DNA from: Macrostomum lignano
Taxonomy: Eukaryota
Reading direction: 5' to 3'
Assembly (NCBI GenBank): GCA_002269645.1
Contig: NIVC01001547.1
Location: 62,001-126,000 of the forward strand
Length of the DNA stretch: 64,000 bases
Positions 1 to 64,000 of this stretch are shown here, piece by piece (the first letter of the stretch is position 1; each line of letters begins with the position of its first letter). Both the position numbers and the translations under genes were made by a program. The notes below the pieces were generated by a model. That model did not search any database and was not told where the DNA came from. It saw only the letters and a program-made list of their open reading frames with translations.

Positions 1-258
1 AAGAGACAGGGGTTTCCACCAAGAGACAGGGGCGCCCACCAAGAGACAGGGGTTTCCACCAAGAGACAGGGGTTTCCACCAAGAGACAGGGGTTTCCACC
101 AAGAGACAGGGGCGCCCACCAAGAGACAGGGGCGCCCACCAAGAGACAGGGGCGCCCACCAAGAGACAGGGGCGCCCACCAAGAGACAGGGGTTTCCCCC
201 AAGAGACAGGGGCGCCCACCAAGAGACAGGGGCACCCACCAAGAGACAGGGGCGCCCA
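1..258. repeat. 20-bp minisatellite (AAGAGACAGGGGTTTCCACC / AAGAGACAGGGGCGCCCACC), truncated by window start
   Basis: About 13 tandem units of two alternating variants read directly. Confidence 0.97.
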
Positions 259-564
259 TCATATTGGTGCCCTTAAGGGTTGCGGTCTCCAACAAGTGTT
301 CCAGTACGTCACTGCTATCACTGTTTTCATTGCAACACATGTACACAAGAATTTCAAAAGCATGTCAAGCATCCATGAAAATGTAAAGGAAATGATGACT
401 TGCGCAGTGAAACGGAGCTCAATTGTACATAAAAAATTACAGCGAATGGATACAAAAGCACACATAGCAGCTCTTGTACAGCTCTGTATTTATTTACAAA
501 GATTCCTACAAAGAAATGTTATGGAGATTGTAATAGAGAGAAAAATCAATGCTCAGAGGTTCAT

Positions 565-1137
565 CTAGTTCTCAGTCAGTGCCTGAGTCTCCGCACCATC
601 AAGCAGCTCGAGTCCCGTCAGAGATCGTCCAACAGCATCGGCAGCCGCCGCCGAAGCTGCCGCAGCCGCTGTCAGCTCCTCCTTGCCAGCCGTTGGCATC
701 AGACTGCGCAATCGATGCTGCAGAATGGTTTGCCGGAGTTCGAACCCGCGACCACCAGCAGCGCTGGCACCTCCGACGCCAAGATTGGAAGCTGCCCGAT
801 CCTCCAGAGCGCGGCAGTGGCTGCAGAGCCGCCTGTCCAGCACCTCGCAGGCGGCCAGGGCCATGTGATCGCTTGGCCGGTTGGTCAGCGGTCTCAGGCA
901 GGTGGCGCCGAGAGCTGGCGGGTCGCTGCGGCGTTGCAGCACCACGGGACCGTAGCTGCCGACTGGGACAGTCAGGGGGCTCTGCAGCTCTTCCTCAGGC
1001 TGTTCCTGGTGCGGCGCCGGCGCTGTGCTGGCTGAGTATCTTCCACTGAGCGACTCGATGGTCTGCTCGCGTTCAAGTCGGAGCGATTCTCCTCTGCGGT
1101 GCTCGGCGAAGCTCAGCAGGTTAGCAACCGTTGCCAT
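565..1137 (-). CDS. Uncharacterised 190-aa protein, single coding exon (MATVANLL...QALTEN)
   Basis: GC-rich non-repetitive ORF between AT-rich flanks; ATG at 1137 in ACCATGG Kozak context; AATAAA on minus strand at 489-494, about 70 nt after the stop. The ORF-track start (1236) lies in AT-rich upstream sequence. No family recognised. Confidence 0.6.
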   Translation of the reverse strand: MATVANLLSFAEHRRGESLRLEREQTIESLSGRYSASTAPAPHQEQPEEELQSPLTVPVGSYGPVVLQRRSDPPALGATCLRPLTNRPSDHMALAACEVLDRRLCSHCRALEDRAASNLGVGGASAAGGRGFELRQTILQHRLRSLMPTAGKEELTAAAAASAAAADAVGRSLTGLELLDGAETQALTEN

Positions 1138-1555
1138 GGTAACTATATGGCTTTGTGAAGCTTTGTGTGCGAAGGACTTCTTTTTTTTAAAAAAAAGGTT
1201 TCTAGGACTCTTATAGCTTCGCTTGGATAGAGACAACTAGCTCATATATGAGATCAGAGTACAACTTTATAGCAACCTACAGTGTATTCTGGATGCGCTC
1301 TTCACAGGTGTACATAATTGATAAGCAACTATACAATAAGCTTGTGTAGAGTGCAAAAAGAGGTGCAGGGTGAGACCGTTGAGAGGAGAGAGCCAGAGAG
1401 ATAATGACAGTGGGTCTCTAGCAGGACTGACTGTCCGACTGCCCCTTCTTGTTCTTGTTGTTAGGCGAAGAAATTTTCATTTTTCTTTCTTGTAAAAGAG
1501 ACGTCTGATGCTGGATAGAAACATGGCTGTATGTCTATCAAAATGCATGAATTCT

Positions 1556-2202
1556 CCCCCCCCCCTAACCCCTATCGACCTCCCTCTCACCCCTTTCTGC
1601 CTCCTTCTCACCCCTATCCCCCTCCCTCTCACCCTATCCCCCTCCCTCTCGCCCCTATCCCCCTCCCTCTCACCCCTATCTCCCTCCTTCTTACCCCTAT
1701 CCCTCTCCCTCTCACCCCTATCCCTCTACATCTCACCCCTCTCCCTCTCCCTCTCACCCTTATCCCTCTCCCTCTCACCGCTATCCCTCTCCCTCTCACC
1801 CCTATCCCTCTCCATCTCACCCCTATCCCCCTCCCTCTCGCCCTATCCCCCTCCCTCTCACCCCTATCTCCCTCCTTCTTACCCCTATCCCTCTCCCTCT
1901 CACCCCTATCCCTCTCCATCTCACCCCTCTCCCTCTCCCTCTCACCCCTCTCCCTCTCCCTCTCACCCTTATCCCTCTCCCTCTCACCCCTATCCCTCTC
2001 CCTCTCATCCCTATCCCTCTCCCTCTCACCCCTATCTCTCTCCCTCCCACCCCTTTCTCCCTCCTTCTCACCCCTATCCCTCTCCCTCTCACCCCTATCT
2101 CTCTCCCTCTCACCCCTTTCTCCCTCCTTCTCACCCCTATCCCTCTCCCTCTCACCCCTATCCCTCTCCGTCTCACCCCTATCCCCTCCCTCTCACCCTA
2201 CC
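1556..2202. repeat. CT-rich ~21-bp minisatellite (CCCTCTCACCCCTATCCCTCT)
   Basis: Tandem pyrimidine-rich units; source of the spurious P/L/S ORFs at 1508-2268. Confidence 0.95.
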
Positions 2203-2683
2203 CGATTGCCCCAGAGCATACTAAATGCACTAACAATACAACAAACATACGCCCCTTATCCGACCTAAGTCCTGTTTCTAAGACAACCGAGTGTATCGGG
2301 GGCCTCAAATTTCCAAAGAGAGTTTTGAGGGCTCAGGAAATTGCAACAGTGCTTCGGAGCCAGAGTCTGGCACTCTCCCCCGATTTTCCTGCATTCGAAT
2401 AGCATTAGGATGAGTGGCTGCTCAAGGAAAGCCGAGAAGAGTCACGGAGACAGTTTATGTGCAAGAGAGATTTTCGCTTCGCGTGTTCCAATCAGAGTTG
2501 ATCCGGCAGAGAGGTTTGCGTCTTTGACGGTTATTAGCCCCCCCCCCTGGCCGATAGAAACACAGGAAAAAGCAAGCTTTGCATGTATCGCTGAGGGATT
2601 CGATTTCGAGAAAGAAGAAACGAGAAAGCAGGTTGAATATTTTTGAGAAAAAGCAAAGGTCTTCCTTCAGCAGCTGCACCGCC

Positions 2684-2787
2684 ATGGCTGGACTGGGGAT
2701 GTCACCTGAGGACAAAAGGTTAATAACCGAGGACTGGGAAGCCGCCTCTGCGGACAGGCGAGCCCTGGGGACCGTCATCTTCATCAG
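2684..2787 (+). CDS. Globin, exon 1 of 3 (model 2684-2787, 3957-4185, 5425-5571; 159 aa)
   Basis: GCCATGG start; MAGLGMSPEDKRLITEDWEAASADRRALGTVIFIR = A/B helices with A12 Trp; AG|GTAGGG donor in phase 2 at the conserved B12.2 position. Confidence 0.92.
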
Positions 2788-2800
2788 GTAGGGGACAGAA

Positions 2801-3178
2801 GATGCTCATACATGATCATACTTGATCATACATGCTTGTACACGATCATAATTGCTCATACACACTCATAAATGCTCATACAGGATCATACACGCTCAAA
2901 CACGATCACAGATGCTCGTACATGATCAGAAACGCTCATACATGATCATACACGATCATACACACTCATACACGATCATAGATGCTCGTTCATGATCAGA
3001 AACGCTCATACATGGTCATACACGATCATACACACTCATACACGATCATAGATGCTCGTACATGATCAGAAACGCTCATACATGGTCATACACGATCATA
3101 CACACTCATACACGATCATAGATGCTCGTACATGATCAGAAACGCTCATACATGGTCATACACGCTCAAGCACGATTG
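2801..3178. repeat. 70-bp repeat built of 10-bp GATCATA/CTCATA subunits, globin intron 1
   Basis: GATGCTCGT recurs at 2981, 3051 and 3121. Confidence 0.9.
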
Positions 3179-3956
3179 TACGCTTCGAATTTGTACAGCT
3201 CGCCCGTTTAGTCTATGGGCAAAAGTAGCAGATATCTAAACACTATAGACTCACTAGACATGCAGGCCACCCTTTAGACTTCTTAAACTCAGTACTCATT
3301 TAAGTCTGATAGCGAGTGGGACAGCAAGAGGACAACCGTCCATGGTGTAGCTTCTTTGATTAATGATCCTTCCCTATCATCTTTATCACCACTCACCTCT
3401 ACCCCCTCTCACCCCTACCCCCTCCTTCTCATATGATGATCTATGCCAACTAAATGACAAAGGTTATCAGCCAGAATAATAGGGTACAATGAGTGTGTCA
3501 ACCTTCCCAGATGACCATTAACCATCTACCTTACAAACTGTGTAATTTAATTACATACTGTCTACAATCTCTGTCAGAATCCTATGGCCTGTCTACGCAA
3601 ACGTAAAAATATATACTGCTGATAATGATGAGGTTTCAGTCTCTGCAGGACTGAGCTGGACAATGAGCATTGCATATAGTGTAGATTCTCATTAAGAGGT
3701 TGCTACAAGTCAGAAGCACTGTTGCTATGCACATTGACTCGACTATTAGCGATGCTTAAAAATAATCTTTACACCTCCTTGCCTATAGCTACCTGAGGAG
3801 ACACCTCTGACACCCAAGCGATGTCTCAGTAATCCGGGGACACCCCTGACACAAAAAGTGCACTACCAGCCAAATAAAAAAATAAAAAACCTGGAATTCC
3901 CAATTTCTACAAGGCTACTATTAGTAAACGGTATGCACTCTCAAAAACCGCCGCAG

Positions 3957-4185
3957 GCTGTTCGAGATGTACCCGGAGGTGCAGTCAATGTTCAGCCAGT
4001 TTCGCGGCAAACCGCTAAATCAGCTGACTACATCGCCTACTCTAAAAGCTCACGGACTTCGGGTGGTGAACACGCTTGACGCCGCCATCAGCGACCTGCA
4101 GCGGGACAGCGAGACGTCGGCGGAGTCACTGCGGCTGATTGGAGAGTCGCACAGGCGGCGGGGAGTGCAGATGAGCCACTTTGAG
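3957..4185 (+). CDS. Globin, exon 2
   Basis: ccgcag acceptor; LFEMYPEVQSMF (C2 Pro, CD1 Phe), KAHG (E7 His), GESHRRRGV (F8 His), ends HFE|gtgggt in phase 0 = conserved G7.0 intron. Confidence 0.95.
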
Positions 4186-4195
4186 GTGGGTGAGA

Positions 4196-4578
4196 GCCTG
4201 AGAGGGAGGGGGTAGGGGTGAGAGGGAGGGGGTAGGGGTGAGAGGGAGGGGTAGGGGTGAGAGGGAGGGGGTAGGGGTGAGAGGGAGGGGGTAGGGGTGA
4301 GAGGGAGGGGTAGGGGTGAGAGGGAGGGGTAGGGGTGAGAGGGAGGGGGTAGGGGTGAGAGGGAGGGGGTAGGGGTGAGAGGGAGGGGGTAGGGGTGAGA
4401 GGGAGGGGGTAGGGGTGAGAGGGAGGGGGTAGGGGTGAGAGGGAGGGGGTAGGGGTGAGAGGGAGGGGGTAGGGGTGAGAGGGAGGGGGTAGGGGTGAGA
4501 GGGAGGGGGTAGGGGTGAGAGGGAGGGGTAGGGGTGAGAGGGAGGGGTAGGGGTGAGGGAGGGGGTAGGGGTGAGAGG
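4196..4578. repeat. G-rich 19-20-bp minisatellite (GGGTGAGAGGGAGGGGGTAG), globin intron 2
   Basis: Starts just after the exon-2 donor; reverse complement shares CCCTCTCACCCCT with the 1556-2202 array. Confidence 0.95.
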
Positions 4579-4904
4579 GGGGCATCACAACCCCAAAATA
4601 TCACATTCTCGAAAGTCCAAAACGCGGGGCTTGTCAGAGTTTTCGAGAATGTGATATTTAGGGTTTATGATGGGGGTTGTCAGAGTTTTCGAGAATGTGA
4701 TATTTAGGGTTTATGATGGGGGTTGTCAGAGTTTTCGAGAATGTGATACTTAGGGTTTATGATGGGGCCTGTCAGAGTTTTCGAGAATGTGATATTTAGG
4801 GTTTATGATGGGGCTTGTCAGAGTTTTCGAGAATGTGATATTTAGGGTTAATGATGGGAGGAGCGTTTCGAGGTTGTGATTTTTAGGGTTTGTGGTGGCG
4901 CCCC
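4579..4904. mobile_element. Non-autonomous TIR element with internal 46-bp tandem repeats and 8-bp flanking direct repeat (Merlin/hAT-like)
   Basis: Left end GGGGCATCACAACCCCAAAATATCAC, right end GTGATTTTTAGGGTTTGTGGTGGCGCCCC (imperfect inverted); GTGAGAGG at 4571-4578 and 4905-4912. Confidence 0.5.
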
Positions 4905-5200
4905 GTGAGAGGGAGAGGGGTAGAGGTGAGAGAGTAGATAAGAGGGGATAGAGGTGAGAGAGTAGATAAGAGGGGATAGGGTGAGAAAGTAGATAAGAGG
5001 GGATATGGGTGAGAAAGTAGATAAGAGGGGATAGGGGTGAGAAAGTAGATAAGAGGGGATAGAGGTGAGAAAGTAGATAAGAGGGGATAGAGGTGAGAAA
5101 GTAGATAAGAGGGGATAGAGGTGAGGGAGTAGATAAGAGGGGATAGAGGTGAGGGAGTAGATAAGAGGGGTTAGAGGGAGATTGATAGGGATGAGAAAAG
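4905..5200. repeat. 28-bp purine-rich minisatellite (GAGAAAGTAGATAAGAGGGGATAGAGGT)
   Basis: About 10 tandem units. Confidence 0.92.
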
Positions 5201-5424
5201 CAGAGAGTAGAGACCATAGCTACAGTCCTACAACAAGAGAAGTGACTGAGCAGCCAGCGCAATCAAGCAAGTCGATGGCATCGCAAAGAAAATTAATTGA
5301 AAAATGGATAAAAAAGAGATTAATAAATTTTCCTTCATTTTAGTTCCTAATCCTCAGCGAGAGCTACTTCAAGCAAAGTAACAATTTATATCAAACGTTT
5401 CTTTTCCAATTTTATTTGCCGCAG

Positions 5425-5571
5425 TCGCTCAACAAGGTGCTGATGTCGGTTCTGGAAGAGCGACTGCGTGGGCAGGTATTCGCTGAGCACCGCCACGTGT
5501 GGATAAGTTTCCTCAGCAGCATCCTGCCCTTCATCAAAGAGGGCCTTGACAGGGCCTTATACCTGGCTTGA
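5425..5571 (+). CDS. Globin, exon 3
   Basis: ttatttgccgcag acceptor, phase 0; SLNKVLMSVLEERL...HVWISFL...LYLA* (G and H helices, H8 Trp); AATAAA at 5648-5653. Confidence 0.9.
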   Translation, partial: SLNKVLMSVLEERLRGQVFAEHRHVWISFLSSILPFIKEGLDRALYLA

Positions 5572-5779
5572 AGCGGATAATTCTACTGAGCAAAGACTAA
5601 TTAATTGGGGAGCTCAAGATAGACATGAAGATAATTACAAGCAGTTCAATAAAGATAATGGTTTCATCAAAGAGGGAGATTTTTAATCACTAAAAGGCAA
5701 CACGAGATTTCATAAGTAAACAAGTCTAAGGAATTAGAGGAGTGGATGGCGTTTGGGATTCCGATGAAAACCTGGGAAT

Positions 5780-6230
5780 TAAGAATGGGATTTGGAATAT
5801 GGGATAAAACAGGTGAGAGAATGGGATTTGGAATATGGGATAAAACAGGTGATAGAATGGGATTTGGAATATGGCATAAAACAGGTGAGAATGGGATTTA
5901 GAATATGGCATTAAACAGGTGAGAATGGGATTTGGAATATGGGATAAAACAGGTGAGAGAATGGGATTTGGAATATGGGATAAAACAGGTGATAGAATGG
6001 GATTTGGAATATGGGATAAAACAGGTGAGAGAATGGGATTTGGAATATGGGATAAAACAGGTGAGAATGAGATTTGGAATATGGGATAAAACAGATGAGA
6101 GAATAGGATTTGGAAAATGAGATAAAACAGGTGAGAGAATGGGATTTGGAATATGGGATAAAACAAGTGAGAATGGGATTTGGAATATGCGATAAAACAG
6201 GTGAGAGAATGGGATTTGGAATATGGTAAA
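5780..6230. repeat. 33-36-bp minisatellite (GGGATTTGGAATATGGGATAAAACAGGTGAGAGAAT)
   Basis: About 13 units downstream of the globin polyA signal. Confidence 0.93.
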
Positions 6231-6824
6231 AACATATAAGAACACAGCAAACCTAGGGTTTTGTGAAATATCCCAATTGTAATGTGTTCGTACAGTGTAG
6301 TATTGAATTTTGTTGCAATGTTAGTCTCTGTGTATTTAATGTAAAATACATGTAGCATAAATGAATGTAGAAAAAGTGTAATTTATTCCTAATTTATGTA
6401 GTCACCGTTTAACATAATAAAAATGAGTAAAACAAAAAATACGTTTGACTTTTTTATTTCTTTAGGGCACTTATACAAAAAGAAATTCAGAAAATGAACT
6501 AGCATTTATATTTGATGTAGGTAAAATTATATTAAGCTTATATAAGTACAGTGAAAGTAAAATGTTACACATTTAATGATCATTTTGTTGGTACGAGTAC
6601 AATAAATTAAAACTTTAAAATGCAGCTTAAACTACATAACGAATAATAATTGCATAACAACATCGTTTCGCATACATACTCAATTACTTATGCAACTAGG
6701 ACTAATTTAACTAACGATATGTATCGAAAAAAAACTATTCAAGTATGAATTTCACATTATAAACTTTCATATCTTGAATAGGAAAGTTGCTTTATTAAGT
6801 GATTCACAAACTCACATTATTCAC

Positions 6825-7652
6825 AATTTAGATGATTCACAATCTAGATGACTCACAAACTGAATGATTCACAATCTAGATGATTCACAATCCAGATGAC
6901 TCACAAACTGAATGATTCACAATCTAGATGATTCACAATATAGATGATTCACAATCTAGATGATTCACAATCTAGATGATTCACAATCTAGATGACTCAC
7001 AAACTGAATGATTCACAATCTAAATGATTCACAATCTAGATGATTCACAATCTAGATGACTCCCAAACTGAATAATTCATAATCTAGATGATTCACAGTC
7101 TAGATGATTCACAATCTAGATGACTCACAAACTGAATGATTCACAATCTAGATGACTTACAATCTAGATTATTAAAAAACTGAATGATTCACAATCTAGA
7201 TGACTCACAAACTGAATGATTCACAATCTAGATGACTCACAAACTGAATGATTGACAATCTAGATGATTCACAATCTAAATGATTCACAATCTAGATGAC
7301 TCACAAACTGAATGATTCACAATCTAGATGACTCACAAACTGAATGATTCACAATCTAGATGATTCACAATCTGGATGACTCATAAACTGAATAATTCAC
7401 AATCTGGGTGATTCACAAACTGAATGATTCACAAACTACATGATTCACAAACTACATTAGATGATTCACAAACTACATTAGATGATTCACAAACTGAATG
7501 ATTCACAAACTACATGATTCACAAACTACATTAGATGATTCACAAACTACATTAGATGATTCACAAACTACATTAGATGATTCACAAACTACATTAGATG
7601 ATTCACAAACTACAGTAGATGATTCACAAACTACATTAGATGATTCACAAAC
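6825..7652. repeat. 16/19-bp minisatellite (GATGATTCACAATCTA / GATGACTCACAAACTGAAT)
   Basis: Tandem units beginning about 20 nt after the QRSL1 stop codon. Confidence 0.95.
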
Positions 7653-7670
7653 AAACCAGAAAGCCCAAAC

Positions 7671-8378
7671 TCAGTCCAACAGTCTCAACAGAGAGCATTC
7701 GCTACTCTCGGCTAGCAGCGGGAATCGAGCCCAGGACTCTAGGCGAGCAGCCAGAGCTGCCACCCGAGCCTCAGCCATGGCAGGACCAATCACTTGAACA
7801 GCCAGCGGCAGGCCGGTGCCCTCCTCCAGCCCGGTTGGCAGCACAATAGAGGGCAAACCAGCCAAGTTGACACTCTGGGTGCACAGGTCCATGGTAGATG
7901 TCCTGTAGCGGTTGTCTGCCTGGACAAAGTCTCTATAGGTCGGGGCCGCAGTGACAGCAGCTGGGCAGACCAGCAAGTCCACCGACTGGAACACTCGATC
8001 AAAGTCCTCTTTGATGAGGCGCCAAACCTTGCGAGCCTGCTCATAGTAGGCCTTATAATTTCTTCTCAATAGGAAATAGTTGCCAGCAAGGACCCGACTC
8101 CGGATCACCGAGTTGAAGCCCGCCAGTCTGTTGGCGGTGTACAACGACTCAACGGAATTCTCCGAGTCGCGAACTCGCAGCCCGAACTCGATGCCATCGT
8201 ACCTGGCCATGTTGGAGGCCACCTCTGCGCAGCACAGCACCGAGTAGGCTTTGATGGACAGCGGAGTATGCGGCAGAGACACTGGTAGGCAGGTCAGGCC
8301 CAAGTCTGACTCTAGATGGGTGACAGCTCTGCTCCACGTGTCCAGGACTGAGGCTGACATGCCGGGAGTGCTGAACTC
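7671..8378 (-). CDS. QRSL1: Glutamyl-tRNA(Gln) amidotransferase subunit A, mitochondrial, exon 3 of 3
   Basis: cccgcag|GAG acceptor phase 0; EVASNMARYDG, RSRVLAGNYFL, DLCTQSVNLAGLP are GatA/QRSL1 motifs; TGA at 7671. Confidence 0.95.
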   Translation of the reverse strand, partial: EFSTPGMSASVLDTWSRAVTHLESDLGLTCLPVSLPHTPLSIKAYSVLCCAEVASNMARYDGIEFGLRVRDSENSVESLYTANRLAGFNSVIRSRVLAGNYFLLRRNYKAYYEQARKVWRLIKEDFDRVFQSVDLLVCPAAVTAAPTYRDFVQADNRYRTSTMDLCTQSVNLAGLPSIVLPTGLEEGTGLPLAVQVIGPAMAEARVAALAARLESWARFPLLAESSECSLLRLLD

Positions 8379-8414
8379 CTGCGGGATTTGTCTGCTTGCT
8401 GATCAGCTGATCCT

Positions 8415-9400
8415 GAATCTCACCTCATCAATTACCTGAATCTCACCCCATCAACTACCTGATTCTCAACCAATCAATTACCTAAATCTCACCCCATCAA
8501 TTACCTGAATCTCACCCCATCAACTACCTGAATCTCAACCAATCAATTACCTGATTCTCAACCAATCAACTACCTGAATCTCAACCAATCAATTACCTGA
8601 ATCTCACCCCATCAATTACCTGAATCTCACCCCATCAACTACCTGAATCTCAACCAATCAATTACCGGAAACTCACCCCATGAATCACTTAAATCTCACC
8701 CCATCAATTACCTGAAACTCACCCCATCAATTACCTGAATCTCACCTCATCAATTACCTGAATCTCACCCAATGAATCACCTGAATCTCACCCTATCAAT
8801 TACCTGAATCTCACCCAATGAATCACCTGAATCTCACCCTATCAATTACCTGAATCTCACCCCATCAATTACCTGAATCTCACCCCATCAATTACCTGAA
8901 CCTCAGACTATCAACTACCTAAATCTCACCCCATCAATTACCTGAATATCACCCCATCAGTTCCCTGAATCTCACCCTAACAGTTCTCAGTTCCCTGAAC
9001 ATACATGCGCAACCTCCGAAATTCGGTCGGCCATGCGACTTAGTTTTAACAAAAATGCGACGTAGTTTTTGTCAAAAATGCGACTTACATGTAAAAAACC
9101 CTAAAGCAAAATTAAAGCAACTTTGGGTAAACGGCAGGAGTAACTATGACTGTCTTATTAAGCCAAAATGCCTCGTCAGCTACTTAGTACTACTACTTTG
9201 TTATTTTTTCGGGTGGGGATTTTTGCGACTTCCTTGGTTGGCCGCCAAATCGGTCGGCCGGATCGGCCGACTCGGCCGACTGTTGCGCATGTATGTCCCT
9301 GAATCTCACCCCATCGATTCTCAGTTACCTGAATCTCACCCTATCAGTTCTCAGTTCACTGAATCTCACCCCATCGATTCTCAGTTACCTGAATCTCACC
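8415..9400. repeat. 23-bp minisatellite (CCTGAATCTCACCCCATCAATTA), QRSL1 intron 2, interrupted by a MITE
   Basis: Tandem units on both sides of 9000-9295. Confidence 0.93.
9000..9295. mobile_element. hAT-type MITE, copy 1 (296 bp)
   Basis: Perfect 14-bp TIR CATACATGCGCAAC...GTTGCGCATGTATG; perfect 8-bp TSD TCCCTGAA (8992-8999 and 9296-9303); second copy at 14499-14796. Confidence 0.9.
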
Positions 9401-9493
9401 TCGAGCTTTAAAGATTCTAATTCATAGGGGATAAGATTTGGGATCTAATTCACTAGCCTAAATCCATCGAATCCCTAAATCCGGCAATCATAC

Positions 9494-9886
9494 CGCGGGC
9501 ACGCCAATCTTCAGTCCAGCAGCCAGCTTGTCGCTCCATCCGACAGGTTCCGGACGCTCCGGACAGCAGGTGGAGTCATTCTCGTCCGGTCCCTGCATAG
9601 CATTGAGCAGCAGGCAGGCATCAGCCACCGTGTTGGCCATGATAGACACGCAATCCAGCGCGTTCACCAGCGGCACCAGACCGTGACGGGACACCCGGCC
9701 GTAGGTCGGCTTCAGTCCCACAATGCCGCAGAAAGCCGCCGGGATTCGCGAGGAGCCGCCCGTGTCCGAGGCGAGGGCGCCGACGGCTAAACCGGAGGCC
9801 ACGGCTGCCGCGCTGCCACCGCTGCTCCCGCCAGCGATGTAGAAATTGGTGGCCGAGTCGGGAGCGTCGGATGAGCTGCATGGTGA
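9494..9886 (-). CDS. QRSL1: QRSL1/GatA exon 2
   Basis: ccgcag acceptor and GCG|GTATGA donor, both phase 0; amidase signature GGSSGGS and [14 protein letters not shown] (catalytic serines). Confidence 0.95.
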
Positions 9887-9894
9887 CTGCGGGT

Positions 9895-10288
9895 GGGTGA
9901 TGGTGACTGGCTGAGTGATTGATGATGATTCACTGAGTGACTGGTGATGTCTACTGAGTGACTGATGATGATTCACTGAGTGACTGGTGATGATTCACTG
10001 AGTGACTGGTGATTATTCACTGAGTGACTGGTGATGATTCACTGAGTGACTGTTGATGATTCACTGAGTGACTGTTGATGATTCACTGAGTGACTGGTGA
10101 TGTTTCACTGAGTGACGGGTGATGATTCACTGAGTGATTGATGATGATTCACTGAGTGACTGGTAATGATTCACGGAGTGACTGGTGATGCTTCACCGAG
10201 TGACTGGTGATGATTCAGAGTGACTGGTGATGTTTCACTGAGTGACTGGTGATAATTCGCTGAGTGACTGATGATGTTTCACTGAGTG
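9895..10288. repeat. 22-bp minisatellite (TCACTGAGTGACTGGTGATGAT) filling QRSL1 intron 1
   Basis: About 18 units spanning nearly the whole intron. Confidence 0.95.
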
Positions 10289-10294
10289 CCTCAC

Positions 10295-10765
10295 CGATCT
10301 CCACGGATTCCTCACAGGCCCGTGCAGACCATCAGAGCAGCCAGACCCCATCCCGAACGGATCCAAGTTAGTCTTGCCCAGAAGCCAAGCTCCTTCATCC
10401 AGCAGCCTCCGAACTGAGGTGGCAGTGTAACTGGGCAGAAAATTATCCGCTAAAGTTGGCGAGCCGCAGGTGGCCGAGCCAGCCAGACCAGGTGTATCGC
10501 ATCCCGCAGTGCAAAAATTGTCTTTCACAGCAATTGGCAAACCAAACAGAGGGGAGCCATGGCCTCGGTTAGCAACAGGAGGCTGATGCTGAGGCTCAGC
10601 CAAGCTCACAAAAGCATTGAGACTGGAACCCACTCTGCTGCGACACGCCGCTACAGCCGAGGAGCGCAACTGATCAGGCGTGATTGCGCCAGAACTGATC
10701 GCCTGCGCAAGACGATTAATTATGGATCTGCCACCGCCGTGGCTCAGTCCTACTGGAGTTGCCAT
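10295..10765 (-). CDS. QRSL1: QRSL1/GatA exon 1 (model 10765-10295, 9886-9494, 8378-7671; 523 aa)
   Basis: ATG at 10765; PIAVKDNF (catalytic Lys), GKTNLDPFGMGS, GPVRNPW; TCG|GTGAGG donor phase 0. Confidence 0.93.
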
Positions 10766-10821
10766 GCGACTTTATAGCTGGGACTCGAAGCTGGATTTAG
10801 ATTTTTGGATTTTGGAAATCT

Positions 10822-11432
10822 TAAGATACTCCAGTGATTGCTGCTAGACCCCTGGGTGACCTCTCAGATACTCCAGTGACTGCTGCTGGACCCCTGGGTG
10901 ACCTCTCAGATACTCCAGTGACTGCTGCTGGACCCCTGAGTGACCTCTCAGATACTCCAGTGGTAAATGCCAAACCTCTGAGTGACCTCTCAGATACTCC
11001 AATGACTGCTGCTAGACCCCTGAGTGACCTCTCAGATACTCCAGTGGTAAATGCTAGACCCCAGAGTCACCTCTTAGATACTCTAATGGTAAATGCTAAC
11101 CCATGAGTGACCTCTCAGATACTCTAATGGTAAATGCTAAACCCATGAGTCACCTCTCAGATACTCCAGTGGTAAATGCCAAAACCCTGAGTGACCTCAG
11201 ATACTCCAGTGACTGCTGCTGGACCCCTGAGTGACCTCTCAGATACTCCAATGACTGCTGCTAGACCCCTAAGTGACCTCTCAGATACTCCAATGACTGC
11301 TGCTAGACCCCTGAGTGACCTCTCAGATACTCTAATGGTAAATGCTAAACCCATGAGTGACCTCTCAGATACTCTAATGGTAAATGCTAAACCCATGAGT
11401 GACCTCTCAGATACTCCAGTGACTGCTGCTGG
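10822..11432. repeat. 42-bp minisatellite (GTGACCTCTCAGATACTCCAGTGACTGCTGCTGGACCCCTGA)
   Basis: About 14 units upstream of the QRSL1 ATG. Confidence 0.94.
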
Positions 11433-11989
11433 ACTCTCAGGAAGCCTTAAAATTGAAAAAATATTGAAATCAACCAGATTAACAACACGAAAAACAAACT
11501 GAAGAAAATTCTGCATTTTTAGGTATATTCAGGAACTGTTTTCACGCGCAGCACATTATGTTTAATAACTAATAAGGTCAATAATATTCGCTAACAATAT
11601 GTACAAGTACAATAATATAGAGTTCGTACTTTGCGCAATAATTTTAGTGTAGAAATAGAAAGAACAAAAAGCAAAAAATACAAAACTGTAGAGAAAGAGA
11701 AATTAATAATCAGATTCAGCCTACTTATCAGTAGCAACAAAGGGTTAAATAAGAAATTTATATTAACAAAAAATTCAGCCAATACTTTCTTCCATAGGAA
11801 TTTATTATATAACTGCATTTTTACAACAACAAAAATAGCAAAAAGTGATAGAGTTGAGTTGTGCTGCGCGTGTAAATATTCAACTGCGGGCGAAGGTATA
11901 ATTAAACACAAAGCAGACGTTAAAAGTACATTTTGCTAATATGTACTTATCGTAGATTTTAGCTTGATCGTAAGAGGCGTGACGACATA

Positions 11990-13130
11990 CCTAATGCCAA
12001 TAGACACAGATCTAATGCCAATGTCCACGGATCTAATACCAATGTCCAGAGTTATCTAATTCCAATGGACACAGATATCTAATGCCAATGTTCACGGATC
12101 TAATGACAATGTCCACAGATATCTAATGCCAATGTCCACAGATATCCAATTCCAATGGACACAGATATCTAATGCCAATGTTCACGGATCTAATGCAAAT
12201 GGACACGGATCTAATTCCAATGGACACAGATATCAAATGACAATGTTCACGAATCTAATGCCAATGGACACGGATCTAATGACAATGTTCACGAGTCTAA
12301 TGCCAATGGACACAGATCTAATGCCAATGGACACGGATCTAATGCCAATGGACACAGATCTAATGCCAATGGACACGGATCTAATGCCAATGTCCACGGA
12401 TCTAATACCAATTGACACATATCTAATTCCAATGGGCACAGATCTAATACCAATGTTCACGGATCTAATGCCAATAGACACAGATCTAATGCCAATGGAC
12501 ACGGATCTAATGCCAATGGACACGGATCTAATGCCAATGGACACGGATCTAATGCCAATGTCCACGGATCTAATACCAATTGACACATATCTAATTCCAA
12601 TGGGCACAGATCTAATACCAATGTTCACGGATCTAATGCCAATAGACACAGATCTAATGCCAATGGACACGGATCTAATGCCAATGGACACGGATCTAAT
12701 GCCAATGTCCACGGATCTAATACCAATTGACACATATCTAATTCCAATGGGCACAGATCTAATACCAATGTTCACGTATCTAATGCCAATAGACACAGAT
12801 CTAATGCCAATGGACACGGATCTAATGCCAATGGACACGGATCTAATGCCAATGGACACGGATCTAATGCCAATGTCCACGGATCTAATTACCAATTGAC
12901 ACATATCTAATTCCAATGGGCACAGATCTAATACCAATGTTCACGGATCTAATGCCAATTGACACATATCTAATGCCAATTGACACATATCTAATGCCAA
13001 TTGACACATATGTAATGCCAATGGACACGGATCTAATGCCAATTGACACATATCTAATGCAATGGACACAGATATCTAATGCCAATGTCCACAGATATCT
13101 AAGGCCAATTTACACGGCTCTAATTCCAAT
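11990..13130. repeat. 21-bp minisatellite (GATCTAATGCCAATGGACACG) with 7-8-unit higher-order blocks
   Basis: Variant block ATTGACACATATCTAATTCCAATGGGC recurs at about 147-168-bp spacing. Confidence 0.95.
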
Positions 13131-13491
13131 GGCCGCAAATCTACTAACCCATACAGAAAAGAATTTATCCCAAAAAGCAATGACTACAAGAAAATAATGG
13201 TTTAGTAATGAGAAAAATCAAGATTTTTGTCAGAATTTTTTAAACAGGCAAGATTACAAAGACCAGCATTTAAACAGAATGGTAAACACATACAAAAAGC
13301 ATATTCTGAATTCTGTTGAAGTAGCTATAATTAATTATACACATTTTATTTACCATTAAAGTTAAGCCATATAATTTATGACTACAGTTATACAGATAAT
13401 TATACTAATTAAATTCATCAAAACAATCGCCAACACTGAAAAGTGCACGCATTGATACTCGTAATTCAACTCAGTTAACCAGTTCAATATG

Positions 13492-13659
13492 TCAATCAGG
13501 ATATTGAATAGATGGTTTAGGCAGCGTTGACAGCTCAAGCACGTACTCCATCATAGCGGACGAGTCAAATCTTAGTCTGGTGAGGCGCCAGTGCAGCCGC
13601 AGTCTATGGTAAAGATTGTCATTCTCCCATTCCAGTGCCTTCTCTATCGTGCTGCGGGT
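13492..13659 (-). CDS. CHIC2: Cysteine-rich hydrophobic domain protein (CHIC1/2, Erf4/GOLGA7 family), exon 4 of 4
   Basis: cccccccag|ACC acceptor; TRSTIEKALEWENDNLYHRLRLHWRL...MMEYV...YPD* closely matches the CHIC2 C-terminus; minus-strand AATAAA at 13345-13350. Confidence 0.93.
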   Translation of the reverse strand, partial: TRSTIEKALEWENDNLYHRLRLHWRLTRLRFDSSAMMEYVLELSTLPKPSIQYPD

Positions 13660-13714
13660 CTGGGGGGGGGGGTAGCAAGTTCGCAAGTACGGTTTCAGAA
13701 CTCAGTTCAATCAG

Positions 13715-14134
<420 letters not shown>

Positions 14135-14200
14135 TTAACAGCATTATTATTTAATAATACAGCTTTAACCAAAAACTTTTACAGCAACTAAAACACTCAC

Positions 14201-14255
14201 TCTTCCCAGCAGCTCATTTGGATAATCAGATGAGAATCGACTGTTGAGCCCAAAT
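14201..14255 (-). CDS. CHIC2: CHIC exon 2 (55 nt, not in ORF track)
   Basis: ttttag|A TTT GGG CTC...; FGLNSRFSSDYPNELLGR aligns to FGLSNKFESEFPSSLTGK of CHIC2; AGA|GTGAGT donor. Confidence 0.9.
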
Positions 14256-14498
14256 CTAAAATTTAAAGGGCTGACTTTGTAAAATATAGCCAAGTGTTCT
14301 AGTGTGACACTCTTATGTGCAGCCACATTAATTTAGGGCTAAATTGAAATATTGGCTTGGGTCTGCTTGTCCATATCTGTAAGGTTAATTAATTTCCCAT
14401 AACTTCCAGTTTTTTAGGTTTTATCATTTACTATAATAAAGTGATGAAGTAAAGAATGACAGCAATAGCCTATACCAATAACCTACCAGTACCACTCA

Positions 14499-14796
14499 CA
14501 TACATGCGCAACCTTTAAAATTCGGTCGGCCATGCGACTTAGTTTTAACAAAAATGCGACGTAGTTTTTGGCCAAAAATGCGACTTACATGTAAAAAACA
14601 TTAACGCAAAATTAACGCAACTTTGGGTAAACGGCAGGAGTAACTATGACTGTCTTATTAAGTCACAATGCCTCGTCAGCTACTTAGTACTACTAACTTT
14701 GGTATTTTTTCGGGTTGGCATTTTTGCGACTTCCTTGGTTGGCCGCCAAATCGGTCGGCCAGATCGGCCGACTCGGCCGACTATTGCGCATGTATG
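14499..14796. mobile_element. hAT-type MITE, copy 2 (298 bp), CHIC intron 1
   Basis: Near-identical to 9000-9295; TIRs with one mismatch; 8-bp flanks ACCACTCA / GTCACTCA (6 of 8 match). Confidence 0.88.
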
Positions 14797-17206
14797 GTCA
14801 CTCACTCATTAACAGGTATTCATCTCAACTTTAGCCCACAATAACCTAAATACATAATGTACATATTGTCATTGTCAATGAGTGGCCAATATTACAAGAA
14901 ATAGGAGATAAGCATTCCTCTAAACAAGCATATCTAATATCTTTACTCATATGTTGGCTAAAAACCACAATGTCTGTAACTTTCTATAGCTAAACAATCT
15001 ATTGACTATTAAAAAGCATGCTTTTTTACAAAAATAGAAAGCTTTTTTTACAAAATTAAAAAACATCTTACAGTACTTTTAACAAGTCTTTTGATTTTTC
15101 AATATTAAAAGTGCAACCAATACTTTTACTTCATTAATTGACTAGTTATATACTTTTTTGTTTTTTTTTCAGATCGACATAGATATTTGATACTTTTTTT
15201 CAAAAATGTACAATATTGCCTATACTGAATAGGCCTGATAAACAATACTTGATATGCAAGGTCCAAGGTCCAAAGCCAAAGGACCTAGAATTTTTTCTAT
15301 AGCCACTAATCATACCATTCTGGGGACAACAAAAATCTATATGATTTATCAATTGCAACAATACTATGATATTCATTATAGGCCTAATTAAAAGAAGTGA
15401 TCAATAAGAGTTTTATCAAGGTTTCTAAGAAGATTAGAATTTCCAATTTCACTGAAAAACCCTATGTATATCAATGTATAAATTGTTATTACAAAATACG
15501 AATAAAATGTTTTTTATTAGAAAAGAACTAATGCAATATAATAATATTATAGTAAGCCACTATTTGTTAAGCATCACAGTTAGCAGTTTCCCTCACCCTT
15601 CTTGTCTTGCTGCTGGGCAGTAGCCTGTGTCCCCTTTTTCCACTGTTGCCTTTCTACTGTCCTCTTTTGCCCCCTTGTTTCTTGTGCTATCATTTGCAGT
15701 GCCTAGTCAGCTCACATTGACCTATCCTACAACTGCCCTATTTTCTTAGTCTAGAGTTCACTAATGCTTCACTAATAGTTCCCATTCCCCTATTATATGA
15801 ACCCTTTTTATTCTTGTTAGTCCAAAGTACAGTGATTTTATCATTGTATGCTAGGCTTATATTTATAGGAGGAATCATGTGAGCCAAGACCTTTACCTTC
15901 CTTTGAGGCAAACCTAAGAATCAACTGCTAAAAATAGTAATAGAGTCATGAATCTAACAAAATTGGGGTCTTGTACACTGTGGTTCAATAATTCCTACCT
16001 ATACATGCAAGCCCCCTCATGCCTTGGTTTAGTCAAAAGCATTTATTTAGCTTTGTATCTCTTTTTTTTCTATTTATCTAAGTCTAAGTTCCTAACTTAT
16101 TCAAAGCCCAAGTGTGACTAACTTTGAGTGCTACTGCTATCTTAAGTCAAGGCTCCTAAGCCTACTTGAAGCTAGCATAATCTTTTTATCCCTGCACTGA
16201 GCCTGGCAGGATCTGTCAATTATGGTGCCATTAATCAATAATTGCTAGATCTGTAAATACTGCTAGACTCTCTTGGTCTTTATTATTTCATTCCTAAAAG
16301 ATCTTCACCTCACTAATAGCTAGGACTTACAAAAGCTAATGATAGTAGCTACCTTATTTTTAGAAGCTACCAAGACAACCTTTACTAAAAGGTTTGGCCC
16401 AAAGATTAAGGAACTTAGTAAGATAGTAGGTTCTTTATCATATTCAATTAATATATTTTTTAATTCACACTCCTATCAACTCTTAACTGCTATACTTTTC
16501 TTCAAATTCAAAATGTTCTATCTTTAGTTACAGAAACTAGAAGATACTTGCACCTATTTTCAAATAGCTCTATATACTACTTTCTATATGTCAAAAACAA
16601 CTTAATAAGATTCAAGCATACTAAATATACATGCTAGAAAACTGTGGTGTATAAGGTGCTTTCCTAACTATAGGTTGTAAGCAAATACTAAGCCTAAGTT
16701 TAAACTCTACTCCTACCATGCCATGCTATGCATTTAGTAATAATAAGACTATAAAGGTTTGATCTTCTATGACTATGAGCTGTTGCCACTTAACAAATTG
16801 ATTATAACTAACCTATATTCCTAATAGTTGGATAGATTAGCCATTGCCATTGCATAAAAGCAACTGAATCATGGCCTAGTCTAATTTTTGCATAGTAATA
16901 CCTATCTATATCTATACACTACAAAGCCAATTTGCAAAAAGTTATTAAACCTTGGCTAGGAGCTAGTGCCTTATCATTTTCTTTTCCCAACCTAGCACCT
17001 AATGACTATTATCTATTCTTGGCCTTGACCATGCCTTGATAAGCAAAACTTTTATTGCCTTAGAATAAAAACCTAAGAAATTCTATATGGAGTCTAATAA
17101 TAATGTCTTTCTATCTTAAATAGATAGGTGATTGATTTGGATGACAACTATATTCCAAATCATAGAATATATACTTAAAAATTTGGGCACGGATTTGTCT
17201 TACATG

Positions 17207-17460
17207 TAATGACAGATCTAGACTAGAGTTTCATTTTGGGGGGGGGGGCAGTCCAAGTTTAGGGTACCAACACAAGTTTAAAAGATGCCAATTTTTAAAC
17301 TAGAAAGCGCAAAAAATCAAGCTTAAGGGCATAAAAAGGCATTTAGAGACAAAAAATCAAGTTTAGGAGTGCAAATTTAGGTTTTTGGGAGGCACAAATG
17401 TTTTTTCAAGCTATTTTAAATGGGTAGCTGCCTCCCACATCCCCCCTAAATCTGCCCCTG
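17207..17460. mobile_element. Older hAT-type MITE of a second family, CHIC intron 1
   Basis: Right end CTAAATCTGCCCCTG; degraded left end TAATGACAGATCTAG (10 of 15 match); 8-bp direct repeat CTTACATG at 17199-17206 and 17461-17468. Confidence 0.55.
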
Positions 17461-17895
17461 CTTACATGTAAAGAATAGATGTGCACAGTTAGCATGCATC
17501 ACTCTTAAGAAAATAGTATGCATCTACATCTAACATGCACTTTATAAAATCACATGGAAGAGTTGAATGTTAAATGGAAAAAAGATGAAAAAATGTTTAT
17601 TTTTAAGTCTAAAATTTAAGCATAAAACCAAATTATTTGCCAAAAGGATGCTTAATGCAACCCAAAAAAGGGCATTTATTATTAAAATGTAAAAAAAGGG
17701 CTGTTTATTGTTGTTTGATCTAGACTAAGGGATACCAATTACATTGTTTCATAAACTTAAGACAACATATGACAATGTTCAGACTAGGTCCCTACTACTC
17801 CCTAGCCCTAGGCCTAGGCCTAGCCATTATATAAATTAGACTATAGACAGGGGCCTATAGACTAGGGCCTAGCAATGCTTGTCAACATTACTCAC

Positions 17896-18029
17896 AGTGT
17901 GACATTTCCATTTCCTCTAATAATGATCGGATCAGGCTGGGGAAAATTTGACAACATTGCTTGCCCTATGTCATCATCATCAGCATAATGGATGGCATCA
18001 AGATTTACATCATCAGGGCTGCTTGTCAT
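17896..18029 (-). CDS. CHIC2: CHIC exon 1 (model 18029-17896, 14255-14201, 14116-13961, 13659-13492; 170 aa; not in ORF track)
   Basis: MTSSPDDVNLDAIHYADDDD...QPDPIIIRGNGNVT matches the acidic N-terminus and PDPVVVRGSGHVT of CHIC2; CT|GTGAGT donor phase 2 fits exon 2. Confidence 0.88.
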
Positions 18030-18738
18030 CTTAGGCCTATTCTTTTGTGAAATAAAGCACAGGTTACACAGGTGAATAAGCTGCTAATTTACAATTTATT
18101 CAACAAATGAAACAATCAACCTTATGCATGGCTACGACAGTTATCAAGTATTCATAGAACAGTGTCGTAAGTTTAAAATTCGCAGTGTTTTTTACGCTTT
18201 TTTTATTTGCCATTGTTTTATTCCCGGGTCCGAGTCGATCTTAATTAAGTGTAGTTTGTTGCAGTATAACAAATCTTAGCAATTTATAAGAATATTAAAA
18301 TGACCTACGACTTTTGAAGATTATATTTGCTGGTTAAAGAAGTTTTTCATAAATAAAAAAATAAAGCGCTTATTAGCTTCATTATGTAAAATTAAGTTAT
18401 CGCGCTGTAAAATTATTTTTAAAAAGAATAAAAGAAAAAATGAAAAATTTTTTAAAGTTTTTAGTACTGTGAAGCTTTGCTTTGATTTATTGCTATAAAA
18501 CTGAGTCATGCTGAGGAACTAGCGACAAAAAAGTGAAGAAAATGCAAGAATTACTTATATTATTGCTAGCTATGCGCAGATACTTTCTGAAAATCTAGAA
18601 AATTGTGACTTTTAGCACGATCATATACGATATTACGTACTTTTTTCAGGATATGTAATTTTGCTTGTCCAATTTAAGAGAAAAAAAAAACAAAAAGAAC
18701 AAAAAATACGCCGTCAGCCAGTCAGGCGTGAGAAAACG

Positions 18739-19235
18739 TCACAGGGCGCGTTTCAGGGCCTGCAGGGGGCGCGAACGTACAGGCCGCACTGCCGGCAGTG
18801 TCCAGGGCCCCAGCATCAGCCAGCAAGCAGTCGACAAAACACTGAGTGCTCGCCTACCCCCGCCGGTAGGGTGCCTGCAGCGTGAACAACAGCAACTCCT
18901 GGACCGGTTGCGAGCAATACGACTCGGCGGAGTGATATGGGGCTTGCCCAGCTGCAGTCGCCGACGCGGCCGCAAGTTGACTGGGACGGGACAGACTGGT
19001 GCGGTGATAGTGCCGCATTAATGACGTGCCCGCAGCCTCTGTGGGATCATCGCTGTGCGATCTTTAAGGCGGTGCGCAGCAGACCAGCATGTGCGCCACA
19101 TCGACCCTGCTGCTGTTCAACAAGCGATTCTGTCAGCGTCGATCCTGGTCTAGGCGTTGTACATGTACAACAGGGGCACGACGGTCTTCTGCGTGTTGAC
19201 CACCAGGCCGACGCTCGCCGCAACGCTCATCGGTG
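18739..19235 (-). mobile_element. Decayed 3' fragment of an RTE-like non-LTR retrotransposon ORF
   Basis: GC3-rich fragments in shifting frames: SVGLVVNTQKTVV (GLxxNxxKT after the RT YADD motif), LLRTALKI..HVINAAL, RRRLQLG.H, YCSQPVQELLL..RRG..FVDCLLADAG, ending QALKRAL*; multiple stops and frameshifts. Confidence 0.65.
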
Positions 19236-19580
19236 CATGTTTGAAATTTAGCAAATCTAATCAAGGAGCCTCTCTAGAATGAGTCACAACAATTAAGGCC
19301 TCTCACATGTAGTAGTAGTTTTTACGGTCAGCGTTGAATCTCGATCTGGGTACATGTATATGGCTCAGAATTCACCTGCTCAGGGACTGCTGCAGGGGCG
19401 GGAAAGAACAAAGGTTCTGACTCATACTGGAAAAATTGACTTCAATCGATCCCCACCCAGACGTACATGTAGCGTCTAATGACTCAAAGATTGGGTATCA
19501 CTCAGATCTGCAAACGAAAACACCCCGTACAGCAATCCGTCCGCTAGCCGACTTTCTCGACATCTATCTAAATTGATGAA

Positions 19581-19680
19581 AATGTGCTTTTACATTACAT
19601 TGAATGATCAATAACGACGCGATGTCATACGTCGGCTGTAGGTTGTGTGTAATTTAAAAGTACATATTTTTCATAGACGG
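19581..19680. mobile_element. Short inverted-repeat element (GTACTTTTAMATTACAC arms), related to 42285-42365
   Basis: Arms AATGTGCTTTTACATTACA ... TGTAATTTAAAAGTACATATT; the right arm matches the 42285 element over about 33 bp. Confidence 0.4.
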
Positions 19681-20138
19681 TCGGGGAACATCTACACCAG
19701 CGCGGTACGAGATCGCAATTATGCATCCATCGACCTGCATTGTCGGTAGCAATGTATCGCGGTTTCGAACTTGTCTAGAATAAGGGATCGAGGCTGCTGG
19801 ATCCACAAAAGATCCACAATAGACCAGCTCCGAATCGAGGAAGCTAAGTCAACTGCAATTTTGCATGTACCAGATCAGACTAAAATTCAAGTGGAAGTGC
19901 AGGAAAATAATTTCGTTATACTGACATTGTACTGATAACTGCAGATATTTTAATGCGGTAAAAAACTTGATCCACTAAACAGCTGTCAGCTTAATGCAGC
20001 TGCACGCACAACGATGAGATAAAAATGTTCCTCTTAGTTGTATAGAACGGATATTTGAGCAGAAAACTTGTCAAAGAAAATGTGCTAACGTCGGTTAGTT
20101 GCTGTCACACTGACTCTTTTAGCATCTCGCTCGTATGA

Positions 20139-20460
20139 CAGGCACTCATTTTGGCGCCGCAGGCAGGCACTCATTTTGGCGCCGCAGGCAGACAGGCACT
20201 GATTTTGGCGCCGCAGGCAGACAGGCACTCATTTTGGCGCCGCAGGCACTCATTTTGGCGCCGCACGCAGGCACTCATTTTGGCGCCGCACGCAGGCACT
20301 CATTTTGGCGCCGCAGGCAGACAGGCACTCATTTTGGCACCGCAGACAGGCACTCATTTTGGCGCCGCAGACAGGCACTCATTTTGGCACCGCAGACAGG
20401 CACTCATTTTGGAGCCGCAGACAGGCACTCATTTTTGCGCCGCAGACAGGCACTCATTTT
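20139..20460. repeat. 21/25-bp minisatellite (CAGGCACTCATTTTGGCGCCG)
   Basis: About 14 units. Confidence 0.93.
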
Positions 20461-21115
20461 CTTGCAGTGCAAACAAAGCAAGAAATCACGGCAGAAACTC
20501 AGTGCATTGGTATCTATTGTTAGCCACTGACGTCGCCTTTAAGGGCAACAAAGCAAGGGTTCGTGAGCTCTGCGATAAACAAGGGGCAAAGTGGGCAGTA
20601 AACATGTTTACTGCACTTTGGTCTGCAGGAAAAGAAGACTTCTCATGTGACTAGATCACATGACAATGAAAACAGCGGGCGCCACTAGCGAAACCACATG
20701 CAGCGACCGCGGTGGACAAAGAGTGAACTAAGAGCAGGCTGCAGACAAGCAGATTGAGACACCTAACAGGTTAATCTAATGGCTCACTTAAGTCTCTCAG
20801 TTTAAATAACGTCGCATGAACGTATAGGGTGGAGCTTCATTTTAAAACGAGCAGTCAAAAAGTGTCGGCGATGTCTAGGCGACTAGGCGAGACCCAATAA
20901 TTGCCGCCTGCACCCTACTGAAGATTCCGGGGCGTCAGTCGGGGTGCCTGAATATAATACGGGTTGCCTGTATAAACAGTAGGCAGAGCCCGTAGGTAGG
21001 GATAAAATGATGCGGGTCCCATCCGTGATATCAGCTCGGCGGGAAAGCCGTCACATATAGAAGCGAAAGGCCTACTAGACTATAACGAATTGTTCCTAGC
21101 GGTCCTTGATAGTCC

Positions 21116-21335
21116 TTGCTTCTTTTATGCTTTACATGACGCTTCTTTTATGCTTCACATGACGCTTCTTTTATGCTTCACATGACGCTTCTTTTATGCT
21201 TTACATGACGCTTCTTTTATGCTTTACATGACGCTTCTTTTATGCTTCACATGACGCTTCTTTTATGCTTCACATGACGCTTCTTTTATGCTTCACATGA
21301 CGCTTCTTTTATGCTTTACATGACGCTTCTTTCAT
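21116..21335. repeat. 23-bp minisatellite (GACGCTTCTTTTATGCTTCACAT)
   Basis: About 9 units. Confidence 0.93.
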
Positions 21336-21794
21336 GTACTTTTTGGCCTGGTTTTGCTTCGGCACATGTTTTTTAACGTTCACGACAGCTGTAGCTGTCC
21401 TTTTAGCTCTTAAACTCTTGCGGAATTGATTAATTCTTTGAATTAGATATCTTCGTATGGAAGAGCTCCAGACCTAAAAATGTGACTAAATAGCATGGTG
21501 CCAGTTTGAAGAAGATTTCTAATTATCAGTATATCGCTATCGCACAGAGTTAGCTTTAAACAGGAACTGACTGTCGCAAGCCAGCTTGACGCAGTACGCG
21601 CAGCTGCATCTGTCTAGAAAATTAAAGATAAATAACACGTGTTGAACACCTGCGCAACGGTAAGGCAAAGGGGCTCACCTCATCCCTCAGCGGTAGACTA
21701 CAGTCGCAAATGGACATGATTATCAATCACACTAATTAAAATACAGCACAAACGGCAGCAACATTGATTTCCGCTTCTTGAAAACAAATCTTCA

Positions 21795-22803
<1,009 letters not shown>

Positions 22804-23097
22804 TCTAAACGAAAGAGAAGATACGCAACAGGAATGGGAGGAAAGAAAAGGAGGGATCTTCATTAAAAGAAAATTTGAAAGAAAAGGAAGAAATTTTGAA
22901 GCAATGACGTTGCATAATTTGAAGTTACGTGATATCATGATAATATGTCCCGATGTTAAACGATGCCATGTAATTTTATGCAATTTTAATCTATTCTCTG
23001 AATCCCCAAGCTTTAGCCTACGACTTCTCTTGCGCTTCTCTCTATCAGAGCCTTTCTGGCGTTGGAAATTCCTACTATAGCTACAGAGCGCAATTCA

Positions 23098-25368
23098 AGA
23101 GAGAATCACACCTCAGAGAGAATCACACCGCAGAGAGAATCACACCTCAGAGAGAATCACACCTCAGAGAGAATCACACCGCAGAGAGAATCACACCTCA
23201 GGGAGAATCACACCTCAAAGAGAATCACACCTCAGAGAGAATCACACCTCAGAGAGAATCGCACCTCAGAGAGAATCGCACCTCAGAGAGAATCACACCT
23301 CAGAGAGAATCACACCTCAGAGAGAATCACACCTCAGAGAGAATCACACCGCAGAGAGAATCACACCGCAGAGAGAATCGCACCTCAGAGAAAATCACAC
23401 CTCAGAGAGAATCACACCTCAGAGAGAATCACACCTCAAAGAGAATCACACCTCCGAAAGAATCACACCTCAGAGAGAATCACACCTCAGAGAAAATCAC
23501 ACCTCAGAGAGAATCACACCGCAGAGAGAATCGCACCTCAGAGAGAATCACACCTCAGATAGAATCACACCTCAGGGAGAATCACACCTCAGAGAGAATC
23601 ACACCTCAGAGAGAATCACACATCAGAGAGAATCACACCGCAGAGAGAATCACACCGCAGAGAGAATCACACCTCAGAGAGAATCACACCTCAGAGAGAA
23701 TCACACCTCAGAGAGAATCACACCTCAGAGAGAATCACACCTCAGAGAGAATCACACCTCAGAGAGAATCGCACCTCAGAGAAAATCACACCTCAGAGAG
23801 AATCACACCGCAGAGAGAATCACACCTCGGAGAGAATCACACCTCAGATAGAATCGCACCTCAGAGAGAATCACACCTGAGAGAGAATCGCACCTCAGAT
23901 AGAATCACACCTCAGAGAGAATCGCACCTCAGGGAGAATCACACCTCAGGGAGAATCACACCTCAGAGAGAATCACACCTCAGAGAGAATCGCACCTCAG
24001 AGAGAATCACACCTCAGAGAGAATCACACCTCAGAGAGAATCGCACCTCAGAGAGAATCACACCTGAGAGAGAATCGCACCTCAGATAGAATCACACCTC
24101 AGAGAGAATCACACCTCAAAGAGAATCACACCTCCGAAAGAATCACACCTCAGAGAGAATCACACCGCAGAGAGAATCGCACCTCAGAGGGAATCACACC
24201 TCAGATAGAATCACACCTCAGGGAGAATCACACCTCAGAGAGAATCACACCTAAAAGAGAATCACACATCAGAGAGAATCACACCGCAGAGAGAATCACA
24301 CCGCAGAGAGTATCACACCTCAGAGAGAATCACACCTCAGAGAGAATCACACCTCAGAGAGAATCAAACCGCAGAGAGAATCACACCGCAGAGAGAATCA
24401 CACCTCAGAGAGAATCACACCTCAGGGAGAATCACACCTTAGAGAGAATCGCACCTCAGAGAGAATCACACCTCAGATAGAATCACACCTCAGGGAGAAT
24501 CAAACCTCAGAGAGAATCACACCTAAAAGAGAATCACACATCAGAGAGAATCACACCGCAGAGAGAATCACACCGCAGAGAGAATCACACCTCAGAGAGA
24601 ATCACACCTCAGAGAGAATCACACCTCAGAGAGAATCACACCGCAGAGAGAATCACACCTCAGGGAGAATCACACCTCCGAAAGAATCACACCTCAGAGA
24701 GAATCACACCGCAGAGAGAATCGCACCTCAGAGAGAATCACACCTCAGAGAGAATCACACCTCAAAGAGAATCACACCTCAGAGAGAATCACACCTCAGA
24801 GAGAATCACACCTCAGAGAGAATCACACCTCAGAGAGAATCACACCTCAGAGAGAATCACACCTCAGAGAGAATCGCACCTCAGAGAAAATCACACCTCA
24901 GAGAGAATCACACCGCAGAGAGAATCACACCTCGGAGAGAATCACACCTCAGATAGAATCGCACCTCAGAGAGAATCACACCTGAGAGAGAATCGCACCT
25001 CAGATAGAATCACACCTCAGAGAGAATCGCACCTCAGGGAGAATCACACCTCAGGGAGAATCACACCTCAGAGAGAATCACACCTCAGAGAGAATCGCAC
25101 CTCAGAGAGAATCACACCTCAGAGAGAATCACACCTCAGAGAGAATCGCACCTCAGAGAGAATCACACCTGAGAGAGAATCGCACCTCAGATAGAATCAC
25201 ACCTCAGAGAGAATCGCACCTCAGAGAGAATCACACCTCAGAGAGAATCACACCTCAGAGAGAATCACACCTCAGAGAGAATCACACCTCAGAGAGAATC
25301 TCACCTCAGAGAGAATCACACTTCAGAGAGAATCTCACCTCAGAGAGAATCACACTTCAGAGAGAATC
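23098..25368. repeat. 17-bp minisatellite (AGAGAGAATCACACCTC), about 2.3 kb
   Basis: About 130 units; rare variant CTCGGAGAG recurs about 1105 bp apart (23829 and 24934). Confidence 0.98.
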
Positions 25369-25739
25369 AATAAGTGATAATTACGCTTTTCTAGCGGAAT
25401 TATGCCTTACATCATGAGTGCAAAGCGAAATCGCGCAAGCACTGCAGAGGACGCCCGAGTGTTGGCTTGGAGATTCGAGCCAATCAGAGACAGCCGGTCG
25501 CACAAATCCTATTTAAATCGAATACACCTATCCTAAATCAGCCGGCATTAGTCTTATGATTCTCTGACCCCAAGCAGCGAGATACTGAGCATTTAGTGAA
25601 CTCGTTTAAATCTAGTCAAATCGATTTCGTAAAAAAATTCTGTTGTAGGCGTCAATCTAATTAAATAAGAGTCAATTCAACAGATCGAGGTAAGTATACT
25701 CGATTGATTAATGTTCAAAAGTGTGAATACCTATGGTAA

Positions 25740-26820
25740 TTCTATAGACATATCTATGATAAAGCTATAGAGATATCTATAGTAAAGCTATAGATATCTA
25801 TGGTAAAGCTATAGACATCTATGGTAAAGCTATAGACATCTATGGACTATGGTAAAGCTATAGACATCTATAGTAAAGCTATAGAAATCTATAGTAATGC
25901 TATAGACATCCATGGTAAAGCTATAGACATATATGGTAAATCTATAGACACCCATGGTAAAACTATAGACATCCATGGTAAAGCTATAGACATATATGGT
26001 AAATCTATAGACACCCATGGTAAAACTATAGACATCTATGGTAAAGCTATAGACATCCATGGTAAAGCTATAGACATCTATGGTAAAGCTATAGACATCC
26101 ATGGTAAAGCTATAGACATTTATGGTAAAGCTATAGACATCTATGGTAAAGCTATAGACATCTATAGTAAAGCTATAGACATCTATAGTAAAGCTATAGA
26201 CATCTATAGTAAAGCTATAGACATCTATAGTAAAGCTATAGACATCTATAGTAAAGCTATAGACATCTATAGTAAAGCTATAGACATCTATAGTAAAGCT
26301 ATAGACATCTATAGTAAAGCTATAGACATCTATAGTAAAGCTATAGACATCTATAGTAAAGCTATAGACATCTATAGTAAAGCTATAGACATATCTATGG
26401 CAAAGCTATAGACATCTATGGTAAAGCTATAGACATCCATGGTAAAGCTATAGACATATATATGGCAAAGCTATAGACATCTATAGTAAAGCTATAGACA
26501 TCTATATTAAAGCTATAGACATCTATAGTAAAGCTATAGACATCTATAGTAAAGCTATAGACATCTATAGTAAAGCTATAGACATCTATAGTAAAGCTAT
26601 AGACATCTATGGTAAAGCTATAGACATCTATGGTAAAGCTATAGACATCCATGGTAAAGCTATAGACATATCTATGGCAAAGCTATAGACATCTATGGTA
26701 AAGCTATAGATATATCTATGGTAAAGCTATAGACATATCTATGGCAAAGCTATAGACATCTATGGTAAAGCTATAGACATCTATGGTAAAGCTATAGACA
26801 TCTATGGTAAAGCCATAGAC
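25740..26820. repeat. 21-bp palindromic minisatellite (CATCTATAGTAAAGCTATAGA)
   Basis: About 50 units; TCTATAG-TAAAG-CTATAGA inverted repeat within the unit. Confidence 0.97.
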
Positions 26821-27049
26821 AAAGCAGCGCTACCAAAGACAGTCAGTGTGTGTGTGTGTTCCTTTCATAATCTGGAAAGTCCACATTTTTATCGACAGCT
26901 TTTTCATATAATCATTTCCTTCACGGATGTGTGTAGCATTAAAGCAGTCAATATAAGCATACGAGCTAAATAGTAAAACAGTTATAAAAATATATTAGAA
27001 ACTTAACCCTTGCGATATTTTTCGCGCAAACCCACCCCAAATTAATAAA

Positions 27050-27157
27050 TTATAATTAATTACACCTATCATAATGGCCAGATGTGCAGCCGACAGCTCA
27101 GCCGCAGCTATTGCGCGGCGCATCTGAAGGCTGCGTACGGCTGTTCAGTCCAAGGAC
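27050..27157 (-). mobile_element. 5'-truncated copy of SINE family A (3' body)
   Basis: Reverse complement matches the 3' part of the 36962-37269 element almost exactly. Confidence 0.85.
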
Positions 27158-27505
27158 AGGAGTGGGCAGAATTTCCGTCAGAGATGGTGTGGGACGATGT
27201 CGCTGAAGGCGTTGCGTCAGGGTGCCCCCAGCCTCCCACAATAAGTCTTTAACCATGCATGTCCCAACTCTTGCATAGAGAAACAAAATCAAGTGCTCAA
27301 TTTCTACCTCGGCATAAAAAATCTTCAGAATTCTTTGTAATCATTGTAGACATTTTAATAACTTGCCTGTCAAGCTTTGCGTGACTTTCAGTCAAACTAA
27401 TTAAGTCAGCGAATCTGTTGCTGCATTCATTAATCAAATTAATAATTTAGCATAGAGCTGCACTCAGGCATAGACAAAAAAGATTCTGGTTGCATTCTGA
27501 GACAA

Positions 27506-27694
27506 CTCCCTCTCTCTCTCTCTCTCTCCCTCTCTATCTCTCTCTCTCGATCTCTCCCTCTCTCTCTCTCTCTCTCCCTCTCTATCTCTCTCTCTCGATC
27601 TCTCCCTCTCTCTCTCTCTCTCTCCCTCTCTATCTCTCTCTCTCGATCTCTCCCTCTCTCTCTCTCTCTCTCCCTCTCTATCTCTCTCTCTCGA

Positions 27695-27726
<32 letters not shown>

Positions 27727-27748
27727 CCTCTCTATCTCTCTCTCTCGA

Positions 27749-27780
<32 letters not shown>

Positions 27781-27886
27781 CCTCTCTATCTCTCTCTCTC
27801 GATCTCTCCCTCTCTCTCTCTCTCTCTCTCCCTCTCTATCTCTCTCTCTCGATCTCTCCCTCCCTCTCTCTCTCTCTCCCTCTCTA

Positions 27887-27917
<31 letters not shown>

Positions 27918-27980
27918 ATCTCTCTCTCCCTCTCTCTATCTCTCTCTCTCTCCCTCTGCCCCCCCCTCTCTCTCTTTCTC
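27506..27980. repeat. (CT)n compound microsatellite
   Basis: Direct read. Confidence 0.97.
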
Positions 27981-28394
27981 TGTGGACACCTCTGTCTCTT
28001 GTGTGGACAGTAATTTCCTTTGAAAGTTAGTAATTCAACTGAAATAATCGATCATCAACGCACTAAAAGCCAATAAGTTGAAATGATCGAAGGTCGAATG
28101 ACACTCAGTGGCACCGGAAAGACTCGAAATTTTCACGATGCTTCTCTGTCATCGAGAGATGTCATCTTAATAAATTATATTTCATTCTGTCAGCCAGCTC
28201 TCATTAGTCAAAGCAACGCAGCACTGAAGATAATGATTGCCTTTATCACCACAAACCTTAATAGCCATGCAAAACTTTATGAGATTACTGATGCAGCATT
28301 GTAACGATATCGATCGTCTTTTTATCTACATGTAACCAAATCTTCTGAAAAAAGGTCTAGAAAAAATATGCGCCGAGAAAGAAAGAGTGAAAAA

Positions 28395-28570
28395 TGACAT
28401 CACATCAACACATTTTGCAACACATCACATCAAATCTCAGCACATGGCATCACATCACGGTGCATCACAGCACATCAAATCACATCAAATTACGACGCAT
28501 CACATCGCATCACATCACATCACATTACATCACATCGCATCACATGGCATCATATCACATCACATTACAA
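28395..28570. repeat. Degenerate (CACAT)n repeat
   Basis: Direct read. Confidence 0.8.
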
Positions 28571-29794
28571 CACGCAACATCGAATTGCAAAATGTCACAT
28601 CAAAAATATTGCACAGTACATTGAATACAAAATTAAGTAAGAATAACTTTGCATCAATACAAATTAATTAAGCTTCTTTCCATTCACTCCAAACAAGAAA
28701 GACTATTCAAAAGATGTTGGCGAAAAACATAATTTTCTTTGAGAAAATAATTTGAAATTAACAACCTGTCAAGTGTAATCTGAGCAAGAGATTAAGTCTT
28801 ACTGAAAAATTTGCACACGTCACGTGCACATCAAAATATCGGAGAAAATTTGCAAAGCAACAGCCGCTGGGGGGGGATTAAGACAGGGGCAGGGGCAAGG
28901 CTTCAGCTTAGAAAAGGTGAGCCTAGAATTTCCTTTTAAATCGAATAGCTCTTTGAGCCGAAGCCGTTAGAGCTTAATCCAGTGACGTCATAGACTTATC
29001 CGATGAAACGTTTTTATAGCTGGTCAGTTTATGAGCAAGAGAGTGGCTACTCAACTTTCTTATATTCTGTTCTCACTTTACTACGAACTATAACCGCTAA
29101 TTCTCTTAATTGCGTCTGACGGGTATCTCAGTGTCTCAGTGTTGCTGATCTTTGACATGTTTACCATAAGCAAGGTTGATCAAGTCAATCCACTGTTATT
29201 GATTGCACGCAAACGTGGCCCCGTCAAAGCAATCGCCAAGGAAGTTAATTAGGGCGTTACAAGGGATTTGAGAAACCTCAAGGGAGCCGGAAAAAACAAC
29301 GCAAAAAAATCGTGCTATTGCGCGCGAAAGATGGTGAAAAACACAGCCTCTTGTACTTCAGCTTCTTCAGTTTCTCTTCAAAATAGACCTGCCCTTGAAA
29401 AGTGCTACACCCCTGTTTATTTCTAGGGTGAACTGTTAGACCCAAAATCAGTCCATGAACAGAAGTTGATCCTACAAAGGCGTTAATTCAATCAACGGAT
29501 TATCTTATTGTTGAGCCTTTGGCGGCTCTGCTTTCAAAAAACATTTGCGTCATCTTAGCTACAGAGAGATGGAAAAGCTTTGGCCAACTTGAGGTGACCT
29601 TGTTTTAAGTTCTAAAAATAGCCGGCCAACCCAATATTCACATCTCGTTAGTGAAATGCTTTCCAAAAGAACTTTTAAGGACCAAGTAGCTTTTTCGTCT
29701 AAAAATTAATCTGTAAAAAATGATGAGAAGAAGTAACAATTTGAGTGATAGACGTGAATGATAGTTTAAATTAGATGCTACCTACCTGCTGGAA

Positions 29795-30557
29795 CCTCTT
29801 GCGCCCCTTGGTGCTGGCGCCCTTTGGTGCTGGCGCCCCTTGGTGCTGGCGCCCCTTGGTGCTGGCGCCCCTTGGTGCTGGCGCCCCTTGGTGCTGGCGC
29901 CCCGTGGTGCTGGCGCCCCTTGGTGCTGGCGCCCCTTGGTGCTGGCGCCCCTTGGTGCTAAAGCCCCTTGGTGCTGGCGCCCCTTGGTGCTAAAGCCCCT
30001 TGGTGCTAAAGCCCCTTGGTGCTGGCGCCCCTTGGTGCTAAAGCCCCTTGGTGCTGGCGCCCCTTGGTGCTAAAGTCTCTTGGTGCTAAAGCCCCTTGGT
30101 GCTGGCGCCCCTTGGTGCTAAAGCCCCTTGGTGCTGGCGCCCCTTGGTGCTAAAGTCTCTTGGTGCTAAAGCCCCTTGGTGCTGGCGCCCCTTGGTGCTG
30201 GCGCCCCTTGGTGCTAAAGCCCCTTGGTGCTAAAGCCCCTTGGTGCTAAAGCCCCTTGGTGCTGGCGCCCCTTGGTGCTAAAGCCCCTTGGTGCTAAAGC
30301 CCCTTGGTGCTAAAGCCCCTTGGTGCTAAAGCCCCTTGGTGCTGGCGCCCCTTGGTGCTAAAGTCTCTTGGTGCTAAAGCCCCTTGGTGCTGGCGCCCCT
30401 TGGTGCTAAAGCCCCTTGGTGCTGGCGCCCCTTGGTGCTAAAGTCTCTTGGTGCTAAAGCCCCTTGGTGCTGGCGCCCCTTGGTGCTGGCGCCCCTTGGT
30501 GCTAAAGCCCCTTGGTGCTAAAGCCCCTTGGTGCTAAAGCCCCTTGGTGCTAAAGCC
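29795..30557. repeat. 16-17-bp minisatellite (GCCCCTTGGTGCTAAA / GCCCCTTGGTGCTGGC)
   Basis: About 47 units upstream of the GPCR start. Confidence 0.96.
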
Positions 30558-30675
30558 TGAAGCAATTAAAGCAAACATTAATTTTTGATGTTCAAAAGGT
30601 TTCAATAACGTGAAATCCCTGATTGAAGGCTCAAGTTTTTTTTTTCTTTTTCAACCTCCTGAATCCAGAGCAGTG

Positions 30676-31245
30676 ATGGCAGCGGTAAGGCACTTATCAG
30701 CCGACGACTTCCTGGAGGTCACACAACCGACACCGGCTCCCAGCCCTGAGCTGCTGCGCTACCGCGAGTGCGCGCTGAAGCATCTCAGCGGCACCAAGCT
30801 GGATGCGGCGGTGTTGAACCCGAGCCACATGAAGGCCCTGTACCAGATGGCCCTGTGCATCAACTCTACAGCCACCCAAGCCATAGAATCAATCAGAGAC
30901 AGTCTGGCCAAAACTAAAGCTCGTGAGCTGCCAATTATGATTGGCATATTGATTGTTTACTCTTTGCTAGCCCTGTTCGGTGGGGCCGCCAACGGTGTAG
31001 TAATCGTCACCGTTTGTCGCAGCAAGCGCCTTCGCACGAGCCACAATTTCTACATCTGCAACCTGGCCGTGTCTGACCTCATTCTCTGCGCTCTGACTCA
31101 ACCGCTGAACGCACTGAGACTGCTGCAGAACTATGTCAGCTGGGACTATGGAGTGTGCGTCTGCAGGATGGTCAACATGCTAACTGGTCTGAACATGTTT
31201 GTGTCCACCTTTTCTATCACGGCAATTGCGGTTGACCGGTGCAAG
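30676..31245 (+). CDS. Neuropeptide Y/F receptor-like rhodopsin GPCR, exon 1 of 3 (model 30676-31245, 34486-35124, 37450-37671; 476 aa)
   Basis: TM1 ...GGAANGVV, TM2 NFYICNLAVSDL, TM3 ...TAIAVDRCK; AAG|GTGAGT donor phase 0; ATG 7 nt after a polypyrimidine/CAG acceptor. Confidence 0.92.
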
Positions 31246-31314
31246 GTGAGTCAATAAAATTCTGCTTATTTTGTTGGTCAACAAGTTAATTACTTGTAGT
31301 AACTTATAAAGTTA

Positions 31315-31350
31315 TTTAATTAGTCAGTTAGTTACTTAGTTAGTTATTTA

Positions 31351-31381
<31 letters not shown>

Positions 31382-31432
31382 CCAGCCAGTCAGTCAGTCA
31401 GTCAGCCAGTCAGTCAGTCAGTCAGTCAGTCA

Positions 31433-31473
<41 letters not shown>

Positions 31474-31532
31474 CCAGCCAGTCAGTCAGTCAGTCAGCCA
31501 GTCAGCCAGTCAGTCAGTCAGTCAGCCAGTCA

Positions 31533-31573
<41 letters not shown>

Positions 31574-31764
31574 CCAGCCAGCCAGTCAGTCAGTCAGTTA
31601 GTCAGTTAGTCAGTCAGTCAGTCAGTCAGTCAGTCAGTCAGTCAGTCAGTCAGTCAGTCAGTCAGTCAGTCAGTCAGTCAGTCAGTCAGCCAGTCGGTCA
31701 GTCAGTCAGTCAGTCAGTCAGTCAGTCAGTCAGTCAGTCAGTCAGTCAGTCAGTCAGTCAGTCA

Positions 31765-31805
<41 letters not shown>

Positions 31806-31832
31806 CCAGTCGGTCAGTCAGTCAGTCAGTCA

Positions 31833-31873
<41 letters not shown>

Positions 31874-31899
31874 CCAGTCGGTCAGTCAGTCAGTCGGTC

Positions 31900-31931
<32 letters not shown>

Positions 31932-32024
31932 AGTCAGTCAGTCAGTCAGTCAGTCAGTCAGTCAGTCAGTCAGTCAGTCAGTCAGTCAGTCAGCCAGTCG
32001 GTCAGTCAGTCAGTCAGTCAGTCA

Positions 32025-32065
<41 letters not shown>

Positions 32066-32264
32066 CCAGTCGGTCAGTCAGTCAGTCAGTCAGTTAGTCA
32101 GTTAGTCAGTCAGTCAGTCAGTCAGTCAGTCAGTCAGTCAGTCAGTCAGTCAGTCAGTCAGTCAGTCAGTCAGTCAGTCAGTCAGCCAGTCGGTCAGTCA
32201 GTCAGTCAGTCAGTCAGTCAGTCAGTCAGTCAGTCAGTCAGTCAGTCAGTCAGTCAGTCAGTCA

Positions 32265-32305
<41 letters not shown>

Positions 32306-33268
32306 CCAGTCGGTCAGTCAGTCAGTCAGTCAGTTAGTCAGTCAGTCAGTCAGTCAGTCAGTCAGTCAGTCAGTCAGTCAGTCAGTCAGTCAGTCAGTCA
32401 GTCAGTCAGTCAGTCAGTCAGTCAGTCAGTCAGTCAGTCAGTCAGTCAGTCAGTCAGTCAGTCAGTCAGTCAGTCAGCCAGTCAGTCAGTCAGTCAGTCA
32501 GTCAGTCAGTCAGTCAGTCAGTCAGTCAGTCAGTCAGCCAGTCAGTCAGTCAGTCAGTCAGTCAGTCAGCCAGTCAGTCAGTCAGTCAGTCAGTCAGTCA
32601 GTCAGTCAGTCAGTCAGTCAGTCAGTCAGTCAGTCAGTCAGTCAGTCAGTCAGTCAGTCAGTCAGTCAGTCAGTCAGTCAGTCAGTCAGTCAGTCAGCCA
32701 GTCAGTCAGTCAGTCAGTCAGTCAGTCAGTCAGTCAGTCAGTCAGTCAGTCAGTCAGCCAGTCAGTCAGTCAGTCAGCCAGTCAGCCAGTCAGTCAGTCA
32801 GTCAGTCAGTCAGTCAGTCAGTCAGTCAGTCAGTCAGTCAGTCAGTCAGTCAGTCAGTCAGTCAGTCAGTCAGTCAGTCAGTCAGTCAGTCAGTCAGTCA
32901 GTCAGTCAGCCAGCCAGTCAGTCAGTCAGTCAGCCAGCCAGTCAGTCAGTCAGTCAGTCAGTCAGTCAGCCAGTCAGTCAGTCAGTCAGTCAGTCAGTCA
33001 GTCAGTCAGTCAGTCACTCAGTCAGTCAGCCAGTCAGTCAGTCAGTCAGTCAGTCAGTCAGTCAGTCAGTCAGTCAGTCAGTCAGTCAGTCAGCCAGTCA
33101 GTCAGTCAGTCAGTCAGTCAGTCAGTCAGTCAGTCAGTCAGTCAGTCAGTCAGCCAGCCAGTCAGTCAGTCAGTCAGTCAGCCAGTCAGTCAGTCAGTCA
33201 GTCAGTCAGTCAGTCAGTCAGTCAGTCAGTCAGCCAGTCAGTCAGTCAGTCAGTCAGTCAGTCAGCCA

Positions 33269-33319
<51 letters not shown>

Positions 33320-33692
33320 AGTCAGTCAGTCAGCCAGTCAGTCAGTCAGTCAGTCAGTCAGCCAGTCAGTCAGTCAGTCAGTCAGTCAGTCAGTCAGTCA
33401 GTCAGTCAGTCAGCCAGTCAGTCAGTCAGTCAGTCAGTCAGTCAGTCAGTCAGTCAGTCAGTCAGTCAGCCAGTCAGTCAGTCAGTCAGTCAGTCAGTCA
33501 GTCAGTCAGTCAGTCAGTCAGTCAGCCAGTCAGTCAGTCAGTCAGTCAGTCAGTCAGCCAGTCAGTCAGTCAGTCAGTCAGTCAGTCAGTCAGTCAGTCA
33601 GTCAGTCAGTCAGTCAGTCAGTCAGTCAGCCAGTCAGTCAGTCAGTCAGTCAGTCAGCCAGTCAGTCAGTCAGTCAGTCAGTCAGTCAGTCA

Positions 33693-33733
<41 letters not shown>

Positions 33734-34028
33734 CCAGTCGGTCAGTCAGTCAGTCAGCCAGTCAGTCAGTCAGTCAGTCAGTCAGTCAGTCAGTCAGTCA
33801 GTCAGTCAGTCAGTCAGTCAGCCAGTCAGTCAGTCAGTCAGTCAGTCAGCCAGTCAGTCAGTCAGTCAGTCAGTCAGTCAGTCAGTCAGTCAGTCAGTCA
33901 GTCAGCCAGTCAGTCAGTCAGTCAGTCAGTCAGTCAGTCAGTCAGTCAGTCAGTCAGCCAGTCATTCAGTCAGTCAGTCAGTCAGTCAGTCAGTCAGTCA
34001 GTCAGTCAGTCAGTCAGCCAGTCAGTCA
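31315..34028. repeat. (GTCA)n microsatellite, about 2.7 kb, GPCR intron 1
   Basis: Direct read. Confidence 0.99.
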
Positions 34029-34485
34029 CAGCTCACATCAGCAGGTTTCCAGAATCCTCACGGACAAAAGTTCATGCGTGTAACTCAATACTCGAACTGA
34101 GCCTGACTGCTGAGTCATCTGGACACGAAACCCGAGGAGATTCGCTCATATCTGTTGTTTTTACAACTCAAATATTCGTTGTTCCGACGCTCAAGCCATC
34201 CCTGTTTTAAAATTCATTTTAAATGCTAATTACATTTAAATAATGACGGCACTTCTGTGCCTGTGAGTTCGGTCTTTTGAAAGAGGTGGCTTCCGACGGC
34301 TTCTATCAAGCCACTACCCTGTTTTAAAATTCATTTTAAATGCATAATTACATAATTAAATAATGACGGCACTCTCTGTGCCTTCTGTGAGTTGCGGTCT
34401 AACCTTTGAAAGAGTTTGTGGCATGAATCTGAACGTCGAGTCTTTTATCTAAGCTACACACAGAAAAAAAACCATCATTCTACAG

Positions 34486-35124
34486 ACAATCGCGAGCCTG
34501 AAAGTCAAGGCTCCATCAGCTCTGCACAGGTGCAAAGGTCGCGACCTCCTGCTAAGCCTGCTGGCAATCTGGGGCGCCGCCGCCCTGGTCGCTTCGCCTC
34601 TGGCCGCATTCGCCACTGTGACGGAGAACCCGCTGCACAAGCCGCCGGTGAAGATGTGCATCGAGCAGGCTGGCGAAGACCTGGTGAACTGGGCCAAGTT
34701 GGCCTACAGCGCCGCGTCAATTCTGGTGCAGTACCTCCTGCCGCTGGCCATCGTGCTGGCTGCCTACGGAAGAATCCGGAAACGTCTGCGCCACCGAATG
34801 CTGCACCTGCGGCGTCGCAGCCTGTCGTTCTCACAGCGTCACCTGGAAGCCAGACGTCAGCGACGCGCCAACTGGCAGTTGACGGCAATCAGTTTGACCT
34901 TCAGCTTGAGCTGGCTGCCGCTGTCGGTTGTCAACATCGTGCAGGAGTGCAAACTGATTGGGAAACTGGCGAACAATGGTGCGCCAAATGTTTCTGAAAC
35001 TGCTGCTGACAACAATGTCAGCACGTTCGGAGTGGTGGCAGCTCAAACCGTGCCCCTGGTGCTGGTGCTGGTGTCCGCCTGTCTCAACCCGGTGTTCTAC
35101 GGCTGGCTGAATGAAAACTTTCAG
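34486..35124 (+). CDS. NPY/NPF receptor-like GPCR exon 2
   Basis: cattctacag|ACA acceptor phase 0; TM4 LLAIW...ASP, ECL2 Cys, TM5 QYLLPL, TM6 FSLSWLP, TM7 SACLNPVFYGWLNENFQ (YGWLNENF typical of NPY/NPF/PrRP receptors); CAG|GTGAGC donor. Confidence 0.92.
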
Positions 35125-35159
35125 GTGAGCAGCGTAGCGAAAGCAGGGTGACAACGTAC

Positions 35160-36722
35160 GGAATCCCACCATTACAGAATCCCACCATTACAGAATCCCA
35201 CCATTACAGAATCCCACCATTACAGAATTCCACCATTACAGAATCCCACCATTACAGAATCCCACCATTACAGAATCCCACCATTACAGAATTCCACCAT
35301 TACAGAATCCCACCATTACAGAATCCCACCATTACAGAATCCCACCAATACAGAATCACACCATTACAGAATCCCACCATTACAGAATCCCACCATTACA
35401 GAATCCCTAATATTACAGAACCCTAACCATTACAGAATCCCACCATTACAGAATCCCACAATAACAGAATCCCAACATTACAGAATCCCACCATTACAGA
35501 ATCCCACCATTACAGAATCCCACCATTACAGAATCCCACCATTACAGAATCCCATCATTACAGAATCCCACGATTACAGAATCCCATCATTACAGAATCC
35601 CACCATTACAGAATCCCAACATTACAGAATTCCACCATTACAGAATCCCACCATTACAGAATCCCACCATTACAGAATCCCAACATTACAGAATCCCACC
35701 ATTACAGAATCCCACCATTACAGAATCCCACCATTACAGAATCCCACCATTACAGAATCCCACCATTACAGAATCCCACCATTACAGAATCCCACCATTA
35801 CAGAATCCCACCATTACAGAATTCCACCATTACAGAATCCCACCATTACAGAATCCCACCATTACAGAATCCCAACATTACAGAATCCCACAATAACATT
35901 ACAGAATCCCACCATTACAGAATCCCATCATTACAGAATCCCCACCATTACAGAATCCCACCATTACAGAATCCCACCATTACAGAATCCCACCATTACA
36001 GAATCCCACCATTACAGAATCCCATCATTACAGAATCCCACGATTACAGAATCCCATCATTACAGAATCCCACCATTACAGAATCCCACCATTACAGAAT
36101 TCCACCATTACAGAATCCCAACATTACAGAATTCCACCATTACAGAATCCCACCATTACAGAATCCTACCATTACAGAATCCCACCATTACAGAATCCTA
36201 CCATTACAGAATCCCACCATTACAGAATCCCACCATTACAGAATCCCACCATTACAGAATCCCACCATTACAGAATCCCACCATTACAGAATCCCAACAT
36301 TACAGAATCCCACCATTACAGAATCCCACCATTACAGAATCCCACCATTACAGAATCCTACCATTACAGAATCCCACCATTACAGAATCCCACCATTACA
36401 GAATCCCACCATTACAGAATCCCACCATTACAGAATCCCACCATTACAGAATCCCACCATTACAGAATCCCACCATTACAGAATCCCACCATTACAGAAT
36501 CCCACCATTACAGAATCCCACCATTACAGAATCCCACCATTACAGAATCCCACCATTACAGAATCCCACCATTACAGAATCCCACCATTACAGAATCCCA
36601 ACATTACAGAATCCCACCATTACAGAATCCCACCATTACAGAATCCCACCATTACAGAATCCTACCATTACAGAATCCCACCATTACAGAATCCCTAATA
36701 TTACAGAACCCCAACCATTACA
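35160..36722. repeat. 16-bp minisatellite (CAGAATCCCACCATTA), GPCR intron 2
   Basis: About 97 units. Confidence 0.98.
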
Positions 36723-36961
36723 TAACAATGTATTTCACACACATTACACATTGACCTGTCTTCAAAATTCTGCAATCATCTCTTATGTTATTAGTTGAAA
36801 TCAGCAACCAGCTTGTATGAAGTCAGCTCTGAGCGAATGTCGAAGTTAGTCTGCAATATGAGCACATATCCCTCATAGCAGTTAGCCAATATCATTTGAG
36901 CCTGAGATCCTTTAAAGCTTTAAAAAGTGGGTAGTGAGTGTCCAAGTATTAGACATTTAGT

Positions 36962-37269
36962 GGAGGGGTTGCAGCCTAGTGATCAGACTCATGTCTGAAA
37001 GGTCGGTGGTTCGATTCTCGACCCACTAGGAACAATTTTGTATACTTGAGCAAGACACTTAACTCTGCATTGCTTCAGTTCACCCAGCTGTAAAATGGGT
37101 GCCAGAATTAGCTGGGGTAATTGAGGGTGTGCGTGGCGACCCCCCAGTCCTTGGACTGAACAGCCGTACGCAGCCTTCAGATGCGCCGCGCAATAGCTGC
37201 GGCTGAGCTGTCGGTTGCACATGTGGCCATTAGGGCAGGTGTAATCAGTTATAATTGTTATTATTATTA
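36962..37269 (+). mobile_element. tRNA-derived SINE family A, full length, with CORE-like central domain
   Basis: A-box-like GCAGCCTAGTG and B-box GGTTCGATTCT; central CTTGAGCAAGACACTTAAC...CTGTAAAATGGG resembles the MIR/CORE block; (TTA)n tail; partial copies at 27050 and 62585. Confidence 0.82.
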
Positions 37270-37449
37270 CGAAGTTGGTGAATTAAGCTAAAATCAACAT
37301 ACTCGTAAGTAAAAAAGACAGATATTTTGCTGCAGATTCTGTAAACTTCTGTACTTGGCAAACGTACTTAGCTTTGAAATGATCAGTAATCAGTAATCAG
37401 TAAGATCGTGCTTTGCAGCTGAAATCCTGATATTACCCATCAATTCCAG

Positions 37450-37671
37450 ACTGAGCTGAAGAGTGCAGCAGGCAGGGTGATTCGCAGAGACACGGCAGCT
37501 TCTGCTGCCAACGATCTGTCAGGTCAGGAGAGTGTACCATTGCGCCGCCTGCTGTCTAGAGATGGCTGCCGCCAGCTGGGCTCCGCGAGTGTCACTGCCA
37601 TGATGACGGAGCACCGGGAGCCTAATGAATCGCCAAACGCCCTATCTGTGGAGTCTGAGCTGTTTGTCTGA
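37450..37671 (+). CDS. NPY/NPF receptor-like GPCR exon 3 (helix 8 and C-tail, ends ELFV)
   Basis: ttccag|ACT acceptor phase 0 gives NENFQ|TELK (helix 8); open to TGA at 37671. Confidence 0.75.
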   Translation, partial: TELKSAAGRVIRRDTAASAANDLSGQESVPLRRLLSRDGCRQLGSASVTAMMTEHREPNESPNALSVESELFV

Positions 37672-38089
37672 CTCGAGCACATGATCTCAAAAGCTATTTA
37701 GAGATTTTGTTTGAACCTTGAAAAGCCAAATCGACAATGATATTCGAACTGAGATTAAATAAATTGGAACGATGAACTTCACGCTTTGCAGTCTCCAGCT
37801 GCTGTGTGTGGTCTAAAATTGTAATTGTCTTGGATGTATCAAATCAGACCCCTCCCATACTAGTACATTTATGAAATGTATTTTCCAACATGAGAGCTTG
37901 AATAGGCCAATATGCACATTTTTTTACAAATTGAGAGAGGAAACGAAGGGCCTGTTAAAATTGGTATTTATTGCATGCAGTTTGGAAAGCAGTTGGCGAA
38001 TATTTGAATTTGTCTGCTTTGAGCTAAGATGAACTTACATGTATAGTCTGGTAATAAAATGACTATAATTGCTGTTTAACAAATGAGAC

Positions 38090-39672
38090 TCATGTCTAAC
38101 AGGTGACCCTCGTGTCTAACAGGTCCACTCGTGTCTAACAGGTGCCACTCGTGTCTAACAGGTGCCACTCGTGTTTAACAGGTGATACTCGTGTCTAACA
38201 GGTGCCATTCGTGTCTAACAGGTGAAACTCGTGTCTAACAGGCGATACTCGTGTCTAACAGGTGCCACTCGTGTCTAACAGGTGACCCTCGTGTCTAACA
38301 GGCGATACTCGTGTCTAACAGGTGCCACTCGTGTCTAACAGGTGACACTCGTGTTTAACAGGTGATACTCGTGTCTAACAGGTGCCATTCGTGTCTAACA
38401 GGTGAAACTCGTGTCTAACAGGTGACACTCGTGTTTAACAGGTGACACTCGTGTTTAACAGGTGATACTCGTGTCTAACAGGTGCCATTCGTGTCTAACA
38501 GGCGATACTCGTGTCTAACAGGTGCCACTCGTGTCTAACAGGTGACACTCGTGTCTAACAGGTGATACTCGTGTCTAACAGGTGCCATTCGTGTCTAACA
38601 GGTGAAACTCGTGTCTAACAGGTGACACTCGTGTTTAACAGGTGACACTCGTGTTTAACAGGTGATACTCGTGTCTAACAGGTGCCATTCGTGTCTAACA
38701 GGTGAAACTCGTGTCTAACAGGTGACACTCGTGTTTAACAGGTGACACTCGTGTCTAACAGGCGATACTCGTGTCTAACAGGTGATACTCGTGTCTAACA
38801 GGTGATACTCGTGTCTAACAGGTGCCATTCGTGTCTAACAGGTGAAACTCGTGTCTAACAGGTGACACTCGTGTTTAACAGGTGACACTCGTGTCTAACA
38901 GGCGATACTCGTGTCTAACAGGTGCCACTCGTGTCTAACAGGTGACACTCGTGTTTAACAGGTGAGACTCGTGTCTAAATGGTGCCACTCGTGTCTAACA
39001 GGCGATACTCGTGTCTAACAGGTGATACTCGTGTCTAACAGGTGATACTCGTGTCTAACAGGTGCCATTCGTGTCTAACAGGTGAAACTCGTGTCTAACA
39101 GGTGACACTCGTGTTTAACAGGTGACACTCGTGTTTAACAGGTGATACTCGTGTCTAACAGGTGCCATTCGTGTCTAACAGGTGAAACTCGTGTCTAACA
39201 GGTGACACTCGTGTTTAACAGGTGACACTCGTGTCTAACAGGCGATACTCGTGTCTAACAGGTGATACTCGTGTCTAACAGGTGATACTCGTGTCTAACA
39301 GGTGCCATTCGTGTCTAACAGGTGAAACTCGTGTCTAACAGGTGACACTCGTGTTTAACAGGTGACACTCGTGTCTAACAGGCGATACTCGTGTCTAACA
39401 GGTGCAATTCGTGTCTAACAGGTGAAACTTCTGTCTAGCAGGTGAAACTCGTGTCTAACAGGAGACACTCGTGTCTGACAGGTGCTATTCATGTCTAACA
39501 GATGCCATTTGTGTCTAACAGGTGCCATTCGTGTCTAACACGAGACACTCGTGTCTAACAGGTGCCATTCGTGTCTAACAGGCGATGCAAATAATGTCTA
39601 ACAGGTGAAACTCGTGTCTAACAGGTGCCAATCCTGTCTCACAGGTGACACTCATGTCTAACAGGTGACACT
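38090..39672. repeat. 20-bp minisatellite (CGTGTCTAACAGGTGACACT) with 240-bp (12-mer) higher-order repeat
   Basis: About 79 units; 60-mers at 38761, 39001 and 39241 are identical. Confidence 0.98.
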
Positions 39673-40204
39673 CCGCTATCCAAACTGTAAAACGTTAGCA
39701 AAAAGCAGTGCGTCCATTGATTTTCTAGCCGAAATATTTTGGTTTCTTTGCAAATCCTACGATGCAAAAGAAATTTGACACCTCAGCTGATGTGCCGCGA
39801 TAGCAAATGTTATAAGATGTCAAAGCTACTGAATTCTACTAAACATCCTCCAAGCTAATTAGCAAAACCTAAAGAAAAAAACAAAAAAACATATCGATTT
39901 GATCGCATAGTCTGAAGTACCTTTGTCAGATGCCTCGCTTTGATAGTCGTGATTACTCGGGTCAGAGTGTACGAGCCTGTCCACTGCAGAGGAAATAAAA
40001 GAATGATTACTGGAAGAATATTTCGCTTGCTACTGAAACATTGCGTGACATCGCGTATTGTGCGAACTGCTACCCTTGTATGAGGAAATGTTCAAGGTGC
40101 TCGGAATGGCCTAAGTAATGTCCGTTCTAATGCATGTTCTCAGACTCGGTGTATCGAAGCCGAAGTTCTAAATATACTAGCTAATACAACAGCACCAACA
40201 CAAT

Positions 40205-40620
40205 CGTCACGTGACTCGGTAACGACACCCACCACAATCGCTGCTTTGGGCACGTGATTCGGTAACGACATCCACCCCAATTGCTGCTTGGTCATGTGAC
40301 TCGGTAGCGATATCAACCCCAATCGCTGCTTTGGTCACGTGATTCGGTAGCGACACCCACCCCAATTGTGCTTTGGTCACGTGATTCGGTAGTGACACCC
40401 ACCCCAATCGCTGCTTTGGTCACGTGATTCGGTAGCGACACCCACCCCAATCGCTGCTTTGGTCACGTGATTCGGTAGCGACACCCACCCCAATCGCTGC
40501 TTTGGTCACGTGACTCGGTAACGACACCCACTCCAATCGCTTCTTTGGTCAACGTGATTCGGTAGCGACATCCACGCCAATCGCTGCTTTGGTCACGTGA
40601 TTTGAAAGCGACATCCACCC
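40205..40620. repeat. 42-43-bp minisatellite carrying GTCACGTGA(T/C) and CCAAT in most units
   Basis: 10 units, about 800 bp upstream of the Lst2-like ATG. Confidence 0.93.
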
Positions 40621-41412
40621 CAGTCGAACTCCTTCAGTTTTAAATGAACCCAAATCAAAGCACTAATTTGTGCTTTTTTCCCGTTTTCCTAATAAAAAGC
40701 TATAAGTATAGCATAAATCAAAACTTGAGCATTGCCATTCACCATCTATGCAGTCAGTTGGAAGTTAGCTGGCGCTACGTGACCCGAAGAGCAAGCAGGA
40801 GGAGCACAGCTCAAAGAAAACAGGGAAGAAAGATCTGTCTGCAGACAGTCAAACGTGTGTGCCAGCATAAATAACGTTGCAAACTCGCCACACTCTAGTT
40901 CGAGTACTTGTCGGACTTTAGTCTAATGTAGGTCCCATATTTAGTCACGCCCACAGAGATTTCCAATCGCGGTGTGTAAAGCAGAGTTTTTAGATTAGTG
41001 ACTTCTAAATAAATGTATATGAAAATAGCAACGCTGAATTGGTCCATTAGGCTCTTAGCTATCTACCTAACACTTTCTTGGGGCATTAGTCATGCAGTTT
41101 AAATCTAAATTTAAAAATTGAAACAGAAATCTTGCGTTAGTAACAGCGTGCGGGTTAATTGTTACGAAGTGCCTAGTTTCACTGCGGCGCTGTACAATTG
41201 CTTGCACTAGCTGCTGTACAATTTGCGGGGCAAGTTCGGCGGCGCGCGAGTACAAAATGCAGGGGCAGAGAGGACGGCCACTTTGTAAATCTCGCGCCAC
41301 TACAAAATCCGGCCGCTCTATTTAAACTACTATATAGTATCCTTCTTCTCTCGCTGTTTTTCTAATAGAGACTCAGAGATAATTTCTCTATTTCGCGGTA
41401 AACGACAAAACA

Positions 41413-41790
41413 ATGTCGATCAATCCCAGACAGAGGCGTCACAACTTGTTGATGAAGTTTTGCAAAGCAGATCGGAAACTGCTGGATCTGGAGATGCGAG
41501 TGGGTTTCTGCGCTCTGTATCTGGAGTTTTCCGGCCTGAAGAAAAGGCACAACAAAGTGATGAAACGAGTGATCGAACTGATGGACGACCTCATTCCTGA
41601 CAGGAGACAGCCAAGGCACTACCGGTACAGGTACTCAGAAGAATTCAAGGTGAACATCGACAGCATAGTGCTCAACTTAGCCATTGGACTGAACAAATTT
41701 CCGAGAAACTCTTTCATGATTGCCATTGTCGCCCTGCGAGGCCAGTTGACGCCCGGGTTTTTGAACGAGCATCAGGGATTGGCGGCTAAG
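41413..41790 (+). CDS. ZFYVE28: Lateral signaling target 2 (Lst2)-like FYVE protein, exon 1
   Basis: LLMKFCKADRKL and IELMDDLIPDRRQPRHYRYRYSEEF align with LLARFYYADEEL and [26 protein letters not shown] of ZFYVE28; AAG|GTGAGT donor phase 0. Confidence 0.82.
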
Positions 41791-41836
41791 GTGAGTCGAT
41801 CTGATCCTGCTCATAGTTTTAATGTCACAGCACTCT

Positions 41837-42208
41837 TTTTTTATTAGAGGCAGGGGGTTGTGTGCACCCTGGCGCACTTTAAGCGACATTGTCTCACAAC
41901 CGGCGAGAGGCGTTACTGCGCCCATTCCGCCGACTCCCCTGAGTAGGCAGTGTAGGCACACAAGCGCGCGGATACGTACGCAGGCACACACTCACACAGG
42001 AGTGTACAGCGGCCCTAACTTTATTTTATCGTTAGGCATGTACACTTCACTGCGCCTTGGGGGGTTGGCTCTCAAGGCCGTTAATTGCACGAGCAGAGCC
42101 AAGCCGAGATTCAAATTCAGCCCCAAATTAATGTGACTGCACTTGGAATCGAGCCTGGGCCGCTGGCACACCAGAGCCTGCGCTAGACCGCTGGGCTACG
42201 GCCCCTCT
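41837..42208 (-). mobile_element. tRNA-derived SINE family B, copy 1, in Lst2-like intron 1
   Basis: Minus strand: GGGGCCGTAGCCCAGCGG (A box), GGCTCGATTCC (B box), AATAAAAAAA tail; 14-bp TSD TGTCACAGCACTCT at 41823-41836 and 42209-42222. Confidence 0.92.
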
Positions 42209-42284
42209 TGTCACAGCACTCTACAAACTTTATAAAAGTCAATCTATCTGAAATTACAAGTCGTTTTCGTAAGCTTTCCCGGAG

Positions 42285-42365
42285 ACGTCAATGACAGATT
42301 TGTACTTTTAAATTACACCAACGTTCAGCCGGTGTAATGTAAAAGTACATATCTGCCATCGACGT
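42285..42365. mobile_element. Short near-palindromic inverted-repeat element
   Basis: ACGTCAATGACAGATTTGTACTTTTAAATTACACC ... GGTGTAATGTAAAAGTACATATCTGCCATCGACGT, about 35-bp arms with 4 mismatches. Confidence 0.55.
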
Positions 42366-43137
42366 TTAGCGTTGTTCAGCATTTGTATCGTTGACCTATT
42401 CGTATCTGCAGTCATCTGTGTCGCTGTTTCCAAGAGTTTCTTACTTTAAATTGGAATTCAATTAATTTAATGATGCATCCAATTCATCCTGCTTTTGAAA
42501 ATTCTAATAATAGAGATGACTTTAAATATGACGTCGAAATCTAAACTTTACTGAATCTAAGATACATGCTTATTTGTACAGTGGAACGGTGCATTTGGGG
42601 TCAGTCAGATTTGATAGTAACCGCATGGACAGATAGACCGAAGCGCACATTGCCAAGAAATGCTAATGCGTACACATGCGCACGCACTGTACAATGTCAA
42701 GAAACGTAAAACGTAGACGAATGTTAAAACAGCTGGCGAGCACAGAGGTCGATACGAGGTCAATTCTAATGGATTCAATATTTCAATTAACTTCTGAGCG
42801 CTCGCACAAAAGAAAGCCGACAGATTTGGCGTTCCGAGTAAAAGGATGTTCAGGTGAATTCATTATACCTTAAAAGGCTTCCTGAATCATGCAGAGGCAC
42901 TATCGGAACACATGTAGCTTACTTGAAGAGTGAAGCGAGCTACTATGGATATAATTTGATTTTTCGCACTGCTAACCAATCTCGTCAATTCCAGACTTTC
43001 AACTCTCAACTTTAATTAAAGTGCAATCAGAGATGCAGTCTCAAAAAGTTATGGTCCCCTGCACAAAATAATTCCTACTGTAGTTGAAACTCAGCGACAC
43101 AGAGTGGATCTACACAACATTTCCACCGTTTCCGCAG

Positions 43138-44100
43138 GTAAACGAAGCGGCCGAGGACACGTTCCAGATGCTCCGTCAAGAATTCGGCAGGAGCTTCCAC
43201 GGCGGCGACCCCATCCACAATGTCTCTCTACTGCAGCAGCTCGAAAAGTTCGACCGATTCCTGTCGAAGTTCGAGCTGGCCTGGATATGCGACGGCACAA
43301 ACCCGGATATTGTGGAGGCCCTGCTAGACATTCAAGCACTAAGTGAACTTTTTCTCCGAGCAGCGAGCTGGGCAGTGGAACAAAACTGCATAAACCCAGA
43401 AGATTTTGCGACTTGCGAACCGGAAATCATGACGACACTTCCTAGGCTGGCTGTCCTGCTGTACATCAGCGAGTCGACGGTTGATCAAGGATCCGGCAAG
43501 GTTCGAAAAGTCTTCCGCGAGCACCGGGAAGGCCTGGACGAAGCCAGGAAACTTCTGCACCGGCTGGAGCCGCAAAAACGCAAAGAGGTGGCTCAGCGGC
43601 TCTGCCTTAGGACTGACGCAAGGGATCCGGAAATCAACCGCTTATTCAGAGCCATAGCCAGCGCAGCCGACCAGCTGCAGACCAACCACCCGATCGAGTG
43701 CACGTACCTCATGTCCTACGTGTGCTCAAAGTACAGCTCTGAGCCTCAAGCCGAGGGTGAGCAGGCTGCAGTGGCGGCCTCCTGCTTCAGCATCGAGCCG
43801 TCGGTGGTGTTACCAGACTCCGCCTCTACTTCGTGCACTAGTGCGAACTGTGGAGTGGAATTCAGCCTGCTGCAGCACCGGCACCACTGCAGGTCCTGCG
43901 GTGGCACATTCTGCAGCCACTGCACCACGCATAAGATGCCACTACCGCTGCTGGGACACCACAGCCCCGTCCGGGTGTGCGAGCCGTGTCGCGACAAAGT
44001 GCTGGCCTCGATGCTGACTAAAGAGGCCCCGAATGGGTCCCCGACTGTAGCTCGCCCCGTTGCTCGAACGGCGGCTGCAGGGTTGAGTTTACGCTGCTAA
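43138..44100 (+). CDS. ZFYVE28: Lst2-like exon 2 as sequenced (Lst2 helical region plus degenerate FYVE-1)
   Basis: tttccgcag|GTA acceptor phase 0; FDRFLSKFELAWI, CEPEIMTTLPRLAV and ADQLQTNH match Lst2; FYVE HRHHCRSCGGTFC...RVCEPC. The last ~24 codons are probably the wrong frame. Confidence 0.85.
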   Translation, partial: VNEAAEDTFQMLRQEFGRSFHGGDPIHNVSLLQQLEKFDRFLSKFELAWICDGTNPDIVEALLDIQALSELFLRAASWAVEQNCINPEDFATCEPEIMTTLPRLAVLLYISESTVDQGSGKVRKVFREHREGLDEARKLLHRLEPQKRKEVAQRLCLRTDARDPEINRLFRAIASAADQLQTNHPIECTYLMSYVCSKYSSEPQAEGEQAAVAASCFSIEPSVVLPDSASTSCTSANCGVEFSLLQHRHHCRSCGGTFCSHCTTHKMPLPLLGHHSPVRVCEPCRDKVLASMLTKEAPNGSPTVARPVARTAAAGLSLRC

Positions 44101-44243
44101 GACGACGGCACCACTGCAGAGCCTGCGGCGGTCTGTTCTGCCACAGCTGCTCCAGCTGGTGGGCCTCGCTGCCGCAGTTTGGCTACAACGAGGCCGTGAG
44201 GCTGTGCCAGTACTGCCACTCCGTCCACGGCAATCTGCACTGA
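44028..44243 (+). CDS. ZFYVE28: Second, canonical FYVE domain in the -1 frame (PEWVPD...RRRHHCRACG...RLCQYC...H*)
   Basis: All eight Zn-ligand Cys, WxxD and R(R/K)HHCR present; strong GC3 bias; AATAAA at 44359 and 44367 lies downstream; no own ATG, in-frame TAA at 44019-44021 upstream. Confidence 0.85.
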   Translation, partial: PEWVPDCSSPRCSNGGCRVEFTLLRRRHHCRACGGLFCHSCSSWWASLPQFGYNEAVRLCQYCHSVHGNLH

Positions 44244-44464
44244 GATTGCAGCTCTTTTCAATTCAGCCTAAAATGGTGCCTCAGCCTAAAATGGTGCCTA
44301 ACTATTTGGCCAGCTGAGATACGTCAAGCTGAACTCGTATTGCTATATGCAGAATCAAAATAAAACAATAAAGATGTACTTGTAATGTGTGTAAACAAAA
44401 CGTTGGATTAAAGTTGCATAGCCAAGGGCAGGTTTGGTGCCTCTCACTGGAGTTTTTGATACTC

Positions 44465-44830
44465 CTTTGAGGTAGCTTTGAACCCGTTAGAGGTAGCTTT
44501 GAACCTCTAAAGTAGCTTTGAACTCCTTTGAAGTACATGTAGCTTTGAACCCCTTTAAAGTAGCTTCGAACCCATTTGGGGTAGCTTTGGATCCCTTTGA
44601 AGTAGCTTTGAACCGCTTTGAACCCCTTTGAGGTAGCTCTGAACCCCTTTGATGTAGCTTTGAACCCGTTTGAGGTAGCTTTGAACCCATTTGAGGTAGC
44701 TTTGAACCCCTTTGAGGTAGCTTTTAACCCCTTTAAGGTAGCTTTGAACCCCTTTGAGGAAGCTCTGAACCCCTTTGATTTAGCTTTAAACCTCTTTAAA
44801 AATTTTGAAGTAGCTTTGAACCCCTTTAAA
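44465..44830. repeat. ~21-bp minisatellite (GTAGCTTTGAACCCCTTTGAG)
   Basis: About 17 units. Confidence 0.9.
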
Positions 44831-45642
44831 GCAAGCCATGAACACGTGTGAACTTTTTAAAAGGAGTTTTGGCACCTCCAAAAATGAGCTGGCAACCCAA
44901 AACATGACAAGCAGTCACTCCAAGAAAGATCCAGACTACGTTACTAATAAGCTGCTCCTGGTTATTAAAGTAAAGTAGAGTAAAAGTATTATCTAGCGGA
45001 TCTATTCGCATCGTTTTATGAACAAATTAATTACGCTTTTTATTTGTGAACAGATCAACAACAAAGACACAATAAACCACAGTTAAGCTATGAGTGTAAA
45101 TGCACTAATAAAGCATCACAAATGATGATTTCCCTTTAAGCTATTTTTCTTTCAATGATATGCTCGAATTGCGTGTTGACAACCCATTTGCCTAGAATTA
45201 AAGACAGAAATCATGACAGCCATAATTTAACATGCAAATGCGAATTAATAGCGTCGATAGACTCATCGACTCATCTTCGCAAATTAAAGAGATGCACGAA
45301 CTGCGTTTATGACAGGGCTGCAAGATAGACAGAACTACAGCTGCAGTCTACTTGATTTATAAGCAGGTGCAAAGCATCCATGTAGAGCATTTGGGATGAT
45401 TATATCTTTGAAATTCATAGATGCCTAAGAAAACTAGTTCGCATTAGAACAGTAGTTTTAAAGTCATGTAGAGGTAGAAGGGGAAGTTTGAACTTGCATG
45501 AAGCTTTCAGAAATTTACTCAGCAACATTTTAAAAAAGTCGCCAGCCTTCATCCAAGTGACCAGTGTCTTTTGACCATGCAGTGTCTATCAGCTGGTCAA
45601 TCATTTTAATTTAGCTTTATGCAGCACATTTGGGCCTGCGCG

Positions 45643-46016
45643 AAGGGGGCCGTAGCCCAGCGGTCTAGCGCAGGCTCTGGTGTGCCAGCGACCCAGGCTC
45701 GATTCCAAGTGCAGTCACATTAATTTGGGCCTGAATTGGAATCTCGGCTTGGCTCTGCTCGTGCAATTAACGGCCTTGAGAGCCAACCCCCCCCCCAAGG
45801 CGCAGTAAAGTGTACATGCCTAACGATAATATAAAGTTAATAATAGGGCCGCTGTACACTCCTGTGTGAGTGTGTGCCTGCGTACGTATCCGCGCGCTTG
45901 TATGCCTGCTCAGGGGAGTCGGCGGAATGGGCAGTAATGCCTCTCGCCGGCTGTGTGCCTATGTCGCTTAAAGTGCGCCAGGGTGCACACAACCCCCCTG
46001 CCTCTAATAAAAAAAA
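45643..46016 (+). mobile_element. tRNA-derived SINE family B, copy 2
   Basis: Same A/B boxes and poly-A tail as 41837-42208; 12-bp TSD TGGGCCTGCGCG at 45631-45642 and 46017-46028. Confidence 0.92.
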
Positions 46017-46028
46017 TGGGCCTGCGCG

Positions 46029-46480
46029 CATTGAATTTAATCCAAGGTACGTTTGCCAATGTAATGAAGCTTTTGTCTATGGTACCAAGGCTCTTGCCTT
46101 CTCGCAACCGCCTTCGTGGGTTGTTGCGTACCGCTGGAATGTCAGCGTCTCTATCAACAATTTTCAGTCGCTTTTCCAGAGCTCTGCTGATAGTCCAAAT
46201 CTGATAACCTACTGGAACAGTTCCTTCAACTTCTGCTGCATTTTCTGCAACGTCAACAAAGGATTCGTCGCAAGTTGGACCTGAGGCTCTCGAGCACCTT
46301 GCCTTGGCGATTGCCACCCCTTCGCAGGAAATCTCTGCCGGCAGTGATTTTAACGCGCTGATGGATGCTGTAAACCATATTTTCTTTTACATTCAGCAAC
46401 CTTGCAATGTCCTTTGGGTGTTCACCTCTGTCCAGTGCTTCGATCACAAGCCAAACGGCATTCGTTCGACTGCCTAGCAT
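46029..46480 (-). pseudogene. Decayed IS630/Tc1-mariner-like transposase N-terminal half, frameshifted and interrupted by SINE B
   Basis: HTH1 LDRGEHPKDIARLLNVKENMVYSI followed by RRGGNRQGKV; in the next frame HTH2 WTISRALEKRLKI and P.VRNNP; stops follow beyond the SINE. No TIRs found. Confidence 0.5.
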
Positions 46481-47129
46481 ATGGTCCACAATTCTGGGGC
46501 TGATCTTGCTCCTCCGCAGCAGTTGCAAATGAAGCTATGGACCAAATTGGTGCTTGTTGGATCAAATGAAATGCCGCTGTGCCAGCCTTGCTACCATAGA
46601 CAAAAGCTCCGTTACTTTCGCAAACGTATCTTAGATTAAAATTAAATTAAATGCGGATGAGAGCATGAGGAGAGCTTTTCAGGTCAGGTGATATAAAGGT
46701 CAATAGCGCACACAGGAGGAAGGGGTGTGTCCGGTTGGGTTGGGAACTGATCCAGTTTTCAGTTCAAGGCCGAACAGTAAGAAATACTGTAAGACTATAG
46801 ATTTCAAGCTGTGCTCAGGTCAATAGCAAGATGAGAAGGATCCGAGCAAACTGCAAGAAACTGGTTAATTTCCCAATTATTCAATTGGTCTAATTTCTGC
46901 AGAGCTTCTAAAGCCGCAGAGCAGCCTCGCTAAATCGATATTGAAGGAGCTTCTGAGAGCTGCCTAATCCACCTGGGTCCCGCTGCTCAAGAGGCCAGAG
47001 TATTAAATAGAAAAGTACAAATGGTTTCATTAGTAGCTTCCATTAGTTTTCAAATTTGTACGTCTGTAACAGGAAAACATGCCTACATGTGCTTTTATTT
47101 TTTATCGATTTTAAAAGTTCAGAGTTTCG

Positions 47130-50100
47130 TGACTAACAGATGAACAATCAGAATAGAACTCCTACATGTTCGTGTCTAAACAGGTGAATTACCTAAATAG
47201 AACTACTAAATGATCGTGTCTAACAGGTGAATAACCTAAATAGAACTACTAAATGATCGTGTCTAACAGGTGAATTACCTAAATAGAACTCCTACATGTT
47301 CGTGTCTAAACAGGTGAATAACCTAAATAGAACTACTAAATGATCGTGTCTAACAGGTGAATAACCTAAATAGAACTACTAAATGATCGTGTCTAACAGG
47401 TGAATTACCTAAATAGAACTCCTAAATGATCGTGTCTAACAGGTGAATAACCTAAATAGAACTCCTAAATGTTCGTGTCTAAACAGGTGAATAACCAAAA
47501 TAGAACTCCTAAATGATCGTGACTAACAGGTGAATAACCAAAATAGAACTCCTAAATGATCGTGTCTAACAGGTGAATAACCTAAATAGAACTACTAAAT
47601 GATCGTGTCTAACAGGTGAATAACCTAAATAGAACTACTAAATGATCGTGTCTAACAGGTGAATAACCTAAATAGAACTACTAAATGATCGTGTCTAACA
47701 GGTGAATAACCTAAATAGAACTACTAAATGTTCGTGTCTAAACAGGTGAATAACCTAAATAGAACTACTAAATGTTCGTGTCTAACAGGTGAATTACCTA
47801 AATAGAACTCCTAAATGTTCGTGTCTAAACAGGTGAATAACCAAAATAGAACTCCTAAATGATCGTGTCTAACAGGTGAATAACCTAAATAGAACTCCTA
47901 AATGATCGTGTCTAACAGGTGAATAACCTAAATAGAACTACTAAATGATCGTGTCTAACAGGTGAATAACCTAAATAGAACTACTAAATGATCGTGTCTA
48001 ACAGGTGAATAACCTAAATAGAACTACTAAATGATCGTGTCTAACAGGTGAATAACCTAAATAGAACTACTAAATGTTCGTGTCTAACAGGTGAATAACC
48101 TAAATAGAACTACTAAATGTCGTGTCTAACAGGTGAATAACCTAAATAGAACTACTAAATGATCGTGTCTAACAGGTGAATACCTAAATAGAACTACTAA
48201 ATGATCGTGTCTAACAGGTGAATAACCTAAATAGAACTCCTAAATGATCGTGTCTAACAGGTGAATAACCTAAATAGAACTCCTAAATGTCGTGTCTAAA
48301 CAGGTGAATAACCTAAATAGAACTCCTAAATGATCGTGTCTAACAGGTGAATAACCTAAATAGAACTCTAAATGATCGTGTCTAACAGGTGAATAACCTA
48401 AATAGAACTACTAAATGATCGTGTCTAACAGGTGAATAACCTAAATAGAACTACTAAATGATCGTGTCTAACAGGTGAATAACCTAAATAGAACTACTAA
48501 ATGATCGTGTCTAACAGGTGAATTACCTAAATAGAACTACTAAATGTCGTGTCTAACAGGTGAATAACCTAAATAGAACTACTAAATGATCGTGTCTAAC
48601 AGGTGAATAACCTAAATAGAACTACTAAATGATCGTGTCTAACAGGTGAATAACCTAAATAGAACTACTAAATGTTCGTGTCTAACAGGTGAATTACCTA
48701 AATAGAACTACTAAATGATCGTGTCTAACAGGTGAATTACCTAAATAGAACTACTAAATGATCGTGTCTAACAGGTGAATAACCTAAATAGAACTACTAA
48801 ATGATCGTGTCTAACAGGTGAATTACCTAAATAGAACTACTAAATGATCGTGTCTAACAGGTGAATAACCTAAATAGAACTACTAAATGATCGTGTCTAA
48901 CAGGTGAATAACCTAAATAGAACTACTAAATGATCGTGTCTAACAGGTGAATAACCTAAATAGAACTACTAAATGATCGTGTCTAACAGGTGAATAACCT
49001 AAATAGAACTACTAAATGATCGTGTCTAACAGGTGAAAACCTAAATAGAACTACTAAATGATCGTGTCTAACAGGTGAATAACCTAAATAGAACTACTAA
49101 ATGATCGTGTCTAACAGGTGAATAACCTAAATAAAACTACTAAATGATCGTGTCTAACAGGTGAATAACCTAAAAAGAACTACTAAATGATCGTGTCTAA
49201 CAGGTGAATAACCTAAATAGAACTACTAAATGATCGTGTCTAACAGGTGAATAACCTAAATAGAACTCCTAAATGTTCGTGTCTAACAGGTAAATTACCT
49301 AAATAGAACTACTAAATGATCGTGTCTAACAGGTGAATTACCTAAATAGAACTACTAAATGATCGTGTCTAACAGGTGAATTACCTAAATAGAACTACTA
49401 AATGATCGTTTCTAACAGGTGAATAACCTAAATAGAACTACTAAATGATCGTCTCTAACAGGTGAATAACCTAAATAGAACTACTAAATGATCGTGTCTA
49501 ACAGGTGAATAACCTAAATAGAACTACTAAATGATCGTGTCTAACAGGTGAATTACCTAAATAGAACTCCTAAATGTTCGTGTCTAAACAGGTGAATAAC
49601 CAAAATAGAACTCCTAAATGATCGTGACTAACAGGTGAATAACCAAATAGAACTCCTAAATGATCGTGTCTAACAGGTAAATAACCTAAATAGAACTACT
49701 AAATGATCGTGTCTAACAGGTGAATAACCTAAATAGAACTACTAAATGATCGTGTCTAACAGGTGAATAACCTAAATAGAACTACTAAATGATCGTGTCT
49801 AACAGGTGAATTACCTAAATAGAACTACTAAATGTTCGTGTCTAACAGGTGAATAACCTAAATAGAACTACTAAATGATCGTGTCTAACAGGTGAATAAC
49901 CTAAATAGAACTACTAAATGATCGTGTCTAACAGGTGAATAACCTAAATAGAACTACTAAATGATCGTGTCTAACAGGTGAATTACCTAAATAGAACTAC
50001 TAAATGATCGTGTCTAACAGGTGAATTACCTAAATAGAACTACCAAATGATCGTGTCTAACAGGTGAATAACCTAAATAGAACTCCTAAATGATCGTGTC

Positions 50101-53100
50101 TAACAGGTGAATAACCTAAATAGAATTACTAAATGATCGTGTCTAACAGGTGAATAACCTAAATAGAACTCCTACATGTTCGTGTCTAAACAGGTGAATA
50201 ACCTAAATAAAACTCGTAAATGATCGTGTCTAACAGGTGAATAACCTAAATAGAACTCCTACATGTTCGTGTCTAAACAGGTGAATAACCTAAATAAAAC
50301 TCGTAAATGATCGTGTCTAACAGGTGAATAACCTAAATAGAACTCCTACATGTTCGTGTCTAAACAGGTGAATAACCTAAATAAAACTCGTAAATGATCG
50401 TGTCTAACAGGTGAATAACCTAAATAGAACTACTAAATGATCGTGTCTAACAGGTGAATAACCTAAATAGAACTACTAAATGATCGTGTCTAACAGTTGA
50501 ATAACCTAAATAGAACTCCTAAATGATCGTGTCTAACAGGTAGATTACCTAAATAGAACTACTAAATGATCGTGACTAACAGGTGAATAACCAAAATAGA
50601 ACTCCTAAATGATCGTGTCTAACAGGTGAATAACCTAAATAGAACTACTAAATGATCGTGTCTAACAGGTGAATAACCTAAATAGAACTACTAAATGATC
50701 GTGTCTAACAGGTGAATAACCTAAATAGAACTACTAAATGATCGTGTCTAACAGGTGAATAACCTAAATAGAACTACTAAATGTTCGTGTCTAAACAGGT
50801 GAATAACCTAAATAGAACTACTAAATGTTCGTGTCTAACAGGTGAATTACCTAAATAGAACTACTAAATGATCGTGTCTAACAGGGTGAATTACCTAAAT
50901 AGAACTACTAAATGATCGTGTCTAAACAGGTGAATAACCTAAATAAAACTCCTAAATGATCGTGTCTAACAGGTGAATAACCAAAAAAGAACTACTAAAT
51001 GATCGTGTCTAACAGGTGAATAACCTAAATAGAACTACTAAATGATCGTGTCTAACAGGTGAATAACCTAAATAGAACTACTAAATGATCGTGTCTAACA
51101 GGTGAATAACCTAAATAGAACTACTAAATGATCGTGTCTAACAGGTGAATAACCTAAATAGAACTACTAAATGTTCGTGTCTAAACAGGTGAATAACCAA
51201 ATAGAACTCCTAAATGATCGTGACTAACAGGTGAATAACCAAATAGAACTCCTAAATGATCGTGTCTAACAGGTGAATAACCTAAATAGAACTACTAAAT
51301 GATCGTGTCTAACAGGTGAATAACCTAAATAGAACTACTAAATGATCGTGTCTAACAGGTGAATAACCTAAATAGAACTACTAAATGATCGTGTCTAACA
51401 GGTGAATTACCTAAATAGAACTACTAAATGTTCGTGTCTAACAGGTGAATAACCTAAATAGAACTACTAAATGATCGTGTCTAACAGGTGAATAACCTAA
51501 ATAGAACTACTAAATGATCGTGTCTAACAGGTGAATAACCTAAATAGAACTACTAAATGATCGTGTCTAACAGGTGAATTACCTAAATAGAACTACTAAA
51601 TGATCGTGTCTAACAGGTGAATTACCTAAATAGAACTACCAAATGATCGTGTCTAACAGGTGAATAACCTAAATAGAACTCCTAAATGATCGTGTCTAAC
51701 AGGTGAATAACCTAAATAGAATTACTAAATGATCGTGTCTAACAGGTGAATAACCTAAATAGAACTCCTACATGTTCGTGTCTAAACAGGTGAATAACCT
51801 AAATAAAACTCGTAAATGATCGTGTCTAACAGGTGAATAACCTAAATAGAACTCCTACATGTTCGTGTCTAAACAGGTGAATAACCTAAATAAAACTCGT
51901 AAATGATCGTGTCTAACAGGTGAATAACCTAAATAGAACTCCTAATGTTCGTGTCTAAACAGGTGAATAACCTAAATAAACTCGTAAATGATCGTGTCTA
52001 ACAGGTGAATAACCTAAATAGAACTACTAAATGATCGTGTCTAACAGGTGAATAACCTAAATAGAACTACTAAATGATCGTGTCTAACAGTTGAATAACC
52101 TAAATAGAACTCCTAAATGATCGTGTCTAACAGGTAGATTACCTAAATAGAACTACTAAATGATCGTGTCTAACAGGTGAATAACCTAAATACAACTCCT
52201 ACATGTTCGTGTCTAAACAGGTGAATAACCTAAATAAAACTCCTAAATGATCGTGTCTAACAGGTGAATAACCTAAATAGAACTTCTAAATGTTCGTGTC
52301 TAAACAGGTGAATAACCTAAATAGAACTCCTAAATGATCGTGTCTAAACAGGTGAATAACCTAAATAGAACTACTAAATGTTCGTGTCTAACAGGTGAAT
52401 TACCTAAATAGAACTCTAAATGTCGTGTCTAAACAGGTGAATAACCTAAATAGAACTCCTAAATGATCGTGACTAACAGGTGAATAACCAAAATAGAACT
52501 CCTAAATGATCGTGTCTAACAGGTGAATAACCTAAATAGAACTACTAAATGATCGTGTCTAACAGGTGAATAACCTAAATAGAACTACTAAATGATCGTG
52601 TCTAACAGGTGAATAACCTAAATAGAACTACTAAATGATCGTGTCTAACAGGTGAATAACCTAAATAGAACTACTAAATGATTCGTGTCTAACAGGTGAA
52701 TAACCTAAATAGAACTACTAAATGTTCGTGTCTAACAGGTGAATTACCTAAATAGAACTACTAAATGATCGTGTCTAACAGGGTGAATTACCTAAATAGA
52801 ACTACTAAATGATCGTGTCTAAACAGGTGAATAACCTAAATAAACTCTAAATGATCGTGTCTAACAGGTGAATAACCAAAAGAACTACTAAATGATCGTG
52901 TCTAACAGGTGAATAACCTAAATAGAACTACTAAATGATCGTGTCTAACAGGTGAATAACCTAAATAGAACTACTAAATGATCGTGTCTAACAGGTGAAT
53001 AACCTAAATAGAACTACTAAATGATCGTGTCTAACAGGTGAATAACCTAAATAGAACTACTAAATGTTCGTGTCTAACAGGTGAATAACCTAAATAGAAC

Positions 53101-56057
53101 TACTAAATGATCGTGTCTAACAGGTGAATAACCTAAATAGAACTACTAAATGATCGTGTCTAACAGGTGAATAACCTAAATAGAACTACTAAATTTTCGT
53201 GTCTAAACAGGTGAATAACCTAAATAGAACTACTAAATGTTCGTGTCTAACAGGTGAATAACCTAAATAGAACTACTAAATGATCGTGTCTAACAGGTGA
53301 ATTACCTAAATAGAACTACTAAATGATCGTGTCTAACAGGTGAATTACCTAAATAGAACTACTAAATGATCGTGTCTAACAGGTGAATACCTAAATAGAA
53401 CTACTAAATGATCGTGTCTAACAGGTGAATAACCTAAATAGAACTACTAAATGATCGTGTCTAACAGGTGAATAACCTAAATAGAACTACTAAATGATCG
53501 TGTCTAACAGGTGAATTACCTAAATAGAACTACTAAATGATCGTGTCTAACAGGTGAATAACCTAAATAGAACTACTAAATGATCGTGTCTAAACAGGTG
53601 AAAAACCTAAATAGAACTACTAAATGATCGTGTCTAACAGGTGAATAACCTAAATAGAACTACTAAATGATCGTGTCTAACAGGTGAATAACCTAAATAG
53701 AACTACTAAATGATCGTGTCTAACAGGTGAATAACCTAAATAGAACTACTAAATGATCGTGTCTAACAGGTGAATAACCTAAATAGAACTACTAAATGAT
53801 CGTGTCTAACAGGTGAATAACCTAAATAGAACTCCTAAATGTCGTGTCTAACAGGTAATTACCTAAATAGAACTACTAAATGATCGTGTCTAACAGGTGA
53901 ATTACCTAAATAGAACTACTAAATGATCGTGTCTAACAGGTGAATTACCTAAATAGAACTACTAAATGATCGTGTCTAACAGGTGAATAACCTAAATAGA
54001 ACTACTAAATGATCGTCTCTAACAGGTGAATAACCTAAATAGAACTACTAAATGATCGTGTCTAACAGGTGAATAACCTAAATAGAACTACTAAATGATC
54101 GTGTCTAACAGGTGAATTACCTAAATAGAACTCCTAAATGTTCGTGTCTAAACAGGTGAAGAACCAAAATAGAACTCCTAAATGATCGTGACTAACAGGT
54201 GAATAACCAAAATAGAACTCCTAAATGATCGTGTCTAACAGGTGAATAACCTAAATAGAACTACTAAATGATCGTGTCTAACAGGTGAATAACCTAAATA
54301 GAACTACTAAATGATCGTGTCTAACAGGTGAATAACCTAAATAGAACTACTAAATGATCGTGTCTAACAGGTGAATTACCTAAATAGAACTACTAAATGT
54401 TCGTGTCTAACAGGTGAATAACCTAAATAGAACTACTAAATGATCGTGTCTAACAGGTGAATAACCTAAATAGAACTACTAAATGATCGTGTCTAACAGG
54501 TGAATAACCTAAATAGAACTACTAAATGATCGTGTCTAACAGGTGAATTACCTAAATAGAACTCCTAAATGTTCGTGTCTAAACAGGTGAATAACCAAAA
54601 TAGAACTCCTAAATGATCGTGACTAACAGGTGAATAACCAAAATAGAACTCCTAAATGATCGTGTCTAACAGGTGAATAACCTAAATAGAACTACTAAAT
54701 GATCGTGTCTAACAGGTGAATAACCTAAATAGAACTACTAAATGATCGTGTCTAACAGGTGAATAACCTAAATAGAACTACTAAATGATCGTGTCTAACA
54801 GGTGAATTACCTAAATAGAACTACTAAATGTTCGTGTCTAACAGGTGAATAACCTAAATAGAACTACTAAATGATCGTTTCTAACAGGTGAATAACCAAA
54901 ATAGAACTACTAAATGATCGTGTCTAACAGGTGAATAACCTAAATAGAACTCCTAAATGATCGTGTCTAACAGGTGAATAACCTAAATAGAACTACTAAA
55001 TGATCGTGTCTAACAGGTGAATAACCTAAATAGAACTACTAAATGATCGTGTCTAACAGGTGAATTACCTAAATAGAACTACTAAATGATCGTGTCTAAC
55101 AGGTGAATTACCTAAATAGAACTACCAAATGATCGTGTCTAACAGGTGAATAACCTAAATAGAATTACTAAATGATCGTGTCTAACAGTTGAATAACCTA
55201 AATAGAACTCCTAAATGATCGTGTCTAACAGGTGAATTACCTAAATATGACTACTAAATGATCGTGTCTAACAGGTGAATAACCTAAATAGAACTCCTAC
55301 ATGTTCGTGTCTAAACAGGTGAATAACCTAAATAAAACTCGTAAATGATCGTGTCTAACAGGAGAATAACCTAAATAGAACTACTAAATGATCGTGTCTA
55401 ACAGGTGAATAACCTAAATAGAACTACTAAATGATCGTGTCTAACAGTTGAATAACCTAAATAGAACTCCTAAATGATCGTGTCTAACAGGTGAATAACC
55501 TAAATAGAACTACTAAATGATCGTGTCTAACAGGTGAATAACCTAAATACAACTCCTACATGTTCGTGTCTAAACAGGTGAATAACCTAAATAAAACTCC
55601 TAAATGATCGTGTCTAACAGGTGAATAACCTAAATAGAACTTCTAAATGTTCGTGTCTAAACAGGTGAATAACCTAAATAGAACTCCTAAATGATCGTGT
55701 CTAACAGGTGAATAACCTAAATAGAACTCCTAAATGATCGTGTCTAACAGGTGAATAACCTAAATAGAACTACTAAATGATCGTGTCTAACAGGTGAATA
55801 ACCTAAATAGAACTACTAAATGATCGTGTCTAACAGGTGAATAACCTAAATAGAACTCCTAAATGTTCCTCTCTAACAGGTGAATTACCTAAATAGAACT
55901 CCTAAATGTTCGAGTCTAAACAGGTGAATAACCTAAATAGAACTCCTAAATGTTCGTGTCTAAACAGGTGAATAACCTAAATAGAAGTCCTAAATGTTCG
56001 TGTCTAAACATGTGAATTTAATCTAAATAGAACTCCTAAAAATGTTCCTCTCTAACA
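47130..56057. repeat. 43-bp satellite, about 8.9 kb (AACAGGTGAATAACCTAAATAGAACTACTAAATGATCGTGTCT)
   Basis: About 205 units; rare variants recur at about 1.6-kb offset (e.g. ATTACT at 50125 and 51721). Confidence 0.99.
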
Positions 56058-56756
56058 TATCTTAACTCCGACGAGTCATCGGCCATGCAAAACAAAAAAG
56101 TGGCTTGAACAAAAAAAATTGCATTTTTGTTATTAAATTCATAGCATAGATTAAATTCATATGACCAGTGTGGAGGTTACCATACTATATGAAATATTGT
56201 CACTTTCTAATCTCATTATCTATAATAGGACAGCTGCATAATTAAAAAGAGAAAAAGCCCAGACTAGAGACGAAATCGATAAAACTTTTAAAATAGCTTC
56301 ATAGCTTCATTAATAAATTGCCATACTGCCTTTACTTGTACAATTCAAAGCAAAACTTACATAATTTAAGTAAATAAAAATTAAATTAGCCAACCACTAA
56401 TGACAACAGCCAAGCAGACGGACAAGGTTAAGGCGGCACCCGATACAGATAAACAAAAAGAAGAAAACTTACAGACAATAATTACGAGCATTTGAAATTG
56501 GTCGGCTAAAATAACAATTAAAACTACAACAATACAATAAGCTATATTAAGAAGTATTCAGTAAATAATATTGTCCATCACATTAGTTATAATTCAATTA
56601 AAATACTATAAATTTATTTTGTTGAAACAAAGTTGACCGCACATAAAATGTAAACAAAATCTAAACTTGAATACAGGCAACTTATATAGAAATGATTATT
56701 GGATTTGGCAATAGCTTATCGAATCCTTTGATTCATTTAATCTGCATCTGCATCTT

Positions 56757-57572
56757 ATAGGATCTGGGAGGCTGGCTCAGCAACTGAGGATCTGGGAGGC
56801 TGGCTCAGCAACTGAGGATCTGGGAGGCTGGCGGCCCAGCTACTGGGGATCTGGGAGGCTGGCCCAGCTACTGGGGATCTGGGAGGCTGGCTCAGCAACT
56901 GAGGATCTGGGAGGCTGGCGGCCCAGCTACTGGGGATCTGGGAGGCTGGCCCAGCTACTGGGGATCTGGGAGGCTGGCCCAGCTACTGGGGATCTGGGAG
57001 GCTGGCCCAGCTACTGGGGATCTGGGAGGCTGGCCCAGCTACTGGGGATCTGGGAGGCTGGCCCAGCTCTGAGGATCTGGGAGGCTGGCCCAGCTACTGG
57101 GGATCTGGGAGGCTGGCCCAGCTACTGGGGATCTGGGAGGCTGGTGGCTCGGCAACTAAGGATCTGGGAGGCTGGTGGCCCAGCAACTGGGAAACTGGGA
57201 GACTGGCCCCAGCAACTGAGGATCTGGGAGGCTAGCCCAGCAACTGGAGGATCTGGGAGGCTGACCCAGCACCTGAGGATCTGGGAGGCTGGCCCAGCAC
57301 CTGAGGATCTGGGAGGCTGGCCCAGCAACTGAGGATCTGGGAGGCTAGCCCAGCTACTGGGGATCTGGGAGGCTGGTGGCTCGGCAACTAAGGATCTGGG
57401 AGGCTGGTGGCCCAGCAACTGGGAACCTGGGAGACTGGCCCCCAGCAACTGAGGATCTGGGAGGCTAGCCCAGCAACTGGAGGATCTGGGAGGCTGACCC
57501 AGCACCTGAGGATCTGGGAGGCTGGCCCAGCACCTGAGGATCTGGGAGGCTGGGGAGGCCCAGCAACTATAG
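56757..57572. repeat. 28-bp minisatellite (GATCTGGGAGGCTGGCCCAGCTACTGGG) just downstream of the ERGIC2 stop
   Basis: About 28 units. Confidence 0.96.
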
Positions 57573-57620
57573 GATCTGTGTAGTTAACAAGGCATCACAG
57601 AGAACGCAGCAGCGAGGTGC

Positions 57621-57995
57621 TCAAGACAAAGGTGACGCATATCTGATGCCAGCATCCGTCACCACAGGCAGGTGGCTGGATCCCCTACCGGCCATGGCGC
57701 GGCACAGGCGGTCCCAGGCGGCATTCACCAGGTAGCAGAGCAGAGCTGAGCAGGCGAACACTCCCCCAGTGATGGCCGCCAGGTTAGTGAGGAAGCTGCT
57801 AAGCGGCAGGCCGGCGTCCTTGACAACCACCTGCAGCGGGCTGACTTCGTATTTGAAAAACAGGCCGGGCAATCCGTGGCTGCCCCTGCCGTGGTCGATG
57901 ACTCTGTCCAGCTCCTGCACCGCGTACTGGAAGCTGCGAACTGTGGCGCCAGCCGCTGCGGACAGGCCGCGGCGGTGCAGCTCGGTGGGGACCAC
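57621..57995 (-). CDS. ERGIC2: ERGIC2/Erv41 exon 4 of 4
   Basis: ccgcag|GTG acceptor; VVPT...FQYAVQE...GSHGLPGLFFKYEVSPL...LAAITGGVF (second TM); no C-terminal KKxx, as in ERGIC2 rather than ERGIC3. Confidence 0.92.
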   Translation of the reverse strand: MVPTELHRRGLSAAAGATVRSFQYAVQELDRVIDHGRGSHGLPGLFFKYEVSPLQVVVKDAGLPLSSFLTNLAAITGGVFACSALLCYLVNAAWDRLCRAMAGRGSSHLPVVTDAGIRYASPLS

Positions 57996-58084
57996 CTGCG
58001 GGTGGTTGGGAACGGCTGCTGCATCAGAAGTGGTGTACTTTGGCCTAGCAGAGAGGCTGTCCAAGTGCTTGTCTCTGTGATTGT

Positions 58085-58121
58085 CGCAGTGTCCGTCTGT
58101 TTGTCTGTCTGCCTGTCTGCA

Positions 58122-58166
<45 letters not shown>

Positions 58167-58247
58167 TAGTGTCTCTCTGTCTGGCTGTCTGTCTGTCTGT
58201 CTGTCTGTCTGGCTGTCTGTCTGTCTGTCTGTCTGTCTTAGTGTCTC

Positions 58248-58306
<59 letters not shown>

Positions 58307-58345
58307 GCCTGCCTGCACGTCTGTCTGCCTGCCTGTCTGTCTATC
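58085..58345. repeat. (GTCT)n microsatellite, ERGIC2 intron 3
   Basis: Direct read. Confidence 0.97.
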
Positions 58346-58497
58346 TATCTGAGTGTCCAGGCCCATGAACTAAAAGTCTCCATCTTAAATTCCACCCAAG
58401 TGCTGATCTTAACTGATAATATTAAGCGCCGACACGGGACCATAAAAAGCCAAACCCATAGTTAGCATAATAACCGGATTCCCCCAAATCGGCTCAC

Positions 58498-58641
58498 CTG
58501 CACAAAGTACTGATAATTAGTGCTGGCATGCTGGGTGACTTTCTCTTCGTAATCCAATGGATTAATGCGACCGGGCACATCCTCGCCGAAGCTCAGATGG
58601 TAGATTCGATGGGAGAAGTTCAACGCCGTGGCGTGACTGGC
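58498..58641 (-). CDS. ERGIC2: ERGIC2 exon 3 (not in ORF track)
   Basis: ctaacag|GCC acceptor, CAG|GTGAGC donor, phase 0; LNFSHRIYHLSFGEDVPGRINPLD...YQYFVQ. Confidence 0.93.
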
Positions 58642-59119
58642 CTGTTAGAAACAGGGGGAGGGGGGATGACCCTCACTTCATGGAAATTGAACTTGCAGCG
58701 TCAGAAGCCTTGAAATAATTTTCGAATTGCTTGGTTTGCCCGTGGCAATGTAATTTCCTTTTAAAAGCCAAACTAGTCTAGACTAGTACGAGCTATCTTA
58801 ATCATGATTGTATTAGAATGTGCTTTGCTAATTAAACTGAATTTCTCTTAACGGATTTCGCAGCTTCCTAGATCTCCCAGAGAGGAAATGAAATTTAATT
58901 TGACAATCAATCAGCAAATGTAAAAAGAAGTTTAATCAAGTCTTTTTTCTACAGTGACTCACTACTACAAAGAAGGCTATTGAGTTTGACACCTAAATAG
59001 GAATCTTCTGTCCAGCTTGATCTATCAGAAATAATCGATATTGATACTCGTGCAAACCACATAATCGCATGGCATGACAAAGATCTAAGATATTTATTCT
59101 AAACCTCAAATCATGCATC

Positions 59120-60580
59120 AGAACCCCATAGCAACTGGGGATATTGATCCCAGATATGCATCCATAAATTGAAGCTCCCAACCCGATAGCAACTGGGGAT
59201 ATTGATCCCAGATAAGCATCGATTTCAAGATCACAACCCCATAGCAACTGGGGATATTGATCCCAGATATGCATCGATTTCAAGATCACAACCCCATAGC
59301 AACTGGGGATATTGATCCCAGATATGCATCAATTTCAAGATCACAACCCCATAGCAACTGGGGATATTGATCCCAGATATGCATCAATTTCAAGATCACA
59401 ACCCCATAGCAACTGGGGATATTGATCCCAGATATGCATCGATTTCAAGATCACAACCCCATAGCAACTGGGGATATTGATCCCAGATATGCATCGATTT
59501 CAAGATCACAACCCCATAGCAACTGGGGATATTGATCCCAGATATGCATCGATTTCAAGATCACAACCCCATAGCAACTGGGGATATTGATCCCAGATAT
59601 GCATCGATTTCAAGATCACAACCCCATAGCAACTGGGATATTGATCCCAGATATGCATCGATTTCAAGATCACAACCCCATAGCAACTGGGGATATTGAT
59701 CCCAGATATGCATCGATTTCAAGATCACAACCCCATAGCAACTGGGGATATTGATCCCAGATATGCATCAATTTCAAGATCACAACCCCATAGCAACTGG
59801 GGATATTGATCCCAGATATACAATCATAAATTGAAGCTCCCAACCCCATAGCAACTGGGGATATTGATCCCAGATATGCATCCATTTTACGATCCCAACC
59901 CCACAGAAACTAGGGATATTGATCCCAGATTTGCATCAATTTTACGATCCCAACCCCATAGCAACTGGGGATATTGATCCCAGATATGCATCGATTTCAA
60001 GATCACAACCCCATAGCAACTGGGGATATTGATCCCAGATATGCATCGATTTCAAGATCACAACCCCATAGCAACTGGGGATATTGATCCCAGATATGCA
60101 TCGATTTCAAGATCACAACCCCATAGCAACTGGGGATATTGATCCCAGCTATGCATCCATAAATTGAAGCTCCCAACCCGATAGCAACTGGGGATATTGA
60201 TCCCAGATAAGCATCCATAAATTGAAGCTCCCAACCCTATAGCAACTGGGGATATTGATCCCAGATATGCATCCATAAATTGAAGCTCCCAACCCGATAG
60301 CAACTGGGGATATTGATCCCAGATAAGCATCCATAAATTGAAGCTCCCAACCCCATAGCAACTGGGGATATTGATCCCAGATATGCATCGATTTCAAGAT
60401 CACAACCCCATAGCAACTGGGGATATTGATCCCAGATATGCATCGATTTCAAGATCACAACCCCATAGCAACTGGGGATATTGATCCCAGATATGCATCG
60501 ATTTCAAGATCACAACCCCATAGCAACTGGGGATATTGATCCCAGATATGCATCAATTTCAAGATCACAACCCCATAGCA
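59120..60580. repeat. 55-bp minisatellite containing GGGATATTGATCCCA, ERGIC2 intron 2
   Basis: About 26 units. Confidence 0.97.
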
Positions 60581-60716
60581 ACAATGAGCTGTTAATCCCC
60601 AGCTAAGCCTCACAACAACTAGAAGTGCAAATTTCGTGTACTTATGAGTATTGCTTGAAAACGCGACAGTATTGGCCCAGCAGGCTAAATAGAACACTCA
60701 TCGATTCCCCCAATAC

Positions 60717-60938
60717 CTGGAAGTGGGCATGCGTGCCGCCAAAATTGACGGGCTTGCCGCCAGTCAGGTGCAAATTTCCTGCCACCTTGTTCACCCGGAA
60801 GCGGCCACGAAGCCGACAGGCCGAGGCGGCCTTCCGCTCGTTGGGACTCTGGAATTGCTCGGAGCCGAGTACGTTCAGCCAGCCTTTGTCGGCGAATAAG
60901 TCGCTCTGCAGCGCGTGATGATGCTGCCTGATGGCCTC
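60717..60938 (-). CDS. ERGIC2: ERGIC2 exon 2 (222 nt, phase 0/0; not in ORF track)
   Basis: cccccag|GAG acceptor, CAG|GTATTG donor; HHALQSDLF...ACRLRGRFRVNKVAGNLH...HAH. Confidence 0.92.
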
Positions 60939-61039
60939 CTGGGGGTTATTGACGGTTGGAGTGGGAGATTCGTAACTGCTACTACTTGTATAAGTAGTCT
61001 CAATAGCAAGAGCTAAGGAATCTAGCTAACTTCCTGGGT

Positions 61040-61935
61040 TCAATATTCCTTTTATCTGTGGGATCAATATCCTTTAACCTAAAGGATCAATATCCCTGTA
61101 ATCTAAGGGATTAATACCCTGTAATCTATGGGATTAATATCCCTGTAATCTATGGGATCAATATCCCTGTAATCTATGGGATCAATATCCATTTAATATA
61201 TGGGATCAATATCCATTTAATCTATGTTATCAATATCTATCTAATCTATGGGATCAATATCTATCTAATCTATGGGATCAATATCCCTTTGCTTTAATAT
61301 ATGGGACCTATATGCCTTGAATCTATGGGATCAAAATCCTTTAATCTATGGGATCAATATCCCTTTAATATATGGGATCAATATCCCTTTAATCTATGAG
61401 ACCAATATCCCTTTAATCTATGAGACCAATATCCATTGAATCTATGGGATCAATATCCATTTAATCTATGGGATCAATATCCCTTGAATCTATAGGATCA
61501 ATATCCATTTAATCTATGGGATCAATATCCTTGAATCTATGGGATCAATATCCATTTAATCTATGGGATCAATATCCCTTGAATCTATGGGATCAGTATC
61601 CCTTTAATCTATGGCATCAGTATCCCTTTAATCTATGGGACCAATATCCCTTTAATCTATGAGACCAATATCCCTTGAATCTATGGGATCAATATCCATT
61701 TAATCTATGGGATCAATATCCCTTTAATCTATGGGATCAATATCCAGTTAAACTATGGGATCAATAACCATTTAATCTATGGGATCAATATCCCTTTAAT
61801 CTATGGGATCAATATCCAGTTAAACTATGGGATCAATATCCATTTAATCTATGGGATCAATATCCCTTTAATCTATGTGATCAATGTTCTTTTAATCTAT
61901 GGGATCAATATTGATAACTGCCTGGAATCAATATC
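61040..61935. repeat. 24-bp minisatellite containing TGGGATCAATATCCC, ERGIC2 intron 1
   Basis: About 36 units. Confidence 0.96.
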
Positions 61936-61985
61936 CCTAAGTTACTGGATGTGGATAGCACCTGAATGTAAATTCACCCACCTAC

Positions 61986-62468
61986 CTGCATATGCTGCCG
62001 AATAGAAAATCGATTCCTTGATGACTCATCCAACTCAAAATCGGTAGGAATCTCTTCCAACTCAGAGGTACCATGTGTCTCAGTTCCCGTAATATCTAAC
62101 ACATCCATGCCTATAGAGACGCACGGCGAGGCAACAACCAAGTCAACATTGATGAGCATCTCTGCGCTATGGTCAGGATCCACTCCGTAAGCAAACTGCA
62201 CTCTCCGCTCCATGTAATTATTAACTTCAACGCAAACTAGAAGAAACATGAGCAGGAATGTAACCAGGGTGATGCCAGCACCCGAGGCGGTGCCAGAACT
62301 TCGACAATCCTCAGGAAGTTTAGTGAACACATCCAACTTGCGAACTGCTTTGACCATTTCCTCTGATACTGGCGATTTCGCAGCTGATTCGGGTGCACTT
62401 GGCACATTTCGGTGCCTGAGTTCGGTGTCAGACTGAGCTGACTGACTGTTTATGCTAATGTTGCTCAT
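61986..62468 (-). CDS. ERGIC2: ERGIC2 exon 1 (model 62468-61986, 60938-60717, 58641-58498, 57995-57621; 407 aa)
   Basis: VRKLDVFTKLPE...TASGAGITLVTFLLMFLLVCVEV (first TM), INVDLVVASPC..IGMDVLD; CAG|GTAGGT donor phase 0. Confidence 0.93.
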
Positions 62469-62584
62469 TACTACTTTATTAGTTGGTAGCAGTAGTAAGT
62501 CAGGCTGTTTTTTGCATGAAATGAAATTTCAATTATTTGTATTACTTTCTGTAGCCAGGTTTGACTATGCAGTATGAAGGAGTC

Positions 62585-62712
62585 GTGTGTGGCGACCCCC
62601 AGTCCTTGGACTAAACTGCCATATGCAGCCTTCAGATGCGCCATGCAATAGCTGCAGTTGAGCTATCAGTTTGCATATCTACATATTATGGCAGGTGTAT
62701 TTAATTATGATT
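62585..62712 (+). mobile_element. Degraded 5'-truncated copy of SINE family A
   Basis: Aligns to the 3' body of 36962-37269 with CpG-to-TpG/CpA changes. Confidence 0.85.
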
Positions 62713-64000
62713 GTATGCCTAAAATGTAGACATTCAAAACAAAGGCATTAGAGCTATATGCCTTGAGCCATAAATTTGGCCTGAAAAAATTCAGCATACT
62801 GTATACTATATCCAATATGCGTTACATATTGGTGTAGACTTGGAATAGGAAGTATATATGGCCATAGTCTGGTGGTCTAGCATGGCACTCTTATGTGCCA
62901 ACAATCATAGGTTCTATTTCAAGTGCAGACATTAATTTGTTGTCATTTAATTAATAAACTGTTCTATTTCAGAAGTAGATTTAAAATCATCCCTAACCTT
63001 TTATTTATGTCAAAGCCTCTACACAAGTTTTATACTTTCTATAGCTTTATCATTGGCACCCATAGATGCATGCTATCTAGTATTTCTACTACATAAAAAT
63101 GTCTTTAGTCTAAAATTACTATTGGTTTTAACTCATTCATGAAACTCTTACTAATATATATCATATGCCTAGACCTATTGTCATTGAATTAAGGTAGTGC
63201 CAATCATACCCAATTGTTTTTCTTAAAATTACGTCATACAAAAGCTTAAATAAATGTAAATTACTCATATTTTTTCAATCATTTGTATTGCTAATAACTA
63301 AGCCAATGTTCTATATGAATCACTGCATTTTAAGCCTAAGCCAATTCTAATTAGCCTTTTTTAATCAACTTTTATTTGAATTGGACCACAAATAGGGCTA
63401 TCAATAATTTTTATATGAACCAAAACAAAGGTGATAAGCAAATAAAGTATTGAATATATAAATTAAAAGCCTTAAGCCTTAATTGTAAGATAAGATATAA
63501 TTATATTTAATCATAAATTATTGCTCAGATAAACAAAACAAAGTTGGAAAGGATTAGGATTTACCAGAAAAAAACAACTTTGCTTAGGGCTAGGCAAGAA
63601 AGCTTACTCTTAAATAAAATGTAAAAATATAATAAAGCCTATCATTGGGCATCTTTCATCCTTAATAATTCTAGCCTATCTAGAGTTATTTGTCCATGGG
63701 ACATAAAACAACCAAGTTCTTATTTCAAAGAAAGCTCTGAGACTTATCTGTACTATACCATTAAATGACCACCCAGCTACAATTACGACTACCCTCCCCT
63801 AGAATTCGAGGACCAAATTCTTGAGAGAATTGAAGTAAAACAGGAGAAAAATTTTGTTGCAGTTTTCTGTGCAATTTTCCAAATTTATTTGTGGAAATAC
63901 AACACTGGCAAGAAGTCAATGGTTAAAAAACTGCCCAGCAGCTTAAAGTTTTCTTTTCTCCACCCCTACCTTAAGGACAATGGCAATATGTGACGCTGAC

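What the first reader, a model, noticed from the sequence alone, without database searches (positions are those of the whole stretch)
43790..44243. Hidden second FYVE domain in another frame: tandem-FYVE Lst2 or frame-switch isoforms
Seen: the in-frame FYVE-1 is degenerate (WxxD is VLPD; basic patch QHRHHCR). Overlapping the apparent C-tail, the -1 frame encodes PEWVPDCSSPRCSNGGCRVEFTLLRRRHHCRACGGLFCHSCSSWWASLPQFGYNEAVRLCQYCHSVHGNLH*, a complete canonical FYVE with strong codon bias, upstream of the polyA signals. A TAA at 44019-44021 confines the switch to about AGAGGCCCCG (44022-44031), which includes a C4 run. Both domains share an unusual C-x4-C first knuckle and VEF(S/T)LL..RHHCR.CGG.FC, pointing to internal duplication. 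Established: Lst2/ZFYVE28 has one C-terminal FYVE, and WxxD plus R(R/K)HHCR bind PI3P. Inference, three options: (a) one C is missing from the assembly and the real product is a ~494-aa double-FYVE protein (simplest, since indel noise is visible elsewhere); (b) a 269-nt intron 43757-44025 (strong donor AGG|GTGAGC, weak GAG acceptor) joins in frame to GGC CCC GAA TGG, giving mutually exclusive FYVE-1 and FYVE-2 isoforms; (c) a real null allele or recoding (no canonical slippery heptamer is present).
Basis: partly seen in the sequence, partly recalled or inferred. Interest (0 to 1): 0.72.

Follow-up and report, generated by a model that had tools for sequence, protein, structure and literature searches.

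The report
Frameshifted copy of tandem-FYVE flatworm gene

Summary
Window 43813-44001 encodes a degenerate FYVE domain in the annotated frame. Window 44031-44222 encodes a canonical FYVE domain one frame over. The two are separated by a CCCC run at 44027-44030.

The window is identical to Macrostomum lignano assembly Mlig_3_7, contig NIVC01001547.1. The gene is BOX15_Mlig021178g2 (PAA66614.1, 446 aa, one FYVE). Its two paralogous copies in the same assembly, g1 and g3, have CCCCC at this site.

A transcript contig from another organism encodes a 517-aa orthologue (48% identity). It has the same layout in one ORF: a degenerate first FYVE and a canonical second one.

The window contig carries a roughly 4:1 excess of 1-nt deletions against both paralogous contigs, which are balanced against each other. 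After the shift, the FYVE-2 frame stays open and differs from g1 and g3 at one base. I therefore favour a residual PacBio homopolymer error (about 0.7) over a very young truncating allele (about 0.25).

The proposed 269-nt intron and recoding are not supported. Tandem-FYVE Lst2-like proteins look lineage-restricted and undescribed, but they are already in databases. Interest is low.

The parts
41413..41790 (+). Coding exon 1 of BOX15_Mlig021178g2 (126 codons, MSINPRQRR...GLAAK). It is followed by the donor AAG|GTGAGT.
   Evidence: Translation equals the first 126 residues of P0053/PAA66614.1. L002 is identical to window 36413 onwards, and the gene spans window 41413-44100.
41791..43137 (+). 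Intron of 1347 nt (GT...AG, acceptor TTTCCGCAG|G). It contains a TE-like insert that is absent from paralogue g3.
43138..44100 (+). Coding exon 2 as annotated. It holds the rest of the Lst2-like helical region and FYVE-1, then 24 out-of-frame residues (NGSPTVARPVARTAAAGLSLRC) and TAA at 44098-44100.
43813..44001 (+). FYVE-1. All eight zinc-ligand cysteines are present. The PI3P motifs are degenerate: VLPD for WxxD and HRHHCR for R(R/K)HHCR. VRVC is kept.
   Evidence: Pfam PF01363 E 1.1e-16; alignments.
44027..44030 (+). C4 run. Paralogues g1 and g3 have C5 here. This single-nucleotide difference is the only cause of the frame break.
44031..44222 (+). FYVE-2 in the frame one base back (a -1 step from the annotated frame). 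It is canonical (WVPD, RRRHHCRACG, VRLC). The open frame runs from 44022 to TGA 44241-44243.
   Evidence: Pfam PF01363 E 2.6e-19. The best solved-structure match is the FYVE of human LST2, 9f43_G, E 7e-16.
44359..44372 (+). Two AATAAA poly(A) signals downstream of both candidate stop codons.

Best explanation
The window carries copy g2 of a three-copy (subgenome-paralogous) Macrostomum lignano gene for a short Lst2-like protein. The normal product is 494 aa. It has an N-terminal helical Lst2-homology region (about residues 1-325), then a degenerate FYVE (FYVE-1), a linker of about 12 residues, and a canonical C-terminal FYVE (FYVE-2).

FYVE-2 is the counterpart of the single FYVE of other Lst2 proteins and is the likely PI3P/endosome anchor. 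FYVE-1 arose by internal duplication in the flatworm lineage. It keeps its zinc ligands but has lost part of the PI3P-headgroup motifs, so it probably adds membrane avidity or a protein contact rather than a second full lipid site (inference).

In this copy the two domains are out of frame only because a C5 run reads as C4. Most likely this is a residual homopolymer deletion in the PacBio/Canu assembly that Pilon could not fix among near-identical copies. The real g2 product would then also be a 494-aa tandem-FYVE protein.
For: Identity of the locus:
- The window equals NIVC01001547.1, and the gene is g2 = PAA66614.1, 446 aa.

Intact copies:
- g1 and g3 have GGCCCCCGAA and are annotated as 494 aa with ...LTKEAPEWVPD....
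- Pfam finds two FYVE stretches in P0001.

Conservation:
- A HMMER scan of 1.84 billion representatives finds one further full-length relative, P0057 (517 aa, 48% identity, E 1.6e-134). It is encoded as one uninterrupted ORF on two transcript-like Logan contigs.
- In P0057 FYVE-1 is also degenerate (no WxxD, RRHRCR, VPVC) and FYVE-2 is canonical. The FYVE-2 domains are 60% identical and the FYVE-1 domains 44%.

Artefact versus real allele:
- After the shift, 216 nt stay open and differ from g1 and g3 at one base, 44161.
- 1-nt gaps are 25:7 for window against g1 (p 0.002), 26:6 for window against g3 (p 0.0005), and 20:19 for g1 against g3.
- In the three-way alignment, 12 of 27 singleton 1-nt indels are window-specific deletions.
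- Mlig_3_7 is a Canu assembly of PacBio reads polished with Pilon (PMC5730564). That paper's wording (more mapped transcripts have intact ORFs than in ML2) implies some ORFs remain broken.
- 93% of read pairs multi-map, and three-copy blocks make up 69.6% of the assembly (PMC10733133).
- All three older ML2-derived models read EAPEWVPD, which needs C5.
Against: - No reads or independent assembly DNA of this exact locus could be examined, so C4 may be real.
- The assembly was polished with both Illumina and RNA-seq data.
- With three redundant copies in a neopolyploid, a truncating mutation in one copy would be tolerated.
- g2 also carries a private non-synonymous change inside FYVE-2 (S to W, 44161) and a cluster of private changes in exon 1.
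- Eight of the 12 window-specific deletions cluster in 1 kb (47999-49038), so the genome-wide error rate of this contig is less clear than the raw ratio suggests.
- ML2 models are indel-ridden and partly mosaic, so they are weak witnesses.
- PI3P binding of either domain is inferred from motifs only. The AlphaFold model of the FYVE region was poor.
Confidence: 0.7

Rival explanations
1. C4 is real. Copy g2 carries a very recent 1-nt deletion that truncates the protein to 446 aa with only the degenerate FYVE-1 and a 24-residue nonsense tail. This would be an early step of gene decay, or sub- or neo-functionalisation, in one subgenome of a neopolyploid.
For: - The deposited, polished assembly and its GenBank annotation say so.
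- M. lignano has three diverging subgenome copies of most loci, so loss of one is tolerable.
- g2 has a private S to W change in FYVE-2 and pN/pS of 0.3-0.5 between copies.
Against: - The downstream frame shows no second lesion: 72 codons are open with one substitution.
- The lesion is a deletion in a C homopolymer, the typical PacBio consensus error.
- The window contig is specifically enriched in 1-nt deletions relative to both paralogues.
- ML2 models from the same read set all have C5.
Confidence: 0.25
2. A 269-nt intron (43757-44025) is spliced out of g2 transcripts. This would give mutually exclusive FYVE-1 (unspliced) and FYVE-2 (spliced) isoforms.
For: The donor AGG|GTGAGC is good, and the splice is in frame to GPEWVPD in this copy.
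Against: - The same splice in g1 and g3, with identical sites, gives a stop after 7 codons.
- The acceptor GACTAAAGAG|G lacks a pyrimidine tract, unlike the real acceptor TTTCCGCAG.
- The GenBank proteins of g1 and g3 derive from an RNA-seq-guided annotation. They and the orthologous transcript contigs are continuous through both domains.
Confidence: 0.03
3. Programmed -1 ribosomal frameshifting on the GCC CCG stretch makes both a 446-aa and a 494-aa product from g2 mRNA.
For: The needed shift is -1, within a C run.
Against: - There is no X XXY YYZ slippery heptamer.
- The 121 nt downstream fold no better than shuffles: -45.6 against -44.5 kcal/mol, z -0.31.
- Paralogues and the orthologue encode the fusion directly, so no recoding is needed.
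Confidence: 0.01

Closest known systems
Lst2 / ZFYVE28 (lateral signaling target protein 2; human LST2, PDB 9f43 chain G)
   Same: - The N-terminal helical region is homologous to vertebrate Lst2: 22% identity over 282 residues, E 9e-13. Arthropod Lst2 proteins are also among the full-length-type hits.
- The C-terminal canonical FYVE-2 is the best match to the human LST2 FYVE, E 7e-16.
- By established knowledge, the Lst2 FYVE targets early endosomes and Lst2 restrains EGFR signalling (PMC11348030).
   Different: - Two FYVE domains instead of one. All vertebrate and arthropod Lst2 proteins tested have one.
- Much shorter (494 against 500-1000 aa), without the long low-complexity middle.
- The first zinc knuckle is C-x4-C rather than C-x2-C.
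- K87 ubiquitination and the TOS/S670 sites were not examined.
Mlig007384 (P0003, PAA-type 'hypothetical protein', 488 aa), the single-FYVE Lst2 paralogue of M. lignano
   Same: 32% identity over 422 residues, E 1e-59. It has the same C-x4-C knuckle and a canonical WVPD/RRRHHCR FYVE.
   Different: It has one FYVE and a long Ala-rich linker before it. Mlig021178 has a second FYVE downstream after a linker of about 12 residues.
ZFYVE1 / DFCP1 (double FYVE-containing protein 1)
   Same: Two FYVE domains in tandem at the C-terminus. Fish ZFYVE1 proteins align to both domains: 32% identity over 205 columns, E 1e-25.
   Different: - The similarity is confined to the FYVE domains. The N-terminal part of DFCP1, an NTPase by the literature, does not align to the Lst2-like region.
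- The inter-FYVE spacer in ZFYVE1 is about 40 residues longer.

Membership tests
FYVE zinc finger (PF01363), FYVE-2 (44031-44222) | Pfam score above the gathering threshold | tested here: met
   69.5 bits against 27.8, E 2.6e-19.
FYVE zinc finger (PF01363), FYVE-2 | Eight zinc-ligand cysteines plus the WxxD, R(R/K)HHCR and RVC motifs | tested here: met
   WVPD, RRRHHCRACG, VRLC and all eight Cys are aligned. The first knuckle is C-x4-C.
FYVE zinc finger (PF01363), FYVE-1 (43813-44001) | Pfam score above threshold and eight zinc-ligand cysteines | tested here: met
   61.1 bits, E 1.1e-16. All Cys columns are invariant.
PI3P-binding (canonical) FYVE, FYVE-1 | WxxD and R(R/K)HHCR headgroup motifs intact | tested here: not met
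   VLPD (no Trp) and QHRHHCR (first Arg replaced by His). In the orthologue P0057 there is no WxxD, and the motifs read RRHRCR and VPVC.
PI3P-binding FYVE, either domain | Measured PI3P binding or endosomal localisation | not testable with these tools
   Needs liposome or lipid-strip binding and imaging.
Lst2 / ZFYVE28 family | N-terminal Lst2-homology region | tested here: met
   BLASTP to frog Lst2 gives E 9e-13 over residues 40-311. There are 50 invariant columns across 11 Lst2-type proteins. No Pfam model exists for this region.
Lst2 / ZFYVE28 family | Single C-terminal FYVE domain | tested here: not met
   Two FYVE stretches in P0001, and two FYVE domains by sequence in P0057. There is one in P0003, P0005, P0006, P0017, P0009 and P0023.
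Lst2 / ZFYVE28 family | Regulatory sites of human LST2 (K87 monoubiquitination, TOS motif, S670) | not tested
   The sites are known from PMC11348030. No residue-level mapping was done.
ZFYVE1 / DFCP1 | N-terminal NTPase/ER-targeting region preceding the double FYVE | tested here: not met
   Only the FYVE domains align to fish ZFYVE1.
Programmed -1 ribosomal frameshift site | X XXY YYZ slippery heptamer plus a stable downstream structure | tested here: not met
   The sequence is G GCC CCG, and the downstream fold has z -0.31.

The most novel reading that the evidence does not exclude
Macrostomid flatworms have evolved a distinct Lst2 paralogue in which the ancestral PI3P-binding FYVE is preceded by a duplicated FYVE that is intact for zinc binding but degenerate for lipid binding. 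That first domain could act as an intramolecular partner or regulator of the second. In addition, the C4 in copy g2 could be real, so that one subgenome expresses a FYVE-1-only, non-endosomal form. That would be a snapshot of divergence between homeologues soon after genome duplication.
Probability: 0.2. Interest if true: 0.3.

Novelty: new variant of a known kind. Interest (0 to 1): 0.15.

Why it matters
The main value is as a correction. The 446-aa GenBank model PAA66614.1 probably under-reports the protein, and a frame-scan signal of this type in Mlig_3_7 should first be compared with the other two subgenome copies.

Biologically, a natural Lst2-like protein with a canonical FYVE plus a degenerate one, conserved at 48% identity in a second species, is a small example of FYVE duplication outside DFCP1. 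It could be used to ask how a second, weakened FYVE changes PI3P avidity. It does not open a long-standing question.

Tried and rejected
- AlphaFold2 on an 11-sequence alignment gave mean pLDDT 59.5. The helical N-terminal region reached 70-87 but both FYVE regions were below 50. Foldseek against PDB gave nothing below E 0.9, so there is no fold-level statement.
- A second word-indexed homologue search with P0057 returned only itself and one FYVE hit.
- No paper mentions SRR28338163/5 or the gene names Mlig021178 and Mlig007384. The source organism of P0057 stays unidentified.
- Read-level or transcript-level evidence for this exact copy was sought indirectly. The 90% cluster of the 494-aa protein has five members, none from sequencing-run assemblies. 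Each of the three Mlig_3_7 proteins occurs on one contig only.
- A global three-way MAFFT alignment of 22-kb flanks misaligned large parts (2919 'singleton substitutions' in the window) and was dropped in favour of local BLASTN alignments.
- I searched 3.4 kb downstream for a pyrimidine-rich acceptor followed by an immediate stop, which might explain why three old ML2 models end at ...SNGGCR. None was found.
- pN/pS of the FYVE-2 segment has no power: 0-1 differences.

Full report
**What is in the sequence**

The annotated frame of the large exon (43138-44100) encodes ...SIEPSVVLPDSASTSCTSANCGVEFSLLQHRHHCRSCGGTFC...VRVCEPCRDKVLASMLTKEAPNGSPTVARPVARTAAAGLSLRC*. Pfam calls a FYVE domain at window 43813-44001, E 1.1e-16.

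One base back, a TAA at 44019-44021 is followed by an open frame to TGA 44241-44243. It encodes RGPEWVPDCSSPRCSNGGCRVEFTLLRRRHHCRACGGLFCHSCSSWWASLPQFGYNEAVRLCQYCHSVHGNLH*. Pfam calls a FYVE domain at 44031-44222, E 2.6e-19.

The two domains are 47% identical, E 3e-21. A CCCC run sits at 44027-44030, and two AATAAA signals follow at 44359 and 44367.

**Where the window comes from**

A protein search with the exon-2 product joined to FYVE-2 hit Macrostomum lignano proteins at 93-97% identity. The exact-sequence look-ups place three genes in assembly Mlig_3_7 (GCA_002269645.1):
- BOX15_Mlig021178g1: PAA73200.1, 494 aa, contig NIVC01001024.1.
- BOX15_Mlig021178g2: PAA66614.1, 446 aa, contig NIVC01001547.1.
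- BOX15_Mlig021178g3: PAA54755.1, 494 aa, contig NIVC01002864.1.

The 12.7-kb g2 locus is identical to window 36413 onwards. The g2 protein equals the window's two-exon translation: exon 1 at 41413-41790, a 1347-nt GT-AG intron, and exon 2 at 43138-44100. So the gene in the window is already annotated as a single-FYVE 446-aa protein.

**The frame break**

At the junction, g1 and g3 read GAGGCCCCCGAATGG and the window reads GAGGCCCCGAATGG. Their proteins read ...LTKEAPEWVPDCSSPRC... and end ...HSVHGNLH at residue 494. Pfam finds two FYVE stretches in the 494-aa protein.

Across the whole gene, this is the only 1-nt indel between the copies. Downstream of it, the window differs from g1 and g3 at one base: 44161, TGG (Trp) against TCG (Ser).

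**Is the tandem architecture real biology?**

A HMMER scan of 1.84 billion representative proteins with the 494-aa protein found one further full-length relative. P0057 is 517 aa, 48% identical, E 1.6e-134, and aligned over residues 6-493. It is encoded as one uninterrupted ORF on two short, transcript-like contigs assembled from the runs SRR28338165 and SRR28338163. I could not identify the organism. A macrostomorph flatworm is my inference.

P0057 has the same order of domains:
- A first FYVE with all cysteines but no WxxD, RRHRCR instead of RRHHCR, and VPVC instead of RVC.
- A second, canonical FYVE (WAPD, RRRHHCRACG, VRVC).

The second domains are 60% identical between the two species and the first domains 44%. 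All flatworm domains, including the single FYVE of the M. lignano paralogue Mlig007384, share a C-x4-C first knuckle, where vertebrate, tick and Hrs FYVEs have C-x2-C. The duplication therefore predates the split of these two species and occurred within a lineage that already had the C-x4-C knuckle. A 65-residue tree cannot say more.

**What family it belongs to**

The N-terminal 325 residues align with vertebrate Lst2 (E 9e-13) and with the single-FYVE M. lignano paralogue Mlig007384 (32% over 422 residues, E 1e-59). Lst2 proteins of insects and a tick are among the hits.

The best solved-structure match of the tandem unit is the FYVE of human LST2 (9f43_G, E 7e-16), and it aligns to FYVE-2. 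Vertebrate Lst2 proteins tested have one FYVE.

The fish 'ZFYVE1' hits have two FYVEs, but the similarity is confined to those domains and their spacer is about 40 residues longer. So the protein works like, and descends from, Lst2, but it fails the 'single FYVE' feature of that family. It resembles DFCP1 only in having two FYVEs.

**How it most likely works**

This part is inference from established FYVE biology and from PMC11348030. FYVE-2 carries all PI3P-headgroup motifs and is the endosome anchor. FYVE-1 keeps the zinc scaffold and VRVC but lacks the Trp of WxxD and the first Arg of the basic motif, and it is still more degenerate in the orthologue. It probably contributes avidity, orientation or a protein contact rather than a full second lipid site. 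A 446-aa product lacking FYVE-2 would be expected to lose PI3P targeting.

**Assembly error or real allele?**

No reads of this locus are reachable with these tools. The evidence is therefore indirect.

1. The change is a deletion in a C homopolymer.
2. The frame downstream is open for 72 codons, with one substitution.
3. In local BLASTN alignments of the window against the paralogous contigs, 1-nt gaps fall 25:7 (window against g1, p 0.002) and 26:6 (window against g3, p 0.0005). For g1 against g3 they fall 20:19. In the three-way alignment, 12 of 27 singleton 1-nt indels are window-specific deletions. A lineage effect is unlikely, because g2 and g3 are the closest pair. Eight of the 12 cluster at 47999-49038.
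4. Mlig_3_7 is a Canu assembly of PacBio reads polished by Pilon with Bowtie2-mapped Illumina and STAR-mapped RNA-seq reads (PMC5730564). That paper's wording (more mapped transcripts have intact ORFs than in ML2) implies that some ORFs remain broken.
5. 93% of read pairs multi-map, and three-copy blocks form 69.6% of the assembly (PMC10733133). Around this site g2 and g3 are identical for 350 nt. Short reads with C5 would therefore align better to g1 or g3, leaving the error unpolished (inference).
6. Three models from the older ML2 assembly of the same line all read EAPEWVPD, which requires C5. These models are indel-ridden and partly mosaic, so they are weak evidence.

Against this, a neopolyploid with three copies can tolerate a truncating allele, and g2 has private changes. 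I put the artefact at about 0.7 and a real young allele at about 0.25.

**Rejected readings**

The 269-nt intron (43757-44025) is in frame only in this copy. In g1 and g3, with identical sites, it yields ...QAEGPRMGPRL*. Its acceptor lacks a pyrimidine tract, unlike the real one.

The GenBank proteins of g1 and g3 come from an RNA-seq-guided annotation. They and the orthologous transcript contigs are continuous through both domains.

Programmed -1 frameshifting lacks a slippery heptamer, and the downstream RNA folds no better than shuffles, z -0.31.

**Novelty and verdict**

The hidden domain is real, but its explanation is mundane. The intact 494-aa tandem-FYVE proteins are already public as 'hypothetical protein' or 'FYVE-type domain-containing protein'. 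Neither gene name appears in the literature searched.

Tandem-FYVE Lst2-like proteins were found only in M. lignano and one other transcriptome among 1.84 billion representatives. The architecture is therefore a lineage-restricted variant of a known family, of modest interest.

Noticed in passing
window 41853-42205 and 45646-45997: A TE-like element of about 350 nt in the gene's intron has an inverted copy downstream of the gene (four collinear arms, 87-98% complementary). The two arms bracket exon 2. The intronic stretch 41808-42223 is absent from paralogue g3 but present in g1, so it is an insertion/deletion difference between subgenome copies.
   Followed up: partly
window 44440-44830: A tandem array of a 21-nt unit (consensus near GCTTTGAACCCCTTTGAGGTA, at least 13 copies) lies immediately after the poly(A) signals. 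A short direct duplication, cctaaaatggtgcct, sits in the 3' UTR at about 44269-44300.
   Followed up: no
window 47999-49038: Eight 1-nt deletions specific to the window contig, relative to both paralogous contigs, cluster in about 1 kb. This looks like a locally under-polished stretch of the assembly.
   Followed up: partly
window 41475-41613 (exon 1): Five g2-private substitutions (41475, 41589, 41598, 41603, 41613) cluster in 139 nt, while the 1.1-kb exon 2 has only two (43812, 44161). The old ML2 model P0002 is g1-like in exon 1 and g2/g3-like in exon 2. This suggests gene conversion or mosaic assembly between copies.
   Followed up: no
window 44079-44088 (codon AGG followed by GTTGAGT): Three older database models (P0002, P0055, P0056) all end at ...SNGGCR, cutting FYVE-2 after its first knuckle. 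The next bases resemble a 5' splice site, but no suitable acceptor followed by a stop was found within 3.4 kb. This is unexplained. It is probably a case of partial models.
   Followed up: partly
window 7671-8360 (-), 25842-26411 (+), 30610-31257 (+): Exon-sized ORFs with Pfam matches lie elsewhere in the window: Amidase (E 1e-32), a TPR/SNAP-like protein, and a rhodopsin-type 7TM receptor (E 1.5e-19).
   Followed up: no
L006 19764-22833 and L007 19003-22182 (paralogous loci downstream of g1 and g3): The neighbouring ERGIC_N/COPIIcoated_ERV gene is modelled as 800 aa with duplicated domains at the g1 locus but as 422 aa at the g3 locus. The window loses colinearity with both paralogous contigs beyond about 49.8 kb.
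   Followed up: no
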